A stretch of DNA of 64,000 bases from an uncultured Aquabacterium sp. (GCF_913773725.1 NZ_CAJYGK010000050.1:11962-75961), one strand, 5' to 3'; shown: positions 1 through 64,000, counted from the first letter of the stretch. Translations and numbers: made by a program. The notes: generated from the letters alone by a model not told the origin.

Positions 1-107
1 CAGGCGCGCGCCACCACTTCGATGAGCAGGCGCAGTTGCGCGGGGATCTGGGCTTCGCCGCGTTGCTGTTCGATCAGGTACTGCGTGAGGCTGATGCGTT
101 TGGTCAT
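1..107 (-). CDS. fbp: Class 1 fructose-1,6-bisphosphatase, N-terminal fragment (runs off window edge)
   Basis: Manual translation from ATG at 107: [35 protein letters not shown], a typical betaproteobacterial Fbp N-terminus; lies downstream of pepN. Not in the ORF track. Confidence 0.8.
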
Positions 108-143
108 GGGTTGGTGGGGTGGGTAAGAAAAAGGATTTCGCGC

Positions 144-2816
144 TCAGTCCTGCAGCGCACGGGTGACGATTTCGCGCACGTCGTCGGACAGCTCGGGGCG
201 GGCCGCCACGCGGCTGATGGCCTCGCGGGCCGCCGTGCGGTAAGGCTCGGCCAGGCGGCGCCAGTGGTCGAGCGCCCGCGCCAGGCGGGCAGCCAGCTGC
301 GGATTGATGCCGTCGATCTCGATGACGCGGTCGGCCCAGAACACGTAGCTGGCGGCGTCTGTGCGGTGGAAGGCGGCCGGGTTGCTCTGGCACAGCGCCA
401 TCAGCAGGCTGCGGGCACGGTTGGGCGTGCGCAGCGTGAAGTCCGGGTGCTGCATCAGGGCCTTGGCACGGGCAAAGACCTTGCCGTCGTGTTCGGGCGC
501 GGTGGCCTGCAACGTGAACCACTTGTCGATGACCAAGGCCTCGCTCTTGAACTGCGCATGGAAGCGCTCGAGCGCGGGGGCAGCCAGGTCGGCGTGGGCG
601 TTGACCAGGGCCTGCAGGGCACCCAGCCGGTCGGTCATGTTGGTGGCGTCCTTGAAGCGCTGCAGCGCCTTGCCCGGCCAGATCGGGTTCTGGCGCGCGG
701 TGCCGTCCAGCACCAGCATGGCCAGGGCCAGGTTGGCCAGCGCGCGACGGCCGGCGCTGCGGGCGTCCGGCGAGTAGGCGCCGTTGTCGTGGAAGTGTTC
801 CCAGGCCCAGATCCAGTCTTCGTGCAGCGCATGGGCCAGCTGGCGCTTCAGGCTTTCGCGCACGGTGTGGATGCGCTGCGGGTCGACCACCTCGAGCTGT
901 TCGGCCACATAGGCCTCGCTCGGCAGGGTCAGCACCAGCTCCTTGAAGGCGGCGTCCAGCTCGGGATGGCGCAGCACCTCGCGCATGGCCTGCACATAGC
1001 GGGCGTCCAGCTCGATGTGGCCATCGCCGCGCACGGCAGCCAGGATGCGGTTGAGCGCCAGTTGCTGGCCGGCTTCCCAACGGTTGAAGGGGTCGTGGTC
1101 GTGGCTCAGCAGCGTGAACAGCGAGTCGTCGCTGTGCTCGGCCTCCAGCACCACCGGCGCCGAGAAGCCGCGCAGCAGCGAGGGCACCGGTTCGACCGGC
1201 ACGTGCACAAAGGTGAAGGTCTGCTCCGGCTCGGACAGCACCAGCACCGTGTCGTGGCCCAGCGGGTTCAGCTGGCCTTCCAGCTGCAGGTGGATCTGGC
1301 GGCCGTCGCGGCCCACCAGGCCCATGGCCACGGGGATCACATACGGCGCCTTCTCGGGCTGGCCAGGCGTGGCCGCGCAGCGCTGGCTCAGCGTCAATGT
1401 GTAGATGTGGTTGGCTGCATCGTACTGTCCCCGGGCCGTGACACGGGGCGTGCCGGCCTGGCTGTACCAGCGCTTGAATGCGTCCAGGCGGGTGGCCAGT
1501 TCGCTGCCCGGGTTGGCATCGGCAATGGCCTGGGCAAAGTCGTCGCACGTGACGGCCTGGCCATCGTGGCGTTCGAAGTACAGCGACATGCCGTTGCGGA
1601 AGCCATCGTCGCCGACCAGGGTGTGCATCATGCGCACCACCTCGGCCCCCTTTTCATACACCGTCGTGGTGTAGAAGTTGTCGATGGCCAGGTAGCTGTC
1701 GGGGCGCACCGGGTGGGCCATCGGGCCCGCGTCTTCCGGGAACTGCAGCTGGCGCAGCGTGCGCACGTCTTCGATGCGCTTGACCGCGCGGGCGCTCTTG
1801 CTGCCAGCCATGTCCTGGCTGAACTGCTGATCGCGGAACACCGTGAGGCCTTCCTTGAGCGACAGCTGGAACCAGTCGCGGCAGGTGACGCGGTTGCCCG
1901 TCCAGTTGTGGAAGTACTCGTGGGCGACCACGCTTTCCACGTTGCCGAAGTCGATGTCGGTGGCCGTGGCGGGGTTGGCCAGCACGAACTTCGTGTTGAA
2001 GATGTTCAGGCCCTTGTTCTCCATCGCGCCCATGTTGAAGTCGCTGACCGCGACGATCATGAAGCGCTCCAGATCCAGGCTCAGGCCGAACCGGGCCTCG
2101 TCCCACGCGATCGACGCGATCAGCGAGTTCATCGCGTGCTCGGTCTTGTCGAGGTCACCCGCACGCACATAGATCTGCAGCAGGTGGTCCTTGCCGGCAC
2201 GCGTGCGGATGCGCTGCTCGCGGCGGACCAAGTCGGCAGCCACCAGCGCGAACAGGTAGCAGGGCTTGGGGTGGGGGTCTTCCCACACCGCGTAGTGCTT
2301 GCCGCCTTCCAGCGCGCCCTCTTCCACCAGGTTGCCGTTGGACAGCAGCACCGGGTACTTCAGCTTGTCGGCCTTCAAGGTGACCTTGTAGGTCGCCATC
2401 ACGTCCGGGCGGTCCAGGAAGTAGGTGATGCGGCGGAAGCCGAGGGCCTCGCACTGCGTGAAGAAACCGCCGCTGCTGGTGTACAGACCGGACAGCTGGG
2501 TGTTCTTCTCGGGCGCGCAGGTGGTGCGGATCTCGAGCTTGAACGGCTGCTGCGGCAGGTTCTCCAGCACCAGCTGGCCACCTTCGGTGCGGAAGGACAC
2601 GGGCTCGCCGTCCACCAGCACACGCAGCAGGTTGATGTCCTCGCCATCCAGGCGCAGGGGCGCGCCCGGCTGCTCGGCGTTCGGTTCGACCGTCATCTTG
2701 TTGATGACCAGGGTCTTGGCCGGATCCAGGTCGAACGTCAGGTCGACGGTGCGGATCCAGAAAGCCGGCGCCGCGTAGTCTTCGCGGCGGATCAGCTGGG
2801 CGGTACCTTCACGCAT
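144..2816 (-). CDS. pepN: Aminopeptidase N (M1 family)
   Basis: 890 aa; GAMENKG and HEYFH..E zinc motif, YEKGAEV. Confidence 0.97.
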   Translation of the reverse strand: MREGTAQLIRREDYAAPAFWIRTVDLTFDLDPAKTLVINKMTVEPNAEQPGAPLRLDGEDINLLRVLVDGEPVSFRTEGGQLVLENLPQQPFKLEIRTTCAPEKNTQLSGLYTSSGGFFTQCEALGFRRITYFLDRPDVMATYKVTLKADKLKYPVLLSNGNLVEEGALEGGKHYAVWEDPHPKPCYLFALVAADLVRREQRIRTRAGKDHLLQIYVRAGDLDKTEHAMNSLIASIAWDEARFGLSLDLERFMIVAVSDFNMGAMENKGLNIFNTKFVLANPATATDIDFGNVESVVAHEYFHNWTGNRVTCRDWFQLSLKEGLTVFRDQQFSQDMAGSKSARAVKRIEDVRTLRQLQFPEDAGPMAHPVRPDSYLAIDNFYTTTVYEKGAEVVRMMHTLVGDDGFRNGMSLYFERHDGQAVTCDDFAQAIADANPGSELATRLDAFKRWYSQAGTPRVTARGQYDAANHIYTLTLSQRCAATPGQPEKAPYVIPVAMGLVGRDGRQIHLQLEGQLNPLGHDTVLVLSEPEQTFTFVHVPVEPVPSLLRGFSAPVVLEAEHSDDSLFTLLSHDHDPFNRWEAGQQLALNRILAAVRGDGHIELDARYVQAMREVLRHPELDAAFKELVLTLPSEAYVAEQLEVVDPQRIHTVRESLKRQLAHALHEDWIWAWEHFHDNGAYSPDARSAGRRALANLALAMLVLDGTARQNPIWPGKALQRFKDATNMTDRLGALQALVNAHADLAAPALERFHAQFKSEALVIDKWFTLQATAPEHDGKVFARAKALMQHPDFTLRTPNRARSLLMALCQSNPAAFHRTDAASYVFWADRVIEIDGINPQLAARLARALDHWRRLAEPYRTAAREAISRVAARPELSDDVREIVTRALQD

Positions 2817-2867
2817 GGGGGTCCTTGGTGTCGGGTCAGGCGGTGGGGGGCAGCGGCGGAAACAGGG

Positions 2868-3972
2868 TCAGACGCCCTGCTTCAGGCTCGCTTCGATGAA
2901 GGCGTCCAGGTCGCCATCCAGCACCTTCTGGGTGGCGGAGATTTCGACGTTGGTGCGCAGATCCTTGATGCGGCTGTTGTCCAGCACATACGAACGGATC
3001 TGGTGGCCCCAGCCCACATCGGTCTTGGTGTCTTCCAGCTTCTGCTGCGCTTCCATGCGCTTGCGCATCTCGTGGTCGTACAGGCGCGAGCGCAGACGGC
3101 GCCAGGCCACATCGCGGTTGCTGTGCTGCGAGCGGCTGTCCTGGCATTGCACGACGATGCCGGTGGGGATGTGCGTCAGGCGCACGGCCGAGTCGGTCTT
3201 GTTGATGTGCTGACCGCCCGCGCCCGAGGCACGGTAGGTGTCGGTGCGCACGTCGGCCGGGTTGATGTCGATTTCGATCGAGTCGTCGATTTCCGGGTAG
3301 ACGAAAACCGACGCGAACGAGGTGTGACGGCCGCCCGACGAGTCGAACGGCGACTTGCGCACCAGCCGGTGCACGCCGGTTTCGGTGCGCAGGTAGCCGA
3401 AGGCGTACTCGCCCTCGACCTTGATCGTGGCGCTCTTGATGCCGGCGGTGTCGCCGTCGGTGATGTCTTCCACCGTGGCGGTGAAACCCTTGCGCTCGCA
3501 ATAGCGCAGGTACTGGCGCAGCAGCATCGAGGCCCAGTCGCAGGCCTCGGTACCGCCGGCGCCGGCCTGGATGTCGACGAAGCAGTTGCTCGGGTCGGCC
3601 GGGTTGCTGAACATCCGGCGGAACTCCAGCCCCTCCACGTCCTTCAGCAGGTTCTGCACGTCATCGTGGATGGCCTGCAGGCCGTCGGTATCGCCTTCTT
3701 CCTTCGACATTTCGAAGAGTTCGGCGTTGTCGGCCAGATTGCTCGTCAGGTTGTTGATGACGACGACGACGTCTTCCAGGGACTTCTTTTCCTTGCCGAG
3801 GGCCTGGGCCCGCTTGGGATCGTTCCAGACGGACGGATCTTCCAGTTCGGCATTCACTTCAGCGAGGCGGCGGGACTTTTCATCCCAGTCAAAGATACCT
3901 CCGAAGCTCAGCGGTCCGCTGAGTCAGGTCGGCGATCTGGGTGCCCAGGGCGTTGATGTGTTCGATGTCCAT
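2868..3972 (-). CDS. prfB: Peptide chain release factor 2, with +1 programmed frameshift
   Basis: ATG at 3972 gives 27 codons ([10 protein letters not shown]...LRRYL) ending CTT TGA C at 3894-3888; the +1 frame continues [16 protein letters not shown] into ORF 2868-3857, which has SPF and GGQ motifs. Confidence 0.97.
3888..3902 (-). other. prfB programmed +1 frameshift site (internal SD + CTT TGA C)
   Basis: Minus strand reads GGAGGTATCTTTGAC. Confidence 0.95.
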
Positions 3973-4058
3973 GGTCTTGTGGTGTTCGGTGCGGGGCCAC
4001 GCAGAGGGATGGCCCGAAGCTTAGATTTTCTCACGCTCGGGCGCTTGCGACGCGGCAC

Positions 4059-4988
4059 TCAGGCCAGGAACGTGGCCAGCCAGCCGGCCAGCACCTCGGG
4101 CTGGTCGTGGTGCAGCATGTGGCCAGCCTCCGGCAGCACCTTGTGCGTGCCGTCCTGCAGCACCGCCACGCGCTCGAGGAAGGCCTCGCGGGTGTGCCGC
4201 CCCTGAAAGAACTGGTAGACCTCGGTTTCGCTCCCCTCCACCACCAGCGTGGGGGCCGTGATGGCGCGCCAGATGGCCAGCACCTCTTCGACACGGTACA
4301 GATGGGGCCCGGGCCGCTTGTGCGCCGGATCGGCGTTGATGTGCCAGCGACCGTCCACCTCGTGGGCCCAGTGACCGGCCAGCCATTGGGCGCGCTCAGG
4401 GGTCAGGCGGGGGTTGTTCTGCCGCAAGCGGGCGGCCACCTCGTCGAGGCTGGCGTAATCCTTGAGTCCCACCGGGGATTTCAAGCCGTCCAGCCACGCT
4501 GCGAGCCGCGCGGGCGCCTGCTCCGGCCGTCCCGCCGGCAAGCCGACTCCTTCGAGGTTCACCAGGCGGCGGATGCGCCCCGGCCGCGCGCCGGCATACA
4601 GCATGACGACATTGCCGCCCATGCTGTGCCCGACCAGGTTCACCGGTTGCCCCGGAGAGAGCCGATCCAGCACCACATCCAGGTCGGCCAGGTAGTCCAC
4701 ATAGGCGTAGTCGCCCTCGGGGGTGGGGCCATTGGCGAGGTAGCTGCCGCCGAAGCCCCGCCAGTCCAGCGCCACGAAGGCGCGCTCGCCCCACCCGGGC
4801 AGGGCACGCCAGGCATCCACCAGAAACTGGAACGAGGCCCCCACGTCCATCCAGCCATGTACCAGCACGGTCAGCGGTTCGGTCTCGGATGCGCGAGCCG
4901 GGTCGCCCCAGTACAGCACTTGCTGGAGGCGGCCGCGCACGGGCAGGCGTTCAGTCAGAAAAGATTGACGAGGCTGGTAAGTCGACAT
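4059..4988 (-). CDS. Alpha/beta hydrolase
   Basis: HGWMD oxyanion motif, GHSMGG nucleophile elbow, C-terminal GHMLH; start taken at MSTYQP (4988). Confidence 0.88.
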   Translation of the reverse strand: MSTYQPRQSFLTERLPVRGRLQQVLYWGDPARASETEPLTVLVHGWMDVGASFQFLVDAWRALPGWGERAFVALDWRGFGGSYLANGPTPEGDYAYVDYLADLDVVLDRLSPGQPVNLVGHSMGGNVVMLYAGARPGRIRRLVNLEGVGLPAGRPEQAPARLAAWLDGLKSPVGLKDYASLDEVAARLRQNNPRLTPERAQWLAGHWAHEVDGRWHINADPAHKRPGPHLYRVEEVLAIWRAITAPTLVVEGSETEVYQFFQGRHTREAFLERVAVLQDGTHKVLPEAGHMLHHDQPEVLAGWLATFLA

Positions 4989-5177
4989 GCGGCGGATTTG
5001 AAAAAACCGGAAACGAGGGACACCCGGTGTGGCATCGGTCACGAAGTCGTCACGCTCGGAGGAGGGAGAGTTGTGCTCGGGGCAGGTGAATCATCCCCTA
5101 TTTGTGCGGTTTTCACCTAAGCTGTCTGGTTTTGTGCCCATCGGCCGTCCGCCTCCAGAGAGAACCCTCAGCGAACC

Positions 5178-8100
5178 GTGAGCATGACCCCACCGCATCC
5201 CCTGTCCCCCGCCACAGCGGACCCGCTGGCCGCCCCGCGTGCGCCAGCTTTGGTGCGCTTCGGCCCGCTGGCGTTGGCCGTTTCCACGCTGGCGGCGGTG
5301 AGCATGGGACTGATTGCCTGGTCACATGAGAGCTGGGGGCGACTGCAGGCCCGCACGCACCGGGTCGACACCCTGCTGTCGACGGTGCAGTACCAGGCCC
5401 GCTTCAGCGTGCTCGAAACCGAGCAGCGGGTGATGGGCCTGCCCACCGCGCGCAGTGAAGCCCCGTATCAAGCGATGACCGAGGCGCTCGCCCTCGCCCG
5501 GACCCTGCACGAGGAGTCACCCGAAGATCTGCGCCCTGCGATGCGAGCGCTCATCGACGAGCTGGAGTCGGCAGCCGATGCGGTTCGGGCGCGCACCCTG
5601 GCCCCGCCAGCCCTGGACGCCAGCGGGCTGCGCCGGGCCCTGGACCAGGTGGATGCGGCCGTGCAGCACGCCACCCGGCAATGGGACGACACCCTGCGGG
5701 CCGACACCACCACGCAGCGGCGCTTCGACCACCTGAACATCGCCCTGGTCGGCGTGGTGACGCTGCTGCTCATCGGCCTGATGCGCCGTGCCGACCGACA
5801 GCGCACCAGCACCGCACGCAAACTCACCGCACGCGACGCCCAGCTCCGCGCCTTTGCAGAAGTCCTGCCCGACCTGGCCTTCCGCATGGACGCGCAGGGC
5901 ACGTTTCTCGACGTCTACGGCAACAACCTGCCCTTGCTGGGGCGCCCTCCGGAGGCCATTCTGGGTCGCCCGCTGTCTTCGCTGTTTCCGGCCGAGATGA
6001 CACAGCGCTTCACGGATGTGATCGACCAGACCCTGCACACCCGGCGCACGCAGTCGCTGAGCTTCTCGGTGCGCATCCACGACGACCTGCGGCACTTCGA
6101 CAGCCGTTGCGCGCCCGTGGGCGACACCCCCGAGGTGGTCTGGATGATCTGGGACATCACCGCCCACCGCCAGACGGAAAAGCGGCTGCGCCACAAGACC
6201 CGGCTGTACGACTTCCTCAGCCACGTCAACCAGTCCATCGTCCGCTCGGCCGACGAGGCTTCGCTGCTGGCCCGGGTATGCCGGGTGGCGATCGAGCACG
6301 GCCAGTTCCGCAAGGCCTGGGTGGTGCTGCATGGAGACGACCCGCTGCAACTGCGCTGCCAGGCTGTCGCCGGCGATGACACCCCCGAGCGCCCGCAGCT
6401 CGACTTCGACCTGCCGCCAGATGCGCAGCAGGACAGCGCACTCGAAGCCGCACTGCGCCAAGGCCACACCTATTGCAGCAGCGACCTGGGGCGCCTGCCT
6501 CGGCGCCCCGATTGGGCCGACGCCGCGATCGCCACCGGCCTGCCCGGCTGCGTGACGGTCCCTCTGCGCCGCGACGAGCGCCTGATCGGTCACCTCGTGC
6601 TGCTGGGCCGGCGCGTGAACGACCAGGCCGAAGACCTGCTGACCCTGTTCGACGACCTGGCCAAGGACCTGTCTTTCGCGCTCACCAACCTGCACCGGGA
6701 GGCCCTGCGCCACCAGGCCGAAGAACGCATCCGCCTGCACGCCGCCGCGCTGGAGAGCACCCGGGACGGCATGATGGTGCTGTCCCAGGACCGCGTGGTG
6801 GTGTCGGTCAATGCCGCTTTCACCACCCTGACGGGCTGGCGCGAGGAAGAGGTGATCGGCCGCGTCCCGGACTTCCTGCTGCCGGACGACCCCACCGTCA
6901 CGCTCGACGACATCCGCGAAGGCCTGCTGCGCGATGGCAGCTGGCAGGGCGAAATGTGGTTCCAGCGGCAGAGCGGCGAGCTGTTCATGACCAAGCTGTC
7001 CGTCAGCGCGGTACACAACAAGGATGGTCGCCCCACCCATTTCGTGGGCGTGTTCACCGACATCACCCAGCTCAAGCAGACGGAAGAGCGCCTGGCCCGC
7101 ATGGCGCACTTCGACACCCTCACCGAGTTGCCCAACCGGGGCATGATCCACCAGCGACTGACCCACGCCCTCAGCCTGGCCCAGCGCCACCACACGCTGG
7201 TGGGCGTGGTCTTCATCGACCTGGACAACTTCAAGACCGTGAACGACGGCCTGGGCCACGCCGCCGGCGACAGCCTGCTGCGCCAGGTGGCCAGCCGCCT
7301 GCGGGCCCGCGTTCGTCAGGAAGACACCCTGGGCCGCCTGGGCGGCGACGAGTTCATCCTTGTGCTCGAGCACCTGCGCCACCCGCAACAGGCCGCACAC
7401 GTGGCCTCGGCCATCCTCGACACCCTGCAGCAGCCCTTCACCCTCGATGGCGGCGAGCAGGTGTACGTGCGCGCCTCGATCGGCATCAGCCTCTTCCCGA
7501 ACGACGGGCAGGAGGCCGCCGACCTGATCCGCAACGCCGACGCGGCGATGTACGAATCGAAGCGACGCGGCCGCAACAGCTTCAGCTTCTACACCGAGTC
7601 CTTCACCAGCGACGCCACCTCGCGCCTGCTGCTGGAAACCCGCCTGCGCCGGGCCATGGAACAGGGCGACTTCCTGCTGCACTACCAGCCGCAGATCAGG
7701 CTGAGCGACCGCCGCATCACCGCGGTCGAGGCGCTGGTGCGCCTGCGCCCGCCCTCGGGCAGCGGCGAGTTCATGGCGCCCGTCAGCCCGCACCAGTTCA
7801 TCCCGGTGATGGAAGACACAGGGATGATCGTGGCGCTGGGCGAATGGGTGCTGACCGAAGCTTGCCGCCAGGGCCGCGCCTGGCTGGATGCCGGACTGGA
7901 CTTCGGCCGCATGTCGGTCAACCTGTCGCCCTCGGAGATCCGCCGTGGCGGCGTCGTGGAGCGCGTGTCACGCATCCTGCGGGAAACCGGCCTGCCGCCG
8001 CACCGGCTCGAGCTCGAGATCACCGAAAGCGGCCTGATGGAGTCCGGCGGCAACACCGAGCAGTTCCTGCACATGCTGCACGGGCTCGGCGTCACCCTCA

Positions 8101-8411
8101 CGATCGACGACTTCGGCACCGGCTATTCGTCGCTGGCCTATCTCAAGCGTTTCCCGGTCCACCAGCTGAAGATCGACCGCAGCTTCGTCCAGGACCTGCC
8201 CGGCAACGACAACGATGGTCAGCTGGTCGCCACCATGATCGCCATGGCACGCGGGCTGAAACTCAATGTGGTCGCCGAGGGCGTGGAGATGCCTGATCAG
8301 GAGGCTTACCTGGCCAGCCGCGGCTGCGACATCGTGCAGGGCTATCTCTATAGCCGCCCCCTGACTGCACCGGCGCTGGCCACCTGGCTGCAGGAACACC
8401 CCTCGTCCTGA
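5178..8411 (+). CDS. Membrane-anchored PAS-GAF-PAS-GGDEF-EAL c-di-GMP signalling protein
   Basis: Two hydrophobic segments flanking a helical periplasmic region; PAS (WDIT, FTDIT) and GAF; RLGGDEF, VEALVR and DDFGTGYSSL all intact. Confidence 0.93.
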   Translation: MSMTPPHPLSPATADPLAAPRAPALVRFGPLALAVSTLAAVSMGLIAWSHESWGRLQARTHRVDTLLSTVQYQARFSVLETEQRVMGLPTARSEAPYQAMTEALALARTLHEESPEDLRPAMRALIDELESAADAVRARTLAPPALDASGLRRALDQVDAAVQHATRQWDDTLRADTTTQRRFDHLNIALVGVVTLLLIGLMRRADRQRTSTARKLTARDAQLRAFAEVLPDLAFRMDAQGTFLDVYGNNLPLLGRPPEAILGRPLSSLFPAEMTQRFTDVIDQTLHTRRTQSLSFSVRIHDDLRHFDSRCAPVGDTPEVVWMIWDITAHRQTEKRLRHKTRLYDFLSHVNQSIVRSADEASLLARVCRVAIEHGQFRKAWVVLHGDDPLQLRCQAVAGDDTPERPQLDFDLPPDAQQDSALEAALRQGHTYCSSDLGRLPRRPDWADAAIATGLPGCVTVPLRRDERLIGHLVLLGRRVNDQAEDLLTLFDDLAKDLSFALTNLHREALRHQAEERIRLHAAALESTRDGMMVLSQDRVVVSVNAAFTTLTGWREEEVIGRVPDFLLPDDPTVTLDDIREGLLRDGSWQGEMWFQRQSGELFMTKLSVSAVHNKDGRPTHFVGVFTDITQLKQTEERLARMAHFDTLTELPNRGMIHQRLTHALSLAQRHHTLVGVVFIDLDNFKTVNDGLGHAAGDSLLRQVASRLRARVRQEDTLGRLGGDEFILVLEHLRHPQQAAHVASAILDTLQQPFTLDGGEQVYVRASIGISLFPNDGQEAADLIRNADAAMYESKRRGRNSFSFYTESFTSDATSRLLLETRLRRAMEQGDFLLHYQPQIRLSDRRITAVEALVRLRPPSGSGEFMAPVSPHQFIPVMEDTGMIVALGEWVLTEACRQGRAWLDAGLDFGRMSVNLSPSEIRRGGVVERVSRILRETGLPPHRLELEITESGLMESGGNTEQFLHMLHGLGVTLTIDDFGTGYSSLAYLKRFPVHQLKIDRSFVQDLPGNDNDGQLVATMIAMARGLKLNVVAEGVEMPDQEAYLASRGCDIVQGYLYSRPLTAPALATWLQEHPSS

Positions 8412-8474
8412 CACAAAAAGCACGATCGTTCGATTCCTCCCATAATGGGCGTCTCATCCCTCGCGCCCTCCACC

Positions 8475-9317
8475 ATGTCCGACTCCCCGACCTCCTCCTC
8501 TGCCGTCTGCCCCCTGCCCGACCTGCTGGCATCCCGCGCTTCCCAGGACGCCCGCATCCGCTTCCAGGTGGGTGAAGACTGGGGACAAGGCCGCACCACC
8601 TTCGGCGGCCTGCTCTCGCTGCTGGCCGTGCAGGCCATGCGGGATGTGTGCGGGGCCGAGTGGCCGCTGCGGGCCCTACAGACCAGCTTCGTCGGCCCCG
8701 TCGTGCCCGGCCCCGTCGAGGTCGAAGTGCACCTGCTGCGCCAGGGCAAGAACGTGCGCCAGGTGCAAGCGCGCCTGCTTCAGGCCGATGCAAATGGCAT
8801 CGAACAGGTGGCAGGCGTCCTGCTGGGTGTGTTCGGCACCGGGCGCGACAGCACGCTGCCCGCGCTCAGCCCTCAGCAGCCCTCCGTGGACAAGGCACCG
8901 GACGATGCCTTGAAGCTGCCCTTCATCCCCGGCCTGACCCCGAACTTCACGCAGCACCTGGAGTTCCGCATTGCAGAAGGCGGCCTGCCGTTCACCGGCG
9001 CCGAGCACTGGCACAGCCGTACTCACGTGCGACTGCAACAGGCAGGCGACGTCGACGCCGAACTGCAGGCCGTGCTGCTGGCCGATGCAGGCCCGACCCC
9101 GGCCCTGCAGCGCCTGCGGGGGTTCGCCCCCGCCTCGTCCGTCTCCTGGGCGCTCGAGCTCCGCCCGGTGAGCGTGACCGAGCCAGCCGGCTTCTGGCGC
9201 ATGGACAAAGACGCCCTGGTCACCGGCGAGGGCTATGTCAACGAACGCACGACGTTGTGGACCCCCTGCGGCCAGCTGGCGGCGCTCGGATACCAGGTGG
9301 TGGCGGTGTATGCCTGA
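8475..9317 (+). CDS. Acyl-CoA thioesterase (TesB-like double hotdog fold)
   Basis: WGQGRTTFGG, LRQGKNV, GYVNERTTLW...G.L.ALGYQVVAVY; start may be 8445. Confidence 0.85.
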   Translation: MSDSPTSSSAVCPLPDLLASRASQDARIRFQVGEDWGQGRTTFGGLLSLLAVQAMRDVCGAEWPLRALQTSFVGPVVPGPVEVEVHLLRQGKNVRQVQARLLQADANGIEQVAGVLLGVFGTGRDSTLPALSPQQPSVDKAPDDALKLPFIPGLTPNFTQHLEFRIAEGGLPFTGAEHWHSRTHVRLQQAGDVDAELQAVLLADAGPTPALQRLRGFAPASSVSWALELRPVSVTEPAGFWRMDKDALVTGEGYVNERTTLWTPCGQLAALGYQVVAVYA

Positions 9318-9930
9318 TCCGGCGGAAGGCGAGTTGCGCCGGCCCACCTCGCTGGGCGAGCTGTTCGTGGCCTTCACCCTGCTGGCCTTGCAAGGATTCG
9401 GCGGGGTCATTGCCGTGGCCCAGCGTGAACTGTGCGAGCGTCGTCGCTGGCTGAGCGCCAAGGACTTCGTCGAGATGCTGGCCAACGCGCAGGTCCTGCC
9501 CGGTCCCAACGTCTGCAACCTGTCGCTGATGATCGGCGACCGTTTCTTCGGCTGGCGAGGCGCGCTCACGGCGCTGGCCGGCATGGTGTGTGCCCCGCTC
9601 GCTCTGATGCTCTTCATTGCGTGGGGCCTGGGCGCGGCGGCGTCCAGCGGCCTGGCCCAGCAACTGGTGCGCGGGGCCTTGCACGGCATTGCCGCCGTCG
9701 CCGCCGGCCAGATCATCGGCACGGTGCTGCGGCTGGCCGTGTCGCTGCGTGGCCACGTGCTCGGCGCCGGCGCGGGCGCGGCGCTCGCCGCCGTCGCCTT
9801 TGCACTGATGACGGTGGCCCGCCTCCCGCTGCTGTGGGTGCTGCTCGGATTGGGCGGCAGTGCCTGGCTGGTGACCTACGCCCTGCTGCGGCGCCGCGCC
9901 GCCGGCACCGACGCCGCCAGCCCGACATGA
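9310..9930 (+). CDS. chrA: Short-chain chromate ion transporter (CHR), subunit 1
   Basis: LQGFGG and AQVLPGPN motifs; hydrophobic; start ATG 9310 overlaps the thioesterase stop. Confidence 0.85.
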   Translation: MPDPAEGELRRPTSLGELFVAFTLLALQGFGGVIAVAQRELCERRRWLSAKDFVEMLANAQVLPGPNVCNLSLMIGDRFFGWRGALTALAGMVCAPLALMLFIAWGLGAAASSGLAQQLVRGALHGIAAVAAGQIIGTVLRLAVSLRGHVLGAGAGAALAAVAFALMTVARLPLLWVLLGLGGSAWLVTYALLRRRAAGTDAASPT

Positions 9931-10478
9931 GCCCCCCGATGCAACCCTGGATGTGGGCGCCCGACACCTGGTGGACGCTGTTCGGGCACTTTCTCGCGCT
10001 CTCCCTGATGTCGATCGGCGGCGCGATCACCCTGGTGCCCGACATGCACCGCCGCCTGGTGGTGGAAGACGGCTTGCTGAGCGACACCGACTTCACAGCG
10101 GCCATCGCCCTGGCCCAGGCGGCCCCCGGACCGAACGTGCTTTTCGTCGCGCTGATGGGGTGGTATGGCGCCGGGCTGGGTGGGGCCATCGTCAGCCTGC
10201 TCGGCATCATGATTCCTTCCACCACACTGGCCCTGGCCGCATCGCGGTGGGTGACGCGGCGGCGGCAATGGCTGGGCGTACAGGCCTTTCAGGCCGCCAT
10301 GGTGCCCGTCACCGTGGGCCTGCTGCTTGCCACGGGATGGCTGTTGGCCCCCTCCCCGGAGGCCCCGCGCGCGCTGCTGCTGAGCGCAGGCGTGGCCCTG
10401 GCGGTGTGGCGCACCCGCGTCCGGCTCATCTGGCTCGTGGCACTCGGTGCCGTGCTGGGCGCGATGGGCTGGGTCTGA
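9927..10478 (+). CDS. chrA: Short-chain chromate ion transporter (CHR), subunit 2
   Basis: LMSIGG and AQAAPGPN motifs; ATGA overlap with subunit 1; C-terminal part of track ORF 9432-10478. Confidence 0.85.
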   Translation: MSPPMQPWMWAPDTWWTLFGHFLALSLMSIGGAITLVPDMHRRLVVEDGLLSDTDFTAAIALAQAAPGPNVLFVALMGWYGAGLGGAIVSLLGIMIPSTTLALAASRWVTRRRQWLGVQAFQAAMVPVTVGLLLATGWLLAPSPEAPRALLLSAGVALAVWRTRVRLIWLVALGAVLGAMGWV

Positions 10479-10494
10479 TTCCCGAGGAGCAAGC

Positions 10495-10782
10495 ATGAGC
10501 AAGACACCCGCACTGGACATCGTCCATCACCCCGAGATCGGCCGGTTCGAGGCCATCGTCGACGGCCTGCGATGCGAGGCCGACTACGTGCTGCAGGGCC
10601 AGGTGATGCGCATGACGCACACCGGCGTCCCGCGCGCCCTGGAAGGCCGCGGCATTGCGGCCGCCCTCGTCTCCCACGCGCTGGGCTGGGCGCGAGAACA
10701 GGGCTACAAGGTCCAGCCCGTGTGCAGCTATGTGGCGGTCTACATGCGCCGCCACCCGGAGTGGCAGGACCTCGCTGCCTGA
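10495..10782 (+). CDS. Small GNAT N-acetyltransferase (YjdJ-like)
   Basis: THTGVPRALEGRGIAAAL and PVCSYV motifs; RBS GAGGAG upstream. Confidence 0.85.
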   Translation: MSKTPALDIVHHPEIGRFEAIVDGLRCEADYVLQGQVMRMTHTGVPRALEGRGIAAALVSHALGWAREQGYKVQPVCSYVAVYMRRHPEWQDLAA

Positions 10783-10803
10783 GCGCGATGCCGCTGGCCG
10801 TCC

Positions 10804-12123
10804 TCAGACACGCGCAATGAGGGCCGCAACGGCCTGTGCCATGCGCTGCGCCGCCCCCCGGTGGCTGACCGCAAAGGCCAGGGCCGCCGCGCTGGCTTGA
10901 GCGCGCGCGCCCGGCTCGGTCAGCCGCACCGCTTCGTTCACACCCGCGCGCCAGTCGGACACCCGATGAGCCGCCCCGGCCGCCTCGCTCAATTCGGCGG
11001 CCAGTGCGAAGTTGAAGGTCGATGGCCCCATGACCACCGGACAGCCGCAGGCCGCCGCCTCGATCAGGTTCTGCCCCCCCAGCGGGGCAAAACTGCCCCC
11101 CAGCAGCGCCACATCGGCCGCGGCGTAGTAGGCCGGCATCTCCCCCATCGTGTCGCCCAGCCACACGTCGGCGGCGCACGCCGTGGCGTCCGGGCCGGAC
11201 TGCGGCCACGTGCTGCGGCGCGACAGCGTGAAGCCCGCGGCCTGCACTGCCTTCGCCACCTCGTCGAACCGCTGCGGGTGCCGCGGCACGATGAACAGGC
11301 GCGGGCGGCGGTCCAACGGCAGGTTCTGCCACGCCGCAAGCAGGTCGGGCTCCTCGCCCTCGCGGGTGCTGGCTGCCAGCACCACCGGCCGCGCATCCAC
11401 ACGCCAGGCCCGCCCCCGCGCCAGCAGCGTCTCATCGGGTTGCATGTCGAACTTCACATTCCCGGCCACCTCGACCCGGGAGGCCCCCATGGCCCGCAGC
11501 CGATCCGCATCGGCCTGGGTCTGCGCCAGGCACAGCGCCAGCGCGCGCGCGGCGGGCCGCATCAGGGCCGACAGGCGCTGCCCCTGTCGCAGGCTCTTCT
11601 CGCTCAGGCGGGCATTGGCCAGCACCATGGGCACGCCCGACCGAACCGCCTCATGCTGCAGATTGGGCCACACCTCGGTTTCCATCAGCACCCCTACGGC
11701 CGGCCGGTGCACGGCCAGGAACCGCCGCACCGCGCCCGGGGTGTCATAGGGCAACCAGGTCTGCACGTCGCCAGGCTGCAGCAGTGCACGCCCCGCTTCG
11801 CGACCCGTGGCCGTGGTGTGCGTGAGCACAAGCCGCATGCCCGGACACGCCACCCGCAGCGCCTGAATCAGCGGCGCGGCTGCGCGCGCTTCACCGAGGG
11901 ACACGGCATGGACCCACACACAGGGCCCTGGCTGCGGCAACAACCGGCCTCGATAAGCCCGACCGTAGAGCCCCAGCCGCCACGGCCAGTGGGCCCGGTA
12001 AGCGGGCTCCTCGCAGCCGCGCGCCCACACCCGCCACAGGTAGGCCGGCGTGCCCAGACGCAGCAACAGGGAATAGGCCTGGCGGGCCAGCCAGGCGCTC
12101 AATGCGTGATCGGACAAAGGCAA
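10804..12123 (-). CDS. waaA: 3-deoxy-D-manno-octulosonate (Kdo) transferase
   Basis: WVHAVSLGE, LPYDTP, ETEVWPN, GNVKFD, GGSFAPLGGQN. Confidence 0.95.
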   Translation of the reverse strand: MPLSDHALSAWLARQAYSLLLRLGTPAYLWRVWARGCEEPAYRAHWPWRLGLYGRAYRGRLLPQPGPCVWVHAVSLGEARAAAPLIQALRVACPGMRLVLTHTTATGREAGRALLQPGDVQTWLPYDTPGAVRRFLAVHRPAVGVLMETEVWPNLQHEAVRSGVPMVLANARLSEKSLRQGQRLSALMRPAARALALCLAQTQADADRLRAMGASRVEVAGNVKFDMQPDETLLARGRAWRVDARPVVLAASTREGEEPDLLAAWQNLPLDRRPRLFIVPRHPQRFDEVAKAVQAAGFTLSRRSTWPQSGPDATACAADVWLGDTMGEMPAYYAAADVALLGGSFAPLGGQNLIEAAACGCPVVMGPSTFNFALAAELSEAAGAAHRVSDWRAGVNEAVRLTEPGARAQASAAALAFAVSHRGAAQRMAQAVAALIARV

Positions 12124-12213
12124 CGCTTTCGGGACAGCAAACCCGAAATGCTAGCCGAGAGCCGACGCGGGGCACGGGAGGCCCTGCGTCGTCGGCTCAC
12201 CGCAGCGTCGCGC

Positions 12214-13605
12214 TCAGTGGGCCGAGGCACCGACGTGGGCGTCGGGCTTCACGGCCAGGATGGCGTCCATGAAGACCTTGCGGATGCGCTCCAGGGCTTC
12301 CGGGCTCTGCCCTTCGAAGCGCAGCACCAGCACCGGCGTGGTGTTCGACGCGCGGACCAGGCCGAAGCCGTCCTCGTAGTCGGCGCGCAGGCCGTCGATC
12401 GTGGTGACCTCGCGTGCGCCTTCGAACTTGGCCGTTTCACGCAGTTTTTCGACCACGGCGTGGTGCTCGCCTTCGGCACAGGCCACGTTCAGCTCCGGCG
12501 TGCTGAAGCTGGTGGGCAACGCATTGAGCACGGCGCTTGGATCGGCCTCCTTGCTCAGGATCTCCAGCAGGCGACCGGCGGTGTAGGTGGCGTCATCGAA
12601 GCCGTACCAGCGCTCGGCAAAGAAGATGTGGCCCGACATTTCGCCCGCAAACGGCGCGCCCGTTTCCTTCAGCTTGGCCTTCACCAGCGAATGGCCGGTC
12701 TTGTACATCACCGGCTCGCCACCGGCCGCACGGATGGCCAGCGCGAGTTGCTGGCTGCACTTCACGTCATAAATGATCTTGCCACCCGGCACCCGGCTCA
12801 GGATGTCTCGCGCGAACAGCATGATCTGCCGGTCCGGGAAGATGTTCTGGCCGTCACGGGTGATCACGCCCAGGCGGTCACCGTCGCCGTCAAAGGCCAG
12901 GCCCAGATCGGCGCCCTGCGCCTTCACCGCGGCAATCAGGTCCTGCAGGTTTTCGGGCTTGGAGGGATCGGGATGGTGGTTGGGGAAATCGCCGTCGACC
13001 TCGGAGTACAGCTCGGTGACCTCACATCCCAGCGCACGCAGGATGCCCGGGGCCGACGCGCCCGGAATGCCGTTGCCCGAGTCCACCACGATCTTCAGCG
13101 GGCGGCTCAGCTTGCAGTCGCCGACGATGCGCTGGGTGTACTCCGGCAGGATGTCCAGGGCCGTGAGGCGCCCCTCGCCGGTGGCGTAGTCCTCGCGCTC
13201 GATGCGCTGACGCAGGCCCTGAATGTCATCGCCGTAGATCGCACGGCCAGCCAGCACCATCTTGAAGCCGTTGTAGTCCTTGGGGTTGTGGCTGCCCGTC
13301 ACCTGGATGCCGCTGTGGCACCCCTGCTCGCCTCGCGTGGCGGCCACGTAATACAGCATCGGGGTGGTGACGGCACCGAGGTCGATCACGTCGATGCCGG
13401 TCGAGCGCAGGCCCTTGATCAGCGCACCACTCAGCGACGGGCCGGACACGCGCCCATCACGGCCCACGGCCACGGCCTTCTCGCCGAGCTTGAGCGCCTC
13501 GGTACCGAAGGCGCGCCCCAGGTGCTCGGCCACGGCCTCGCTCAAGGTCTGCCCGACGATGCCCCGGATGTCGTAGGCCTTGAAGATGGAAGCCGCAACT
13601 TGCAT
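12214..13605 (-). CDS. Phosphomannomutase/phosphoglucomutase (AlgC-like)
   Basis: FKAYDIRG, TGSHNP, DGDGDR, GEMSGH; start MQVAASIF at 13605. Confidence 0.95.
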   Translation of the reverse strand: MQVAASIFKAYDIRGIVGQTLSEAVAEHLGRAFGTEALKLGEKAVAVGRDGRVSGPSLSGALIKGLRSTGIDVIDLGAVTTPMLYYVAATRGEQGCHSGIQVTGSHNPKDYNGFKMVLAGRAIYGDDIQGLRQRIEREDYATGEGRLTALDILPEYTQRIVGDCKLSRPLKIVVDSGNGIPGASAPGILRALGCEVTELYSEVDGDFPNHHPDPSKPENLQDLIAAVKAQGADLGLAFDGDGDRLGVITRDGQNIFPDRQIMLFARDILSRVPGGKIIYDVKCSQQLALAIRAAGGEPVMYKTGHSLVKAKLKETGAPFAGEMSGHIFFAERWYGFDDATYTAGRLLEILSKEADPSAVLNALPTSFSTPELNVACAEGEHHAVVEKLRETAKFEGAREVTTIDGLRADYEDGFGLVRASNTTPVLVLRFEGQSPEALERIRKVFMDAILAVKPDAHVGASAH

Positions 13606-13796
13606 GGTGGTCCTTTGCTGAATGAATGATGGATACGCCAAGAATGTGGTGCATTTTAGAGACCGCCTCGTGACCATCTGCAAAACCCGCATCGACCTGG
13701 CTTGGCCCCCCATGAACGAAGGGCCTGACATGCCTTCCGCGTTGTGAATCCGGTGCGTCCGGCGTGTACCGGCGCGTTCCGCTAGCATCGGGCCGC

Positions 13797-14732
13797 ATGC
13801 ATCTCAAAGATCACCTGTCGCTGCTGCTGCTCGCCGCCTTGTGGGGCGCGTCCTTTCTGTTCCTGCGGCAGGCTGCGCCGGTGGTGGGCCCGGTCATCGT
13901 GGCCACGGTGCGCACGCTGGGGGGCGCCCTGGTGCTGCTGCCCTTGTTGATGTTGCGCCAGAGCGCGCCCCGCCCGCTGTCCGTGTTGAAACAGCAAGGC
14001 TGGACGCTGGCCGGCGTGGCGTTGACTTCGACGCTGTTGCCCTTTCTGTTCCTCAGCCAGGCAGCGCTGTCGCTGTCGGCCGGCTTGATGTCCATCCTCA
14101 ACGCCTCGACTCCGCTGTGGGGCGCGGCGATCGGCTGGGTGTGGACCCGCGAGCCGCTGGGACGCCGACGCCTGCTCGGGTTGGCCACGGGCTTTGCCGG
14201 CGTCGTGCTGCTGTCCGCCGAGCGCCTTCACGGCGGGCATGCATCCGGGCTCGCCATCCTGTTCGTGCTGCTGGCCACGTTCTGTTATGCCCTGTCCGTC
14301 CACACGATCCAGCGAAAGCTGCACGGCGTTCCGTCCTTGACGATCACGACCTTGACCCTTGGCATCACGGGCATGGCGCTGCTGCTGCCCGCCTGCCTGG
14401 GTGGGCTGCCTGCGACGGCCGGCGCGGGGCACGACCTTTCCCTCACGGTCTGGATCGCACTGGGCGGCCTGGCCGTGCTGTGCACCGGCTTCGCTTATGA
14501 CCTCTTCAACCGCCTCATTGCGCGGGTGGGGGCCAGTCGGGCGATCTCGGTCACCTTCCTGATCCCGGTGTTCGGGATGCTGTGGGGCACCCTGTTTCTG
14601 GGCGAAACGGTGAGCGCCAGCATGCTGCTCGGCACCGCCGTCATCCTGGCAGGCACGCTCCTGTCCAACCAGGGAGCGGTCCCTGTTTCGCGCACGGCCC
14701 GCCCCATTCACTTCGAAGAGGAGACCCGATGA
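13797..14732 (+). CDS. EamA/DMT family transporter
   Basis: LWGASFLF, NASTPLW, TFLIPVFGMLWG.LFLGE; about 10 TM segments. Confidence 0.88.
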   Translation: MHLKDHLSLLLLAALWGASFLFLRQAAPVVGPVIVATVRTLGGALVLLPLLMLRQSAPRPLSVLKQQGWTLAGVALTSTLLPFLFLSQAALSLSAGLMSILNASTPLWGAAIGWVWTREPLGRRRLLGLATGFAGVVLLSAERLHGGHASGLAILFVLLATFCYALSVHTIQRKLHGVPSLTITTLTLGITGMALLLPACLGGLPATAGAGHDLSLTVWIALGGLAVLCTGFAYDLFNRLIARVGASRAISVTFLIPVFGMLWGTLFLGETVSASMLLGTAVILAGTLLSNQGAVPVSRTARPIHFEEETR

Positions 14733-15208
14733 GCACACGCTCCCCCCGCTGGCAGTGGGAAGATTTCACCGAAGGCCTGAGCATGACCTTCGGGCCGAAA
14801 GAGGTCACGCGCGACGAGGTCGTCGCTTTCGCTCGCGATTTCGATCCCCAGCCCTTCCACCTCGATGAGGAAGCAGGCAAAGCCTCGCTGTTCGGCGGCC
14901 TGGCCGCCAGCGGCTGGCACACGGCCGGCATCGTGATGCGCCTGATGTGCGACGGCTTTCTGCTGGATTCGTCCAGCCTGGGCTCACCTGGCCTGGACAC
15001 GCTGAAGTGGCTCAAGCCCGTGCTGGTGGGCGACCAACTGCGTGCCCGCATGACGGTGCTGGCCTCACGGCCCATGAAGAGCCGCGCCCATGTGGGCCTG
15101 GTGCAGACGCGCTGGGAAGCCCTGAATCAGCGCGACGAGGTCGTGATGCTGATCGAGAGCTGGGGCATGTTCGGGCGCCGCGAACCGGCAGCCCAGCCGG
15201 AGGGCTGA
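14729..15208 (+). CDS. MaoC family dehydratase
   Basis: FARDFDPQPFHLD, ASGWHT, SPGLDTLKWLKPV; ATGA overlap with the EamA gene. Confidence 0.9.
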   Translation: MSTRSPRWQWEDFTEGLSMTFGPKEVTRDEVVAFARDFDPQPFHLDEEAGKASLFGGLAASGWHTAGIVMRLMCDGFLLDSSSLGSPGLDTLKWLKPVLVGDQLRARMTVLASRPMKSRAHVGLVQTRWEALNQRDEVVMLIESWGMFGRREPAAQPEG

Positions 15209-15247
15209 ACCGAGATCGCCCGTGCGGTTTGCTCGGGCTGGCGCCGC

Positions 15248-15290
15248 AAAGCAAAAAGCCCTGATGCACAGGCATCAGGGCTTTGCTTTT
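15248..15290. terminator. Bidirectional rho-independent terminator between the MaoC gene and the tRNA operon
   Basis: AAAGCCCTGATGC-ACAG-GCATCAGGGCTTT flanked by A and T tracts. Confidence 0.85.
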
Positions 15291-15292
15291 CT

Positions 15293-15369
15293 TGGCGGAG
15301 TGGACGGGACTCGAACCCGCGACCCCCGGCGTGACAGGCCGGTATTCTAACCGACTGAACTACCACTCC
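15293..15369 (-). tRNA. tRNA-Asp(GTC), copy 2
   Basis: GGAGTGGTAGTTCAGTCGG...CTGTCAC...GGTTCGAGTCC...CCA, 77 nt. Confidence 0.97.
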
Positions 15370-15429
15370 GCGTCGGTGACGACTTCGGCTTCACATGCAA
15401 GCATGCTCAACCCAAGTGCCGTCAAAACT

Positions 15430-15505
15430 TGGCGTCCCCTAGGGGATTCGAACCCCTGTAGTCACCGTGAAAGGGTGGTGTCCTAGGCCTCTAGACGAAG
15501 GGGAC
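15430..15505 (-). tRNA. tRNA-Glu(TTC), copy 2
   Basis: GTCCCCTTCGTCTAGAGG...CTTTCAC...GGTTCGAATCC...CCA, 76 nt. Confidence 0.97.
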
Positions 15506-15590
15506 TCCGTCTCAACAAATTGTATCTGACACAAACCGTCTCGCTACCGGCCCTGACGCCACCGACCAACAGGACACCCTGTCGGCATTC

Positions 15591-15666
<76 letters not shown>

Positions 15667-15760
15667 GTTCGTGTTGCCACGTTCAGGGCGCCAGACTGGC
15701 ACCGAGACTGTTTCCATCAACGGCGTTGCTGTGTCACCAGCAACGCCCATTCAAAAGAAC

Positions 15761-15837
15761 TGGCGGAGTGGACGGGACTCGAACCCGCGACCCCCGGCGT
15801 GACAGGCCGGTATTCTAACCGACTGAACTACCACTCC
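15761..15837 (-). tRNA. tRNA-Asp(GTC), copy 1
   Basis: Same sequence as 15293-15369. Confidence 0.97.
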
Positions 15838-15888
15838 GCGTCGGTAACGACTTTGCTGACATCGCTGCCAGCCAAGTGCCGTCAAACT

Positions 15889-15964
15889 TGGCGTCCCCTA
15901 GGGGATTCGAACCCCTGTAGTCACCGTGAAAGGGTGGTGTCCTAGGCCTCTAGACGAAGGGGAC
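15889..15964 (-). tRNA. tRNA-Glu(TTC), copy 1
   Basis: Same sequence as 15430-15505. Confidence 0.97.
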
Positions 15965-16039
15965 TGAATTCCTTCATGCAACCTGATCGACGCTCTACCC
16001 GACACACTCTGCAACCAGACACCGACCAGATTGCTCTGG

Positions 16040-16115
<76 letters not shown>

Positions 16116-16200
16116 TTTTGATGCGCATTTGGATTTGCATCCTTCGGGTTGCCCGGCTGCTTTGTCGTTTCGAACAAAGCGTCGTTCAAGCGAGAATGAG

Positions 16201-16230
16201 AGTATATGTCGATTTTTCTGCCGTTGGCAA
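16201..16230 (-). promoter_or_regulatory. Sigma70 promoter of the tRNA operon
   Basis: Minus strand TTGCCA-N18-TATACT, about 85 nt upstream of tRNA-Ala. Confidence 0.7.
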
Positions 16231-16233
16231 GCC

Positions 16234-17652
16234 TCAGCTGTTTTTCTGCAACCGTTGCACCACAACGTCACGTTCAAACAACACCAGCGCTGCATCGACG
16301 GACGGGGTCTGCGAACGGCCACACACCAGCAGACGCACGGGGATGGCCAGTTGCGGCATCTTCAGGCCGAACTCGCCCAGCGTGTCCTTGATGGCCTGGC
16401 TGATGGCCGGTGCCTCCCACGCCACGCCCTTCAGGCGTTCTGCCAGCGCGGCCACGGCCGGCTTGACGGCGTCGGTCAGCTTGGCAGCCAGCTCATCGGC
16501 CGGCGGGGTCACGTCGGCCACATACATGGTCAGCCACTCCGCCAGCTCGACCGTGGTGCTGCAGCGGTCCTTGAACAGCGCGCAATGCGGGGCCAGCGCG
16601 GCGTCGTCGGCCACTTCATGGCCCTTGGCGCGCAGGTGCTTGGCCACCAGGGCCGACAGGCGGGCGTCGTCGGCGTGCTTCACGTAGTGGGCGTTGACCC
16701 ACGCCAGCTTGGCCGCATCCCACTGGGCCGGGCTCTTGTTGAGGTGCGAGCCATCGAACCAAGACACCATCTGCTCGATGGTGAACAGCTCTTCGTCGCC
16801 ATGGCTCCAGCCCAGGCGGGCCAGGTAGTTCAGCATGGCTTCGGGCAGGTAGCCCATTTCTTCGTAGTTCGACACCGCCACGGCGCCGCGGCGCTTGGAC
16901 AGTTTGGTGCCGTCGTCACCCAGGATGACGGGCAGGTGGCCGAACTGCGGCAGCGCGGCGCCCAGCGCGCGGTAGATGTTGATCTGCCAGGGCGTGTTGT
17001 TGATGTGCTCGTCGCCACGGAAGACGTGGGTGATTTGCATGTCCCAGTCGTCGACCACCACGGCGAAGTTGTAGGTGGGCACGCCGTCCGGACGCTGGAT
17101 GATGAGGTCGTCGATCTCGCGGTTGTTGATCGTGATCGGCCCCTTGACGAGGTCGTCCCAGGTCACGTCGCCTTCCAGCGGGTTGGCGAAGCGCACCACG
17201 GGCTTCACGCCCTCCGGGATCGGAGGCAGAACCTTGCCCGGAGCGGGGCGCCAGCGGCCGTCGTAGCCGGTCTTCTCGCCGCGGGCCTTCTGGGCCTCGC
17301 GCATGGCGTCCAGCTCTTCCGGCGTGGCGTAGCAGCGGTAGGCTGTGCCGTTGGCCAGCATCTGGTCAATCACCTGCTGGTAGCGGTCCAGACGCTGCAT
17401 CTGGTAGATCGGGCCTTCGTCGTAGTCCAGGCCCAGCCAGTGCATGGACTGCAGGATCTGCTCGACCGACTCCTGGGTGGAGCGCGCCACGTCGGTGTCT
17501 TCGATGCGCAGCACGAACTGGCCGCCGTGGTGGCGGGCATAAGCCCAGGAATACAGCGCGGTGCGGGCGGTGCCCAGATGCAGGTAGCCGGTCGGCGACG
17601 GGGCGATCCGGGTGCGGACGACGCCGGTGGGGTGGGTGGCAGCGTTGCTCAT
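16234..17652 (-). CDS. gltX: Glutamate--tRNA ligase
   Basis: [13 protein letters not shown] (HIGH-like) and KLSKR (KMSKS-like) motifs. Confidence 0.97.
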
Positions 17653-18935
17653 GTGTTCAGGGTATCCAGGCCACGGGCCAGATCGGCCGTGAGGTCATCG
17701 ATGTGTTCCAGGCCGACGGCCACGCGGATCATGCCCTGCGTGATGCCCGCGGCCAGGCGCTGGGCTTCGGTCAGGCGCCCGTGCGAGGTGCTCGACGGGT
17801 GGGTGATCAGCGTCTTGGTGTCGCCCAGGTTGGAGGTGATCGAGCACAGACGGGTCTGGTCGATCACGTGGAAAGCAGCCTGTCGCAGGCGTAGGGCGGC
17901 CTCGTCCAGCGTGGCGGGACCGGGCACGGTGACGTCGCCTGCCGCGGGCCGGGTCGTGAAGGACACGACGGCCCCGCCGCAGCCATTCTGCTGCTTCATC
18001 GCCAAGGCGTGCTGCGGGTGGCTGGGCAGGCCGGGGTAGAAGACCTGTTCGACCTTCGGGTGTTGCTCGAGCCACTGTGCGAGCTTGAGCGCGTTGGTGC
18101 TCTGCGCGGCCATGCGGATGGACAGCGTCTCGAGGCCTTTGAGCACGACCCACGCATTGAACGGCGACAGCGTCATGCCGGCACCGCGCAAGGTCGTCAT
18201 CAGCGGGCCGTTGATGAGGGCGTCCGGACCACAGACGGCGCCGGCCAGCACCCTGCCCTGCCCGTCCAGGTACTTGGTGCCCGAATGGATGACGAGGTCG
18301 GCGCCCAGGTCGACCGGCCGTTGCAGCGCCGGGGTGCAGAAGCAGTTGTCGACCGCGAGCAGTGCACCGTGCGCGTGGGCCACCTCGGCCAGCGCGGCGA
18401 TGTCGCACACCTCGGTGAGCGGGTTGCTGGGGGTTTCGGCGAACAGCAGCCTGGTGTTGGGGCGCATGGCGTCACGCCACTGCTGCACATCGGTCTGCGA
18501 CACGAAGGTGGTCTCGACGCCGAACTTGCCGAACTGCGTGGCCAGCAGGGTGATGGTCGAGCCGAACACGCTGTGCGAGCACACCACATGGTCGCCCGCC
18601 TTGAGCAGGCCCATGACCATGAGCAGGATGGCGCTCATGCCGCTGGCGGTGGCAATGCACGCCTCGGTGCCTTCGAGCGCGGCCAGGCGGCGCTCGAACA
18701 TCATCGTGGTGGGGTTGGTGAAGCGCGAGTAGACGAAGGCTTCTTCTTCGTTGGCAAAGCGCGCGGCGGCCGTGGCGGCATCCGGGTGGTTGAAGCTGCT
18801 GGTCAGGAACAGCGCCTCGGAGTTTTCGCCCCACTGCGTGGGCGGCAGCCCTTCGCGCACCGCCAGGGTGTCGATGTGGGCATCGGCCGGCAGGTCTTTG
18901 CGCGGCAGTCGTTTCTTGTCTTGCTCGGCCATCAT
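17649..18935 (-). CDS. metZ: O-succinylhomoserine sulfhydrylase
   Basis: [29 protein letters not shown] lysine, RVAVGLE; follows purF; start MMAEQD. Confidence 0.9.
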
Positions 18936-19030
18936 CGGCCCCTTTCGTCGGCCGGCCGCGGGTTTGGCCGGCCCGGTGTTACGCGGATCACGAGGGGAAA
19001 CCGGGTACGGACCCGGCCCCTGACGTGCCG

Positions 19031-20557
19031 TCACTCAGGCTGGTTCTGCAGCGCCAGGCGAGAGTTCACCGCCTCTTCCTCGCCCTTCTGGGTGAGGCGC
19101 TGCGACTCGATGGCGGCGAAGTCGGCGGCACCGACGTCGCCCGTGATGTAGCAGCCATCGAAGCACGAGGCCTCGAAGCCCTCGATCTTCCGGTTGAGCT
19201 TGCCCACCACCTTCTTCATCGCGTCCACGTCCTGATAGATCAGGGCATCGCAGCCGATGATCTGACGGATGTCCTCCAGCGAGCGTCCATGGGCCACCAG
19301 TTCGCTCTTGGTCGGCATGTCGATGCCGTACACGTTGGGGAAGCGCACGGGCGGCGCGGCCGACGCCAGGTAGACCTTGGCTGCGCCGGCCTCGCGAGCC
19401 ATCTGGACGATTTCCTTCGAGGTGGTGCCACGCACAATGGAGTCGTCCACCAGCAGCACGTTGCGGCCCTTGAACTCCAGGCCGATGGCGTTGAGCTTCT
19501 GGCGCACGGACTTCTTGCGCACGCCCTGCCCCGGCATGATGAAGGTGCGGCCCACGTAGCGGTTCTTCACGAAGCCCTCGCGGTAGGGCTTGCCCAGCTT
19601 CTGCGCCAGCTGCATGGCCGAGGGCCGGCTGGACTCGGGAATGGGGATGACCACGTCGATCTCGGACGGCGGCATCGTGTTGATGACGCGCTGGGCCAGG
19701 GTCTCGCCCATTTCGAGGCGAGCCTGGTAGACCGACACCCCGTCGATGACGGAGTCGGGACGCGCCAGGTAGACGTACTCGAACATGCAGGGATTGAGGA
19801 TGGTCTTCTCAGCGCACTGCTCGGCGTGCACGACGCCATCGAGGTCGACGAAGAGCGCCTCACCGGGCTGCACGTCGCGCACGAACTTGTGGCTGGTGCC
19901 TTCCAGGGCGACCGACTCGCTGGCCACCATCACTTCGCGGCCTTCAGGCAGGTCAGCCTCGCCGTAGCACAGCGGGCGAATGCCGAACGGATCACGAAAC
20001 GCCACCAGGCCGTAGCCCGCGATGAGGGCCACCACAGCGTACGAGCCCTTGATGCGCTTGTGCACGGCTTTCACGGCCGAGAACACCGCGGCCGGCGTCA
20101 GCGGCAGTTCGCGCCCCGCCAGTTCGAGTTCGTGGGCGAACACGTTGAGCAGCACCTCGGTGTCGCTGTCGGTGTTCAGGTGGCGACGGTCGATGTCGAA
20201 CAGTTCCTTGCGCAGGTCGTGCGCATTGGTCAGGTTGCCGTTGTGCACGAGCACGATGCCGAACGGCGCGTTCACGTAGAAGGGCTGGGCCTCTTCCTCA
20301 TTGAAGGCGTTGCCGGCCGTGGGGTAACGAACCTGACCAAGGCCGACCGTACCGGGCAACGCACGCATGTTGCGGGTGCGGAAGACGTCCTTCACCATGC
20401 CACGGGCCTTGTGCATGAAGAACTTGCGACCATGCGCATCGGGGCCGGCCGTGACGATGCCGGCGGCGTCCTGACCACGGTGCTGCAGCAGCAGCAACGC
20501 GTCATAAATCAACTGGTTGACGGGCGCCTTGGAAATCACACCAACGATGCCGCACAT
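19031..20557 (-). CDS. purF: Amidophosphoribosyltransferase
   Basis: MCGIVG N-terminus, [19 protein letters not shown]. Confidence 0.98.
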
Positions 20558-20598
20558 GGTTCACCTCTATTCCAGATCAAAAGCAAGAATTCGAACGA

Positions 20599-21132
20599 TC
20601 AGGTCTGTTCGGGCAGGAATTTGACCACCTGATCGGGCAGGACGGGGCGCAGCCCGTCCAATAACACTGCAAGCCACGCGACGCCGCGTGACGATTGCCA
20701 CGGCGCCCATTGGGCCAGCGGCGTCATGCTCACCAAAGTGGCGACCAACAAGGCCACCACAAGGCCTCGCGCCAGGCCAAACCCGGCGCCAAACAGGCGA
20801 TCCGGCCCGTTGAGGGGCGACTCGCGGGTCAGCTGGGTCACCACCCACGACAGCACGGCCCACATCAGCCAGGCCAGAACGAAGGCCACCAGCATGCCGG
20901 ACAGCAGATTGAGACGACCACCGGCCTCCCCTACCGGCACGTGGCCCGCCACGACCGGCCCGAACCACTGCGCGGACGCATAGGCCGCGCCCCAGCCCAG
21001 CAGGGACATGACCTCGTGTACCAGTCCGCGCCACGCCCCGACGATGACCGACAGCCCGAGGCCGATCAGCAGGGCCAGGTCGACAAAGGACCAGGTCGGG
21101 CCGGCTTCAACAATCGGGGTCACGGGATCCAT
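20599..21132 (-). CDS. cvpA: Colicin V production protein CvpA
   Basis: VD..LL...SVIVGAWRGLVHE, DRLFGAGFGLARG; lies between dedD and purF. Confidence 0.92.
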   Translation of the reverse strand: MDPVTPIVEAGPTWSFVDLALLIGLGLSVIVGAWRGLVHEVMSLLGWGAAYASAQWFGPVVAGHVPVGEAGGRLNLLSGMLVAFVLAWLMWAVLSWVVTQLTRESPLNGPDRLFGAGFGLARGLVVALLVATLVSMTPLAQWAPWQSSRGVAWLAVLLDGLRPVLPDQVVKFLPEQT

Positions 21133-21151
21133 GGGAAGCTGCGGGCGCGGG

Positions 21152-22108
21152 TCAGAGCGTCAGGATGTTGCCGCCCAGGCCCGCCTTGTGCAGGCTGCCC
21201 AGCGCTTTTTCTGCCTCGGCCTTGTCGGCATACGGGCCGATGCGCACGCGAATGCGCTTGCCATCCGGCGTGTCGACCGACTGCGTGTAGGTCTTGATGC
21301 CCAATCGCTCGACCTTCTGGCGCACTTCCTGTACCTTCGTGGCGTCGCTGAAGGCACCGATCTGAACGATGTAGCGGCCTGCGGCATCCGTCTTGTCCGC
21401 CGGCTTGCTGGCAGCCGCGCGGGCTTCGGCCTGGCGACGCTCGGCCGCCTTTTGGTCGGCGGCTTTCTGCTCTGCCGCCTTTTGCTCGGCTGCCTTCTTG
21501 TCTGCGGCCTTCTGTTCGGCCAGCTTCAACTCGGCTGCACGGGCTTTCTCTTTTTCCTTCAGCTCAGCTGCTTTCTTGTCGGCAGCGGCCTTCTGCTCGG
21601 CCAGTCGGCGGGCGCGCGCCTCTTCCGCGGCCTTCTCGGCTCCTTTGTCAGCCACGTTGGCCGGAGAGGCAGTGGCGAGCGGCGGCGTGGCCTTGCCCGG
21701 GGCGGAGTCCGCCGTTTCGGGCCGCGATCGATCCTGAGGCGAGGGCTCCTCCGCCTGTTCCACCATGTCCTCGGCAGGAGACGCTGCCTGCGGCGCCACG
21801 ATGCCGGCGACCTCGACCTTGCCGGCAACGGCCCGTCCCGGCGTCGAGGGGCCTCCCTCCACGCCACGTGGCGCGCCGGCCTGCACGACCTGCACGTCGT
21901 TCGACAACGGTCGAGGTTGCGTCTCGAACAGCCAGGGGAAACCGATCACGCCAGCCCCCACCAGCACCGCCATGCCGATGAGGCGACGTCGGGCCCGCGT
22001 ACGGGTGGCCTCGATGTCAGCCTGCGACGGCGGCAGGGACTCTGCGGCGGGCGCCTGGGCCGCGGGGCCCCGACGCAGGAGGCGCTGAAGGAACGTAGGC
22101 AGCGGCAT
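21152..22108 (-). CDS. dedD: SPOR-domain cell division protein (DedD-like)
   Basis: RARRRLIG + TM segment, Ala/Lys/Glu linker, C-terminal SPOR domain (VQIGAFS...RVRIGPY); follows folC. Confidence 0.85.
   Translation of the reverse strand: MPLPTFLQRLLRRGPAAQAPAAESLPPSQADIEATRTRARRRLIGMAVLVGAGVIGFPWLFETQPRPLSNDVQVVQAGAPRGVEGGPSTPGRAVAGKVEVAGIVAPQAASPAEDMVEQAEEPSPQDRSRPETADSAPGKATPPLATASPANVADKGAEKAAEEARARRLAEQKAAADKKAAELKEKEKARAAELKLAEQKAADKKAAEQKAAEQKAADQKAAERRQAEARAAASKPADKTDAAGRYIVQIGAFSDATKVQEVRQKVERLGIKTYTQSVDTPDGKRIRVRIGPYADKAEAEKALGSLHKAGLGGNILTL
21441..21520 (-). repeat. Coding 15-nt tandem repeat (about 5 copies, [AE/AD]QKA-type pentapeptides) in the DedD linker
   Basis: tcggccgccttttgg / tcggcggctttctgc / tctgccgccttttgc / tcggctgccttcttg / tctgcggccttctgt. 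Confidence 0.85.
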
Positions 22109-22149
22109 GCTCGGTTGAAAAATGGGCAAAAGCGAAGTCGAACGCCGGA

Positions 22150-23544
22150 TCAGGCGCCGCCCGTCCCCGCCTGGAGATGTGGTGCGTTCAGCTTGGGCAG
22201 TCCGTCATGCAGGACACCGCCCACGGTGTAGAACGACCCGAAGACCACGATTCTATCCGTCGGGTCCGCCGCAGCGAGGGCCGCCTTCAGGGCGGTCATC
22301 GGATCAGGGTGCTCGCTGACGGTGGCCTTCGGGGCGGTTGCCAGGGGCCGGGCCTCCACCTCGTCCGCGATGGCCTGGGCCAGCTGGGCCGCCGTCGCAG
22401 CCCGGGGAGTCGGCAGGTCGCACACATACCAGGCGTCCACCAGCGGGCGCAGCCTGGCGACCATGCCGGCGGCGTCCTTGTCGGCCATCGCCCCCCACAC
22501 GGCGTGCGTGCGCGGGAAAAAGCCCATCTGATCGAGGTTGACGGCCAGCGTGGCGACCGCATGGGGGTTGTGTGCCACGTCCAGAATCAGTGTGGGTTGA
22601 CCCGGGATGATCTGGAAGCGGCCGGGCAACTCCACCGTGGCCAGGCCGGTGCGCACTGCCTGCGCCGACACCGGCAGACGCGGACGCATCGCCTCGAGCG
22701 CGGCCAGCACGCCCGACGCGTTCAGCAGCTGGTTGGCACCGCGCAGCGCCGGATACGCCATGCCGTTGAAGCGCTTGCTGCGCCCGCCCCAGGACCACTG
22801 CTGGCGGTCGCCCGCGTAGTTGTGGTCGCGGCCGAAGAGCCACAGGTCTGCGCCGAGGGCCGCCGCGTGGTCCACCACGCTTTGCGGCGCCTGCGGATCG
22901 GAGACCACGGCCGGGCGCCCTGCCCGCATGATGCCGGCCTTCTCGCGGCCGATGGCCTCGCGATCGGGACCGAGCCACTCCATGTGGTCCAGGTCGATGC
23001 TGGTGATGATGGCGCAGTCGGTATCGATGATGTTGACGGCATCCAGCCGGCCCCCGAGCCCCACTTCCAGGATCACCGCGTCCAGCCCGGCCGAGGCCAA
23101 CAGGCGCATGATGGCCAGTGTGGTGAACTCGAAGTAGGTCAGCGGGGTGTCGCCCCGCGCGGCCTCGATGGCCGCAAAGTGCGGCACGAGCTGCTCGGCC
23201 GTCACCAGCTCACCCTGGATGCGGCAGCGCTCCTCGAAGCGCACGAGGTGCGGCGAGCCGTACACGCCCACGCGGAAGCCCGACGACATCAGGATGCCCT
23301 CGAGCATCGCGCAGGTCGAGCCCTTGCCATTGGTCCCGGCCACCGTGAACACCACCGGGGCGTCACGCCCGCTGTCTTCCTGGCCCATCGGCGTGCCCAG
23401 TACCACGCCGGTGCGCGCCCACACCGAGCCCACGCGGTCCAGTCCCATGTCGATGCCGACCGGGTGCAGGCGTTCGCAGTGCGCGAGCCAGTCGTCCAGC
23501 GTGCGCGGGTTGGCCGAAGGGGAAGACGTGTCGGAAGCGGTCAT
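22150..23544 (-). CDS. folC: Bifunctional folylpolyglutamate synthase/dihydrofolate synthase
   Basis: VAGTNGKGST, EVGLGGRLDAVN, LDVAHNP, FGSFYTV. Confidence 0.96.
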   Translation of the reverse strand: MTASDTSSPSANPRTLDDWLAHCERLHPVGIDMGLDRVGSVWARTGVVLGTPMGQEDSGRDAPVVFTVAGTNGKGSTCAMLEGILMSSGFRVGVYGSPHLVRFEERCRIQGELVTAEQLVPHFAAIEAARGDTPLTYFEFTTLAIMRLLASAGLDAVILEVGLGGRLDAVNIIDTDCAIITSIDLDHMEWLGPDREAIGREKAGIMRAGRPAVVSDPQAPQSVVDHAAALGADLWLFGRDHNYAGDRQQWSWGGRSKRFNGMAYPALRGANQLLNASGVLAALEAMRPRLPVSAQAVRTGLATVELPGRFQIIPGQPTLILDVAHNPHAVATLAVNLDQMGFFPRTHAVWGAMADKDAAGMVARLRPLVDAWYVCDLPTPRAATAAQLAQAIADEVEARPLATAPKATVSEHPDPMTALKAALAAADPTDRIVVFGSFYTVGGVLHDGLPKLNAPHLQAGTGGA

Positions 23545-23634
23545 GTCGACAGGGTCAGGAAGAAAAGCAAACGGGCTGCACCGTGGCGCAGCCCGATCGG
23601 TGAAGGCCTTTCGGCCTTCCGGACAGACAGGGGC

Positions 23635-24510
23635 TCAGCCTGCGACGGCGTCGGCCGGCTGGCGCGTCAGCATGGCGAGCTGGCGGGCGATGGCCTGACG
23701 CAGTTCGCGGCGGTCGAGGATCATGTCGACGGCGCCCTTCTGCAGCAGGAACTCGGCGCGCTGGAAGCCTTCCGGCAGCACTTCGCGCACGGTGTTCTCG
23801 ATCACGCGGGGACCGGCAAAGCCGATCAGGGCCTTGGGTTCGGCGATCACCACGTCGCCCATGAAGGCGAAGGAGGCGGACACGCCACCCATGGTCGGAT
23901 CGGTCAGCACGCTGATGTAGGGCAGCTTCGCCTTGGCCAGGCGGGTCAGCGCGGCGTTGGTCTTGGCCATCTGCATCAGGCTCAGCAGGCCTTCCTGCAT
24001 GCGGGCGCCGCCCGTGGCCGTGAAGGAGATGAACGGCGTCTTCTGCTCGACGGCGGTTTCCACGCCGCGCGCGAAACGCTCCCCCACCACCGAGCCCATC
24101 GAGCCGCCCATGAAGTCGAACTCGAAGCAAGCCGTCACGACCGGGATGCTGTGGACCGAGCCACCCATCACGATCAGGGCGTCCGTCTCGCCGGTCGATT
24201 CCATCGCCTGCTTGATGCGGTCGGGGTACTTCTTGCTGTCGCGGAATTTCAGCGCGTCGACCGGCAGCACTTCCTGGCCGATCTCGTAGCGGCCTTCGGC
24301 GTCGAGGAAGGCGTCCAGGCGGGCCCGCGCACCGATGCGGTGGTGGTGGCCGCACTTCGGGCAGACGTTGACGTTCGCCTCGAGGTCGTTCTTGTAGAGC
24401 ACCGTCTCGCACGACGGGCACTTGACCCACAAGCCCTCGGGCACCGAACGACGCTCGGACGGGTCGGTCGGCTGGATCTTCGGGGGCAGCAGTTTCTCAA
24501 GCCAGCTCAT
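23635..24510 (-). CDS. accD: Acetyl-CoA carboxylase carboxyltransferase beta subunit
   Basis: WVKCPSC...CPKC zinc finger, [18 protein letters not shown]. Confidence 0.97.
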
Positions 24511-24512
24511 GC

Positions 24513-25337
24513 TCAGGCTCCTTTCAGGGTATCGAGGGCGGCGCGGATCTCGGCAATGAAGCCGCGCGCAGCAGAAACAACGGTGTCAGGCGATTGCGTC
24601 TCGAGCAGTTGCACGATGCGCGAGCCGATCACGACGGCATCGGAGACGGCGGCCACGGCTTTGGCGGTCTCGGCATCGCGGATGCCGAAGCCCACGCCGA
24701 CCGGCACGTTCACGTGGGCCTTGATGCGCGGCACCATGGCGGCCACGGCGGCCGTGTCCAGGTGGCCAGCGCCCGTCACGCCCTTGAGCGAGACGTAGTA
24801 GACGTAACCTGCAGCCACGCGGCCGACGTCGGCCATGCGCTGCTCGCTGGACGTGGGCGCCAGCAGGAAGATGGGGGCCAGGCCTTCCGCCTTCAGGCGC
24901 GCGGCGAACTCCTCGCACTCTTCCGGCGGGTAGTCGACCACCAGCACGCCGTCGACGCCCGCGGCCTTCGCGTCGCGCACGAAGCTGCCCGCGCCATGAC
25001 GGAGGTCGTGGTTCTCGATCGGGTTGGCGTAGCCCATCAGCACCACCGGCGTGGTGGCGTTGCGCTCACGGAAGGCCTTCACGTCGGCCAGCACATGGGC
25101 CAGCGAGATGCCCTTGACCAGTGCGCGCTCAGCGGCCTTCTGGATCACGGGGCCGTCGGCCATCGGGTCGGAGAACGGCACGCCCAGCTCGATCACGTCG
25201 GCACCGGCTTCAGCCATCGCGAGCATCAGCTCGACTGTCTTCTCGGGGTACGGGTCGCCGCAGGTGATGTAGGGGATCAGCGCCTTGCGGCCCTGTTCTT
25301 TCAGCGTGGCAAAGGTCTGGTCGAGGCGGGTCGTCAT
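24513..25337 (-). CDS. trpA: Tryptophan synthase alpha chain
   Basis: [27 protein letters not shown]; start MTTRLD overlaps the trpB stop (TGATG). Confidence 0.97.
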
Positions 25338-26581
25338 CACACGCCCCCCTTGACCGACAGGCCACGGCACGACGGCCGGCAATAGAACTCGGCGCCAGTC
25401 AGGTCAGCCACCGTGCCGATGTCCTTGTCACCGCGGCCGGACAGGTTGACCAGCACGTGCTGATCCGGCTTCATGGTGGCGGCCAGCTTCATGCCATAGG
25501 CCACGGCATGGCTGGACTCCAGCGCCGGGATGATGCCTTCGGTGCGGCACAGGCGGTGGAAGGCTTCGAGCGCCTCCTGGTCGGTGATGCCGACGTACTC
25601 GGCACGGCCGATGTCCTTCAGGTAGGCGTGCTCGGGGCCGACACCGGGGTAATCGAGGCCGGCCGAGACCGAGTGCGTTTCGGTGATCTGACCGTTCTCG
25701 TCCTGCAGCAGGTAGGTGCGGTTGCCGTGCAGCACGCCCGGCACGCCCTTTTGCAACGACATCGAGTGCTTGCCGCTCTCGTAGCCTTCGCCGGCCGCTT
25801 CCACGCCGATCAGGCGCACGCCTTCATGCGGGATGTAGGGGTAGAAGATGCCCATGGCGTTCGAGCCACCGCCCACGCAGGCCACGACGGCGTCCGGCTG
25901 GCGGCCGATCTGCTCGGGCATCTGCTTGAGGCACTCCTCGCCGATGACGCTCTGGAAGTCGCGCACCATGGCTGGGTATGGGTGCGGGCCCGCGACCGTG
26001 CCGATGATGTAGAAGGTGTTCTCGACGTTGGTCACCCAGTCGCGCATGGCTTCGTTCAGCGCGTCCTTCAGGGTGCGGCTGCCCGACTCGACCGGCACCA
26101 CCTTGGCGCCCAGCAGGTGCATGCGGTAGACGTTGGGCGACTGGCGCTTGACGTCTTCGGCGCCCATGTACACCACGCACTCGAGGCCATAGCGGGCGCA
26201 GATGGTGGCCGTGGCCACGCCGTGCTGCCCTGCCCCGGTTTCGGCGATGACACGGGGCTTGCCCATGCGCTTGGCCAACAGGGCCTGGCCAATGGTGTTG
26301 TTGACCTTGTGCGCGCCGGTGTGATTCAGGTCTTCGCGCTTAAAGTGGATCTGCGCGCCGCCCACTTCACGGCTCAGGCGGGCTGCGTGGTAGATCGGGC
26401 TGGGGCGGCCGACGAAGTGCGCCAACTCCTTGCGGAACTCGGCGTTGAACTCAGGGTCATGGCGGTAGTGCTCGTAGACGTTCTTCAGTTCTTCGAGCGC
26501 GTAAATCAGGGTCTCGGAGACGAAGGTGCCGCCGTAGGGACCGAAGTGCCCGCGGGCATCGGGCTGGTTGTAGTTCAGCAT
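25337..26581 (-). CDS. trpB: Tryptophan synthase beta chain
   Basis: [14 protein letters not shown] lysine, [19 protein letters not shown]; start MLNYNQP. Confidence 0.97.
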
Positions 26582-26636
26582 GTGACTCTCAAGGAACTCG
26601 GACGCGGTTGCCACCGGAATGAGGTTGGCAGCCGCT

Positions 26637-27317
26637 TCAAACGGTTTCGGCACAAAGCCGGTCGGCCGTTCGCACGGCCTCACAGAAACGGCGCATCAGC
26701 GCGGCATCCTTGATGCCCTTGCTGGCTTCCACGCCCGAACTGACGTCCACGGCCCAGGGCCGCACGCGCCGCACGCCTTCTTCCACGTTACCGGGGTGCA
26801 GGCCACCCGACAGAATCATTGGACGCAACAGGCCCGTCGTCAACAGGGACCAGTCGAACACCTGTCCGCCGCCCCCGTAGCCTTCGACATGGGCATCCAC
26901 GAGCAAGGCCTGCGCATCCGAGTAGGACGAGGCGAAGTCTAACAAATCGAAACCTGGCGCCATCCGGGCTGCCCGGATGAAGGGCTGCCCCGCTGCAAGG
27001 GCGGCGCAATCCCCCGGCGTCTCATCGCCATGGAACTGCAGCAGCGCCTGGGGCAGCGTGTGTCGCACCTGGGCCGCCAGGGCGGCGTCGGCGTTCACCA
27101 GCAGCACCACGGGCGTCACGAACGGGGGCAGACGGCGTGCCAATTCGGCTGCGCGGTCCAGCGGCACGTGGCGCGGGCTCTTGGGGTACAGCACGAACCC
27201 GATGGCGTCGGCCCCGGATTCGACCGCGGCGTCGACGTCAGCCTCGCGGGTGAGGCCACAGACCTTGATGCGGGTGCGATGAAAGGCGGGCAACGGCGAC
27301 GTCAGACTGGGGGGCAT
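26637..27317 (-). CDS. trpF: Phosphoribosylanthranilate isomerase
   Basis: [27 protein letters not shown]; C-terminal part of track ORF 26637-27908. Confidence 0.93.
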
Positions 27318-27433
27318 CCCGACATGGCGGCAGCCTGGGCTGCGTCGCCGGTGGTGACAACCCTCGGATTGTCGCAAAAATCGGCCGCCAGGCCAATCTC
27401 CCGGCCGGCGGCATGGGGCGCGACACCGCCGAT

Positions 27434-28387
27434 TCACGCCCCGTGGACGTCGGCCGGCAGGGGCTGAGGGAGCCACGACAGCCCCGGCACCTGGCTGGGC
27501 AGGCCCCAGGCCGCGTCGTACTGCGGCCCCAGAAAGTACAGGCCGTCGGGCGAGAACGTCGGCGCGGCCACCTTGCGGTCGCGGGCTTCGAGCACCCGCT
27601 GCACCCAAGACACCGGCTGGGTGCCGGTGCCCACCGCGATCAGGCAGCCCATGATGTTGCGGATCATGTGATGAAGAAACGCCTGCCCCTCGAAATCGAA
27701 GCGCCAGTACCGGTGCGGCACGTCGCTGTCCCGCGGGGGCACGAAGGGGGTGGCGGGCCGGCATGGCGCAATGCGAATCTCGCGCAAGCGCTTGACCGGC
27801 GTCGGCGATTGACACTGCGACGATCGGAAGGAGCTGAAGTCGTGCTCGCCGATCAGCAGGGCCGCGGCCTCGCGCATGGCCTGCAGGTCCAGGGGCCGGA
27901 ACACCCATCCCACCTGCCCCGCCTCGATTGCCGGCTTGATGGGCGACTCGAGCAGGATGTAGGCATAGCGGCGCCCGATGGCGCTGTTGCGGGCGTGAAA
28001 GGTGTCAGGCACCTCGGCCGCCCACTGCACGGCGATGTCAGGCGGCAGAAAGGTGTTCGTGCCGCGCACCCAGGAGAACGGTGCGCGCGACAAAGGGGTG
28101 TCGAGGTGCACCACCTGGTTGATGCCGTGCACCCCGGTGTCGGTGCGCCCGGCACACACGGTCTTCACAGGATGCACGGCGAACTCGCGCAGCGCGTGCT
28201 CGAGCGCGTCCTGCACCGTGCCGCCGTAGGGCTGGCTCTGCCAGCCGCTGTAAGCGCCACCACGGTAAGAAACACCAAGGGCGACCCGCCGGGTCGCCCT
28301 TGTCTCGGGCCGGGAGGCGTTCGGGGCGTCGGGGTCGGCCACCAGGGTGGACCGACCCGGCGCCCGCGCCGGATCCTCATGCTGCAT
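27434..28387 (-). CDS. truA: tRNA pseudouridine(38-40) synthase
   Basis: GRTDTGVH catalytic Asp, HDFSSFR, FLHHMIRNI; true start may be slightly downstream. Confidence 0.95.
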   Translation of the reverse strand: MQHEDPARAPGRSTLVADPDAPNASRPETRATRRVALGVSYRGGAYSGWQSQPYGGTVQDALEHALREFAVHPVKTVCAGRTDTGVHGINQVVHLDTPLSRAPFSWVRGTNTFLPPDIAVQWAAEVPDTFHARNSAIGRRYAYILLESPIKPAIEAGQVGWVFRPLDLQAMREAAALLIGEHDFSSFRSSQCQSPTPVKRLREIRIAPCRPATPFVPPRDSDVPHRYWRFDFEGQAFLHHMIRNIMGCLIAVGTGTQPVSWVQRVLEARDRKVAAPTFSPDGLYFLGPQYDAAWGLPSQVPGLSWLPQPLPADVHGA

Positions 28388-28396
28388 GGTGCGTCA

Positions 28397-31117
28397 TCAC
28401 CCCAGCGTATCAAGCATGCCCTGGGCCTTGGTCCGCAAGGCCGGGTCCTGGGTGTTGTCCAGCACCTCCTGCAGCAGCTCGCGAGCGCCGTCGATGTCAC
28501 CGATCTGGCGGAACTCGTCGGCGAGCTCCAGCTTGCGGGCCATCGGATCGGTCAGCGACGAGTCGGCTGCCGGCTGATCCAGCCAGTCCTCCTCCGCCTC
28601 GGCAGGGGCATCGGGCAGCACCTCCGCCGGGTTGCTCACCGGCGCAGGCACGTCGAGATCGAGGCTGATCGACTCCATGTCGAACGCCGGCGACGGGGCC
28701 GGTGCGGCGGCCGGCGGCGGGAACTCGTCGGCAGAAAGGTCGAAGTCGAGCCCGGCATCGGCTTCATTTGCCGGTGTCGCAGGCACCTCGGGCAACGGCA
28801 GATCGTCCAACGGCGAGACGGCGGGTGCCGCGGCGGCCGAAGGCAGGTCATCGTTGAGATCCAGCGGCGGCAGGTCAGCCGGCTCGGCCGCCATCGGCGA
28901 GACCGAGTCGGTCACCTCATCCAGCGGGGCCGGCGTCGAGATGTCGAGGTCGAGGTTGACCATGTCCACATCGCCCGGCTCGGTCGGCGCACCGGCAGGT
29001 GCCACCGTGTCAAGCTGGCTCGGGGCCGGCATCACGGAGTGCGGGACGGTGCTGGCGCCCAGCATGTCGGCCGGCTCCCCTGCCGCGAGCGCAGCAGAAG
29101 GCGCGCCACCGGGCTGGTACAGCGGATTCTCGGGGTCGATACCCAACCCCATTTCCTGGGCCTTGGCCCAGTCTTCACCCTGGCCGTTCGTCAGGCCGAA
29201 CAGCTGCACGGCCAGTTGCTCGAAGCCCTTGGTGTCGCGGCGCTTGGCATAGACCTCCAGCAGCTTGGTGCGGATGGCCAGGCGATCCGGTGTGCTGCGC
29301 AGGGCTTCCTTGAGGATTTCCTCGGCCTGCAGGTCGCGGCCGTAGGCCAGATAGACATCGGCCTCGGCCACAGGGTCCACGTCGCCGATGGCATCCAGCT
29401 GGCTGAGCGAGTAGCTCATGGAGGACGGGCCACCCGTGGCGTCACGGGTGTCCACACGCTGCCCACCGCTGGCACCGAAGAAGGAATCCGGCTGCAGTCG
29501 GCTCTCCAGGAAGGAAGTCTCTCCGGAATCCGAGCGACGACGCGAGCGCACGAACATCAGGCCACCAGCCAGCAAGGCGATGGCCGCACCACCCACGGCC
29601 AGCAACATCGGATTGAGACCGGCCAGCAGGCCTGGCTCTTCCGGCTCGGGTTGCGGCGGCGCCACCGGCAGAGAGGCGGGCAGCGACGGAGCGGGCACCG
29701 AGGGTGCCGAAGCGGCCTCGGATGCGACGTCGGCGACGGCCGTGGCCGAAGCGGCCTCGGAAGCCGGCAAGCCGGGCGCATCGGCCACCGGGGGCGATGC
29801 GGGCGCCTCGACGGGCGCAGGGAGGGTATCCTCCAGAGGCTTGGACGGTGCGGGCGGAACTGGCGCCGGAGCCGGGGCGGCCACCGGTGCGGAAGCCGCC
29901 TTGTCCTTCAGCTTGCGCAGCTCGTCCAGGTTCTTGGACAGCTCGGCCACACGGGCCGTGCTTTCTTCCTTGGCCCGGGACTTGGCCAGGCGATCTTCCA
30001 CCGCCGCGCCGCCCGGTGCAACACCACCCTTGCTCAGGGTGAGCTTGTCGGGCGCGGGCGTCGCCGCCTGCTTCTGGTCCTTGACCTCGGCTTCGACCTT
30101 GCCCTTGGCCTGGCGCTGGGCCTGTTCGGGCACGGAATCGGCCGCCATGCCGGCGAGGCGCTGGCGATAGGCCGCAAAGTCGGCGCTTTCGGCGATGACG
30201 ATCTTGCGCGCCTCCTGCGGGCTGACTTCGCGTGCCTTCTCAGCCGAAGGAACGTCCAGCACCACCCCCGCCTTGAGGCGGTTCATGTTGCCCATGAACG
30301 CCTTCGGATTGGCGCGATACAGACCGACCAGCATCTGGTCCAGGGAGACCCCCGGCTGCTGCATGCGCGCCGCGATGGCGGACAACGAATCCCCACTGCG
30401 GACGCGAACGGAATCCACCGCCGAGGCATCGGGCGAGGATGCCGGTGCGGGTGCCGGTACGGCAGCCACGTCGGGCGCGGGCGCGGCGGGGCGTGCCTCC
30501 TTCACCGGCTTGCGTGCCGGCGTCGGCCGGGATGCCGGCTCGGACGGGGCCGTGGCGGCGACCTGCGGACGGGATGGCGCCCGGTCACGCGGGGCAGCAG
30601 CCTCCGTGCTCGGCGGCGGGGTGACGGGAGACGGCGCCTGCATCACCGGCGGCGTCATGGGCGCAGCGGCACGGTTGGAGGGCGGATCGAACAGCAGTGT
30701 GTATTCGCGTACCAGGCGACCGGTCGACCAGGACAGGTCCAGGATCACATCGACGAACGGTTCCTGCACGGAGCGGTCGCTGCTGATGCGCAGATACGGC
30801 CGCCCATCGGCGCGGCGCTGCAAGGTGATCGACGTGGCCGACAGCACCGGGTTGTAGTCCACCCCGGCTGCGCGGTAGGTTTCCGGCGAAGCCACCTTCA
30901 CCTGAAGGGAGGCGCCTTCCTCGGTCGTCAGGCTGCTGAGGTCGATCTCTGCACGGAGGGTTTCGCCCAGCGCGGACTGCACGCTCAGCCTGCCCAGCCC
31001 CAGCGCCCAGGACGCCGCCGGCAGGCTGGCCAGCACGGAAAAGGCTGCGGCGAGCGCAACCCGGTTCAGAGCGAATCGCCCCGCGGACAACGGTTGATCT
31101 TTCAAGGCGTCTCCCAA
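28397..31117 (-). CDS. fimV: FimV/HubP polar landmark protein
   Basis: LGLGRLSVQSALGE, REYTLLFDP, LysM (GDSLSAIA), TM segment, DPVAEADVYLAYGR TPR, C-terminal KLELA.EF..IGD.DGARELL; start uncertain. Confidence 0.93.
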   Translation of the reverse strand: MGDALKDQPLSAGRFALNRVALAAAFSVLASLPAASWALGLGRLSVQSALGETLRAEIDLSSLTTEEGASLQVKVASPETYRAAGVDYNPVLSATSITLQRRADGRPYLRISSDRSVQEPFVDVILDLSWSTGRLVREYTLLFDPPSNRAAAPMTPPVMQAPSPVTPPPSTEAAAPRDRAPSRPQVAATAPSEPASRPTPARKPVKEARPAAPAPDVAAVPAPAPASSPDASAVDSVRVRSGDSLSAIAARMQQPGVSLDQMLVGLYRANPKAFMGNMNRLKAGVVLDVPSAEKAREVSPQEARKIVIAESADFAAYRQRLAGMAADSVPEQAQRQAKGKVEAEVKDQKQAATPAPDKLTLSKGGVAPGGAAVEDRLAKSRAKEESTARVAELSKNLDELRKLKDKAASAPVAAPAPAPVPPAPSKPLEDTLPAPVEAPASPPVADAPGLPASEAASATAVADVASEAASAPSVPAPSLPASLPVAPPQPEPEEPGLLAGLNPMLLAVGGAAIALLAGGLMFVRSRRRSDSGETSFLESRLQPDSFFGASGGQRVDTRDATGGPSSMSYSLSQLDAIGDVDPVAEADVYLAYGRDLQAEEILKEALRSTPDRLAIRTKLLEVYAKRRDTKGFEQLAVQLFGLTNGQGEDWAKAQEMGLGIDPENPLYQPGGAPSAALAAGEPADMLGASTVPHSVMPAPSQLDTVAPAGAPTEPGDVDMVNLDLDISTPAPLDEVTDSVSPMAAEPADLPPLDLNDDLPSAAAAPAVSPLDDLPLPEVPATPANEADAGLDFDLSADEFPPPAAAPAPSPAFDMESISLDLDVPAPVSNPAEVLPDAPAEAEEDWLDQPAADSSLTDPMARKLELADEFRQIGDIDGARELLQEVLDNTQDPALRTKAQGMLDTLG

Positions 31118-31422
31118 GTCGTCGTGTCGGTGAGTGTGTCAGCCCTGACACGGCCGGATCCGGCAAGACCCAGGAGGCGCGACCTCACCTGCAGACGGTA
31201 CGCAGCAGAAAACACAATAACAGCCGGTAGATACAGTGACAAGCTCATGCATTTACTGACATAAGCCCGCCACCGGACATGGTGCACGGGCCGGCACCCG
31301 TGGCGGGGCATGATTGTCGCCTTGCGGCTACAACGCACGCCCTCGATTTTGTGACCAGACGTTGCAGGCGCTGCCAAGATCAGCAGCCATCTGGTGGCGC
31401 TTTTTCAGCGCATGGAAACCGC

Positions 31423-32556
31423 TCAGGCGTCCAGCAGGATGCGCAGCATGCGGCGCAGCGGCTCGGCGGCCCCCCACAGCAACTGGTCACCGATGGTGAA
31501 GGCGCCGACGTACTCCGGGCCCATGGCGAGCTTGCGGATGCGGCCCACCGGGATGGTCAGCGTGCCGGTCGTGGCCACCGGGGTCAGGTCCTTGATGGTG
31601 GCCTCACGGGTGTTCGGCACGACCTTCACCCACTCGTTGTCGGCGGCGATCATGGCCTCGATGTCGGCCAGGGGCACGTCCTTCTTGAGCTTGAAGGTCA
31701 GGGCCTGCGAGTGGCAGCGCATGGCGCCGATGCGCACGCAGAAACCGTCGACCGGGATCGCGGCCGAGCCGAAGCCCTCGCCCAGACCCAGGATCTTGTT
31801 GGTCTCGGCCATGCCCTTCCACTCTTCCTTGGACTGGCCATTGCCCAGGTCCTTGTCGATCCAGGGGATGAGCGAGCCACCCAGCGGCACGCCGAAGTTG
31901 GCCGTTTCGGCTTCGGTCAGCGAACGCTGCTTGGCGATGATCTTGCGGTCGATTTCCAGGATGGCGCTCTTGGGATCGTCCAGCAGGGCCTTCACTTCGG
32001 CGTTCAGCGTGCCGAACTGGGTGAGCAGCTCGCGCATGTGCTGGGCACCGCCGCCCGAAGCCGCCTGATAGGTCTGGGTCGACATCCACTCGACCAGACC
32101 GGCCTTGTACAGCGCACCCACGCCCATCAGCATGCAGCTGACGGTGCAGTTGCCGCCGATCCAGTCCTTGCCGCCGTTGGCCAGCGCATTCTTGATCACG
32201 GGCATGTTGACCGGATCCAGCACGATGACGGCGTTGTCCTTCATGCGCAGCGACGAGGCCGCATCGATCCAGTGGCCGTTCCAGCCGGCGGCGCGCAGCT
32301 TGGGATACACCTCGTTGGTGTAGTCACCGCCCTGGGCCGTCAGGATGATGTCGCAGCGCTTGAGTTCGTTGATGTCGTAGCCGTCCTTCAACGTCTTCTC
32401 GTTCTTGGCCATGGCCGGGGCAGCGCCGCCGGCGTTGGAGGTCGAGAAGAACAGCGGTTCGAAGTGGGCGAAGTCGCCTTCGGCCTGCATGCGGTCCATC
32501 AGCACCGAGCCGACCATGCCGCGCCAGCCGACCAGACCAACCAGAGTCGTAGCCAT
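31423..32556 (-). CDS. asd: Aspartate-semialdehyde dehydrogenase
   Basis: [26 protein letters not shown]. Confidence 0.97.
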
Positions 32557-32611
32557 GATGAATTTCCTTCAGTGATTCAGTGTTGTGTAGCGAGCGGTTC
32601 AGCCCGGTCGG

Positions 32612-34362
<1,751 letters not shown>

Positions 34363-34368
34363 GGTGGT

Positions 34369-34500
34369 TTACTTTTTCGCCGCGTTGGAGATGGCCTCAC
34401 CGGCCTTCTCGAGGTCCTGACCGAAGCCGTGCACCGTGTTGCAGGCGCTCATGGCCCACAAGGTCATCAGCATGAGGATCAGGGCTGCCAGACGTTGCAT
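34369..34500 (-). CDS. Entericidin A/B family small lipoprotein (43 aa)
   Basis: Manual translation MQRLAALILMLMTLWAMSACNTVHGFGQDLEKAGEAISNAAKK; lipobox MSAC and CNTVxGxGxD signature. Not in the ORF track. Confidence 0.9.
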   Translation of the reverse strand: MQRLAALILMLMTLWAMSACNTVHGFGQDLEKAGEAISNAAKK

Positions 34501-34512
34501 GGTGGTACTGCC

Positions 34513-35922
34513 TCAGGCCAGACGACGGACGTCGACAAAGTGCCCTTCCATGGCCGCCGCGGCCGCCATGGCCGGGCTCACCAGATGGGTGCGACCGCCC
34601 GCGCCCTGACGACCTTCGAAGTTGCGGTTGCTGGTGGAGGCGCAGCGCTCACCGGGCTCCAGGCGGTCTGCGTTCATCGCCAGGCACATGGAGCAACCCG
34701 GCTCACGCCATTCGAACCCGGCAGCCTTGAAGATCTGGTCGAGGCCTTCGCGCTCGGCCTGCTCCTTCACGAGGCCCGAGCCCGGCACCACCAGCGCCAG
34801 CTTGATGTTCGAGGCCACGCGGCCCCCGATGCGCTTGACCACGGCCGCGGCTTCGCGCATGTCCTCGATGCGGCTGTTGGTGCACGAACCGATGAAGACC
34901 TTGTCGACGCGGATGTCGTTGATGGCCTTGTTCGGCTCGAGCGCCATGTACTGCAGCGCGCGCTCCATCGCCGAGCGCTTGACGGGGTCCTTTTCCTTGT
35001 CAGGATCGGGCACGCGGTCTTCGATGGACAGCACCATCTCTGGCGAGGTGCCCCAGGTGACCTGCGGCTTGATCTCGTCGGCGTTCAGCTCGACCACGGC
35101 GTCGAACACGGCATCCGGATCGGAGTGCAGCGTGCGCCAGTAGGCCACGGCCTGCTCCCACTCGACGCCAGTGGGCGTGAAGGGGCGACCCTTGACATAG
35201 TTGATCGTGGTGTCATCGACCGCCACCAGGCCGGCGCGGGCACCGGCTTCGATGGCCATGTTGCAGACCGTCATGCGGCCTTCCATGCTGAGCGCGCGGA
35301 TGGCGCTGCCGGCGAACTCGATGGTGTATCCCGTGCCGCCGGCCGTGCCGATCTTGCCGATGATGGCCAGCACGATGTCCTTGCCCGAACAGCCCTTGGG
35401 CAGCGTGCCCTCGACCTTCACGAGCATGTTCTTGGCCTTCTTGGCCAGCAGCGTCTGGGTGGCCATGACGTGCTCGACTTCCGACGTGCCGATGCCATGC
35501 GCCAGCGCGCCGAACGCGCCGTGGGTGGAGGTGTGGCTGTCGCCGCACACCACGGTCATGCCGGGCAGCGTCGCGCCCTGCTCAGGCCCGATCACGTGCA
35601 CGATGCCCTGGCGCTTGTCACCCATCTTGAACTGCGTGATGCCGAAGCGGTCGCAGTTCTTGTCCAGCGTGTCGACCTGCAGCTTGGAAACTGGATCCTT
35701 GATGCCTTCGCGACGGTCGGTCGTGGGCACGTTGTGGTCGCTCACGGCCAGGTTGGCCGACAGACGCCACAGCTTGCGGCCGGCGATGTCCAGGCCCTCG
35801 AACGCCTGGGGGCTGGTCACTTCGTGCACCAGCTGGCGGTCGATGTACAGGACGGCGGTGCCGTCTTCCTCGGTGTGGACGACGTGCTCGTCCCAGATCT
35901 TGTCGTAGAGGGTGCGTCCCAT
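34513..35922 (-). CDS. leuC: 3-isopropylmalate dehydratase large subunit
   Basis: [40 protein letters not shown]. Confidence 0.97.
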
Positions 35923-36130
35923 GGTGCTGCTGCGCGCGCGTACGCGTCCGGAAGGCCGCAAGGCCGGTGTGGGGAAAAGATGACGATTTTAGGGCAGATG
36001 GACACGCCCGGGACGCCCGCAAGGTCACCCAAGCCGATGACAGGCCGCGATCGCCCCCACTGACGGTCGCTCGCCCGCCCGAGAGGACGACCTTGCGGCG
36101 TACCGACCACAGACGCGCCACAATCAGACC

Positions 36131-37383
36131 ATGAACGCTGCCGAACGCCCCCCCCCAACGCTGCGGCCTGCGGGCCAGCCCTGCCGCCACCCCGGCTCAC
36201 GCTTGTCCCTGCCCGACGCCCAGCCGTGACCACGCTCAGCATGGTGATCGCTCTGGCCGTCTCGGCGTGCGGTGGAGGCGGAGGCGGCGGCCCCGTCGTG
36301 GGCCCGACGGGCTCTTCTGGCGCGGCCACCGGCGTGGTCACTGGGCTGGGCTCGGTGATCGTCAACGGCGTCCGCTTCGACGACGGCACCGCCCTCATTC
36401 GGGATGACAGCGGCGCGACCCGCACCCGAAGCGACCTCAAGCTCGGCATGGTGGTTGACGTCACTTCCGGTCCCATCAGCCCCGGCAGCGGGGACACCCT
36501 GGGTGCGGCCACCGCCACCCGCGTCCAGTACGGCAGCAGCATCAAGGGCCCGGTCACGGCCCGGAACCTCGTCGCCGGCACACTGACCGTTCTGGGGCAG
36601 ACGATCACCGTGCCGGCCGGCGTGGCGTTCGATGGCTACCCGAGCGGGTTGGGTGGCGTGGCGATCAACGACCTGATCGAGGTCCATGCACTCTTTGACC
36701 CGACCACGCAGACCTTCCGGGGCACCCGGATCGAAAAGGCAGCAAGCCTGGCTGAATGCAAGGTCGTCGGGGTCGCACAAAGCGTGGACCGCACGGCACG
36801 CTCGTTCGTGATCCGGAGCCTGGGTTTGAGTTACACAGCCGGCGCCACCCTGAACGGCCTGAACAACGCCACCACCGTCAAGGTGCGCATGCCCTACACC
36901 CCGGGTCTGGGTTGCGGTACCAGCGCGGTCACGGAGGTGTCGGCCCTCACGAGCAGCCCCGCGGAGGGCGCACAGGCCGAACTGGACGGTTTCATCACCG
37001 ACTACATCGGCAACACCAGCTTCAAGGTCAATGGCCTTCCGGTCCGCGCGGGCACGGCCATCACGGGGCTGGGCAACGGTGTGCGGGTCGAAGTCGAAGG
37101 CACGGTGCAGTCGGGCGTGCTGGTCGCCAGCCGCGTGGAACTGCGGAGCGGTGCGGTCAGCGATGACCGCATCCGCCTGTATGGCGTGCCCAGCACAGCA
37201 GCGTGAATCCCACGGACCAGACGCTGCTGCTGCGGGGGGGTGACGGTGTCCTATGCGACCGCCAGCCTCGAGAACGGCATCACGGTCGGCAACCTCGGTG
37301 GAGGCACGGCGCTGGAGGTTCGCGGCGATCTGGACGCCACCGGCACCCAGGTGGTGGCCACACGGATCCGGCCGGCCAACTGA
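36131..37383 (+). pseudogene. DUF5666-like repeat lipoprotein, apparently frameshifted at three simple-sequence sites
   Basis: Core ORF 36226-37206 has lipobox VSAC+GGGGGG and four beta-rich repeats. A fifth repeat (LRGVTVSY...LEVRG...VVATRI) continues out of frame to TGA 37381-37383. Lesions: C9 at 36148-36156, CAGCA duplication at 37191-37200, G7 at 37234-37240. Confidence 0.7.
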
Positions 37384-37417
37384 GCCAAGCACCCGCGGCG
37401 GGCGCCATTCGGAAAGC

Positions 37418-37446
37418 AAAAACCCCGGCCTGTTGCCGGGGTTTTT
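37418..37446. terminator. Bidirectional terminator between the DUF5666-like gene and gltA
   Basis: AAAAA-CCCCGGC-CTGTT-GCCGGGG-TTTTT. Confidence 0.9.
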
Positions 37447-37483
37447 CGCTGCGGGCCTGTCTGAACAGGCCCGATCACGTCGA

Positions 37484-38794
37484 TCAGCGCTTGCCGATCG
37501 GTGCGACGTCGCGCTTCTCGGCGCCGACGAACAGCTGACGGGGACGGCCGATCTTGTACTCGGGGTCGCCGATCATCTCGTCCAGCTGAGCAATCCAGCC
37601 CACGGTACGGGCCAGAGCGAAGATGGCGGTGAACAGCGGCACGGGGATGCCGATGGCGCGCTGCACGATGCCCGAGTAGAAGTCGACGTTCGGGTAGAGC
37701 TTGCGCTGCACGAAGTAGTCGTCTTCCAGAGCGATCTGCTCGAGCTTCTTGGCCAGGGCAAACAGCGGGTCGTTTTCGAGGCCCAGTTCGGCCAGCACTT
37801 CGTTGCAGGTTTCCTGCATCAGCTTGGCGCGCGGGTCGTAGTTCTTGTAGACGCGGTGACCGAAGCCCATCAGGCGCACGCCCGAGTTCTTGTCCTTCAC
37901 CTTTTCCATGAACTCGCCGACCTTCGAGATGCCGCCCATGGCCTGGATTTCCTCCAGCATGTTCAGGCAGGCCTCGTTGGCGCCACCGTGAGCCGGGCCC
38001 CACAGGCAGGCCACGCCGGCTGCGATCGCGGCAAACGGGTTGGTGCCCGACGAACCGCACAGACGCACGGTCGAGGTCGAGGCATTCTGTTCGTGGTCAG
38101 CGTGCAGGATGAAGATGCGGTCCATGGCGCGCTCGAGCACCGGGCTCACCTTGTACTCTTCGCACGGCGTGGCGAACATCATGCGCAGGAAGTTGCCGGC
38201 GTAAGACAGGTCGTTCTTCGGGTAGATGAACGGCTGGCCGATCGAGTACTTGTACGCCATGGCCACGAGCGTGGGCATCTTGGCGATCAGGCGGATCGCG
38301 GCGACCTTGCGGTGCTCGGGATTGTTGATGTCGGTGCTGTCGTGATAGAAGGCCGACAGAGCGCCGACCAGGCCGGTCAGCACGGCCATCGGGTGGGCGT
38401 CACGACGGAAACCACGCAGGAAGAACTGCATCTGCTCGTTGACCATGGTGTGCTTGGTCACGCGGCCGACGAAGTCGTCCTTCTCGCTCTGGTTCGGCAG
38501 CTCGCCGTTCAGCAGCAGGTAGCAGGTTTCCAGGAAGTCGCAGTTGGTGGCCAGCTGCTCGATCGGGTAGCCGCGGTACAGCAGCTCACCCTTGTCACCG
38601 TCGATGTAGGTGATCTTGGAATTGCAGGACGCCGTCGACAGGAAGCCCGGGTCATAGGTGAACTTGCCGGTCTGGCCGTACAGCTTGCGGATGTCAATCA
38701 CATCCGGGCCGACCGAGCCCTTGTAGATGGGCAGTTCCATGCTGGGGCTGCCGTCAGAGAACGACAGGGTGGCTTTCACGTCGGACGGGGTCAT
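37484..38794 (-). CDS. gltA: Citrate synthase (type II)
   Basis: [44 protein letters not shown]. Confidence 0.97.
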
Positions 38795-38907
38795 GAGCAC
38801 TCCTAAGGGGTGAGTCTTGTGAGAGAAAGTGGAAACTTTTGGTACCAGGGGTGACCGACAGCAATGCGCCCTCTGCAGTCCGCTTTCGCGGCATCAGAGG
38901 GCAGCAT

Positions 38908-39198
38908 TCAGGCCGGTCGGACCCGCATCATCGACAGCACCTGCAGGACTTCGGGATTGGCCAGATCGCCTTCGGGCTCCTTGCGGGCCAGCAGCAGATC
39001 CAGCAGATCATTGTCGGACAGGTCCATCAATTGAAGCAATCCCTGGACCAGCGGTGTGGTCAGGCGGTCACCGTGCTGTTCGAAGAAACGATCAATGAAG
39101 ATGTCGTTCTCCAGCAGCCCCCGACGGCACCGCCACCGCAGCCGACGCAGCGTGTCCGGGTCGGGCGTCAGATCGGCTGGAACGGTGGCAGAGGTCAT
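38908..39198 (-). CDS. sdhE: Succinate dehydrogenase FAD assembly factor
   Basis: LRWRCRRGLLEND...LMDLSDNDLLD. Confidence 0.92.
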   Translation of the reverse strand: MTSATVPADLTPDPDTLRRLRWRCRRGLLENDIFIDRFFEQHGDRLTTPLVQGLLQLMDLSDNDLLDLLLARKEPEGDLANPEVLQVLSMMRVRPA

Positions 39199-39249
39199 CG
39201 GGATGGGTGGGCTGGTCAGCACGTTGCGGGCAGGTGGCAGGAGCCGGGA

Positions 39250-39957
39250 TCAGACGGCACGCTTGACCATCAGTTCCTTGATCTTGCCGATGGCCTTCGT
39301 GGGGTTCAGGCCCTTCGGGCAGACGTCCACGCAGTTCATGATGGTGTGGCAACGGAACAGACGGTACGGGTCTTCCAGGTTGTCCAGGCGCTCGGCCGTG
39401 GCTTGATCGCGGCTGTCGGCGATGAAGCGGTAGGCCTGCAACAGACCGGCGGGGCCCACGAACTTGTCGGGGTTCCACCAGAAGCTGGGGCAGCTGGTCG
39501 AGCAGCTGGCGCACAGGATGCACTCGTACAGGCCGTCCAGCTCTTCGCGCTCTTCGGGCGACTGCAGGCGCTCCTTGTCGGGCGGCGGCGTGTCGTTGAC
39601 CAGGTACGGCTTGATCGAGTTGTACTGCTTGAAGAACTGCGTCATGTCCACGATCAGGTCGCGGACGACGGGCAGACCCGGCAGCGGCTTGAGCACGACC
39701 GTCTGCGGCAGGGTGCGCATGTTGGTCAGGCAGGCGAGGCCGTTCTTGCCGTTGATATTCATGGCGTCCGAACCGCACACGCCTTCACGGCACGAACGGC
39801 GGAACGACAGGGTGGGATCGACAGCCTTGAGCTTGACCAGGGCGTCCAGCAGCATGCGTTCGTTGCCGTCGAGTTCGATCTCGATGGTCTGCATGTAGGG
39901 CTTGGCGTCCTTGTCAGGATCGTAGCGATAGATCTGGAAAGTGCGCTTTTGGCTCAT
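39250..39957 (-). CDS. sdhB: Succinate dehydrogenase iron-sulfur subunit
   Basis: [35 protein letters not shown]. Confidence 0.98.
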
Positions 39958-39986
39958 GATGAATTCCTAATGCTGGGTCGCTTCGA

Positions 39987-41765
39987 TCAGAAGGTACGGA
40001 CCTTCGGCGGCACCGATTCCACGGTCAGCGGCTTGAGGTTCACAGGCTTGTAGTCCAGGCGGTTGCCTTCGGAATACCACAGCGAGTGCTTCATCCAGTT
40101 GTCGTCGTCGCGGTTCGGGAAGTCGTTGTGGGCGTGGGCGCCACGCGACTCCGGACGGGCGGCGGCCGACACCATCGTGGCCTGGGCGGCTTCGATGAGG
40201 TTCTCGACTTCCAGCGCCTCGATGCGGGCGGTGTTGAAGACCTTGGAGTTGTCCTTCAGGCCGATGCTCTTCACGCGCTCGCGGACCTCGGCGATCTTCT
40301 TGACGCCCTCTTCCATCGAAGCCTGGGTGCGGAACACGCCAGCGTGCTTCTGCATGGTCGAGCGGATGTCGTTGGCGACGTCCTGGCAGTACTCGCCGTT
40401 CTTCTGGTTGTCCAGACGGGCCAGACGCGACAGGGTGTAGTCGGCAGCGTCCTTCGGCAGCGGCTTGTGGTTCTTGGTCTTGAGGTTGAAGTCGACGATG
40501 TGGTTGCCGGCGGCACGGCCGAACACCACGAGGTCGAGCAGCGAGTTGGTGCCCAGGCGGTTGGCGCCGTGCACCGACACGCAGGAGCACTCACCCACGG
40601 CGTACAGACCGTTGATGATCTCGTTGGGCTTGCCGTTGGCCGGCACCACGACCTGGCCGTGCACGTTCGTCGGAATGCCACCCATCTGGTAGTGGATGGT
40701 CGGCACCACGGGGATCGGCTCCTTGGTGATGTCGACGTTGGCGAAGTTGTGGCCGATCTCGTACACCGAGGGCAGACGCTTCATGATCGTCTCGGCGCCC
40801 AGGTGGGTCATGTCCAGCAGCACGTAGTCCTTGTTGGGACCGCAGCCTCGGCCTTCCTTGATTTCCTGGTCCATCGAGCGGGACACGAAGTCACGCGGAG
40901 CCAGGTCCTTCAGGGTCGGGGCGTAGCGTTCCATGAAGCGCTCGCCGTTGGCGTTGCGCAGGATGGCGCCTTCGCCGCGGCAGCCTTCGGTCAGCAGCAC
41001 GCCCGCGCCGGCCACGCCGGTGGGGTGGAACTGCCAGAACTCCATGTCTTCCAGCGGGATGCCGGCGCGCGCCGCCATGCCCAGGCCGTCACCGGTGTTG
41101 ATGAAGGCGTTGGTGGAAGCCTGATAGATGCGGCCGGCGCCACCGGTGGCGAACAGCACGGTCTTGGCGTGCAGGATGTGCACGTCGCCGGTTTCCATTT
41201 CGAGGGCGGTCACACCCACCACGTCGCCGTCGGCGTCGCGGATCAGGTCGAGGGCCATCCACTCCACGAAGAACTGGGTGCGGGCCTTGACGTTCTGCTG
41301 GTACAGCGTGTGCAACAGGGCGTGGCCGGTACGGTCGGCCGCGGCGCAGGCGCGCTGCACGGGCTTTTCACCGTAGTTGGCGGTGTGGCCGCCGAACGGA
41401 CGCTGGTAGATGGTGCCGTCGGGGTTGCGGTCGAACGGCATGCCGAAGTGCTCGAGCTCGTACACGACCTTCGGCGCTTCACGGCACATGAACTCGATGG
41501 CGTCCTGGTCGCCCAGCCAGTCGGAGCCCTTGACGGTGTCGAAGAAGTGATAGTGCCAGTTGTCTTCCGACATGTTGCCCAGCGAGGCGCCGATGCCGCC
41601 CTGTGCGGCCACGGTGTGCGAGCGGGTCGGGAAGACCTTGGACAGGACGGCGACGTTCAGGCCGGCCAGGGAGAGCTGCAGCGAGGCACGCATGCCGGAG
41701 CCGCCGGCACCCACGATGACGACGTCAAACTTGCGGGTGGGAAGAGAGGTAGCGATAGCGGTCAT
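39987..41765 (-). CDS. sdhA: Succinate dehydrogenase flavoprotein subunit
   Basis: GAGGSG, RSHTVAAQGG (FAD-binding His), QFHPT, HGANRLG. Confidence 0.98.
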   Translation of the reverse strand: MTAIATSLPTRKFDVVIVGAGGSGMRASLQLSLAGLNVAVLSKVFPTRSHTVAAQGGIGASLGNMSEDNWHYHFFDTVKGSDWLGDQDAIEFMCREAPKVVYELEHFGMPFDRNPDGTIYQRPFGGHTANYGEKPVQRACAAADRTGHALLHTLYQQNVKARTQFFVEWMALDLIRDADGDVVGVTALEMETGDVHILHAKTVLFATGGAGRIYQASTNAFINTGDGLGMAARAGIPLEDMEFWQFHPTGVAGAGVLLTEGCRGEGAILRNANGERFMERYAPTLKDLAPRDFVSRSMDQEIKEGRGCGPNKDYVLLDMTHLGAETIMKRLPSVYEIGHNFANVDITKEPIPVVPTIHYQMGGIPTNVHGQVVVPANGKPNEIINGLYAVGECSCVSVHGANRLGTNSLLDLVVFGRAAGNHIVDFNLKTKNHKPLPKDAADYTLSRLARLDNQKNGEYCQDVANDIRSTMQKHAGVFRTQASMEEGVKKIAEVRERVKSIGLKDNSKVFNTARIEALEVENLIEAAQATMVSAAARPESRGAHAHNDFPNRDDDNWMKHSLWYSEGNRLDYKPVNLKPLTVESVPPKVRTF

Positions 41766-41768
41766 TTT

Positions 41769-42131
41769 TTACAGTCTCCACAGCACTTGGATGGCCCAGC
41801 CGGCACAGCCGACCAGCCACACGATCGAGAACACCTGAAGCGTCAGGCGGATGCCGACCGGCTTGATGTAGTCCATGAAGAGGTCACGCATGCCGACCCA
41901 CACGTGGTAAAGCATGGCGATGATGACGACGAAGGTCAGCGTCTTCATCCACTGCTGGGAGAAGATGCCGGCCCACTTGTCGTAGCCGAGCGGGCCACCG
42001 AAGATGACCTGCACCAGCAGGACGATGGTGAACAGGGCCATCAGAACGGCCGTGATGCGCTGCGCCAACCAGTCGCGCAGACCATAGCTGGCACCGGTGA
42101 CGATGCGCTTGGTTCCGTAGTTTTGGGACAT
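41769..42131 (-). CDS. sdhD: Succinate dehydrogenase membrane anchor
   Basis: GLRDWLAQRITA, HVWVGMRDLFMDY. Confidence 0.95.
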   Translation of the reverse strand: MSQNYGTKRIVTGASYGLRDWLAQRITAVLMALFTIVLLVQVIFGGPLGYDKWAGIFSQQWMKTLTFVVIIAMLYHVWVGMRDLFMDYIKPVGIRLTLQVFSIVWLVGCAGWAIQVLWRL

Positions 42132-42153
42132 GCTTGCTTTCCTGAAACAGTGA

Positions 42154-42573
42154 TCAGAACAGACCGAACAGCTTGGCGCCCAGCACGACGGTCAGCGCGA
42201 TGCTGACAGCCAGGGTCGTCACAGCGGTCGACTTGCCGGTTTCCTTGGAGTAGGAATGCGACACCTCCATCAGCAGGTGACGGAGGCCGGCGCAGAAGTG
42301 GTGCAGGTAGGCCCAGATCAGGCCAAGAACGACGAGCTTGAAGAACCAGCCAGCCTGGCCCGTGAAGACGGCCGTGAACTCGTCGTACGAGATCTCGGTC
42401 GAGACGCTCTTGTCGAACATCCAGATGATGAAGGGCATCAGCAGGAACATGACGGCACCGCTGATGCGATGCAGGATCGACACGATGCCGGCGGCGGGCA
42501 GCCTGTAGGCAAGGATGTCGGTGACGTGGATGTTCCGGTAGACGGGGCGTGGGGTTTTCGCGTTGTCAGCCAT
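42154..42573 (-). CDS. sdhC: Succinate dehydrogenase cytochrome b556 subunit
   Basis: RPVYRNI, SILHRISG, HHFCAGLRHL. Confidence 0.95.
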   Translation of the reverse strand: MADNAKTPRPVYRNIHVTDILAYRLPAAGIVSILHRISGAVMFLLMPFIIWMFDKSVSTEISYDEFTAVFTGQAGWFFKLVVLGLIWAYLHHFCAGLRHLLMEVSHSYSKETGKSTAVTTLAVSIALTVVLGAKLFGLF

Positions 42574-42720
42574 GTTGTGTGGGGCTCCTGCCGAGCGTCA
42601 TTAATCTGTCAAGAGAACACGGGATTTTAGGGCAATCCCCAGCCCGACGATCTCGTTCTGCTTTTGGTCAAAACTGCTTCAGACCCAAGCAGAACGGGGG
42701 ACTCGTGAAAACGTTTTCGG

Positions 42721-43560
42721 TCAGCTCAACTCGTTGCGGTAGTAATGTCGTTCGGTGCAATACAGGCCACGGCGCAGCTCGACGGGCTGATCGCCATAGG
42801 TCAGCGACAGACGTTCGACACTGAGCAGCGGCGCGCCCACCGGCACCTGAAGGGCCTGGGCAATGTCGGCATCGGCCGTCACCGCGCGGAGTTTTTCTTC
42901 GGCGCGGATCATCCGCACCCCGAATTCGGATTCGAACAGCCCGTACATCGGGCCACGGTATTCACTGAGGCGGTCTGCCGTCAGCCCCTTGAAGAGGCGA
43001 CCGGGCAGCCAGATGTCGTCGAACACGACAGGGCGCCCCGAAAAGTGCAGCACGCGGCGGATCTCGACCACCATGTCGCCCGGCTTGAGGTGGAGCGCGC
43101 GCGCCACATCGGCGGGCGCACGCAGGCGGCGGCAATCGAGGAATTCGCGCTTGGAACCGGACGGATCGGCGTCCGGTTGATCGGGCATCAGACGCAGGAA
43201 GCGGTACTGAACCTGCTCTTCGGCGTGGGTGGCCACGAAAGTGCCCTTGCCCTGACGGCGCGTCAGGAGGTTCTCGGCCGCCAGCTCATCGACCGCCTTG
43301 CGCACGGTCCCCTGGCTGACCTTGAAACGGGCCGCCAACTCGATTTCGCTGGGGATGGCCTCGCCCGGACGCCACTCGCCGGACTGCAGACTGCGAAGGA
43401 TCAGGGCCTTGATCTGCTGGTACAGCGGACTGAAGGACGGCCCCGACGCAGACGCAGACGACCCACCCGTGGGCAGGGCGGTATCGGCAGCGGAGGTAGG
43501 CGGAGGGGTCACCACAGCGTGTCGGCTTGTCTTGGGGGCGATCTTGGTACGATCGGTCAT
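42721..43560 (-). CDS. GntR/HutC-subfamily regulator (SdhR-like) with UTRA domain
   Basis: PLYQQIK...IPSEIELAARFKVSQGTVRKA...RRQGKGTFV; UTRA-type C-terminus; upstream of sdhC and divergent from mdh. Confidence 0.9.
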   Translation of the reverse strand: MTDRTKIAPKTSRHAVVTPPPTSAADTALPTGGSSASASGPSFSPLYQQIKALILRSLQSGEWRPGEAIPSEIELAARFKVSQGTVRKAVDELAAENLLTRRQGKGTFVATHAEEQVQYRFLRLMPDQPDADPSGSKREFLDCRRLRAPADVARALHLKPGDMVVEIRRVLHFSGRPVVFDDIWLPGRLFKGLTADRLSEYRGPMYGLFESEFGVRMIRAEEKLRAVTADADIAQALQVPVGAPLLSVERLSLTYGDQPVELRRGLYCTERHYYRNELS

Positions 43561-43640
43561 GCGTCGGTCAGGCCGGATAAGGCCAGGCCGGGCGGTATTG
43601 CACCACAATCGGCTCTGGCACGCAACAAATCTGACGAATG

Positions 43641-43658
43641 ATGTCTTATATAAGACAT
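43641..43658. promoter_or_regulatory. Perfect 18-bp palindromic operator (probable GntR/SdhR site) between the gntR gene and mdh
   Basis: ATGTCTTATATAAGACAT, followed by an extra AAGAC. Confidence 0.8.
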
Positions 43659-43758
43659 AAGACCCCTGACTTTAACAGAATCTAGCCAGGAAGGCCGTCA
43701 CGGCGCTACACTTGCGGGTTTGTTCCACCCGTCCGTCACCACCTCTTCGGAGTTGCAT

Positions 43759-44745
43759 ATGAGCAAAGCACCCGTTCGCGTCGCCGTCACCGGCGCTGCT
43801 GGCCAGATTGGCTACGCCCTCCTGTTCCGCATCGCCTCTGGCGAAATGCTGGGCAAGGACCAGCCCGTGATCCTGCAACTGCTGGAGATCCCTGACGAGA
43901 AGGCCCAGAACGCCCTGAAGGGCGTGATCATGGAGCTGGAAGACTGCGCCTTCCCGCTGCTGGCCGGCATCGAAGCCCACAGCGACCCGATGACCGCCTT
44001 CAAGGACACCGACTACGCCCTGCTGGTCGGCGCCCGCCCCCGTGGCCCCGGCATGGAGCGCGCCGACCTGCTGGCCGCCAACGCCCAGATCTTCACCGCC
44101 CAGGGCAAGGCCCTGAACGCCGTGGCTTCGCGCAACGTGAAGGTGCTGGTCGTCGGCAACCCCGCCAACACCAACGCCTACATCGCCATGAAGTCGGCTC
44201 CGGATCTGCCGGCCAAGAACTTCACCGCCATGCTGCGTCTGGACCACAACCGCGCTGCTTCGCAGATCGCCGCCAAGATCGGCTGCGCCGTGGGCGACAT
44301 CGAGAAGCTGGCCGTGTGGGGCAACCACTCGCCCACGATGTACGCTGACTACCGTTTCGCCACCGTGAACGGCAAGTCGGTCAAGGACACCATCAACGAC
44401 CACGACTGGAACGCCAACGTGTTCCTGCCGACCGTGGGCAAGCGTGGCGCCGCCATCATCGCCGCTCGCGGCCTGTCGTCGGCCGCTTCGGCTGCCAACG
44501 CTGCCATCGACCACATGCGCGACTGGGCCCTGGGCACCAACGGCAAGTGGGTCACGATGGGCATCCCGTCGAACGGCGAATACGGCATCCCCAAGGAAGT
44601 CATGTTCGGCTATCCCGTCACCTGCGAAGGCGGCGAGTACAAGATCGTCGAAGGTCTGGAGATCGATGCCTTCTCGCAAGAGTGCATCAACAAGACCCTG
44701 GCCGAGTTGCAGGGCGAGCAGGACGGCGTGAAGCACCTGCTGTGA
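43759..44745 (+). CDS. mdh: Malate dehydrogenase
   Basis: [30 protein letters not shown]; start MSKAPV. Confidence 0.97.
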
Positions 44746-44787
44746 TGCCTGGGCTCTGAGTTTCAGAGCCTCTGCAGATCGCACACC

Positions 44788-44821
44788 AACCGGCCCGTGG
44801 CAACACGGTGCCGGTTTTTTG
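44788..44821 (+). terminator. Terminator after mdh
   Basis: AACCGGC-CCGTG-GCAA-CACGG-T-GCCGGTT followed by a T run. Confidence 0.75.
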
Positions 44822-44952
44822 TTGCCCGGTTTTTGTTACCTGAGGTTGAGGCTGTGCGCAGTGCGTGCAACCCGTCATGCATCAGGGGCATTTTTTGGGC
44901 GAGACTGGCGGCATCGCGGCTGACCCGCCCTTCTTGCATCGAGCACAGCACC

Positions 44953-45969
44953 ATGTCGACCCTGACCGCCATCCACCCGCGCCATGCGTTGTTCGGCGCC
45001 GAGAAGCCCACGCCGATGCTGCCGGTGTGCGATCACTACGCTGGCGTCGAAGAGCGCATGCGCAAGAGCCTCGCGCTACAGGCGGAGATGGCCGAGGAGG
45101 CGGGACGGCCTGTGTTCGACGTGACCCTGGACCTGGAGGACGGAGCGCCAGTGGGCGGCGAGCACGAACACGCCTTGCTGGTGGCCGAGCTTGTGGACAG
45201 CACCGCCAACGTTCACAACCGGGTGGGCGCCCGTGTGCACGACTACCGTCACAAGCGCTTCGAGGACGACATCGACACGCTGATCGCCCGCGCGGGCGAG
45301 CGGCTGGCCTACATCATGGTGCCCAAGCTGGCCAACGTGGACGATGCCCGCGGGGCCATCGAGGCCATCCGGCAGGCCCGGGTCCGCCACAACATCGGAC
45401 GGGCGCTGCCGGTGCACGGCCTGATCGAAACCCACAAAGCCGTGCAGCAGGTGGCAGAGATCGCGGCGCTGCCCGGCCTGGAGTCGCTGTCGTTCGGATT
45501 GATGGATTTCGTGTCGGATCACCGTGGTGCGGTGCCCGCCTCGGCCATGAGCGTGAAAGGTCAGTTCAGCCACCCCCTCGTTGTGCGGGCCAAGCTGGAG
45601 ATCTCGGCCGCGTGCCACGCGGCCGGCATCACACCCTCGCATTGCGTGGTGACGGAGTTCAAGGACAGCCGGGCCCTGAGCGAAGCGGCAGAGAAAGCCA
45701 CGCGGGAGCTGGGCTACACGCGCATGTGGAGCATCCACCCCGACCAGATCCCGGTGATCGTGGAGGCCTTCGCGCCGGTGACGGCCGAAGTGGACGACGC
45801 CATCGAGATCCTGACGGCGGCGCAGGCCGCGCACTGGGCGCCCACGGCCCACCGCAAGGTGCTGCACGACCGCGCCAGCTACCGGCATTACTGGCACGTT
45901 CTGGAGCGGGCCTGGCTGACCGGACAGCCGCTTCCGGCCGACATCGAAGAGGCGTTTTTCGGCGCGTGA
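44953..45969 (+). CDS. HpcH/HpaI aldolase / CitE-like acyl-CoA lyase
   Basis: TLDLEDGA, IMVPK, GLIET, LSFGLMDF, MWSIHP.QI. Confidence 0.85.
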   Translation: MSTLTAIHPRHALFGAEKPTPMLPVCDHYAGVEERMRKSLALQAEMAEEAGRPVFDVTLDLEDGAPVGGEHEHALLVAELVDSTANVHNRVGARVHDYRHKRFEDDIDTLIARAGERLAYIMVPKLANVDDARGAIEAIRQARVRHNIGRALPVHGLIETHKAVQQVAEIAALPGLESLSFGLMDFVSDHRGAVPASAMSVKGQFSHPLVVRAKLEISAACHAAGITPSHCVVTEFKDSRALSEAAEKATRELGYTRMWSIHPDQIPVIVEAFAPVTAEVDDAIEILTAAQAAHWAPTAHRKVLHDRASYRHYWHVLERAWLTGQPLPADIEEAFFGA

Positions 45970-46012
45970 TGACCACAAACCGCGCGGTGTGCGCACAGCC
46001 TCCCGGTTCAGC

Positions 46013-46453
46013 ATGCCCGTCACGCGCCTGAGCGAGCCGGCAGGTCTGCCACCCGACCTGGTCTGGCGGATGGCTGGGTCCGAGGTCGGCTCATGGCGAT
46101 GGGTGGGCGACGACCTGCTGCTTCGGCTGGCCGTGGGCGCGGTGCATGGCACGCTGGACGCAGGACACGCCCCGACCGACGGGCACCTGCTGCCGCTGTG
46201 GGTGCGATGCGAAGGCGTCGCCGCGTCGGTGGCGCTGCCCGAGCATGGCGGCGCCCTGGGCGACGGACAGGTCGACCTCGGCGGCCACGTGCTCCGTGAG
46301 CTCCCCGTGCCCGGCGCGGTGACGGCGCCGGAAGGGGGCGAGTTGTGCCTGACGTTGACGTGGCGCCAGGGCATGCACGCCGCCCTGCGGTGCCGCGCGG
46401 TAAAGGTGGTGCCGGATGCGAGCAGCCGCCTGATCGAGTCCTGGGCCTGTTGA
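46013..46453 (+). CDS. Hypothetical protein (146 aa)
   Basis: Co-oriented ORF filling the gap between the CitE-like gene and the prpR 3' end; beta-rich; no motif recognised. Confidence 0.6.
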   Translation: MPVTRLSEPAGLPPDLVWRMAGSEVGSWRWVGDDLLLRLAVGAVHGTLDAGHAPTDGHLLPLWVRCEGVAASVALPEHGGALGDGQVDLGGHVLRELPVPGAVTAPEGGELCLTLTWRQGMHAALRCRAVKVVPDASSRLIESWAC

Positions 46454-46487
46454 GGGCACCGTCGACGGAGGTCTGCGTCGAGCGGCC

Positions 46488-48506
<2,019 letters not shown>

Positions 48507-48535
48507 GCAGGCGGCGTTTCAGAGGTTCGTTTCAT

Positions 48536-48549
48536 TGTTTCATGAAACA
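48536..48549. promoter_or_regulatory. PrpR-binding palindrome (upstream activating sequence)
   Basis: TGTTTCATGAAACA, one base pair different from the recalled Salmonella site CGTTTCATGAAACG; extra GTTTCA/TGAAA half-sites nearby. Confidence 0.75.
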
Positions 48550-48633
48550 CCTTGAAATGGGCCCTCTTTTTGAAACATCCATGGAACACGCCACGGTTCG
48601 CCACCGAACGAAATCCAGAAAAAAGTTCTTCTG

Positions 48634-48646
48634 ATTCAAAGGCTTG
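48634..48646 (+). promoter_or_regulatory. Probable IHF site between the UAS and the sigma54 promoter
   Basis: ATTCAAAGGCTTG, one mismatch to WATCAANNNNTTR, with an A6 tract upstream. Confidence 0.5.
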
Positions 48647-48684
48647 CCTTTCGCTGAGGCGGATACCGGCACCCCACGAAAGGC

Positions 48685-48699
48685 TGGCACGCACGTTGC
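48685..48699 (+). promoter_or_regulatory. Sigma54 -24/-12 promoter of the prpBC-acnD operon
   Basis: TGGCAC-GCACG-TTGC, 41 nt upstream of the prpB ATG. Confidence 0.88.
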
Positions 48700-48740
48700 G
48701 CTTGTACGGGCAACCCACCCGCACCCACCAAGGAGCACAC

Positions 48741-49625
48741 ATGGCCAACATGACCCCCGGCGCCCGTTTCCGCCAGGCTCTCCAGGAAGAATCCCCGCTG
48801 CAAGTGATCGGCGCGATCAACGCCAACCACGCCCTGCTGGCCAAGCGCGCCGGCTTCAAGGCGATCTACCTGTCGGGCGGCGGTGTGGCCGCGGGCTCGC
48901 TGGGCCTGCCCGACCTGGGCATCAACACGATGGACGACGTGCTGATCGACGTGCGTCGCATCACCGACGTGTGCGACCTGCCTCTGCTGGTCGACATCGA
49001 CACCGGCTTCGGCCCGAGTGCCTTCAACATCGAGCGCACCGTCAAGAGCCTGATCAAGGCCGGCGCCGCCGCCTGCCACATCGAAGACCAGGTCGGCGCC
49101 AAGCGCTGCGGCCATCGCCCCGGCAAGGAAATCGTGTCGACCGAAGAGATGGTCGACCGCGTGAAGGCCGCCGCCGATGCCAAGACCGACAAGGACTTCT
49201 TCCTGATCGCCCGCACCGACGCGATCCAGGTGCACGGCGTGGATGCGGCCATCGAGCGCGCCATTGCCTGCGTGGAAGCCGGCGCCGACGGCATCTTTGC
49301 CGAAGCGGCGTACGATCTGGACACCTACAAGAAGTTCGTGGACGCCGTGAAGGTGCCCGTGCTGGCCAACATCACCGAGTTCGGCAAGACCCCGCTGTTC
49401 TCGACCGACGACCTGCGCCCCACCGGCGTGGGCATGGTGCTCTACCCCCTGAGCGCCTTCCGGGCCATGAACAAGGCCGCAGAGACCGTCTACACCGCGA
49501 TCCGGCGTGACGGCCACCAGCGCAATGTCGTCGACATCATGCAGACCCGCGAGGAGCTGTATGACCGCATCGGCTACCACGCCTTCGAAGGCAAGCTGGA
49601 CGCGCTGTTTGCCGCCAAGAAGTGA
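48741..49625 (+). CDS. prpB: 2-methylisocitrate lyase
   Basis: [26 protein letters not shown]; RBS AAGGAG before the ATG. Confidence 0.96.
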
Positions 49626-49688
49626 GTCGTCATCGACGACCCCGACCGTTTGACTGCTGAATCAACCTCTGACCAGGAGATCCCATCC

Positions 49689-50852
49689 ATGAGCGCCACG
49701 CCCGAGACCACCACGCCCGGTTTCAAGCCCAAGAAGTCCGTTGCCCTGTCGGGCACCGCGGCCGGCAACACCGCGCTGTGCACCGTGGGCCGTACCGGCA
49801 ATGACCTGGCCTACCGCGGCTACGACATCCTGGACGTCGCCACGACCTGCGAGTTCGAGGAGATCGCCCACCTGCTGGTGCACGGCAAGCTGCCCAACGT
49901 GGCCGAACTGGCTGGCTACAAGGCCAAGCTGAAGTCGCTGCGCGGCCTGCCCGCCGCCGTGAAGGTGGCACTGGAGCAACTGCCCCCTTCGAGCCACCCG
50001 ATGGACGTGATGCGCACCGGCGTGTCGGTGCTCGGTTGCGTCAAGCCCGAGAAGGAAGACCACAACCACCCGGGCGCCCGCGACATCGCCGACAAGCTGA
50101 TGGCCTCGCTGGGCTCGATGCTGCTGTACTGGTACCACTTTGCCTACAACGGCAAGCGCATCGAGGTGGAAACCGACGACGACTCGATCGGCGGCCACTT
50201 CCTGCACCTGCTGCACGGCGAAAAGCCGCGTGACAGCTGGGTGCGCGCGATGCACACCTCGCTGATCCTGTACGCAGAGCACGAATTCAACGCCTCGACC
50301 TTCACCTCGCGCGTGGTGGCCGGCACGGGTTCGGACATGTACTCGGCGCTGTGCGGTGGCATTGGCGCCCTGCGTGGCCCGAAGCACGGCGGCGCCAACG
50401 AAGTGGCCTTCGAGATCCAGAAGCGCTACGACAACCCGGATGAGGCCGAGGCCGACATCCGCGCCCGCGTGGAACGCAAGGAAGTCGTGATCGGCTTCGG
50501 CCACCCCGTCTACACCGTGAGCGACCCGCGCAACGTGGTCATCAAGAAGGTGGCCGAGGACCTGTCGAAGGAACAGGGCAACATGAAGATGTACAACATC
50601 GCCGAGCGCCTGGAATCGGTGATGTGGGACATCAAGAAGATGTTCCCGAACCTCGACTGGTTCAGCGCCGTGAGCTATCACATGATGGGCGTGCCCACCG
50701 ACATGTTCACCCCGCTGTTCGTGATCGCACGCACCTCGGGCTGGTCGGCCCACATCATCGAGCAGCGCATCGACGGCAAGATCATCCGCCCGAGCGCCAA
50801 CTACGTCGGCCCCGAAGACCAGGTCTTCGTGCCGCTGAAGGACCGCAAGTAA
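49689..50852 (+). CDS. prpC: 2-methylcitrate synthase
   Basis: [44 protein letters not shown]. Confidence 0.96.
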
Positions 50853-50864
50853 GCAGGCCAGAGG

Positions 50865-50899
50865 AAGGCGCCACATTGCCCCGGGTGATGTGGCGCCTT
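50865..50899. other. Intercistronic hairpin between prpC and acnD
   Basis: AAGGCGCCACAT-11 nt-ATGTGGCGCCTT. Confidence 0.7.
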
Positions 50900-50992
50900 T
50901 CTGCCTTGTGGCGGCGCGACGCTGCCACCCCGAACCGACGTCTGCCCCGACGCCCCGATCGTCCGCCCCACTTTGCTGACTGCCCCACGGCC

Positions 50993-53614
50993 ATGAGCAA
51001 CATCAACACCCAATACCGCAAGCCGCTGCCCGGCACGAACCTCGATTACTTCGACACGCAAGCTGCCGTCGAAGCCATCCAGCCCGGCGCCTGGGCCACC
51101 CTGCCCTACACCGCCCGCGTGCACGCCGAGAACATCGTGCGCAAGGCCGATCCGGCCATCGTCACCGATTGCCTCAAGCAGATCGTCGAGCGCAAGCGCG
51201 ACCTGGACTTCCCCTGGTTCCCGGCCCGCGTGGCGTGCCACGACATCCTGGGTCAGACCGCCCTGGTGGACCTGGCCGGCCTGCGTGACGCCATCGCCAA
51301 GGAAGGCGGCGACCCGGCCAAGGTGAACCCCGTGGTGCCCGTGCAGCTGATCGTGGACCACTCGCTGGCCGTGGAGTGCGGCGGCTTCGACCCGCAAGCC
51401 TTCCAGAAGAACCGCGACATCGAAGAGCGCCGCAACGAAGACCGCTTCCACTTCATCGAGTGGACGAAGAAGGCCTTCGCCAACGTGGACGTGATCCCCG
51501 CGGGCAACGGCATCATGCACCAGATCAACCTGGAGAAGATGTCGCCGGTGATCCATGCCGACAACGGCGTGGCCTACCCCGACACCTGCGTCGGCACCGA
51601 CTCGCACACCCCGCACGTGGACGCGCTGGGCGTGATCGCCATCGGCGTGGGCGGCCTGGAAGCCGAGAACGTGATGCTGGGCCGCGCCTCGTGGATGCGC
51701 CTGCCTGAAATCGTGGGTGTGAAGCTGACCGGCCAGCGCCAACCCGGCATCACCGCCACCGACGTGGTCCTGGCCCTGACCGAGTTCCTGCGCAAGAACA
51801 AGGTGGTGGGTGCTTACCTCGAGTTCTACGGCGAAGGTGCGTCGAAGCTGACGATTGGCGACCGCGCCACCATCTCGAACATGGCCCCCGAATACGGCGC
51901 CACCGCCGCCATGTTCAGCATCGACGAACAGACGCTGGAGTACCTGACGCTGACCGGCCGCACCGCCGAGCAGGTCAAGCTGGTCGAAACCTATGCCAAG
52001 ACCGCCGGCCTGTGGTCCGACAGCCTGAAGAACGCCGTGTACGAGCGCAACCTGGAGTTCGACCTGTCGAGCGTGGTGCGCAACATGGCCGGCCCGTCGA
52101 ACCCGCACGCCCGTGTGGCCACGTCGGATCTGGCCTCGAAGGGCATTGCCGGCCAATGGCAGATGCCGGCTGCCGGTGAAGGCACCATGCCCGACGGCGC
52201 CGTGATCATCGCGGCCATCACGTCGTGCACCAACACCTCCAACCCGCGCAACGTGATCGCCGCCGCCCTGCTGGCCCGCAACGCCAACAAGCTGGGCCTG
52301 ACGCGCAAGCCCTGGGTGAAGTCGTCGCTGGCCCCTGGCTCGAAGGCGGTGGAGCTGTACCTGAAGGAAGCCAACCTGCTGGGCGACCTGGAAAAGCTCG
52401 GCTTCGGCATCGTGGCCTTTGCCTGCACGACCTGCAACGGCATGTCGGGCGCGCTCGATCCGAAGATCCAGCAAGAGATCATCGACCGTGATCTGTACGC
52501 CACCGCCGTGCTCTCGGGCAACCGCAACTTCGATGGCCGCATCCACCCGTATGCCAAGCAGGCCTTCCTGGCCTCGCCCCCGCTGGTGGTGGCCTACGCG
52601 ATCGCCGGCACCGTGCGCTTCGACATCGAAAACGACGTGCTGACCGTGGTCGACGGCAAGGAAATCCGCCTCAAGGACATCTGGCCTTCTGACGAAGAGA
52701 TCGACGCCGTGGTGAAGGCCGCCGTGAAGCCCGAGCAGTACCGCGCGGTCTACGAGCCCATGTTCGCCATCCAGGCCGACAAGGGCGAGAAGGTGAGCCC
52801 GCAGTACGACTGGCGCCCGATGTCGACCTACATCCGTCGCCCGCCCTATTGGGACACCGAAGGCGTCGGCGCCCTGGCTGCCAACCCGCGCACGCTGAAA
52901 GCCATGCGCCCGCTGGCCATCCTGCCGGACAACATCACAACCGACCACCTGTCGCCGTCGAACGCCATCCTGCCGAACTCGGCGGCGGGCGAGTACCTGC
53001 ACAAGATGGGTCTACCGGAAGAGGACTACAACTCCTACGCCACCCACCGCGGCGACCACCTGACCGCCATGCGCGCCACCTTCGCCAACCCCACGCTCAA
53101 GAACGAGATGGTGCGCAAGGAAGACGGCAGCATCAAGGTGGGCTCGTGGGCCCGCGTGGAGCCCGAAGGCCAGGTGATGCGCATGTGGGAGGCCATGGAG
53201 ACCTACCTCAACCGCCGCCAGCCGCTGATCATCATCGCGGGCGCCGACTACGGTCAGGGCTCGTCGCGTGACTGGGCCGCCAAGGGTGTGCGTCTGGCCG
53301 GTGTGGAAACCGTCGTGGCCGAAGGCTTCGAGCGAATCCACCGCACCAACCTGATCGGCATGGGCGTGCTGCCGCTGGAGTTCAAGCCGGGCACCACCCG
53401 CCTGACCCTGGGCCTGGACGGCACCGAAACCTTCGACGTCGAAGGCGACCTCAAGCCCCGCGCCGACCTGACCCTGGTGATCCACCGCAAGAACGGTCAG
53501 ACCGAGCGCGTGACCGTGACCAGCCGCCTGGACACCGCCGAAGAAGTGTCGGTGTACGAAGCCGGTGGCGTGCTGCAGCGTTTCGCCCAGGACTTCCTGG
53601 CGGCGAACAAGTGA
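50993..53614 (+). CDS. acnD: Fe/S-dependent 2-methylcitrate dehydratase
   Basis: NTQYRKPLPG, RVACHDILGQTALVDLAG, AAITSCTNTSNPRNV, ACTTCNGMSG, TTDHLSPS. Confidence 0.95.
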   Translation: MSNINTQYRKPLPGTNLDYFDTQAAVEAIQPGAWATLPYTARVHAENIVRKADPAIVTDCLKQIVERKRDLDFPWFPARVACHDILGQTALVDLAGLRDAIAKEGGDPAKVNPVVPVQLIVDHSLAVECGGFDPQAFQKNRDIEERRNEDRFHFIEWTKKAFANVDVIPAGNGIMHQINLEKMSPVIHADNGVAYPDTCVGTDSHTPHVDALGVIAIGVGGLEAENVMLGRASWMRLPEIVGVKLTGQRQPGITATDVVLALTEFLRKNKVVGAYLEFYGEGASKLTIGDRATISNMAPEYGATAAMFSIDEQTLEYLTLTGRTAEQVKLVETYAKTAGLWSDSLKNAVYERNLEFDLSSVVRNMAGPSNPHARVATSDLASKGIAGQWQMPAAGEGTMPDGAVIIAAITSCTNTSNPRNVIAAALLARNANKLGLTRKPWVKSSLAPGSKAVELYLKEANLLGDLEKLGFGIVAFACTTCNGMSGALDPKIQQEIIDRDLYATAVLSGNRNFDGRIHPYAKQAFLASPPLVVAYAIAGTVRFDIENDVLTVVDGKEIRLKDIWPSDEEIDAVVKAAVKPEQYRAVYEPMFAIQADKGEKVSPQYDWRPMSTYIRRPPYWDTEGVGALAANPRTLKAMRPLAILPDNITTDHLSPSNAILPNSAAGEYLHKMGLPEEDYNSYATHRGDHLTAMRATFANPTLKNEMVRKEDGSIKVGSWARVEPEGQVMRMWEAMETYLNRRQPLIIIAGADYGQGSSRDWAAKGVRLAGVETVVAEGFERIHRTNLIGMGVLPLEFKPGTTRLTLGLDGTETFDVEGDLKPRADLTLVIHRKNGQTERVTVTSRLDTAEEVSVYEAGGVLQRFAQDFLAANK

Positions 53615-53621
53615 CCTCTCC
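53612..53621 (+). repeat. Left copy of 10-bp direct repeat TGACCTCTCC (includes the acnD stop)
   Basis: Identical to 55798-55807. Confidence 0.85.
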
Positions 53622-53627
53622 GAGCGC

Positions 53628-53690
53628 CTTCGCCTCCCACAAGGAGGCGGAGCCCGGGCAAGCAAAGTCCACGAGGCTTTGCTTGCCTGG
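53628..53690 (+). other. Two adjacent hairpins in the cassette leader
   Basis: CGCCTCC-CACAA-GGAGGCG (53631-53649) and GGCAAGCAAAG-9 nt-CTTTGCTTGCC (53657-53687); no U tract follows. Confidence 0.75.
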
Positions 53691-53723
53691 CGGTGGCCGG
53701 GCCCCGTTCGCAAACCCGAAACC

Positions 53724-54560
53724 ATGCTGACTTCTCTGCGCATCCGTCACTTCCGGGCCTGGCAAGACACCGGGCCCGTGCGGCTCGCGCCGCTCACCGT
53801 GTTCTTCGGTGAGCACGGCACCGGCAAGAGCAGCCTGGGCCATGCACTGGCCCTGCTGGATCCGCACGCCCACGCGGCGGTGTCTGACCAGCAGGCTGGC
53901 TTTGCGCTGGATGCGGTGTGGCAAGCCGGCGGTCTGCGTGTCAGTCGACACCTTTCCGCGGCATCGGCGCCTGAGCCCACGCCAGCCACCCTCACCTTTG
54001 TCGACACCGGGGCACAGGGAAGCCGCATCCCGCTGCCTTCGGCCGGCGACCCGGCCGCGTCGCACTGGCTGCACGCCATGGGCCTGGATGCGCCCTCGAC
54101 GGCCTCGCAAACCGGCCGCAGTGCCCGCCATGCGCGGCACCTGCTGGCGAACCTCTTCGACACCCCGCACGGTGGCACGGTGTGGCTCGAGCACCCCGAG
54201 GCCCACCTGCATCCCAAGGCCCAGGCCGTGCTGGCCGACGCCCTGATTGCGGCGGTCCAGGCGACGGCCACAGGGGATCGCCCGGGCGTTCAGTGCATCG
54301 TCGAGAGCCACTCCGAAGCCCTGCTCAACCGCCTGCAGCGCCGCGTGGCCGAAGCGGTGATCCCGCCCGACGACCTCGCGCTGTACGTGTGCCGCCTGCG
54401 CGGCCCGCATGCCGAACTGGAGGCGCTGCGGCTCAACGCCTATGGCGACATCGAGAACTGGCCCGAAGACCTCTTCGGCCACGACATGACCGACATCACC
54501 GCCCGCGCGCTGGCCGCCCTGCGCCGCCGCCAGGCCGACACCGGGGAGCCCCAGGCATGA
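53724..54560 (+). CDS. ABC/AAA_21-type ATPase with DUF3696-like C-terminus, internally shortened (278 aa)
   Basis: MLTSLRIRHFRAW N-terminus, Walker A GEHGTGKS, Walker B/D-loop VWLEHPEAHLHP, H-loop IVESHSE, tail GDIENWPEDLFG. Confidence 0.8.
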   Translation: MLTSLRIRHFRAWQDTGPVRLAPLTVFFGEHGTGKSSLGHALALLDPHAHAAVSDQQAGFALDAVWQAGGLRVSRHLSAASAPEPTPATLTFVDTGAQGSRIPLPSAGDPAASHWLHAMGLDAPSTASQTGRSARHARHLLANLFDTPHGGTVWLEHPEAHLHPKAQAVLADALIAAVQATATGDRPGVQCIVESHSEALLNRLQRRVAEAVIPPDDLALYVCRLRGPHAELEALRLNAYGDIENWPEDLFGHDMTDITARALAALRRRQADTGEPQA

Positions 54561-55105
54561 AGGCGGTGATCGACACCAACGTGCTGCTGGTGGCCAACGG
54601 CCAGCATGCGGACGTTTCGCCCGGCTGCGTGGCCGCCTGCGTGGCGCACCTGCAGGCCATGCAGGCCAGCGGCGTGACGGTCATCGACGACGGCCATCGC
54701 ATCCTGGACGAGTACCTGCACAAGACCCAGGCCAACCGCCCCAAGGGCGTCGGCGACGTGTTCCTGAAATGGCTGCTTCGCCAGGTGGCCAATCCTCAGC
54801 GCGTCGAACAGGTGCCACTGACAGAGACCGGCGAGCAGACCTACGCCGAGTTCCCGTCGACCGCCCTGCAACCCCGCTTCGACCCATCCGACCGCAAGTT
54901 CGCCGCCGTCGCCCACGCCCACCCCGACAAGCCGCCCATCTGGGAAGCCGCCGACAGCAAGTGGCTGGACTGGTGGCCGGCCCTCAAGGCCTGCGGCGTG
55001 CAGGTCGAGTTCCTCTGCCCCGAAGACACGTGCGACTTCTACCGCAAGAAGTTTCCGGACCACCCGCTTCCGCCGCTGCCTCGCGCACCGGCCACCTCAG
55101 CATGA
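54557..55105 (+). CDS. PIN-domain-like putative ribonuclease (182 aa)
   Basis: N-terminal VIDTNVL and acidic residues D6, E52, D112, D133 (ILDEY, DPSDRKF, AADSKW); ATGA overlap with the ATPase. Confidence 0.72.
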   Translation: MKAVIDTNVLLVANGQHADVSPGCVAACVAHLQAMQASGVTVIDDGHRILDEYLHKTQANRPKGVGDVFLKWLLRQVANPQRVEQVPLTETGEQTYAEFPSTALQPRFDPSDRKFAAVAHAHPDKPPIWEAADSKWLDWWPALKACGVQVEFLCPEDTCDFYRKKFPDHPLPPLPRAPATSA

Positions 55106-55800
55106 CGGATTTCTTTCGCTTCCCGCACACCCCGCACATCGCCTGGCTGGCTGCCGGTGAACCGCGCGAGGACAAGGTGCTGTCGCCCGCCGAGGCCCAT
55201 GCCCTGCTGGCACACAAGGTCGTGGTCGAAGAGAAGCTCGACGGCGCGAACCTCGGCTTCTCGCTCGACGAGCACGGCGAGTTGCGTGCGCAGAACCGAG
55301 GGCAGTATCTGAGCGATCCGCACGCCGGCCAGTTCGCCCGCATCCCGATGTGGCTGCAGCAGCATGGCGACGCCTTGCTGGCCGAGCTGACACCGGACCT
55401 CATCTTCTTCGGCGAATGGTGCGCCGCGCGCCACTCGCTGGACTATGGCGCCCTGCCCGACTGGTTCCTGTTGTTCGACGTGTACGAACGCAGCCAGGGC
55501 CGCTTCTGGAGCACAGCCCGCCGCAATGCGCTGGCCGCCCGCGCCGGCCTGGTCACCGTGCCCCGCCTGTTCGAGGGCCACACCACACTGGACGCGCTCA
55601 AACTCATGGTGTCCAGCACCCCGAGTCGCTACCGCAACGGCCCGCTCGAAGGCATGGTGATCCGCCACGAATCCGAAACCTGGTGTGAAAACCGCGCCAA
55701 GCTCGTGCGCCCCGATTTCACCCAGGCCATCGACACCCACTGGCGCAAACGCGCCATCGAATGGAACCGCGTCGACCACGATGCGGCCTACCGCAACTGA
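55102..55800 (+). CDS. Minimal ATP-dependent RNA ligase (Rnl2-like nucleotidyltransferase core, 232 aa)
   Basis: Motif I EKLDG (K45), Ia QNRG, III FFGEW, IIIa FLLFDV, IV EGMVIR, V RAKLV; no OB-fold domain; ATGA overlap with the PIN gene. Confidence 0.85.
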   Translation: MTDFFRFPHTPHIAWLAAGEPREDKVLSPAEAHALLAHKVVVEEKLDGANLGFSLDEHGELRAQNRGQYLSDPHAGQFARIPMWLQQHGDALLAELTPDLIFFGEWCAARHSLDYGALPDWFLLFDVYERSQGRFWSTARRNALAARAGLVTVPRLFEGHTTLDALKLMVSSTPSRYRNGPLEGMVIRHESETWCENRAKLVRPDFTQAIDTHWRKRAIEWNRVDHDAAYRN

Positions 55801-55807
55801 CCTCTCC
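55798..55807 (+). repeat. Right copy of 10-bp direct repeat TGACCTCTCC (includes the ligase stop)
   Basis: Identical to 53612-53621. Confidence 0.85.
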
Positions 55808-55820
55808 ACCGGACACAGCC

Positions 55821-57008
55821 ATGGCACACGCACCCCAAGTCAAGATCCCGGCCACCTACATCCGCGGCGGCACCAGCAAGGGCGTCTTCTTCCGCCTGCA
55901 GGACCTGCCCGCAGCCTGCCAGGTTCCCGGCGAAGCGCGCGACAAGCTGTTCCTGCGCGTCATCGGCAGCCCCGACCCGTACGCGGCCCACATCGACGGC
56001 ATGGGCGGCGCCACGTCCAGCACCAGCAAGTGCGTGATCCTGTCGAAGGCCAGCCAGCCCGACCACGATGTGGACTACCTCTATGGCCAGATCTCGATCG
56101 ACAAGCCCTTCGTGGACTGGTCCGGCAACTGCGGCAACCTGTCCACCGCCGCGGGCGCCTTCGCGATCCACGCCGGCCTGGTCGACCCGGCCCGCATCCC
56201 GCAGAACGGCACGGCCGTGGTTCGCATCTGGCAGGCCAACATCGGCAAGACCATCATCGCGCACGTGCCCGTCACCAACGGCCAGGTGCAGGAAACCGGC
56301 GATTTCGAGCTCGATGGCGTGACCTTCCCGGCCGCTGAGATCGTGCTCGAGTTCATGGACCCATCCGACGATGGCGACGAAGGCGGCTCGATGTTCCCGA
56401 CCGGCAACCTGGTCGATGACCTTCTCGTTCCGGGCGTGGGCACACTGAAGGCAACGATGATCACGGCGGGCATTCCCACGGTCTTCGTCAATGCCAAGGA
56501 CATCGGCTACACCGGTACGGAACTGCGCGAGCAGATCAACAGCGACCCCGAAGCACTCAAGCGGTTCGAGGCGATCCGTGTGGCGGGTGCCCTGCGCATG
56601 GGCCTGATCAAGACCCCCGAAGAAGCCGCCACGCGCCAGCACACGCCCAAGATCGCCTTCGTCGCACCACCTCAGTCCTATGCCGCGTCCAGTGGCAAGA
56701 CGATCGAAGCCGGCGACATCGACCTGCTGGTGCGCGCGCTGTCGATGGGCAAGCTGCACCACGCGATGATGGGCACCTGCGCCGTCGCCATCGGCACCGC
56801 CGCAGCCATCCCGGGCACCCTGGTCAACCAGGCGGCCGGCGGCGGCGAACGCGAAGCCGTGCGCTTCGGCCACCCTTCCGGCACCCTGCGCGTCGGCGCC
56901 CAGGCAAAGCAGGTCGACGGGCAGTGGACGGTCACCAAGGCCATCATGAGCCGCAGCGCGCGCATCATCATGGAAGGCTGGGTGCGCGTGCCGGGCGACA
57001 CCTTCTGA
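55821..57008 (+). CDS. prpF: 2-methylaconitate cis-trans isomerase
   Basis: YIRGGTSKGVFF, GMGGATSSTSK, WSGNCGNL, HHAMMGT, RSARIIMEG. Confidence 0.96.
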   Translation: MAHAPQVKIPATYIRGGTSKGVFFRLQDLPAACQVPGEARDKLFLRVIGSPDPYAAHIDGMGGATSSTSKCVILSKASQPDHDVDYLYGQISIDKPFVDWSGNCGNLSTAAGAFAIHAGLVDPARIPQNGTAVVRIWQANIGKTIIAHVPVTNGQVQETGDFELDGVTFPAAEIVLEFMDPSDDGDEGGSMFPTGNLVDDLLVPGVGTLKATMITAGIPTVFVNAKDIGYTGTELREQINSDPEALKRFEAIRVAGALRMGLIKTPEEAATRQHTPKIAFVAPPQSYAASSGKTIEAGDIDLLVRALSMGKLHHAMMGTCAVAIGTAAAIPGTLVNQAAGGGEREAVRFGHPSGTLRVGAQAKQVDGQWTVTKAIMSRSARIIMEGWVRVPGDTF

Positions 57009-57221
57009 TCCCTCCGGCAGGACACGCCCCTCGCCCCGGGGGGCACGGCTTTCCACATGGCGTGATCCCGCGCACGGCCCGAGGGGTCTTGCGGTGTGCC
57101 GAAGCGGTCTTTCGGTGGCAATATCACGGGTGGCGTGCTGACTGCGATCGGGGAGGTTCCCCGCCCGTGCGGTCCGGCCCCGTCAACACCTGAATCACCC
57201 GCTGCCAGCCCCCCGCCTGCC

Positions 57222-57758
57222 ATGACCGCCTCCCTTCGTCACGCTCAGCGCATCCGCACCTTCGCCGTGTCTGCCGGCATCATGCTGGGCATGGCCCTGG
57301 CCACCCTGGCGCCGCAACTCGGTCATGCGGCCGAGGTGAAAAAGACCAAGCGCACGCTGGTCGAGAAGATTGTGGCGCTGCCCGAAGCCACCGTGGAGCA
57401 GCTGCAGGCCGCCGAGCGCGTGCTGATCGGCAAGTACCAGTGCGAATTCGGCAAGGCCGTGCAGATCGACCGGCATGCCCGCAACGATGGCTACTTCGAC
57501 CTGCGCCTCGGCCAGCAATCCTGGACGATGAAGCCCGTGCTGTCGTCGACCGGGGCCGTGCGCCTGGAGGACGTCAAGGGCGCGGCGCTGATGATCCAGA
57601 TCCTCACCAAATCGATGCTGATGGACCCGAAGCGTGGCCAGCGCCTGGTGGATGGCTGTGTGCATGACACGCAGCGGGCCGCCGAAGAGGACCTGCGCCG
57701 CAACCCGCGCCCCTCGGTCTTCGGCCTGAACAGCGACACGCCGGCCGACGGCAAGTGA
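57222..57758 (+). CDS. Secreted hypothetical protein, possibly MliC-like fold
   Basis: Signal peptide ending GHA-A; YQCEFG...SSTGAVRLED...DGC with two Cys. Confidence 0.7.
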   Translation: MTASLRHAQRIRTFAVSAGIMLGMALATLAPQLGHAAEVKKTKRTLVEKIVALPEATVEQLQAAERVLIGKYQCEFGKAVQIDRHARNDGYFDLRLGQQSWTMKPVLSSTGAVRLEDVKGAALMIQILTKSMLMDPKRGQRLVDGCVHDTQRAAEEDLRRNPRPSVFGLNSDTPADGK

Positions 57759-57763
57759 CAACC

Positions 57764-57795
57764 CAGCCGGACACCTGTCCGGCTGTTTGCTTTCT
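57764..57795 (+). terminator. Terminator after the secreted protein gene
   Basis: CAGCCGGACA-CC-TGTCCGGCTG followed by TTTGCTTTCT. Confidence 0.65.
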
Positions 57796-57946
57796 GGGGG
57801 CCGTCAAGCCACTGGTTTCCCCTGAAGAACAGCACAAAGCCCAGCGGAATTGATGCTCAACGGCCGCGCCTCGGCACGAGATCCACACATTTTCGGCCTG
57901 CGGTGTGGCTTTCCTTCCGCTCCTGGGGGAAAATAGCGAATTGTGC

Positions 57947-57966
57947 GAAGTCTTATAGAAGACTTC
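57947..57966. promoter_or_regulatory. Second GntR/SdhR-type palindrome, upstream of acnB
   Basis: GAAGTCTT-ATAG-AAGACTTC; 15 of 18 positions match the mdh operator. Confidence 0.7.
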
Positions 57967-58046
57967 CTGCCCCGGGTCGAGCAGCACACCCGTTCTGCCC
58001 ACCGCGGTGAATCCTTTTCCGTCCCCGCCCCACAAAGGTGATCTTC

Positions 58047-60641
58047 ATGTTGCAAGCCTACCGTCAACACGTTGCCGAGCGCGCCGCGCTGGGCATCCCC
58101 CCGCTGCCCCTGTCGGCCCAGCAAGTCGCCGAGCTGATCGAGCTGATCAAGAATCCGCCGGCCGGCGAAGACGCTTTCCTGCTCGACCTGCTGACCCATC
58201 GCGTGCCGCCGGGCGTGGACGACGCCGCCAAGGTGAAGGCTTCCTTCCTGTCGGCCGTCGCCCATGGTGACCTGGCCGTGGCCCTGATCTCGAAGGCCAA
58301 GGCCACCGAGCTGCTGGGCACCATGGTCGGTGGCTACAACGTCAAGCCGCTGATCGACCTGCTGTCGGACGCCGAAGTCGGCACCGTGGCCGCCGAAGCC
58401 CTGAAGAAGACCCTGCTGATGTTCGACGCGTTCCACGACGTGGCCGAACTGGTCAAGGCCGGCAACGCCAACGCCAAGGCCGTGATGCAGTCGTGGGCCG
58501 ACGCCGAGTGGTTCACCAGCCGTCCGGAAGTCGCCAAGAAGATCACCGTGACCGTGTTCAAGGTGCCTGGCGAAACCAACACCGACGACCTGTCGCCCGC
58601 TCCCGATGCCTGGAGCCGTCCTGACATCCCGCTGCACTATCTGGCGATGCTCAAGAACACCCGTCCTGACGCGGCCTTCAAGCCCGAAGAAGACGGCAAG
58701 CGCGGCCCGATCCAGTTCATCGAAGACCTGAAGAAGAAGGGCAACCTGGTGGCCTACGTCGGCGACGTGGTCGGCACCGGCTCGTCGCGCAAGTCCGCCA
58801 CCAACAGCGTGATCTGGGCCACCGGCGAAGACATCCCCTTCGTGCCCAACAAGCGCTTCGGCGGCGTGACCCTGGGTGGCAAGATCGCCCCCATCTTCTT
58901 CAACACGCAAGAAGACTCTGGCTCCCTGCCCATCGAAGTGGACGTGTCCAAGATGGAAATGGGCGATGTCATCGACATCTTCCCCTATGACGGCAAGATC
59001 GAGAAGAACGGCGAAGTCATCGCCAACTTCCAACTGAAGTCGCAAGTGCTGCTGGACGAAGTCCAGGCTGGTGGCCGTATCAATCTGATCATCGGCCGCT
59101 CGCTGACCAGCAAGGCTCGTGAGTTCCTGGGCCTGCCCGCCTCCACCGTCTTCCGCCTGCCCCAGGCACCGGTCGACAGCGGCAAGGGCTTCACCCTGGC
59201 ACAGAAGATGGTCGGCCGCGCCTGCGGTCTGCCAGAAGGCAAGGGCGTGCGTCCGGGCACCTACTGCGAGCCCAAGATGACCACCGTTGGTTCGCAGGAC
59301 ACCACCGGCCCGATGACCCGTGACGAGCTGAAGGACCTGGCTTGCCTGGGCTTCTCGGCCGACCTGGTCATGCAGTCGTTCTGCCACACCGCGGCTTATC
59401 CGAAGCCCGTGGACGTGAAGATGCACCGCGAACTGCCCGCCTTCATCTCGAACCGCGGCGGCGTGGCCCTGCGTCCGGGCGACGGCGTGATCCACTCGTG
59501 GCTGAACCGCATGCTGTTGCCCGACACCGTCGGCACCGGTGGCGACTCGCACACCCGCTTCCCGATCGGCATCTCCTTCCCCGCTGGTTCGGGCCTGGTC
59601 GCCTTCGGCGCCGCCACCGGCGTGATGCCGCTGGACATGCCTGAGTCGGTGCTGGTGCGCTTCAAGGGCCAAATGCAGCCTGGCGTCACCCTGCGTGACC
59701 TGGTGCATGCCATCCCCTTGTACGCCATCAAGGCTGGTCTGCTGACCGTGGCCAAGGCCGGCAAGAAGAACATCTTCTCGGGCCGCATCCTGGAAATCGA
59801 AGGTCTGCCTGACCTGAAGGTCGAGCAAGCGTTCGAGTTGTCTGACGCTTCCGCTGAGCGTTCGGCTGCTGGTTGCACCATCAAGCTGAACAAGGAGCCC
59901 GTGGCCGAGTACCTGAAGTCGAACATCGTTCTGATGAAGAACATGATCGCCAACGGTTACCAGGACGCCCGCACCCTGGAGCGCCGCATCAAGGCCCAGG
60001 AAGCTTGGTTGGCCAACCCCAACCTGCTGGAAGCCGATGCCGACGCGGAATACGCTGCCGTCATCGAGATCGACCTGAACGACATCAAGGAGCCGATCGT
60101 CTGCTGCCCGAACGACCCGGACGACGCCAAGTTCCTGTCCGAAGTCGCTGGCACCAAGATCGACGAAGCCTTCATCGGTTCGTGCATGACCAACATCGGT
60201 CACTTCCGCGCCGCCGGCAAGCTGCTGGAAGGCAAGAAGGACATCCCGGTGCGTCTGTGGGTGGCACCGCCCACCAAGATGGACGCCGCCGAGCTGACCA
60301 AGGAAGGCTACTACAACACCTTCGGCCAAGCCGGTGCCCGCACCGAAATGCCGGGCTGCTCGCTGTGCATGGGTAACCAGGCTCAGATCAAGGAAGGCTC
60401 GACCTGTATCTCCACGTCGACCCGTAACTTCCCGAACCGCCTGGGCAAGAACACCAACGTGTTCCTGGGCTCGGCCGAACTGACCGCCGTCGCGTCCAAG
60501 CTGGGCAAGCTGCCGACCCCGGCCGAGTACATGGCTGAAATCGGTGTGGTGGCCAAGGATGCCGACAACGTCTACAAGTACATGAACTTCAACCAGATTG
60601 AAGAGTACGTGGAGACGGCCAAGTCGGTCAGCGCCGCCTGA
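58047..60641 (+). CDS. acnB: Aconitate hydratase 2 / 2-methylisocitrate dehydratase
   Basis: [54 protein letters not shown]. Confidence 0.97.
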
Positions 60642-60690
60642 ACGGGGCGGCCGCCCCGCACAACCGAGCAGTGAAGCCCGGTTGAACTCG

Positions 60691-60724
60691 ACCCGCCTCG
60701 GCTCTCGGGCCCAGGCGGGTTTTT
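60691..60724 (+). terminator. Terminator after acnB
   Basis: ACCCGCCT...AGGCGGGT followed by TTTT. Confidence 0.8.
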
Positions 60725-60757
60725 CATGCCCTCCGGGTCGCCGACCTCATGGTCAGG

Positions 60758-61432
60758 TCAGCCCCCTTGCATCGCGGCCGCTGCAGCCCGCAGCCGCCCC
60801 CACTCCAGCGTGAGTCGATCGGTGCGTGCGGCCTCACCAGACTCCGCATCGCGAACAAGGCCCCTCACCCTGGCCTGAGCCTCGGCGATGCCCAGATCCC
60901 CCCGGCGGACCCGCTCGGGCATTTCTGCGAGCACCCATTCGGCCAGTTCTCGGCGAAGCGGCAGAGGGTCTCCAGGACCGAGCTTCTCCCAGCGCTCCAG
61001 TTGCTTGTGAAAATGGAGCACGTGGACCAGTCGGGTGAGCTCTGCCTCCGGGTGGGCGTGCTGTCCCGCAACGCCCTTGAGCATCGCCCACTCGACATCT
61101 GACACATAGTCCGGACGTGAGGTAACCACGGCGTGGTGTTCGCTCCGACGCAAGGGCTGCGAGGACAAGCGAGCCACTGCTGCCGCCTGCTGAGCCTCGA
61201 GTTGGACGGCATCCAGTGGCGCCAGCGACTGAGGGCCAGGCGCGGACGACCGCCCATGCAGCGCAGGGGAGTCAGTCGGCGCCGCCTGGGCACGCGCGGC
61301 AGGGATACCCGCTTCACGAACGAGCAGGCCTGATGGGCTGGTGTACATCCAGACCGACAGCATGGCCAGTGTCAGCAGTCCGACGCCCAGCACGGAGTTT
61401 CTCCAGCTGCGCGCAGGTTGGACAACAATCAT
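60758..61432 (-). CDS. Membrane-anchored helical hypothetical protein downstream of the lipase
   Basis: 224 aa; N-terminal TM (VLGVGLLTLAMLSVWMY), Pro/Ala linker, charged helical C-terminal part. Confidence 0.65.
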   Translation of the reverse strand: MIVVQPARSWRNSVLGVGLLTLAMLSVWMYTSPSGLLVREAGIPAARAQAAPTDSPALHGRSSAPGPQSLAPLDAVQLEAQQAAAVARLSSQPLRRSEHHAVVTSRPDYVSDVEWAMLKGVAGQHAHPEAELTRLVHVLHFHKQLERWEKLGPGDPLPLRRELAEWVLAEMPERVRRGDLGIAEAQARVRGLVRDAESGEAARTDRLTLEWGRLRAAAAAMQGG

Positions 61433-61510
61433 GATGCACCCCCTTCAAGGCAAAGGGCCGCGGCTGCCCACAAAGCAGCCGCGGCTGGTCACACTCCGGT
61501 CAGGCCGGGA

Positions 61511-63301
61511 TCAGTAACGGGTCGGTGCCGGCGGCACCACGGTGAAGCTGAAGGTCTGTCCGTCGCCCGACACCAGGGAAGACAGGATGGCCGACACGCT
61601 GCAGCCCTTGAACTGAGGGAATCGGGTCGTTCCGTTGAAGGTCAGGCTGCCACCGCCCAGTGCAGAAACCGGCCCTTCGAAGTTCAGCGGGAACTCGACG
61701 GGCGTCACCGTCTTGCACGGCGCGATCGGGATGCCGGCCAGCGAGGTGATGGTGATGTCGGCCTTTGCCATGCCGCGCACCTTGAGCGTACCGGCCGTGT
61801 CCAGCTCGGCCGTGCCCGTTGTGTCGCCCACTGGCGTGATGCGCATGCCCACCCCGGCACCGATGCCCGCGATCTTGATCGGGGCGGTGAAATCGGGCAC
61901 AGAGAGGTTGCCTTTCAGCGTCTTCGCCGTGATGTCGGTGTCCGCCGTGAAGGTCGACTTCTCGGGCAGGGTCACCGTCTGAGCCAGCGTCTTCAGGCCC
62001 ACCGTGGCCACGAGCTTCCAGGCGTCGAGCGACACCACGAAGTTGCCTCCGGGCGGATTCGCGGTCGACTTCGGCTCGGCGGCCAGCGTCAAGCAGGAGC
62101 CACTGGTGGACTTGCCGGCCACGCGGTCCGTCAGCCAGGACAGCGCGTAAGGCGCGGCCTGGAACTGCGTGGCGATGTGCTCGCTCGGATAGACGTCGAA
62201 GGTGACATTGGCCCACTTGCTGCAGTACTTCTTCTTCAGCGCCACGGCCTGGTCGATCGGGATGAACTCGTCGGCCTTGCCGTGGTACTGGTACAGCGGC
62301 ACGGGGATCTTGTCAGCACCGAGGTTCTGCGCCTTCAGCGTGGCGCTGACCGACGGGATCTGCTCGAGCTGCTGCAGGGTCTGGTTGCCGACCGTGAACT
62401 CGGACAGCCGCTTGTTCATCAGGTCGAACAAGGCCTCGAACACACACTCGTCCTTGCCGCGCGCGATGGTGGCCTTGCCCAGGTCGTTGGCAAGTTCGTT
62501 GATGGGGATGCCTTCCGGGTACTCTTCCGACAGCCCCACCACACCGGCCAGCAGGAACGACGAACCGAAGCTGCCATCCAGGTAGGCCGCCGTGCGGCTG
62601 AAGTCGGCCGGGACACCGCCCGCGGCCACGCCGACCAGGTTGATCTCGGGTGCATAGGCGGCCTTGCGCTGACCGGCCCAGGCAGCGCTCTGGCCACCCT
62701 GCGAGAAGCCCCAGATCACGGCTTTGGTGTTGGCGGCGATGCCAGCCGTCGGAAGCTGAGAAGCTGCCCGGATGATGTCGAGCACGGCATGAGCCTGCGA
62801 TGCGCCCGCCAGATAGGTCGGGGTGGCGTTGTTGGTGTAGCCGTAGTAGTCGGTCACCAGCACGGCATAACCAGCCTTCAGGGCGGCGACGATGTTGGCC
62901 GTCTCGTAGTCCGTGCCCTTGCTCAGTTGCAGGGACGGTGCGCAGCGCTGCGCCAGACCGTGGGTGCCCACGGCATACGACAGCACCGGGCGGGTGCCAC
63001 TGCCCGACCAGGGCGCTGTCGGCACGATCACCGTGCCGGTCACGATGTTGGGGGCGCCCTTCGAGTTGGTGGACTCGTACTTCACGTTCCAGGCGCCATG
63101 GCCCGGTGCGTTCCTGCCGAGGTTCAGCGTCGTGGGCCGGTAGGACAGCAACTCCCCCGCCCGGGCAGTGGGCGCAGGCGCATCGTAGAAGCTCATGTCG
63201 CCCGGGCCGACGGCCGGAGCAGCATGGGCGGCTCCTGTGGCCACCAGCGCGGCGGCAAGCGGAACCAGCATCAAGGAAAGATGGGGCAGGGTGTGTTTCA
63301 T
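61511..63301 (-). CDS. Secreted LIP-family (secretory lipase) hydrolase with C-terminal beta-rich domain
   Basis: Signal peptide AAHA-A; YAVGTHG...CAPS, VLVTDY, WGFSQGG nucleophile, HGKADEFIP, SEH; about 170-aa Thr/Gly-rich tail; start MKHTLP at 63301. Confidence 0.85.
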   Translation of the reverse strand: MKHTLPHLSLMLVPLAAALVATGAAHAAPAVGPGDMSFYDAPAPTARAGELLSYRPTTLNLGRNAPGHGAWNVKYESTNSKGAPNIVTGTVIVPTAPWSGSGTRPVLSYAVGTHGLAQRCAPSLQLSKGTDYETANIVAALKAGYAVLVTDYYGYTNNATPTYLAGASQAHAVLDIIRAASQLPTAGIAANTKAVIWGFSQGGQSAAWAGQRKAAYAPEINLVGVAAGGVPADFSRTAAYLDGSFGSSFLLAGVVGLSEEYPEGIPINELANDLGKATIARGKDECVFEALFDLMNKRLSEFTVGNQTLQQLEQIPSVSATLKAQNLGADKIPVPLYQYHGKADEFIPIDQAVALKKKYCSKWANVTFDVYPSEHIATQFQAAPYALSWLTDRVAGKSTSGSCLTLAAEPKSTANPPGGNFVVSLDAWKLVATVGLKTLAQTVTLPEKSTFTADTDITAKTLKGNLSVPDFTAPIKIAGIGAGVGMRITPVGDTTGTAELDTAGTLKVRGMAKADITITSLAGIPIAPCKTVTPVEFPLNFEGPVSALGGGSLTFNGTTRFPQFKGCSVSAILSSLVSGDGQTFSFTVVPPAPTRY

Positions 63302-63584
63302 GTGAAAGGTCCTCTGGGAATCAGTCAGGGGCCGGAGCGTCAAGACAGACCGCCCGGAGCCCATTCAGTCTGCTTTCCCCACTCGAAAGCCGATCGCGGG
63401 TTAACGATAGCCATCCAACGCCAATCATTCACGTGAGGGGCGAGATCAGGGCGGAACACCCGCCAGCGCGCTGGGGTTTGCCCCTGGGACATGCGGTCTC
63501 GGCGTCTGCGCGGCATCCGGGGACGAAGCGGCCGGATAATCGCGGTCTTTGGACCTTCCCGGTCGCCCCTCGCCGACCTGCTCC

Positions 63585-64000
63585 ATGCGCAATACCTCTT
63601 CCGCAGCCCTCCGCGGCAACCGCGGCTTCGTCCTCCTGGCGGTGCTCGGCACCGTGGCGGCGATCGTCGCGGCCTTGCTCGTCACGGTGGCCGTGCTGTA
63701 CCCCCAGTTGCCCGACACCAGCTCCCTGTCGAATTACCAGCCGAAACAGCCTTTGCGGGTGTACACCGCCGATGGCGTCGAGATCGGCGGGTTCGGCAGT
63801 GAGAAGCGGCAATACCTCAAGATCGACCAGATCCCGAAGCTGATGCGCGACAGCCTGCTGGCCGTCGAGGACTCGCGCTTTTACGAGCACCCGGGCGTGG
63901 ACGTCATCGGCGTGCTGCGGGCGGTGGTATCCAATGTCACCGGGGGCCGCACGCAAGGCGCCTCGACAATCACGCAGCAGGTGGCGCGCACGTTCTTCCT
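63585..64000 (+). CDS. mrcA: Penicillin-binding protein 1A, N-terminal part (runs off window edge)
   Basis: Manual translation: TM segment, LPDTSSLSNYQP, AVEDSRFYEHPGVD, QGASTITQQVAR transglycosylase motifs; may be a PBP1A paralog. Confidence 0.85.
   Translation, partial: MRNTSSAALRGNRGFVLLAVLGTVAAIVAALLVTVAVLYPQLPDTSSLSNYQPKQPLRVYTADGVEIGGFGSEKRQYLKIDQIPKLMRDSLLAVEDSRFYEHPGVDVIGVLRAVVSNVTGGRTQGASTITQQVARTFF

What the first reader, a model, noticed from the sequence alone, without database searches (positions are those of the whole stretch)
53724..55800. Candidate new RNA cut-and-repair conflict system: ATPase + PIN nuclease + RNA ligase
Seen: three genes chained by ATGA overlaps (54557-54560, 55102-55105), indicating translational coupling. 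They encode an ABC/AAA_21 ATPase with a DUF3696-like tail (GEHGTGKS, LEHPEAHLHP, ESHSE), a PIN-like protein with four acidic residues (D6/E52/D112/D133) and an ATP-dependent ligase core (EKLDG, FFGEW, LFDV, EGMVIR, RAK). None has a role in methylcitrate metabolism. Established: ABC ATPase + nuclease pairs are a recurring anti-phage design (PARIS AriA/AriB, Gabija, Septu); PIN/VapC proteins cleave tRNA or rRNA; Rnl2-type ligases repair RNA breaks. Inference: the ATPase gates a PIN RNase and the ligase reseals the cut, giving reversible dormancy or self-immunity rather than one-way abortive infection. I know of no named system with this exact trio, but could not run a search to confirm novelty.
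Basis: partly seen in the sequence, partly recalled or inferred. Interest (0 to 1): 0.88.

Follow-up and report, generated by a model that had tools for sequence, protein, structure and literature searches.

The report
ATPase–PIN defence cassette with RNA ligase
The three overlapping genes are real and form a widespread variant of a known anti-phage pair (HEC-03, an ABC ATPase plus a PIN nuclease) that also carries its own RNA ligase, but in this genome the ATPase has lost its central third and the cassette sits fixed inside a propionate-catabolism operon.

Summary
Three + strand genes (53724-54560, 54557-55105, 55102-55800) are joined by ATGA overlaps between acnD and prpF.

**What the genes are**
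- Genes 1 and 2 match the PADLOC models of HEC-03 (E 1.7e-41 and 2.9e-28). HEC-03 is a two-gene ABC-ATPase + PIN system already shown to block phages, so the core is not new.
- Gene 3 is a PF09414 RNA ligase (E 5e-34) with all nucleotidyl-transferase motifs invariant. No PADLOC model matches it, and I found no paper describing it with HEC-03.

**How widespread the trio is**
- The ligase lies directly after the PIN gene in 75 of 80 species-representative genomes.
- It also follows PIN relatives only 31-52% identical, while other HEC-03-like pairs lack it. It is therefore a frequent but optional third module.

- The window's ATPase is 278 aa, against about 460 aa in orthologues. It lacks the Q-loop-equivalent and signature regions.
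- This short form defines an Aquabacterium-type lineage always placed acnD|trio|prpF. PIN and ligase are under purifying selection there, and the ATPase centre is hypervariable.

**Ligase role**
Resealing of PIN-made RNA breaks is plausible but unproven, and the end chemistry is uncertain.

Verdict: new variant of a known kind.

The parts
53724..54560 (+). Reduced ABC ATPase with DUF3696 tail (278 aa). It is the HEC-03-type ATPase lacking about 186 central residues: Insert 1, the Q-loop-equivalent 'LGPLR', Insert 2 and the 'GFGVSQ' signature.
   Evidence: PADLOC HEC-03B 1.7e-41, matched in two stretches only. Pfam AAA_15, AAA_21 and DUF3696. Alignment to 464-465 aa orthologues. tblastn matches only residues 1-45 and 327-456 of the full-length protein in any frame. 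The short clade has 13 clusters of 247-326 aa.
53859..54143 (+). Hypervariable centre of the ATPase gene (about codons 46-140).
   Evidence: dN/dS is about 0.63 here, against 0-0.1 for codons 1-45. Nucleotide identity to L112 is 58-75% with in-frame indels, while the DNA from 54450 to 57000 is 100% identical.
54557..55105 (+). PIN-like nuclease (182 aa), the HEC-03-type effector. Acidic residues D6, E52, D112 and D133; conserved Cys24, Cys28, Cys154 and Cys159.
   Evidence: PADLOC HEC-03A 2.9e-28 over 1-157 of 159 model positions. 36% identity, E 8e-26, to the experimentally tested P. cichorii HEC-03 PIN. AF2 pLDDT 79.8, with top Foldseek hits to PIN/VapC structures. Family-wide conservation of the acidic residues. 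dN/dS 0.11-0.2.
55102..55800 (+). Stand-alone ATP-dependent RNA-ligase-type nucleotidyltransferase (232 aa). Motif I K45; motifs III, IIIa, IV and V conserved. It has no extra C-terminal or OB domain.
   Evidence: Pfam PF09414 5.2e-34. Invariant K45, E105, F125/D126, E183/G184 and K200 across homologues. The weak best PDB relatives are the Rnl3 ligases 2vug and 5d1o. dN/dS 0.07-0.19. No PADLOC match.
53628..53690 (+). Two adjacent strong hairpins in the acnD-ATPase intergenic gap. They may be a transcript-end or processing element, or an insertion boundary.
   Evidence: RNA fold -57.6 kcal/mol, z = -3.4, with 0 of 200 shuffles folding as well. The sequence is identical in L011 and L012. There is no T-run, so the terminator scan did not call it.
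51014..53614 (+). acnD-type aconitase. It is the upstream flank of the cassette and not part of it.
   Evidence: ORF and translation. 99.8% identical to the L012 upstream gene.
55821..57008 (+). prpF. It is the downstream flank, starting 20 bases after the ligase stop codon.
   Evidence: ORF. Pfam PrpF on the orthologous neighbours in L010, L112 and L115.

Best explanation
The cassette is a three-gene form of the HEC-03 anti-phage system.

**The family in general**
- In full-length versions, a roughly 460-aa ABC ATPase with a DUF3696 C-terminal tail holds and controls a PIN-domain nuclease. This is inferred by analogy with Menshen NsnB-NsnC and PARIS AriA-AriB.
- On infection the nuclease is licensed to cut nucleic acid, most likely tRNA or rRNA, and this stops phage growth.
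- The third gene encodes a minimal ATP-dependent RNA ligase that is co-translated with the PIN protein.
- Its most likely job is to rejoin 3'-OH/5'-phosphate breaks made by the metal-dependent PIN enzyme. That would either mop up leaky self-damage or let survivors recover.
- This fits the absence of any end-healing kinase or phosphatase in the operon, whereas the ligase's nearest out-group relatives are paired with an HD-Pnk end-healing enzyme.
- The ligase is an accessory part, not a core part, because validated and natural two-gene versions exist.

**This window's copy (Aquabacterium-type genome)**
- The cassette was inserted once between acnD and prpF and has been inherited vertically.
- Its ATPase has shrunk to about 250-330 aa. 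It keeps the Walker A segment, Walker B, the H-loop and the DUF3696 tail. It has lost the Q-loop-equivalent and, in most alleles, the signature motif.
- The local ATPase therefore probably still binds the PIN protein but no longer works as a canonical ATP-sandwich sensor.

**Status of each step**
- Shown: gene identities, linkage, conservation and selection.
- Inferred: the ATPase-PIN contact, an RNA target, and the ligase's repair role.
For: **HEC-03 identity**
- PADLOC hits.
- 36% identity to the tested P. cichorii PIN.
- The paper reports that both genes are needed for defence and that induction is toxic.

**Linkage of the ligase**
- It lies immediately downstream of the PIN gene in 75 of 80 species-representative genomes.
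- It is present on Aeromonas, Azotobacter, Tistrella and Rhodococcus plasmids.
- It follows PIN relatives at 52%, 40% and 31% identity.
- It is absent from others.

**Defence context**
- Embedded after an Hma-type helicase and methylase in about 18 of 80 loci.
- Beside AbiEii, Hok and GASH genes on plasmids.

**Active sites**
- The PIN acidic residues are conserved across 68 representatives.
- The ligase motifs are invariant.

**Ligase relatives**
- Ligases at 30-35% identity sit next to HD + AAA_33 proteins, the HD-Pnk repair cassette (PMC6097658).

**Selection**
- dN/dS is 0.07-0.2 for PIN and ligase, and 0-0.1 for the ATPase N-terminus.

**Short-ATPase lineage**
-.

**Tail-to-PIN contact**
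- The DUF3696-to-PIN contact comes from AlphaFold 3 modelling of Menshen in PMC12065111.
Against: - The two-gene HEC-03 defends without a ligase, so repair is not needed for immunity.
- One laboratory reports that VapC-family products carry 5'-OH ends (PMC6459853). A bare ATP-dependent ligase cannot join such ends.
- The Runella ligase from the related HD-Pnk cassette formed enzyme-AMP but sealed none of the 3'-OH/5'-PO4 substrates tried (PMC6097658).
- The ligase structure prediction was poor (pLDDT 46), so nothing could be learned about substrate binding.
- No target RNA, no protein-protein contact and no phage phenotype has been measured for any three-gene member.
- In this window the ATPase lacks motifs normally needed for ABC ATP hydrolysis, so the local copy may not defend at all.
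Confidence: 0.5

Rival explanations
1. The ligase is part of the attack rather than the repair. After PIN cleavage it circularises or mis-joins the fragments, or leaves 5'-adenylylated ends. The damage then cannot be undone by phage-encoded repair enzymes such as Pnkp with Rnl1 or Rnl2.
For: - The weak best solved relatives are the Rnl3 enzymes Pab1020 and MthRnl.
- JGI names family members 'ATP-dependent RNA circularization protein'.
- The protein is a bare nucleotidyltransferase domain without the extra domains that Rnl2 or Rnl5 carry; from my own knowledge, not checked here, those domains are used for nick sealing.
- The related Runella ligase adenylylates itself but does not seal standard nicks.
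- Phages themselves carry ligases of this superfamily, so a repair-defying step would have selective value.
Against: - The nearest out-group relatives sit in HD-Pnk end-healing cassettes, which are read as repair pathways.
- No biochemical evidence exists for either direction.
- The two-gene system is already toxic and protective without the ligase.
Confidence: 0.15
2. In this genome the cassette is a defence relic that has been domesticated or is decaying. With its sensor inserts gone, the ATPase is only a tether or antitoxin for the PIN protein. The trio then behaves as a toxin-antitoxin-like addiction or stress module co-transcribed with the prp operon, not as a phage sensor.
For: - About 186 residues are lost, including the Q-loop-equivalent and signature regions.
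- The position acnD|trio|prpF is fixed across alleles whose ATPase is only 49-65% identical to the window's.
- No promoter or terminator consensus lies inside 53400-56100, and only 20 bases separate the ligase stop from prpF.
- The ATPase centre has relaxed dN/dS of about 0.63 and many indels.
- The family also occurs next to Hok and AbiE on plasmids.
Against: - All observed alleles keep an open frame despite many indels.
- Walker A, Walker B and the H-loop stay invariant.
- The sharply localised divergence of the ATPase centre, in strains otherwise 100% identical downstream, looks as much like diversifying selection on a recognition surface as like decay.
- PIN and ligase are under strong purifying selection.
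Confidence: 0.2
3. The PIN-like protein acts on DNA, or on RNA-DNA hybrids, in the manner of a FEN-like 5' nuclease. The 'RNA ligase' then seals host DNA or hybrid nicks, so the system targets phage DNA replication rather than translation.
For: - The PIN-like superfamily includes DNA flap nucleases, and the Foldseek list includes Exo1 at low rank.
- About 16 of 80 loci carry an HNH_2 endonuclease just after the ligase, within DNA-modification-based Hma systems.
- Some PF09414 members in phages are annotated as DNA ligase.
Against: - The best structural matches are VapC-type RNases and archaeal PIN domains.
- Payne et al. describe the HEC-03 PIN as VapC-like.
- The HNH gene tracks the Hma methylase rather than the trio.
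Confidence: 0.08
4. The ligase is an independent RNA-repair gene that merely travels with HEC-03. It protects the host from other RNA-cutting toxins and has no functional tie to the PIN protein.
For: - The ligase is dispensable in validated and natural two-gene systems.
- Relatives work in separate repair cassettes.
Against: - Linkage with overlapping or abutting reading frames persists from 31% to 99% PIN identity and across phyla.
- The order is always ATPase-PIN-ligase.
- The ligase of this clade (at least 55% identity) was seen only in this context.
Confidence: 0.07

Closest known systems
HEC-03 (Hma-embedded candidate 03; Payne, Hughes, Fineran & Jackson 2024, bioRxiv 10.1101/2024.01.29.577857; PADLOC models PDLC04147/PDLC04148)
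   Same: An ABC ATPase with a DUF3696 tail is followed by an overlapping gene for a VapC-like PIN protein. Both window proteins hit the HEC-03 models best (1.7e-41 and 2.9e-28). Relatives of the trio are embedded in Hma helicase-methylase systems, just as HEC-03 is.
   Different: The tested system has two genes and no ligase. Here, and in 75 of 80 close relatives, a PF09414 RNA ligase follows the PIN gene. The window's ATPase is 278 aa rather than about 460 aa. The window's PIN is only 36% identical to the tested one.
Menshen (NsnA-NsnB-NsnC)
   Same: NsnB is the same kind of ABC ATPase with a DUF3696 tail (PADLOC NsnB 8.5e-29). Its tail is predicted to bind a PIN-like domain of the partner (PMC12065111).
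   Different: There is no ParB/DUF262 sensor NsnA. Menshen's PIN-like domains are catalytically dead and fused to another nuclease, whereas this PIN keeps its acidic residues and stands alone. Menshen has no ligase.
PARIS (AriA-AriB), and OLD, Gabija and Septu ABC-ATPase + nuclease systems
   Same: The logic is the same: an ABC ATPase sensor is paired with a metal-dependent nuclease. PARIS releases a tRNA-cutting effector.
   Different: The effector here is a PIN domain, not Toprim or HNH. The AriA and GajA models hit much more weakly (9e-14 or worse). None of those systems encodes a ligase.
HD-Pnk / LIG bacterial repair cassette (Munir & Shuman 2017; described in PMC6097658)
   Same: The ligase belongs to the same PF09414 branch. 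Relatives at 30-35% identity sit beside HD + P-loop kinase end-healing enzymes.
   Different: No HD-Pnk is present here. The partner genes are a nuclease and an ABC ATPase. The ligase here is shorter (232 aa against about 285 aa).
PrrC anticodon nuclease countered by phage T4 Pnkp + Rnl1
   Same: It is a cut-and-reseal contest over tRNA between defence and repair.
   Different: In that case the ligase belongs to the phage and undoes host defence. Here the host operon itself carries the ligase. PrrC is a HEPN nuclease that leaves cyclic-phosphate ends needing healing.
VapBC toxin-antitoxin pairs
   Same: A PIN-domain RNase-like protein with the D-E-D-D acidic set, toxic when over-produced.
   Different: There is no VapB-type DNA-binding antitoxin. 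The upstream partner is an ABC ATPase. The PIN protein has extra inserts and a conserved cysteine set.

Membership tests
HEC-03 (PADLOC / Payne et al. 2024) | The PIN-like protein matches the HEC-03 PIN model over its full length. | tested here: met
   PDLC04147 E 2.9e-28, residues 1-160 against model positions 1-157 of 159. BLASTP to the tested P. cichorii protein gives 36% identity, E 8e-26.
HEC-03 (PADLOC / Payne et al. 2024) | The ABC ATPase with DUF3696 tail matches the HEC-03 ATPase model. | tested here: met
   PDLC04148 E 1.7e-41 is the best of 91 PADLOC hits. Pfam DUF3696 2e-5.
HEC-03 (PADLOC / Payne et al. 2024) | A complete ABC ATPase of about 460 aa with Insert 1, the Q-loop-equivalent, Insert 2 and the signature motif. 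| tested here: not met
   The window protein is 278 aa. Only residues 1-45 and about 140-271 align, and 'LGPLR' and 'GFGVSQ' are absent. The feature is met in 460-aa orthologues elsewhere.
HEC-03 (PADLOC / Payne et al. 2024) | The two genes are adjacent, on the same strand and overlapping. | tested here: met
   ATGA overlap at 54557-54560. The same junction is seen in relatives.
HEC-03 (PADLOC / Payne et al. 2024) | Protects against phage, with both genes required. | not testable with these tools
   Shown only for the P. cichorii two-gene system. No three-gene member has been tested.
ATP-dependent RNA ligase, PF09414 (Rnl2/Rnl3/Rnl5 superfamily) | Nucleotidyltransferase motifs I (KxDG), III, IIIa, IV and V. 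| tested here: met
   Pfam 5.2e-34, 118 bits against a cut-off of 27. K45, E105, F125/D126, E183/G184 and K200 are invariant in 18 homologues.
T4 Rnl2 / Rnl5 proper | An accessory domain: the Rnl2 C-terminal domain or the Rnl5 N-terminal OB fold. | tested here: not met
   The protein is 232 aa and the ligase domain spans 39-201. There is no other Pfam match. The PDB profile search finds only weak Rnl3 hits, E 0.011-0.055.
ATP-dependent RNA ligase | Seals 3'-OH/5'-PO4 RNA ends. | not testable with these tools
   No biochemistry is available. The related Runella cassette ligase did not seal the tested substrates (PMC6097658).
PIN-domain nuclease | A PIN fold with four conserved acidic residues. 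| tested here: met
   AF2 pLDDT 79.8. Top Foldseek hits are 3i8o, 1w8i, VapC20 (5wzf) and VapC2 (3zvk), with probability 0.95-0.99 but TM only 0.41-0.59. D112 and D133 are invariant, and D6 and E52 are at least 90% conserved across 68 representatives. Pfam PIN_3 alone is below threshold.
VapBC toxin-antitoxin | A small upstream antitoxin with a DNA-binding domain. | tested here: not met
   The upstream gene is the ABC ATPase, and there is no other small ORF partner.
Menshen (NsnABC) | A ParB/DUF262 NsnA, and an NsnC with an inactive PIN domain plus a nuclease domain. | tested here: not met
   Neither is present in the window or in related loci. The PIN here keeps its acidic residues.
PARIS (AriA/AriB) | A Toprim AriB effector. 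| tested here: not met
   There is no Toprim gene. The AriA models hit only at 9e-14 and 3.5e-10, well below HEC-03B.
HD-Pnk/LIG repair cassette | An adjacent HD phosphoesterase + P-loop kinase. | tested here: not met
   It is absent from the window and from trio loci. It is present beside more distant ligase relatives.

The most novel reading that the evidence does not exclude
The ligase-bearing HEC-03 form is a self-healing immune module. The PIN nuclease makes clean 3'-OH/5'-phosphate cuts in essential host RNA on infection. The co-translated ligase rejoins them once the trigger is gone. The response is then a reversible arrest rather than suicide, which would make this the first defence operon known to carry its own repair enzyme. 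In the Aquabacterium lineage the module has in addition been captured by a metabolic operon. Its ATPase has been cut down to a P-loop, a Walker B/H-loop region and a DUF3696 tail around a hypervariable centre. This may represent a new minimal recognition or tether domain.
Probability: 0.3. Interest if true: 0.8.

Novelty: new variant of a known kind. Interest (0 to 1): 0.6.

Why it matters
Many anti-phage systems that cut tRNA or rRNA are assumed to kill or permanently arrest the infected cell. A defence operon that regularly carries its own RNA ligase would make a different idea directly testable: that some of these responses are built to be reversible, or are buffered against self-damage.

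The cassette has only three small genes and is found in hundreds of genomes. A validated two-gene relative is available as a control.

The window also offers a natural experiment. In one lineage the ABC ATPase has been whittled to about 60% of its length while the nuclease and ligase stay under strong selection. That could show which parts of this ATPase class are needed to hold the effector and which are needed to sense phage.

If the ligase proves unrelated to PIN activity, the finding reduces to another HEC-03 locus.

Tried and rejected
- **Ligase structure.** The AlphaFold2 model built from an 18-sequence alignment was poor (pLDDT 46), so I ran no fold search on it.
- **PDB sequence searches.** The search with the PIN profile returned only spurious de novo TIM-barrel and Sir3 hits. 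For the ligase it returned only marginal Rnl3 hits.
- **NCBIfam.** It gave no meaningful names.
- **Promoter and terminator scan.** The consensus scan of 53400-56100 found nothing. This cannot settle whether the trio is co-transcribed with the prp genes.
- **Papers not held.** Two papers most likely to have described such contexts could not be read: Burroughs & Aravind 2016 on RNA repair systems, and Krishnan et al. 2020 on ABC ATPases. Prior description there cannot be excluded.
- **Full-text searches.** Searches for DUF3696 with ligase, and for RNA ligase with PIN and anti-phage terms, found no description of the trio. The held parts of the supplementary tables of the HEC paper do not mention an RNA ligase, but several files were cut when stored.
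- **Recent frameshifted pseudogene, rejected.** I considered that the short ATPase might be one. No other frame shows similarity to the missing part. The short form is also shared by 13 clusters down to 45% identity.
- **Phage or prophage origin, rejected.** No PIN homologue was found in 50,697 phage records.
- **PIN cleavage-end chemistry.** My search for it turned up a statement that VapC products carry 5'-OH. This contradicts the textbook expectation for metal-dependent PIN enzymes, and I could not resolve it.
Full report
**1. The observation**

The window holds three + strand ORFs at 53724-54560 (278 aa), 54557-55105 (182 aa) and 55102-55800 (232 aa). They are joined by ATGA start/stop overlaps at exactly the stated positions. 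All quoted motifs are present.

- Upstream: prpC (49650-50852) and an acnD-type aconitase (51014-53614).
- Downstream: prpF starts 20 bases after the ligase stop codon (55821-57008), followed by acnB (58038-60641).

**2. What the proteins are**

Pfam gives the following matches:

| Gene | Pfam match | E-value |
|---|---|---|
| 1 | AAA_15 | 4.5e-13 |
| 1 | AAA_21 | 7e-10 |
| 1 | DUF3696 | 2e-5 |
| 2 | PIN_3 (sub-threshold) | 0.046 |
| 3 | RNA_ligase PF09414 | 5.2e-34 |

Against PADLOC, gene 1 matches HEC-03B best (1.7e-41). Gene 2 matches HEC-03A over its whole length (2.9e-28). Gene 3 matches nothing.

HEC-03 is one of the 'Hma-embedded candidates' of Payne et al. (bioRxiv 10.1101/2024.01.29.577857).
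- It consists of an ABC ATPase and a VapC-like PIN protein from Pseudomonas cichorii ATCC 10857.
- It was cloned as two genes, both of which are required for protection of E. coli.
- It is toxic when induced.
- The window's PIN protein is 36% identical to that tested protein (E 8e-26).

The PIN assignment is supported by structure and conservation.
- An AlphaFold2 model of the window protein (pLDDT 79.8) finds PIN and VapC structures first: 3i8o, 1w8i, VapC20 and VapC2, with probability 0.95-0.99. TM-scores are modest at 0.41-0.59 because of inserts.
- Across 68 family representatives at 35-68% identity, D44, Y53, D112 and D133 are invariant. D6, T7, N8 and E52 are at least 90% conserved.
- The nuclease site therefore looks intact. 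This differs from the dead PIN-like domains of Menshen NsnC (PMC12065111).

The ligase keeps K45 (motif I), E105, F125/D126, E183/G184 and K200 in every homologue aligned.
- It is a bare nucleotidyltransferase domain.
- Its only, marginal, solved relatives are the Rnl3 enzymes Pab1020 and MthRnl.
- Its structure prediction failed (pLDDT 46).

**3. Is the trio a unit?**

Yes, for the close family. The PIN protein has 1,830 database homologues, and 1,133 clusters at 50% identity.

A scan of one genome per species returned 80 loci with PIN identity of 61-99%.
- tblastn found the ligase directly after the PIN gene in 75 of them.
- It found an ATPase of about 460 aa directly before the PIN gene in nearly all.
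- Hosts are mostly Beta- and Gammaproteobacteria, with some Alphaproteobacteria and Cyanobacteria.

The same trio sits in several other settings.
- It is in the Xanthomonas translucens chromosome and in a gammaproteobacterial MAG, after an SNF2 helicase and a 1,333-aa methylase.
- It is on Aeromonas conjugative plasmids beside AbiEii, Hok/Gef and a GTPase-associated system.
- It is on Azotobacter and Tistrella plasmids.
- It is on a Rhodococcus plasmid where the PIN is only 31% identical.

More distant PIN representatives split into two groups.
- Those at 52% and 40% identity have the ligase.
- Four others lack it: an Acinetobacter soli plasmid copy at 55%, which has an HNH gene instead, and copies at 43%, 38% and 37%.

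About 18 of the 80 loci have an Hma-type methylase ending right before the ATPase. These tend also to have an HNH_2 gene after the ligase. The trio is therefore itself 'Hma-embedded', and the HNH gene probably belongs to the surrounding system.

No PIN homologue was found in 50,697 phage records.

Conclusion: the ligase is a frequent, old but optional third module of the HEC-03 design.

**4. What the ligase's relatives do**

Plasmid-borne ligases 30-35% identical to the window's are each followed by a protein with an HD domain and an AAA_33 P-loop kinase domain. They come from Pseudomonas aeruginosa, Variovorax and Bosea.

- The clade is therefore associated with break repair.
- In that cassette the ends need healing. 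In the HEC-03 trio no kinase or phosphatase is present.
- That fits a metal-dependent nuclease that leaves 3'-OH/5'-phosphate ends.

Two cautions apply.
- The Runella ligase formed enzyme-AMP but sealed none of the standard substrates tried.
- The Woychik laboratory states that VapC products carry 5'-OH (PMC6459853).

**5. The local peculiarity**

The window's ATPase is 278 aa. Aligned with 464-465 aa orthologues, it keeps several parts:
- the first 45 residues, including Walker A (GEHGTGKS);
- the last approximately 140 residues, including Walker B (WLEHPE), the H-loop (ESHSE) and the DUF3696 tail.

About 186 residues between them are missing. These include 'LGPLR', which is the Q-loop equivalent as in NsnB, and the 'GFGVSQ' signature. 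No other frame holds remnants of the missing part.

This is not a one-off.
- The short form occurs in 13 database clusters of 247-326 aa, down to 45% identity.
- Every locus I could inspect has the order acnD|short ATPase|PIN|ligase|prpF.
- The nearest genomes are Aquabacterium olei and an uncultured Aquabacterium, with PIN 99% and 97% identical.
- One 326-aa allele still keeps a 'GLGVSQVLP' signature remnant, which suggests stepwise reduction.

Pairwise dN/dS values within this lineage:

| Gene or region | dN/dS |
|---|---|
| PIN | 0.11-0.2 |
| Ligase | 0.07-0.19 |
| ATPase codons 1-45 | 0-0.1 |
| ATPase codons 46-140 | about 0.63 |
| ATPase C-terminal part | 0.13-0.48 |

Contig L112 is especially informative.
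- It is 100% identical in nucleotide sequence to the window from about 54450 to 57000, which covers PIN, ligase and prpF.
- It is about 96% identical across acnD.
- It is only 58-75% identical, with in-frame indels, in the ATPase centre.

The centre is thus a sharply bounded hypervariable or mosaic segment. This is compatible with relaxed constraint on a linker or with diversifying selection on a recognition surface, and I cannot tell which.

All alleles seen keep the frame open and keep Walker A, Walker B and the H-loop. However, database proteins are biased towards intact genes.

**6. Mechanism**

Shown:
- gene identities, order and coupling;
- wide conservation and defence-island or embedded contexts;
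- intact catalytic motifs;
- purifying selection on PIN and ligase.

Inferred:
- The ATPase holds the PIN protein through its DUF3696 tail. This is by analogy with AlphaFold 3 models of Menshen NsnB-NsnC and with the PARIS logic.
- The PIN protein cuts RNA, as a VapC-like fold suggests.
- The ligase rejoins PIN-made breaks.

I rate HEC-03-type identity as very likely. I rate the repair role as the single most likely reading of the ligase, but only at roughly even odds.

Rivals are:
- a repair-defying, offensive ligase that circularises, mis-joins or adenylylates fragments;
- a DNA or hybrid target;
- simple hitch-hiking;
- for this genome, a domesticated or decaying toxin-antitoxin-like remnant whose ATPase no longer senses anything.

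**7. Novelty**

- I found no description of the three-gene form with the ligase in the searchable literature. The held parts of the supplements of the HEC paper also do not mention it.
- The ligase has no PADLOC model.
- Two key comparative-genomics papers could not be read, so prior mention cannot be ruled out.
- The reduced-ATPase lineage fixed in a prp operon also appears undescribed.

I class the finding as a new variant of a known kind, of moderate to good interest.

**8. Verdict**

- Observation: confirmed.
- Interpretation: partly supported.
- Interest: 0.6.

The most useful experiments are phage plating and toxicity or recovery assays of a full-length trio with and without an active ligase, and chemistry-specific mapping of the RNA ends.

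Noticed in passing
window 53628-53690: Two adjacent perfect hairpins (10-bp and 16-bp stems) fill most of the 109-base gap between acnD and the ATPase gene. Fold energy is -57.6 kcal/mol, z = -3.4. There is no T-run, so they do not form a classical terminator. The sequence is identical in L011 and L012. L009 and L112 have a different sequence at the same place, which I did not fold.
   Followed up: partly
window 53850-54450 compared with L112:1290-1800: The ATPase centre is only 58-75% identical between two contigs that are 100% identical over the next 2.5 kb. This is a sharply bounded hypervariable or recombinant segment.
   Followed up: partly
window 54557-55105 (PIN residues C24, C28, C154, C159): Cys24, Cys28 and Cys154 are at least 90% conserved across the whole family. 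In the pairwise alignment the tested P. cichorii HEC-03 PIN has Cys at the positions matching all four, Cys159 included. This suggests a zinc site or disulfide linking the first long helix to the C-terminal segment.
   Followed up: no
window 15293-16115 (- strand): A tandemly duplicated tRNA cluster, Asp(GTC)-Glu(TTC)-Ala(GGC) twice, with a unit of about 470 bases.
   Followed up: no
L001:609-4610 and 7233-8000; L092:1-7284; about 18 of loci L013-L090: In about a quarter of relatives the trio is nested between an SNF2 helicase plus a 1,333-aa MmeI-like methylase (Hma-type) and an HNH_2 endonuclease. The HNH gene tracks the methylase rather than the trio.
   Followed up: partly
L094:4956-6974; L095:4965-7458; L097:5082-7015: [quoted passage not shown] On a P. 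aeruginosa plasmid this cassette is flanked on both sides by IS21 copies.
   Followed up: partly
L100:1048-8528: A distant ATPase-PIN pair (PIN 37% identical) is preceded by a second AAA_21/AAA_23 ATPase plus a 101-aa gene. It is followed by a 563-aa protein with no Pfam match and then by SbcD/SbcC. This may be a different multi-gene variant.
   Followed up: no
window 50801-53002 and 53451-54482 (- strand): Very long antisense ORFs (733 and 343 aa) lie opposite acnD and the ATPase gene. They are typical artefacts of high G+C DNA. A gene caller appears to have picked such an antisense ORF in L010 (991 aa on the - strand).
   Followed up: no
window 57096-57758 (+): A 220-aa ORF lies between prpF and acnB. 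I did not analyse it. Short ORFs of 129-178 aa occupy the same position in L010, L112 and L115.
   Followed up: no
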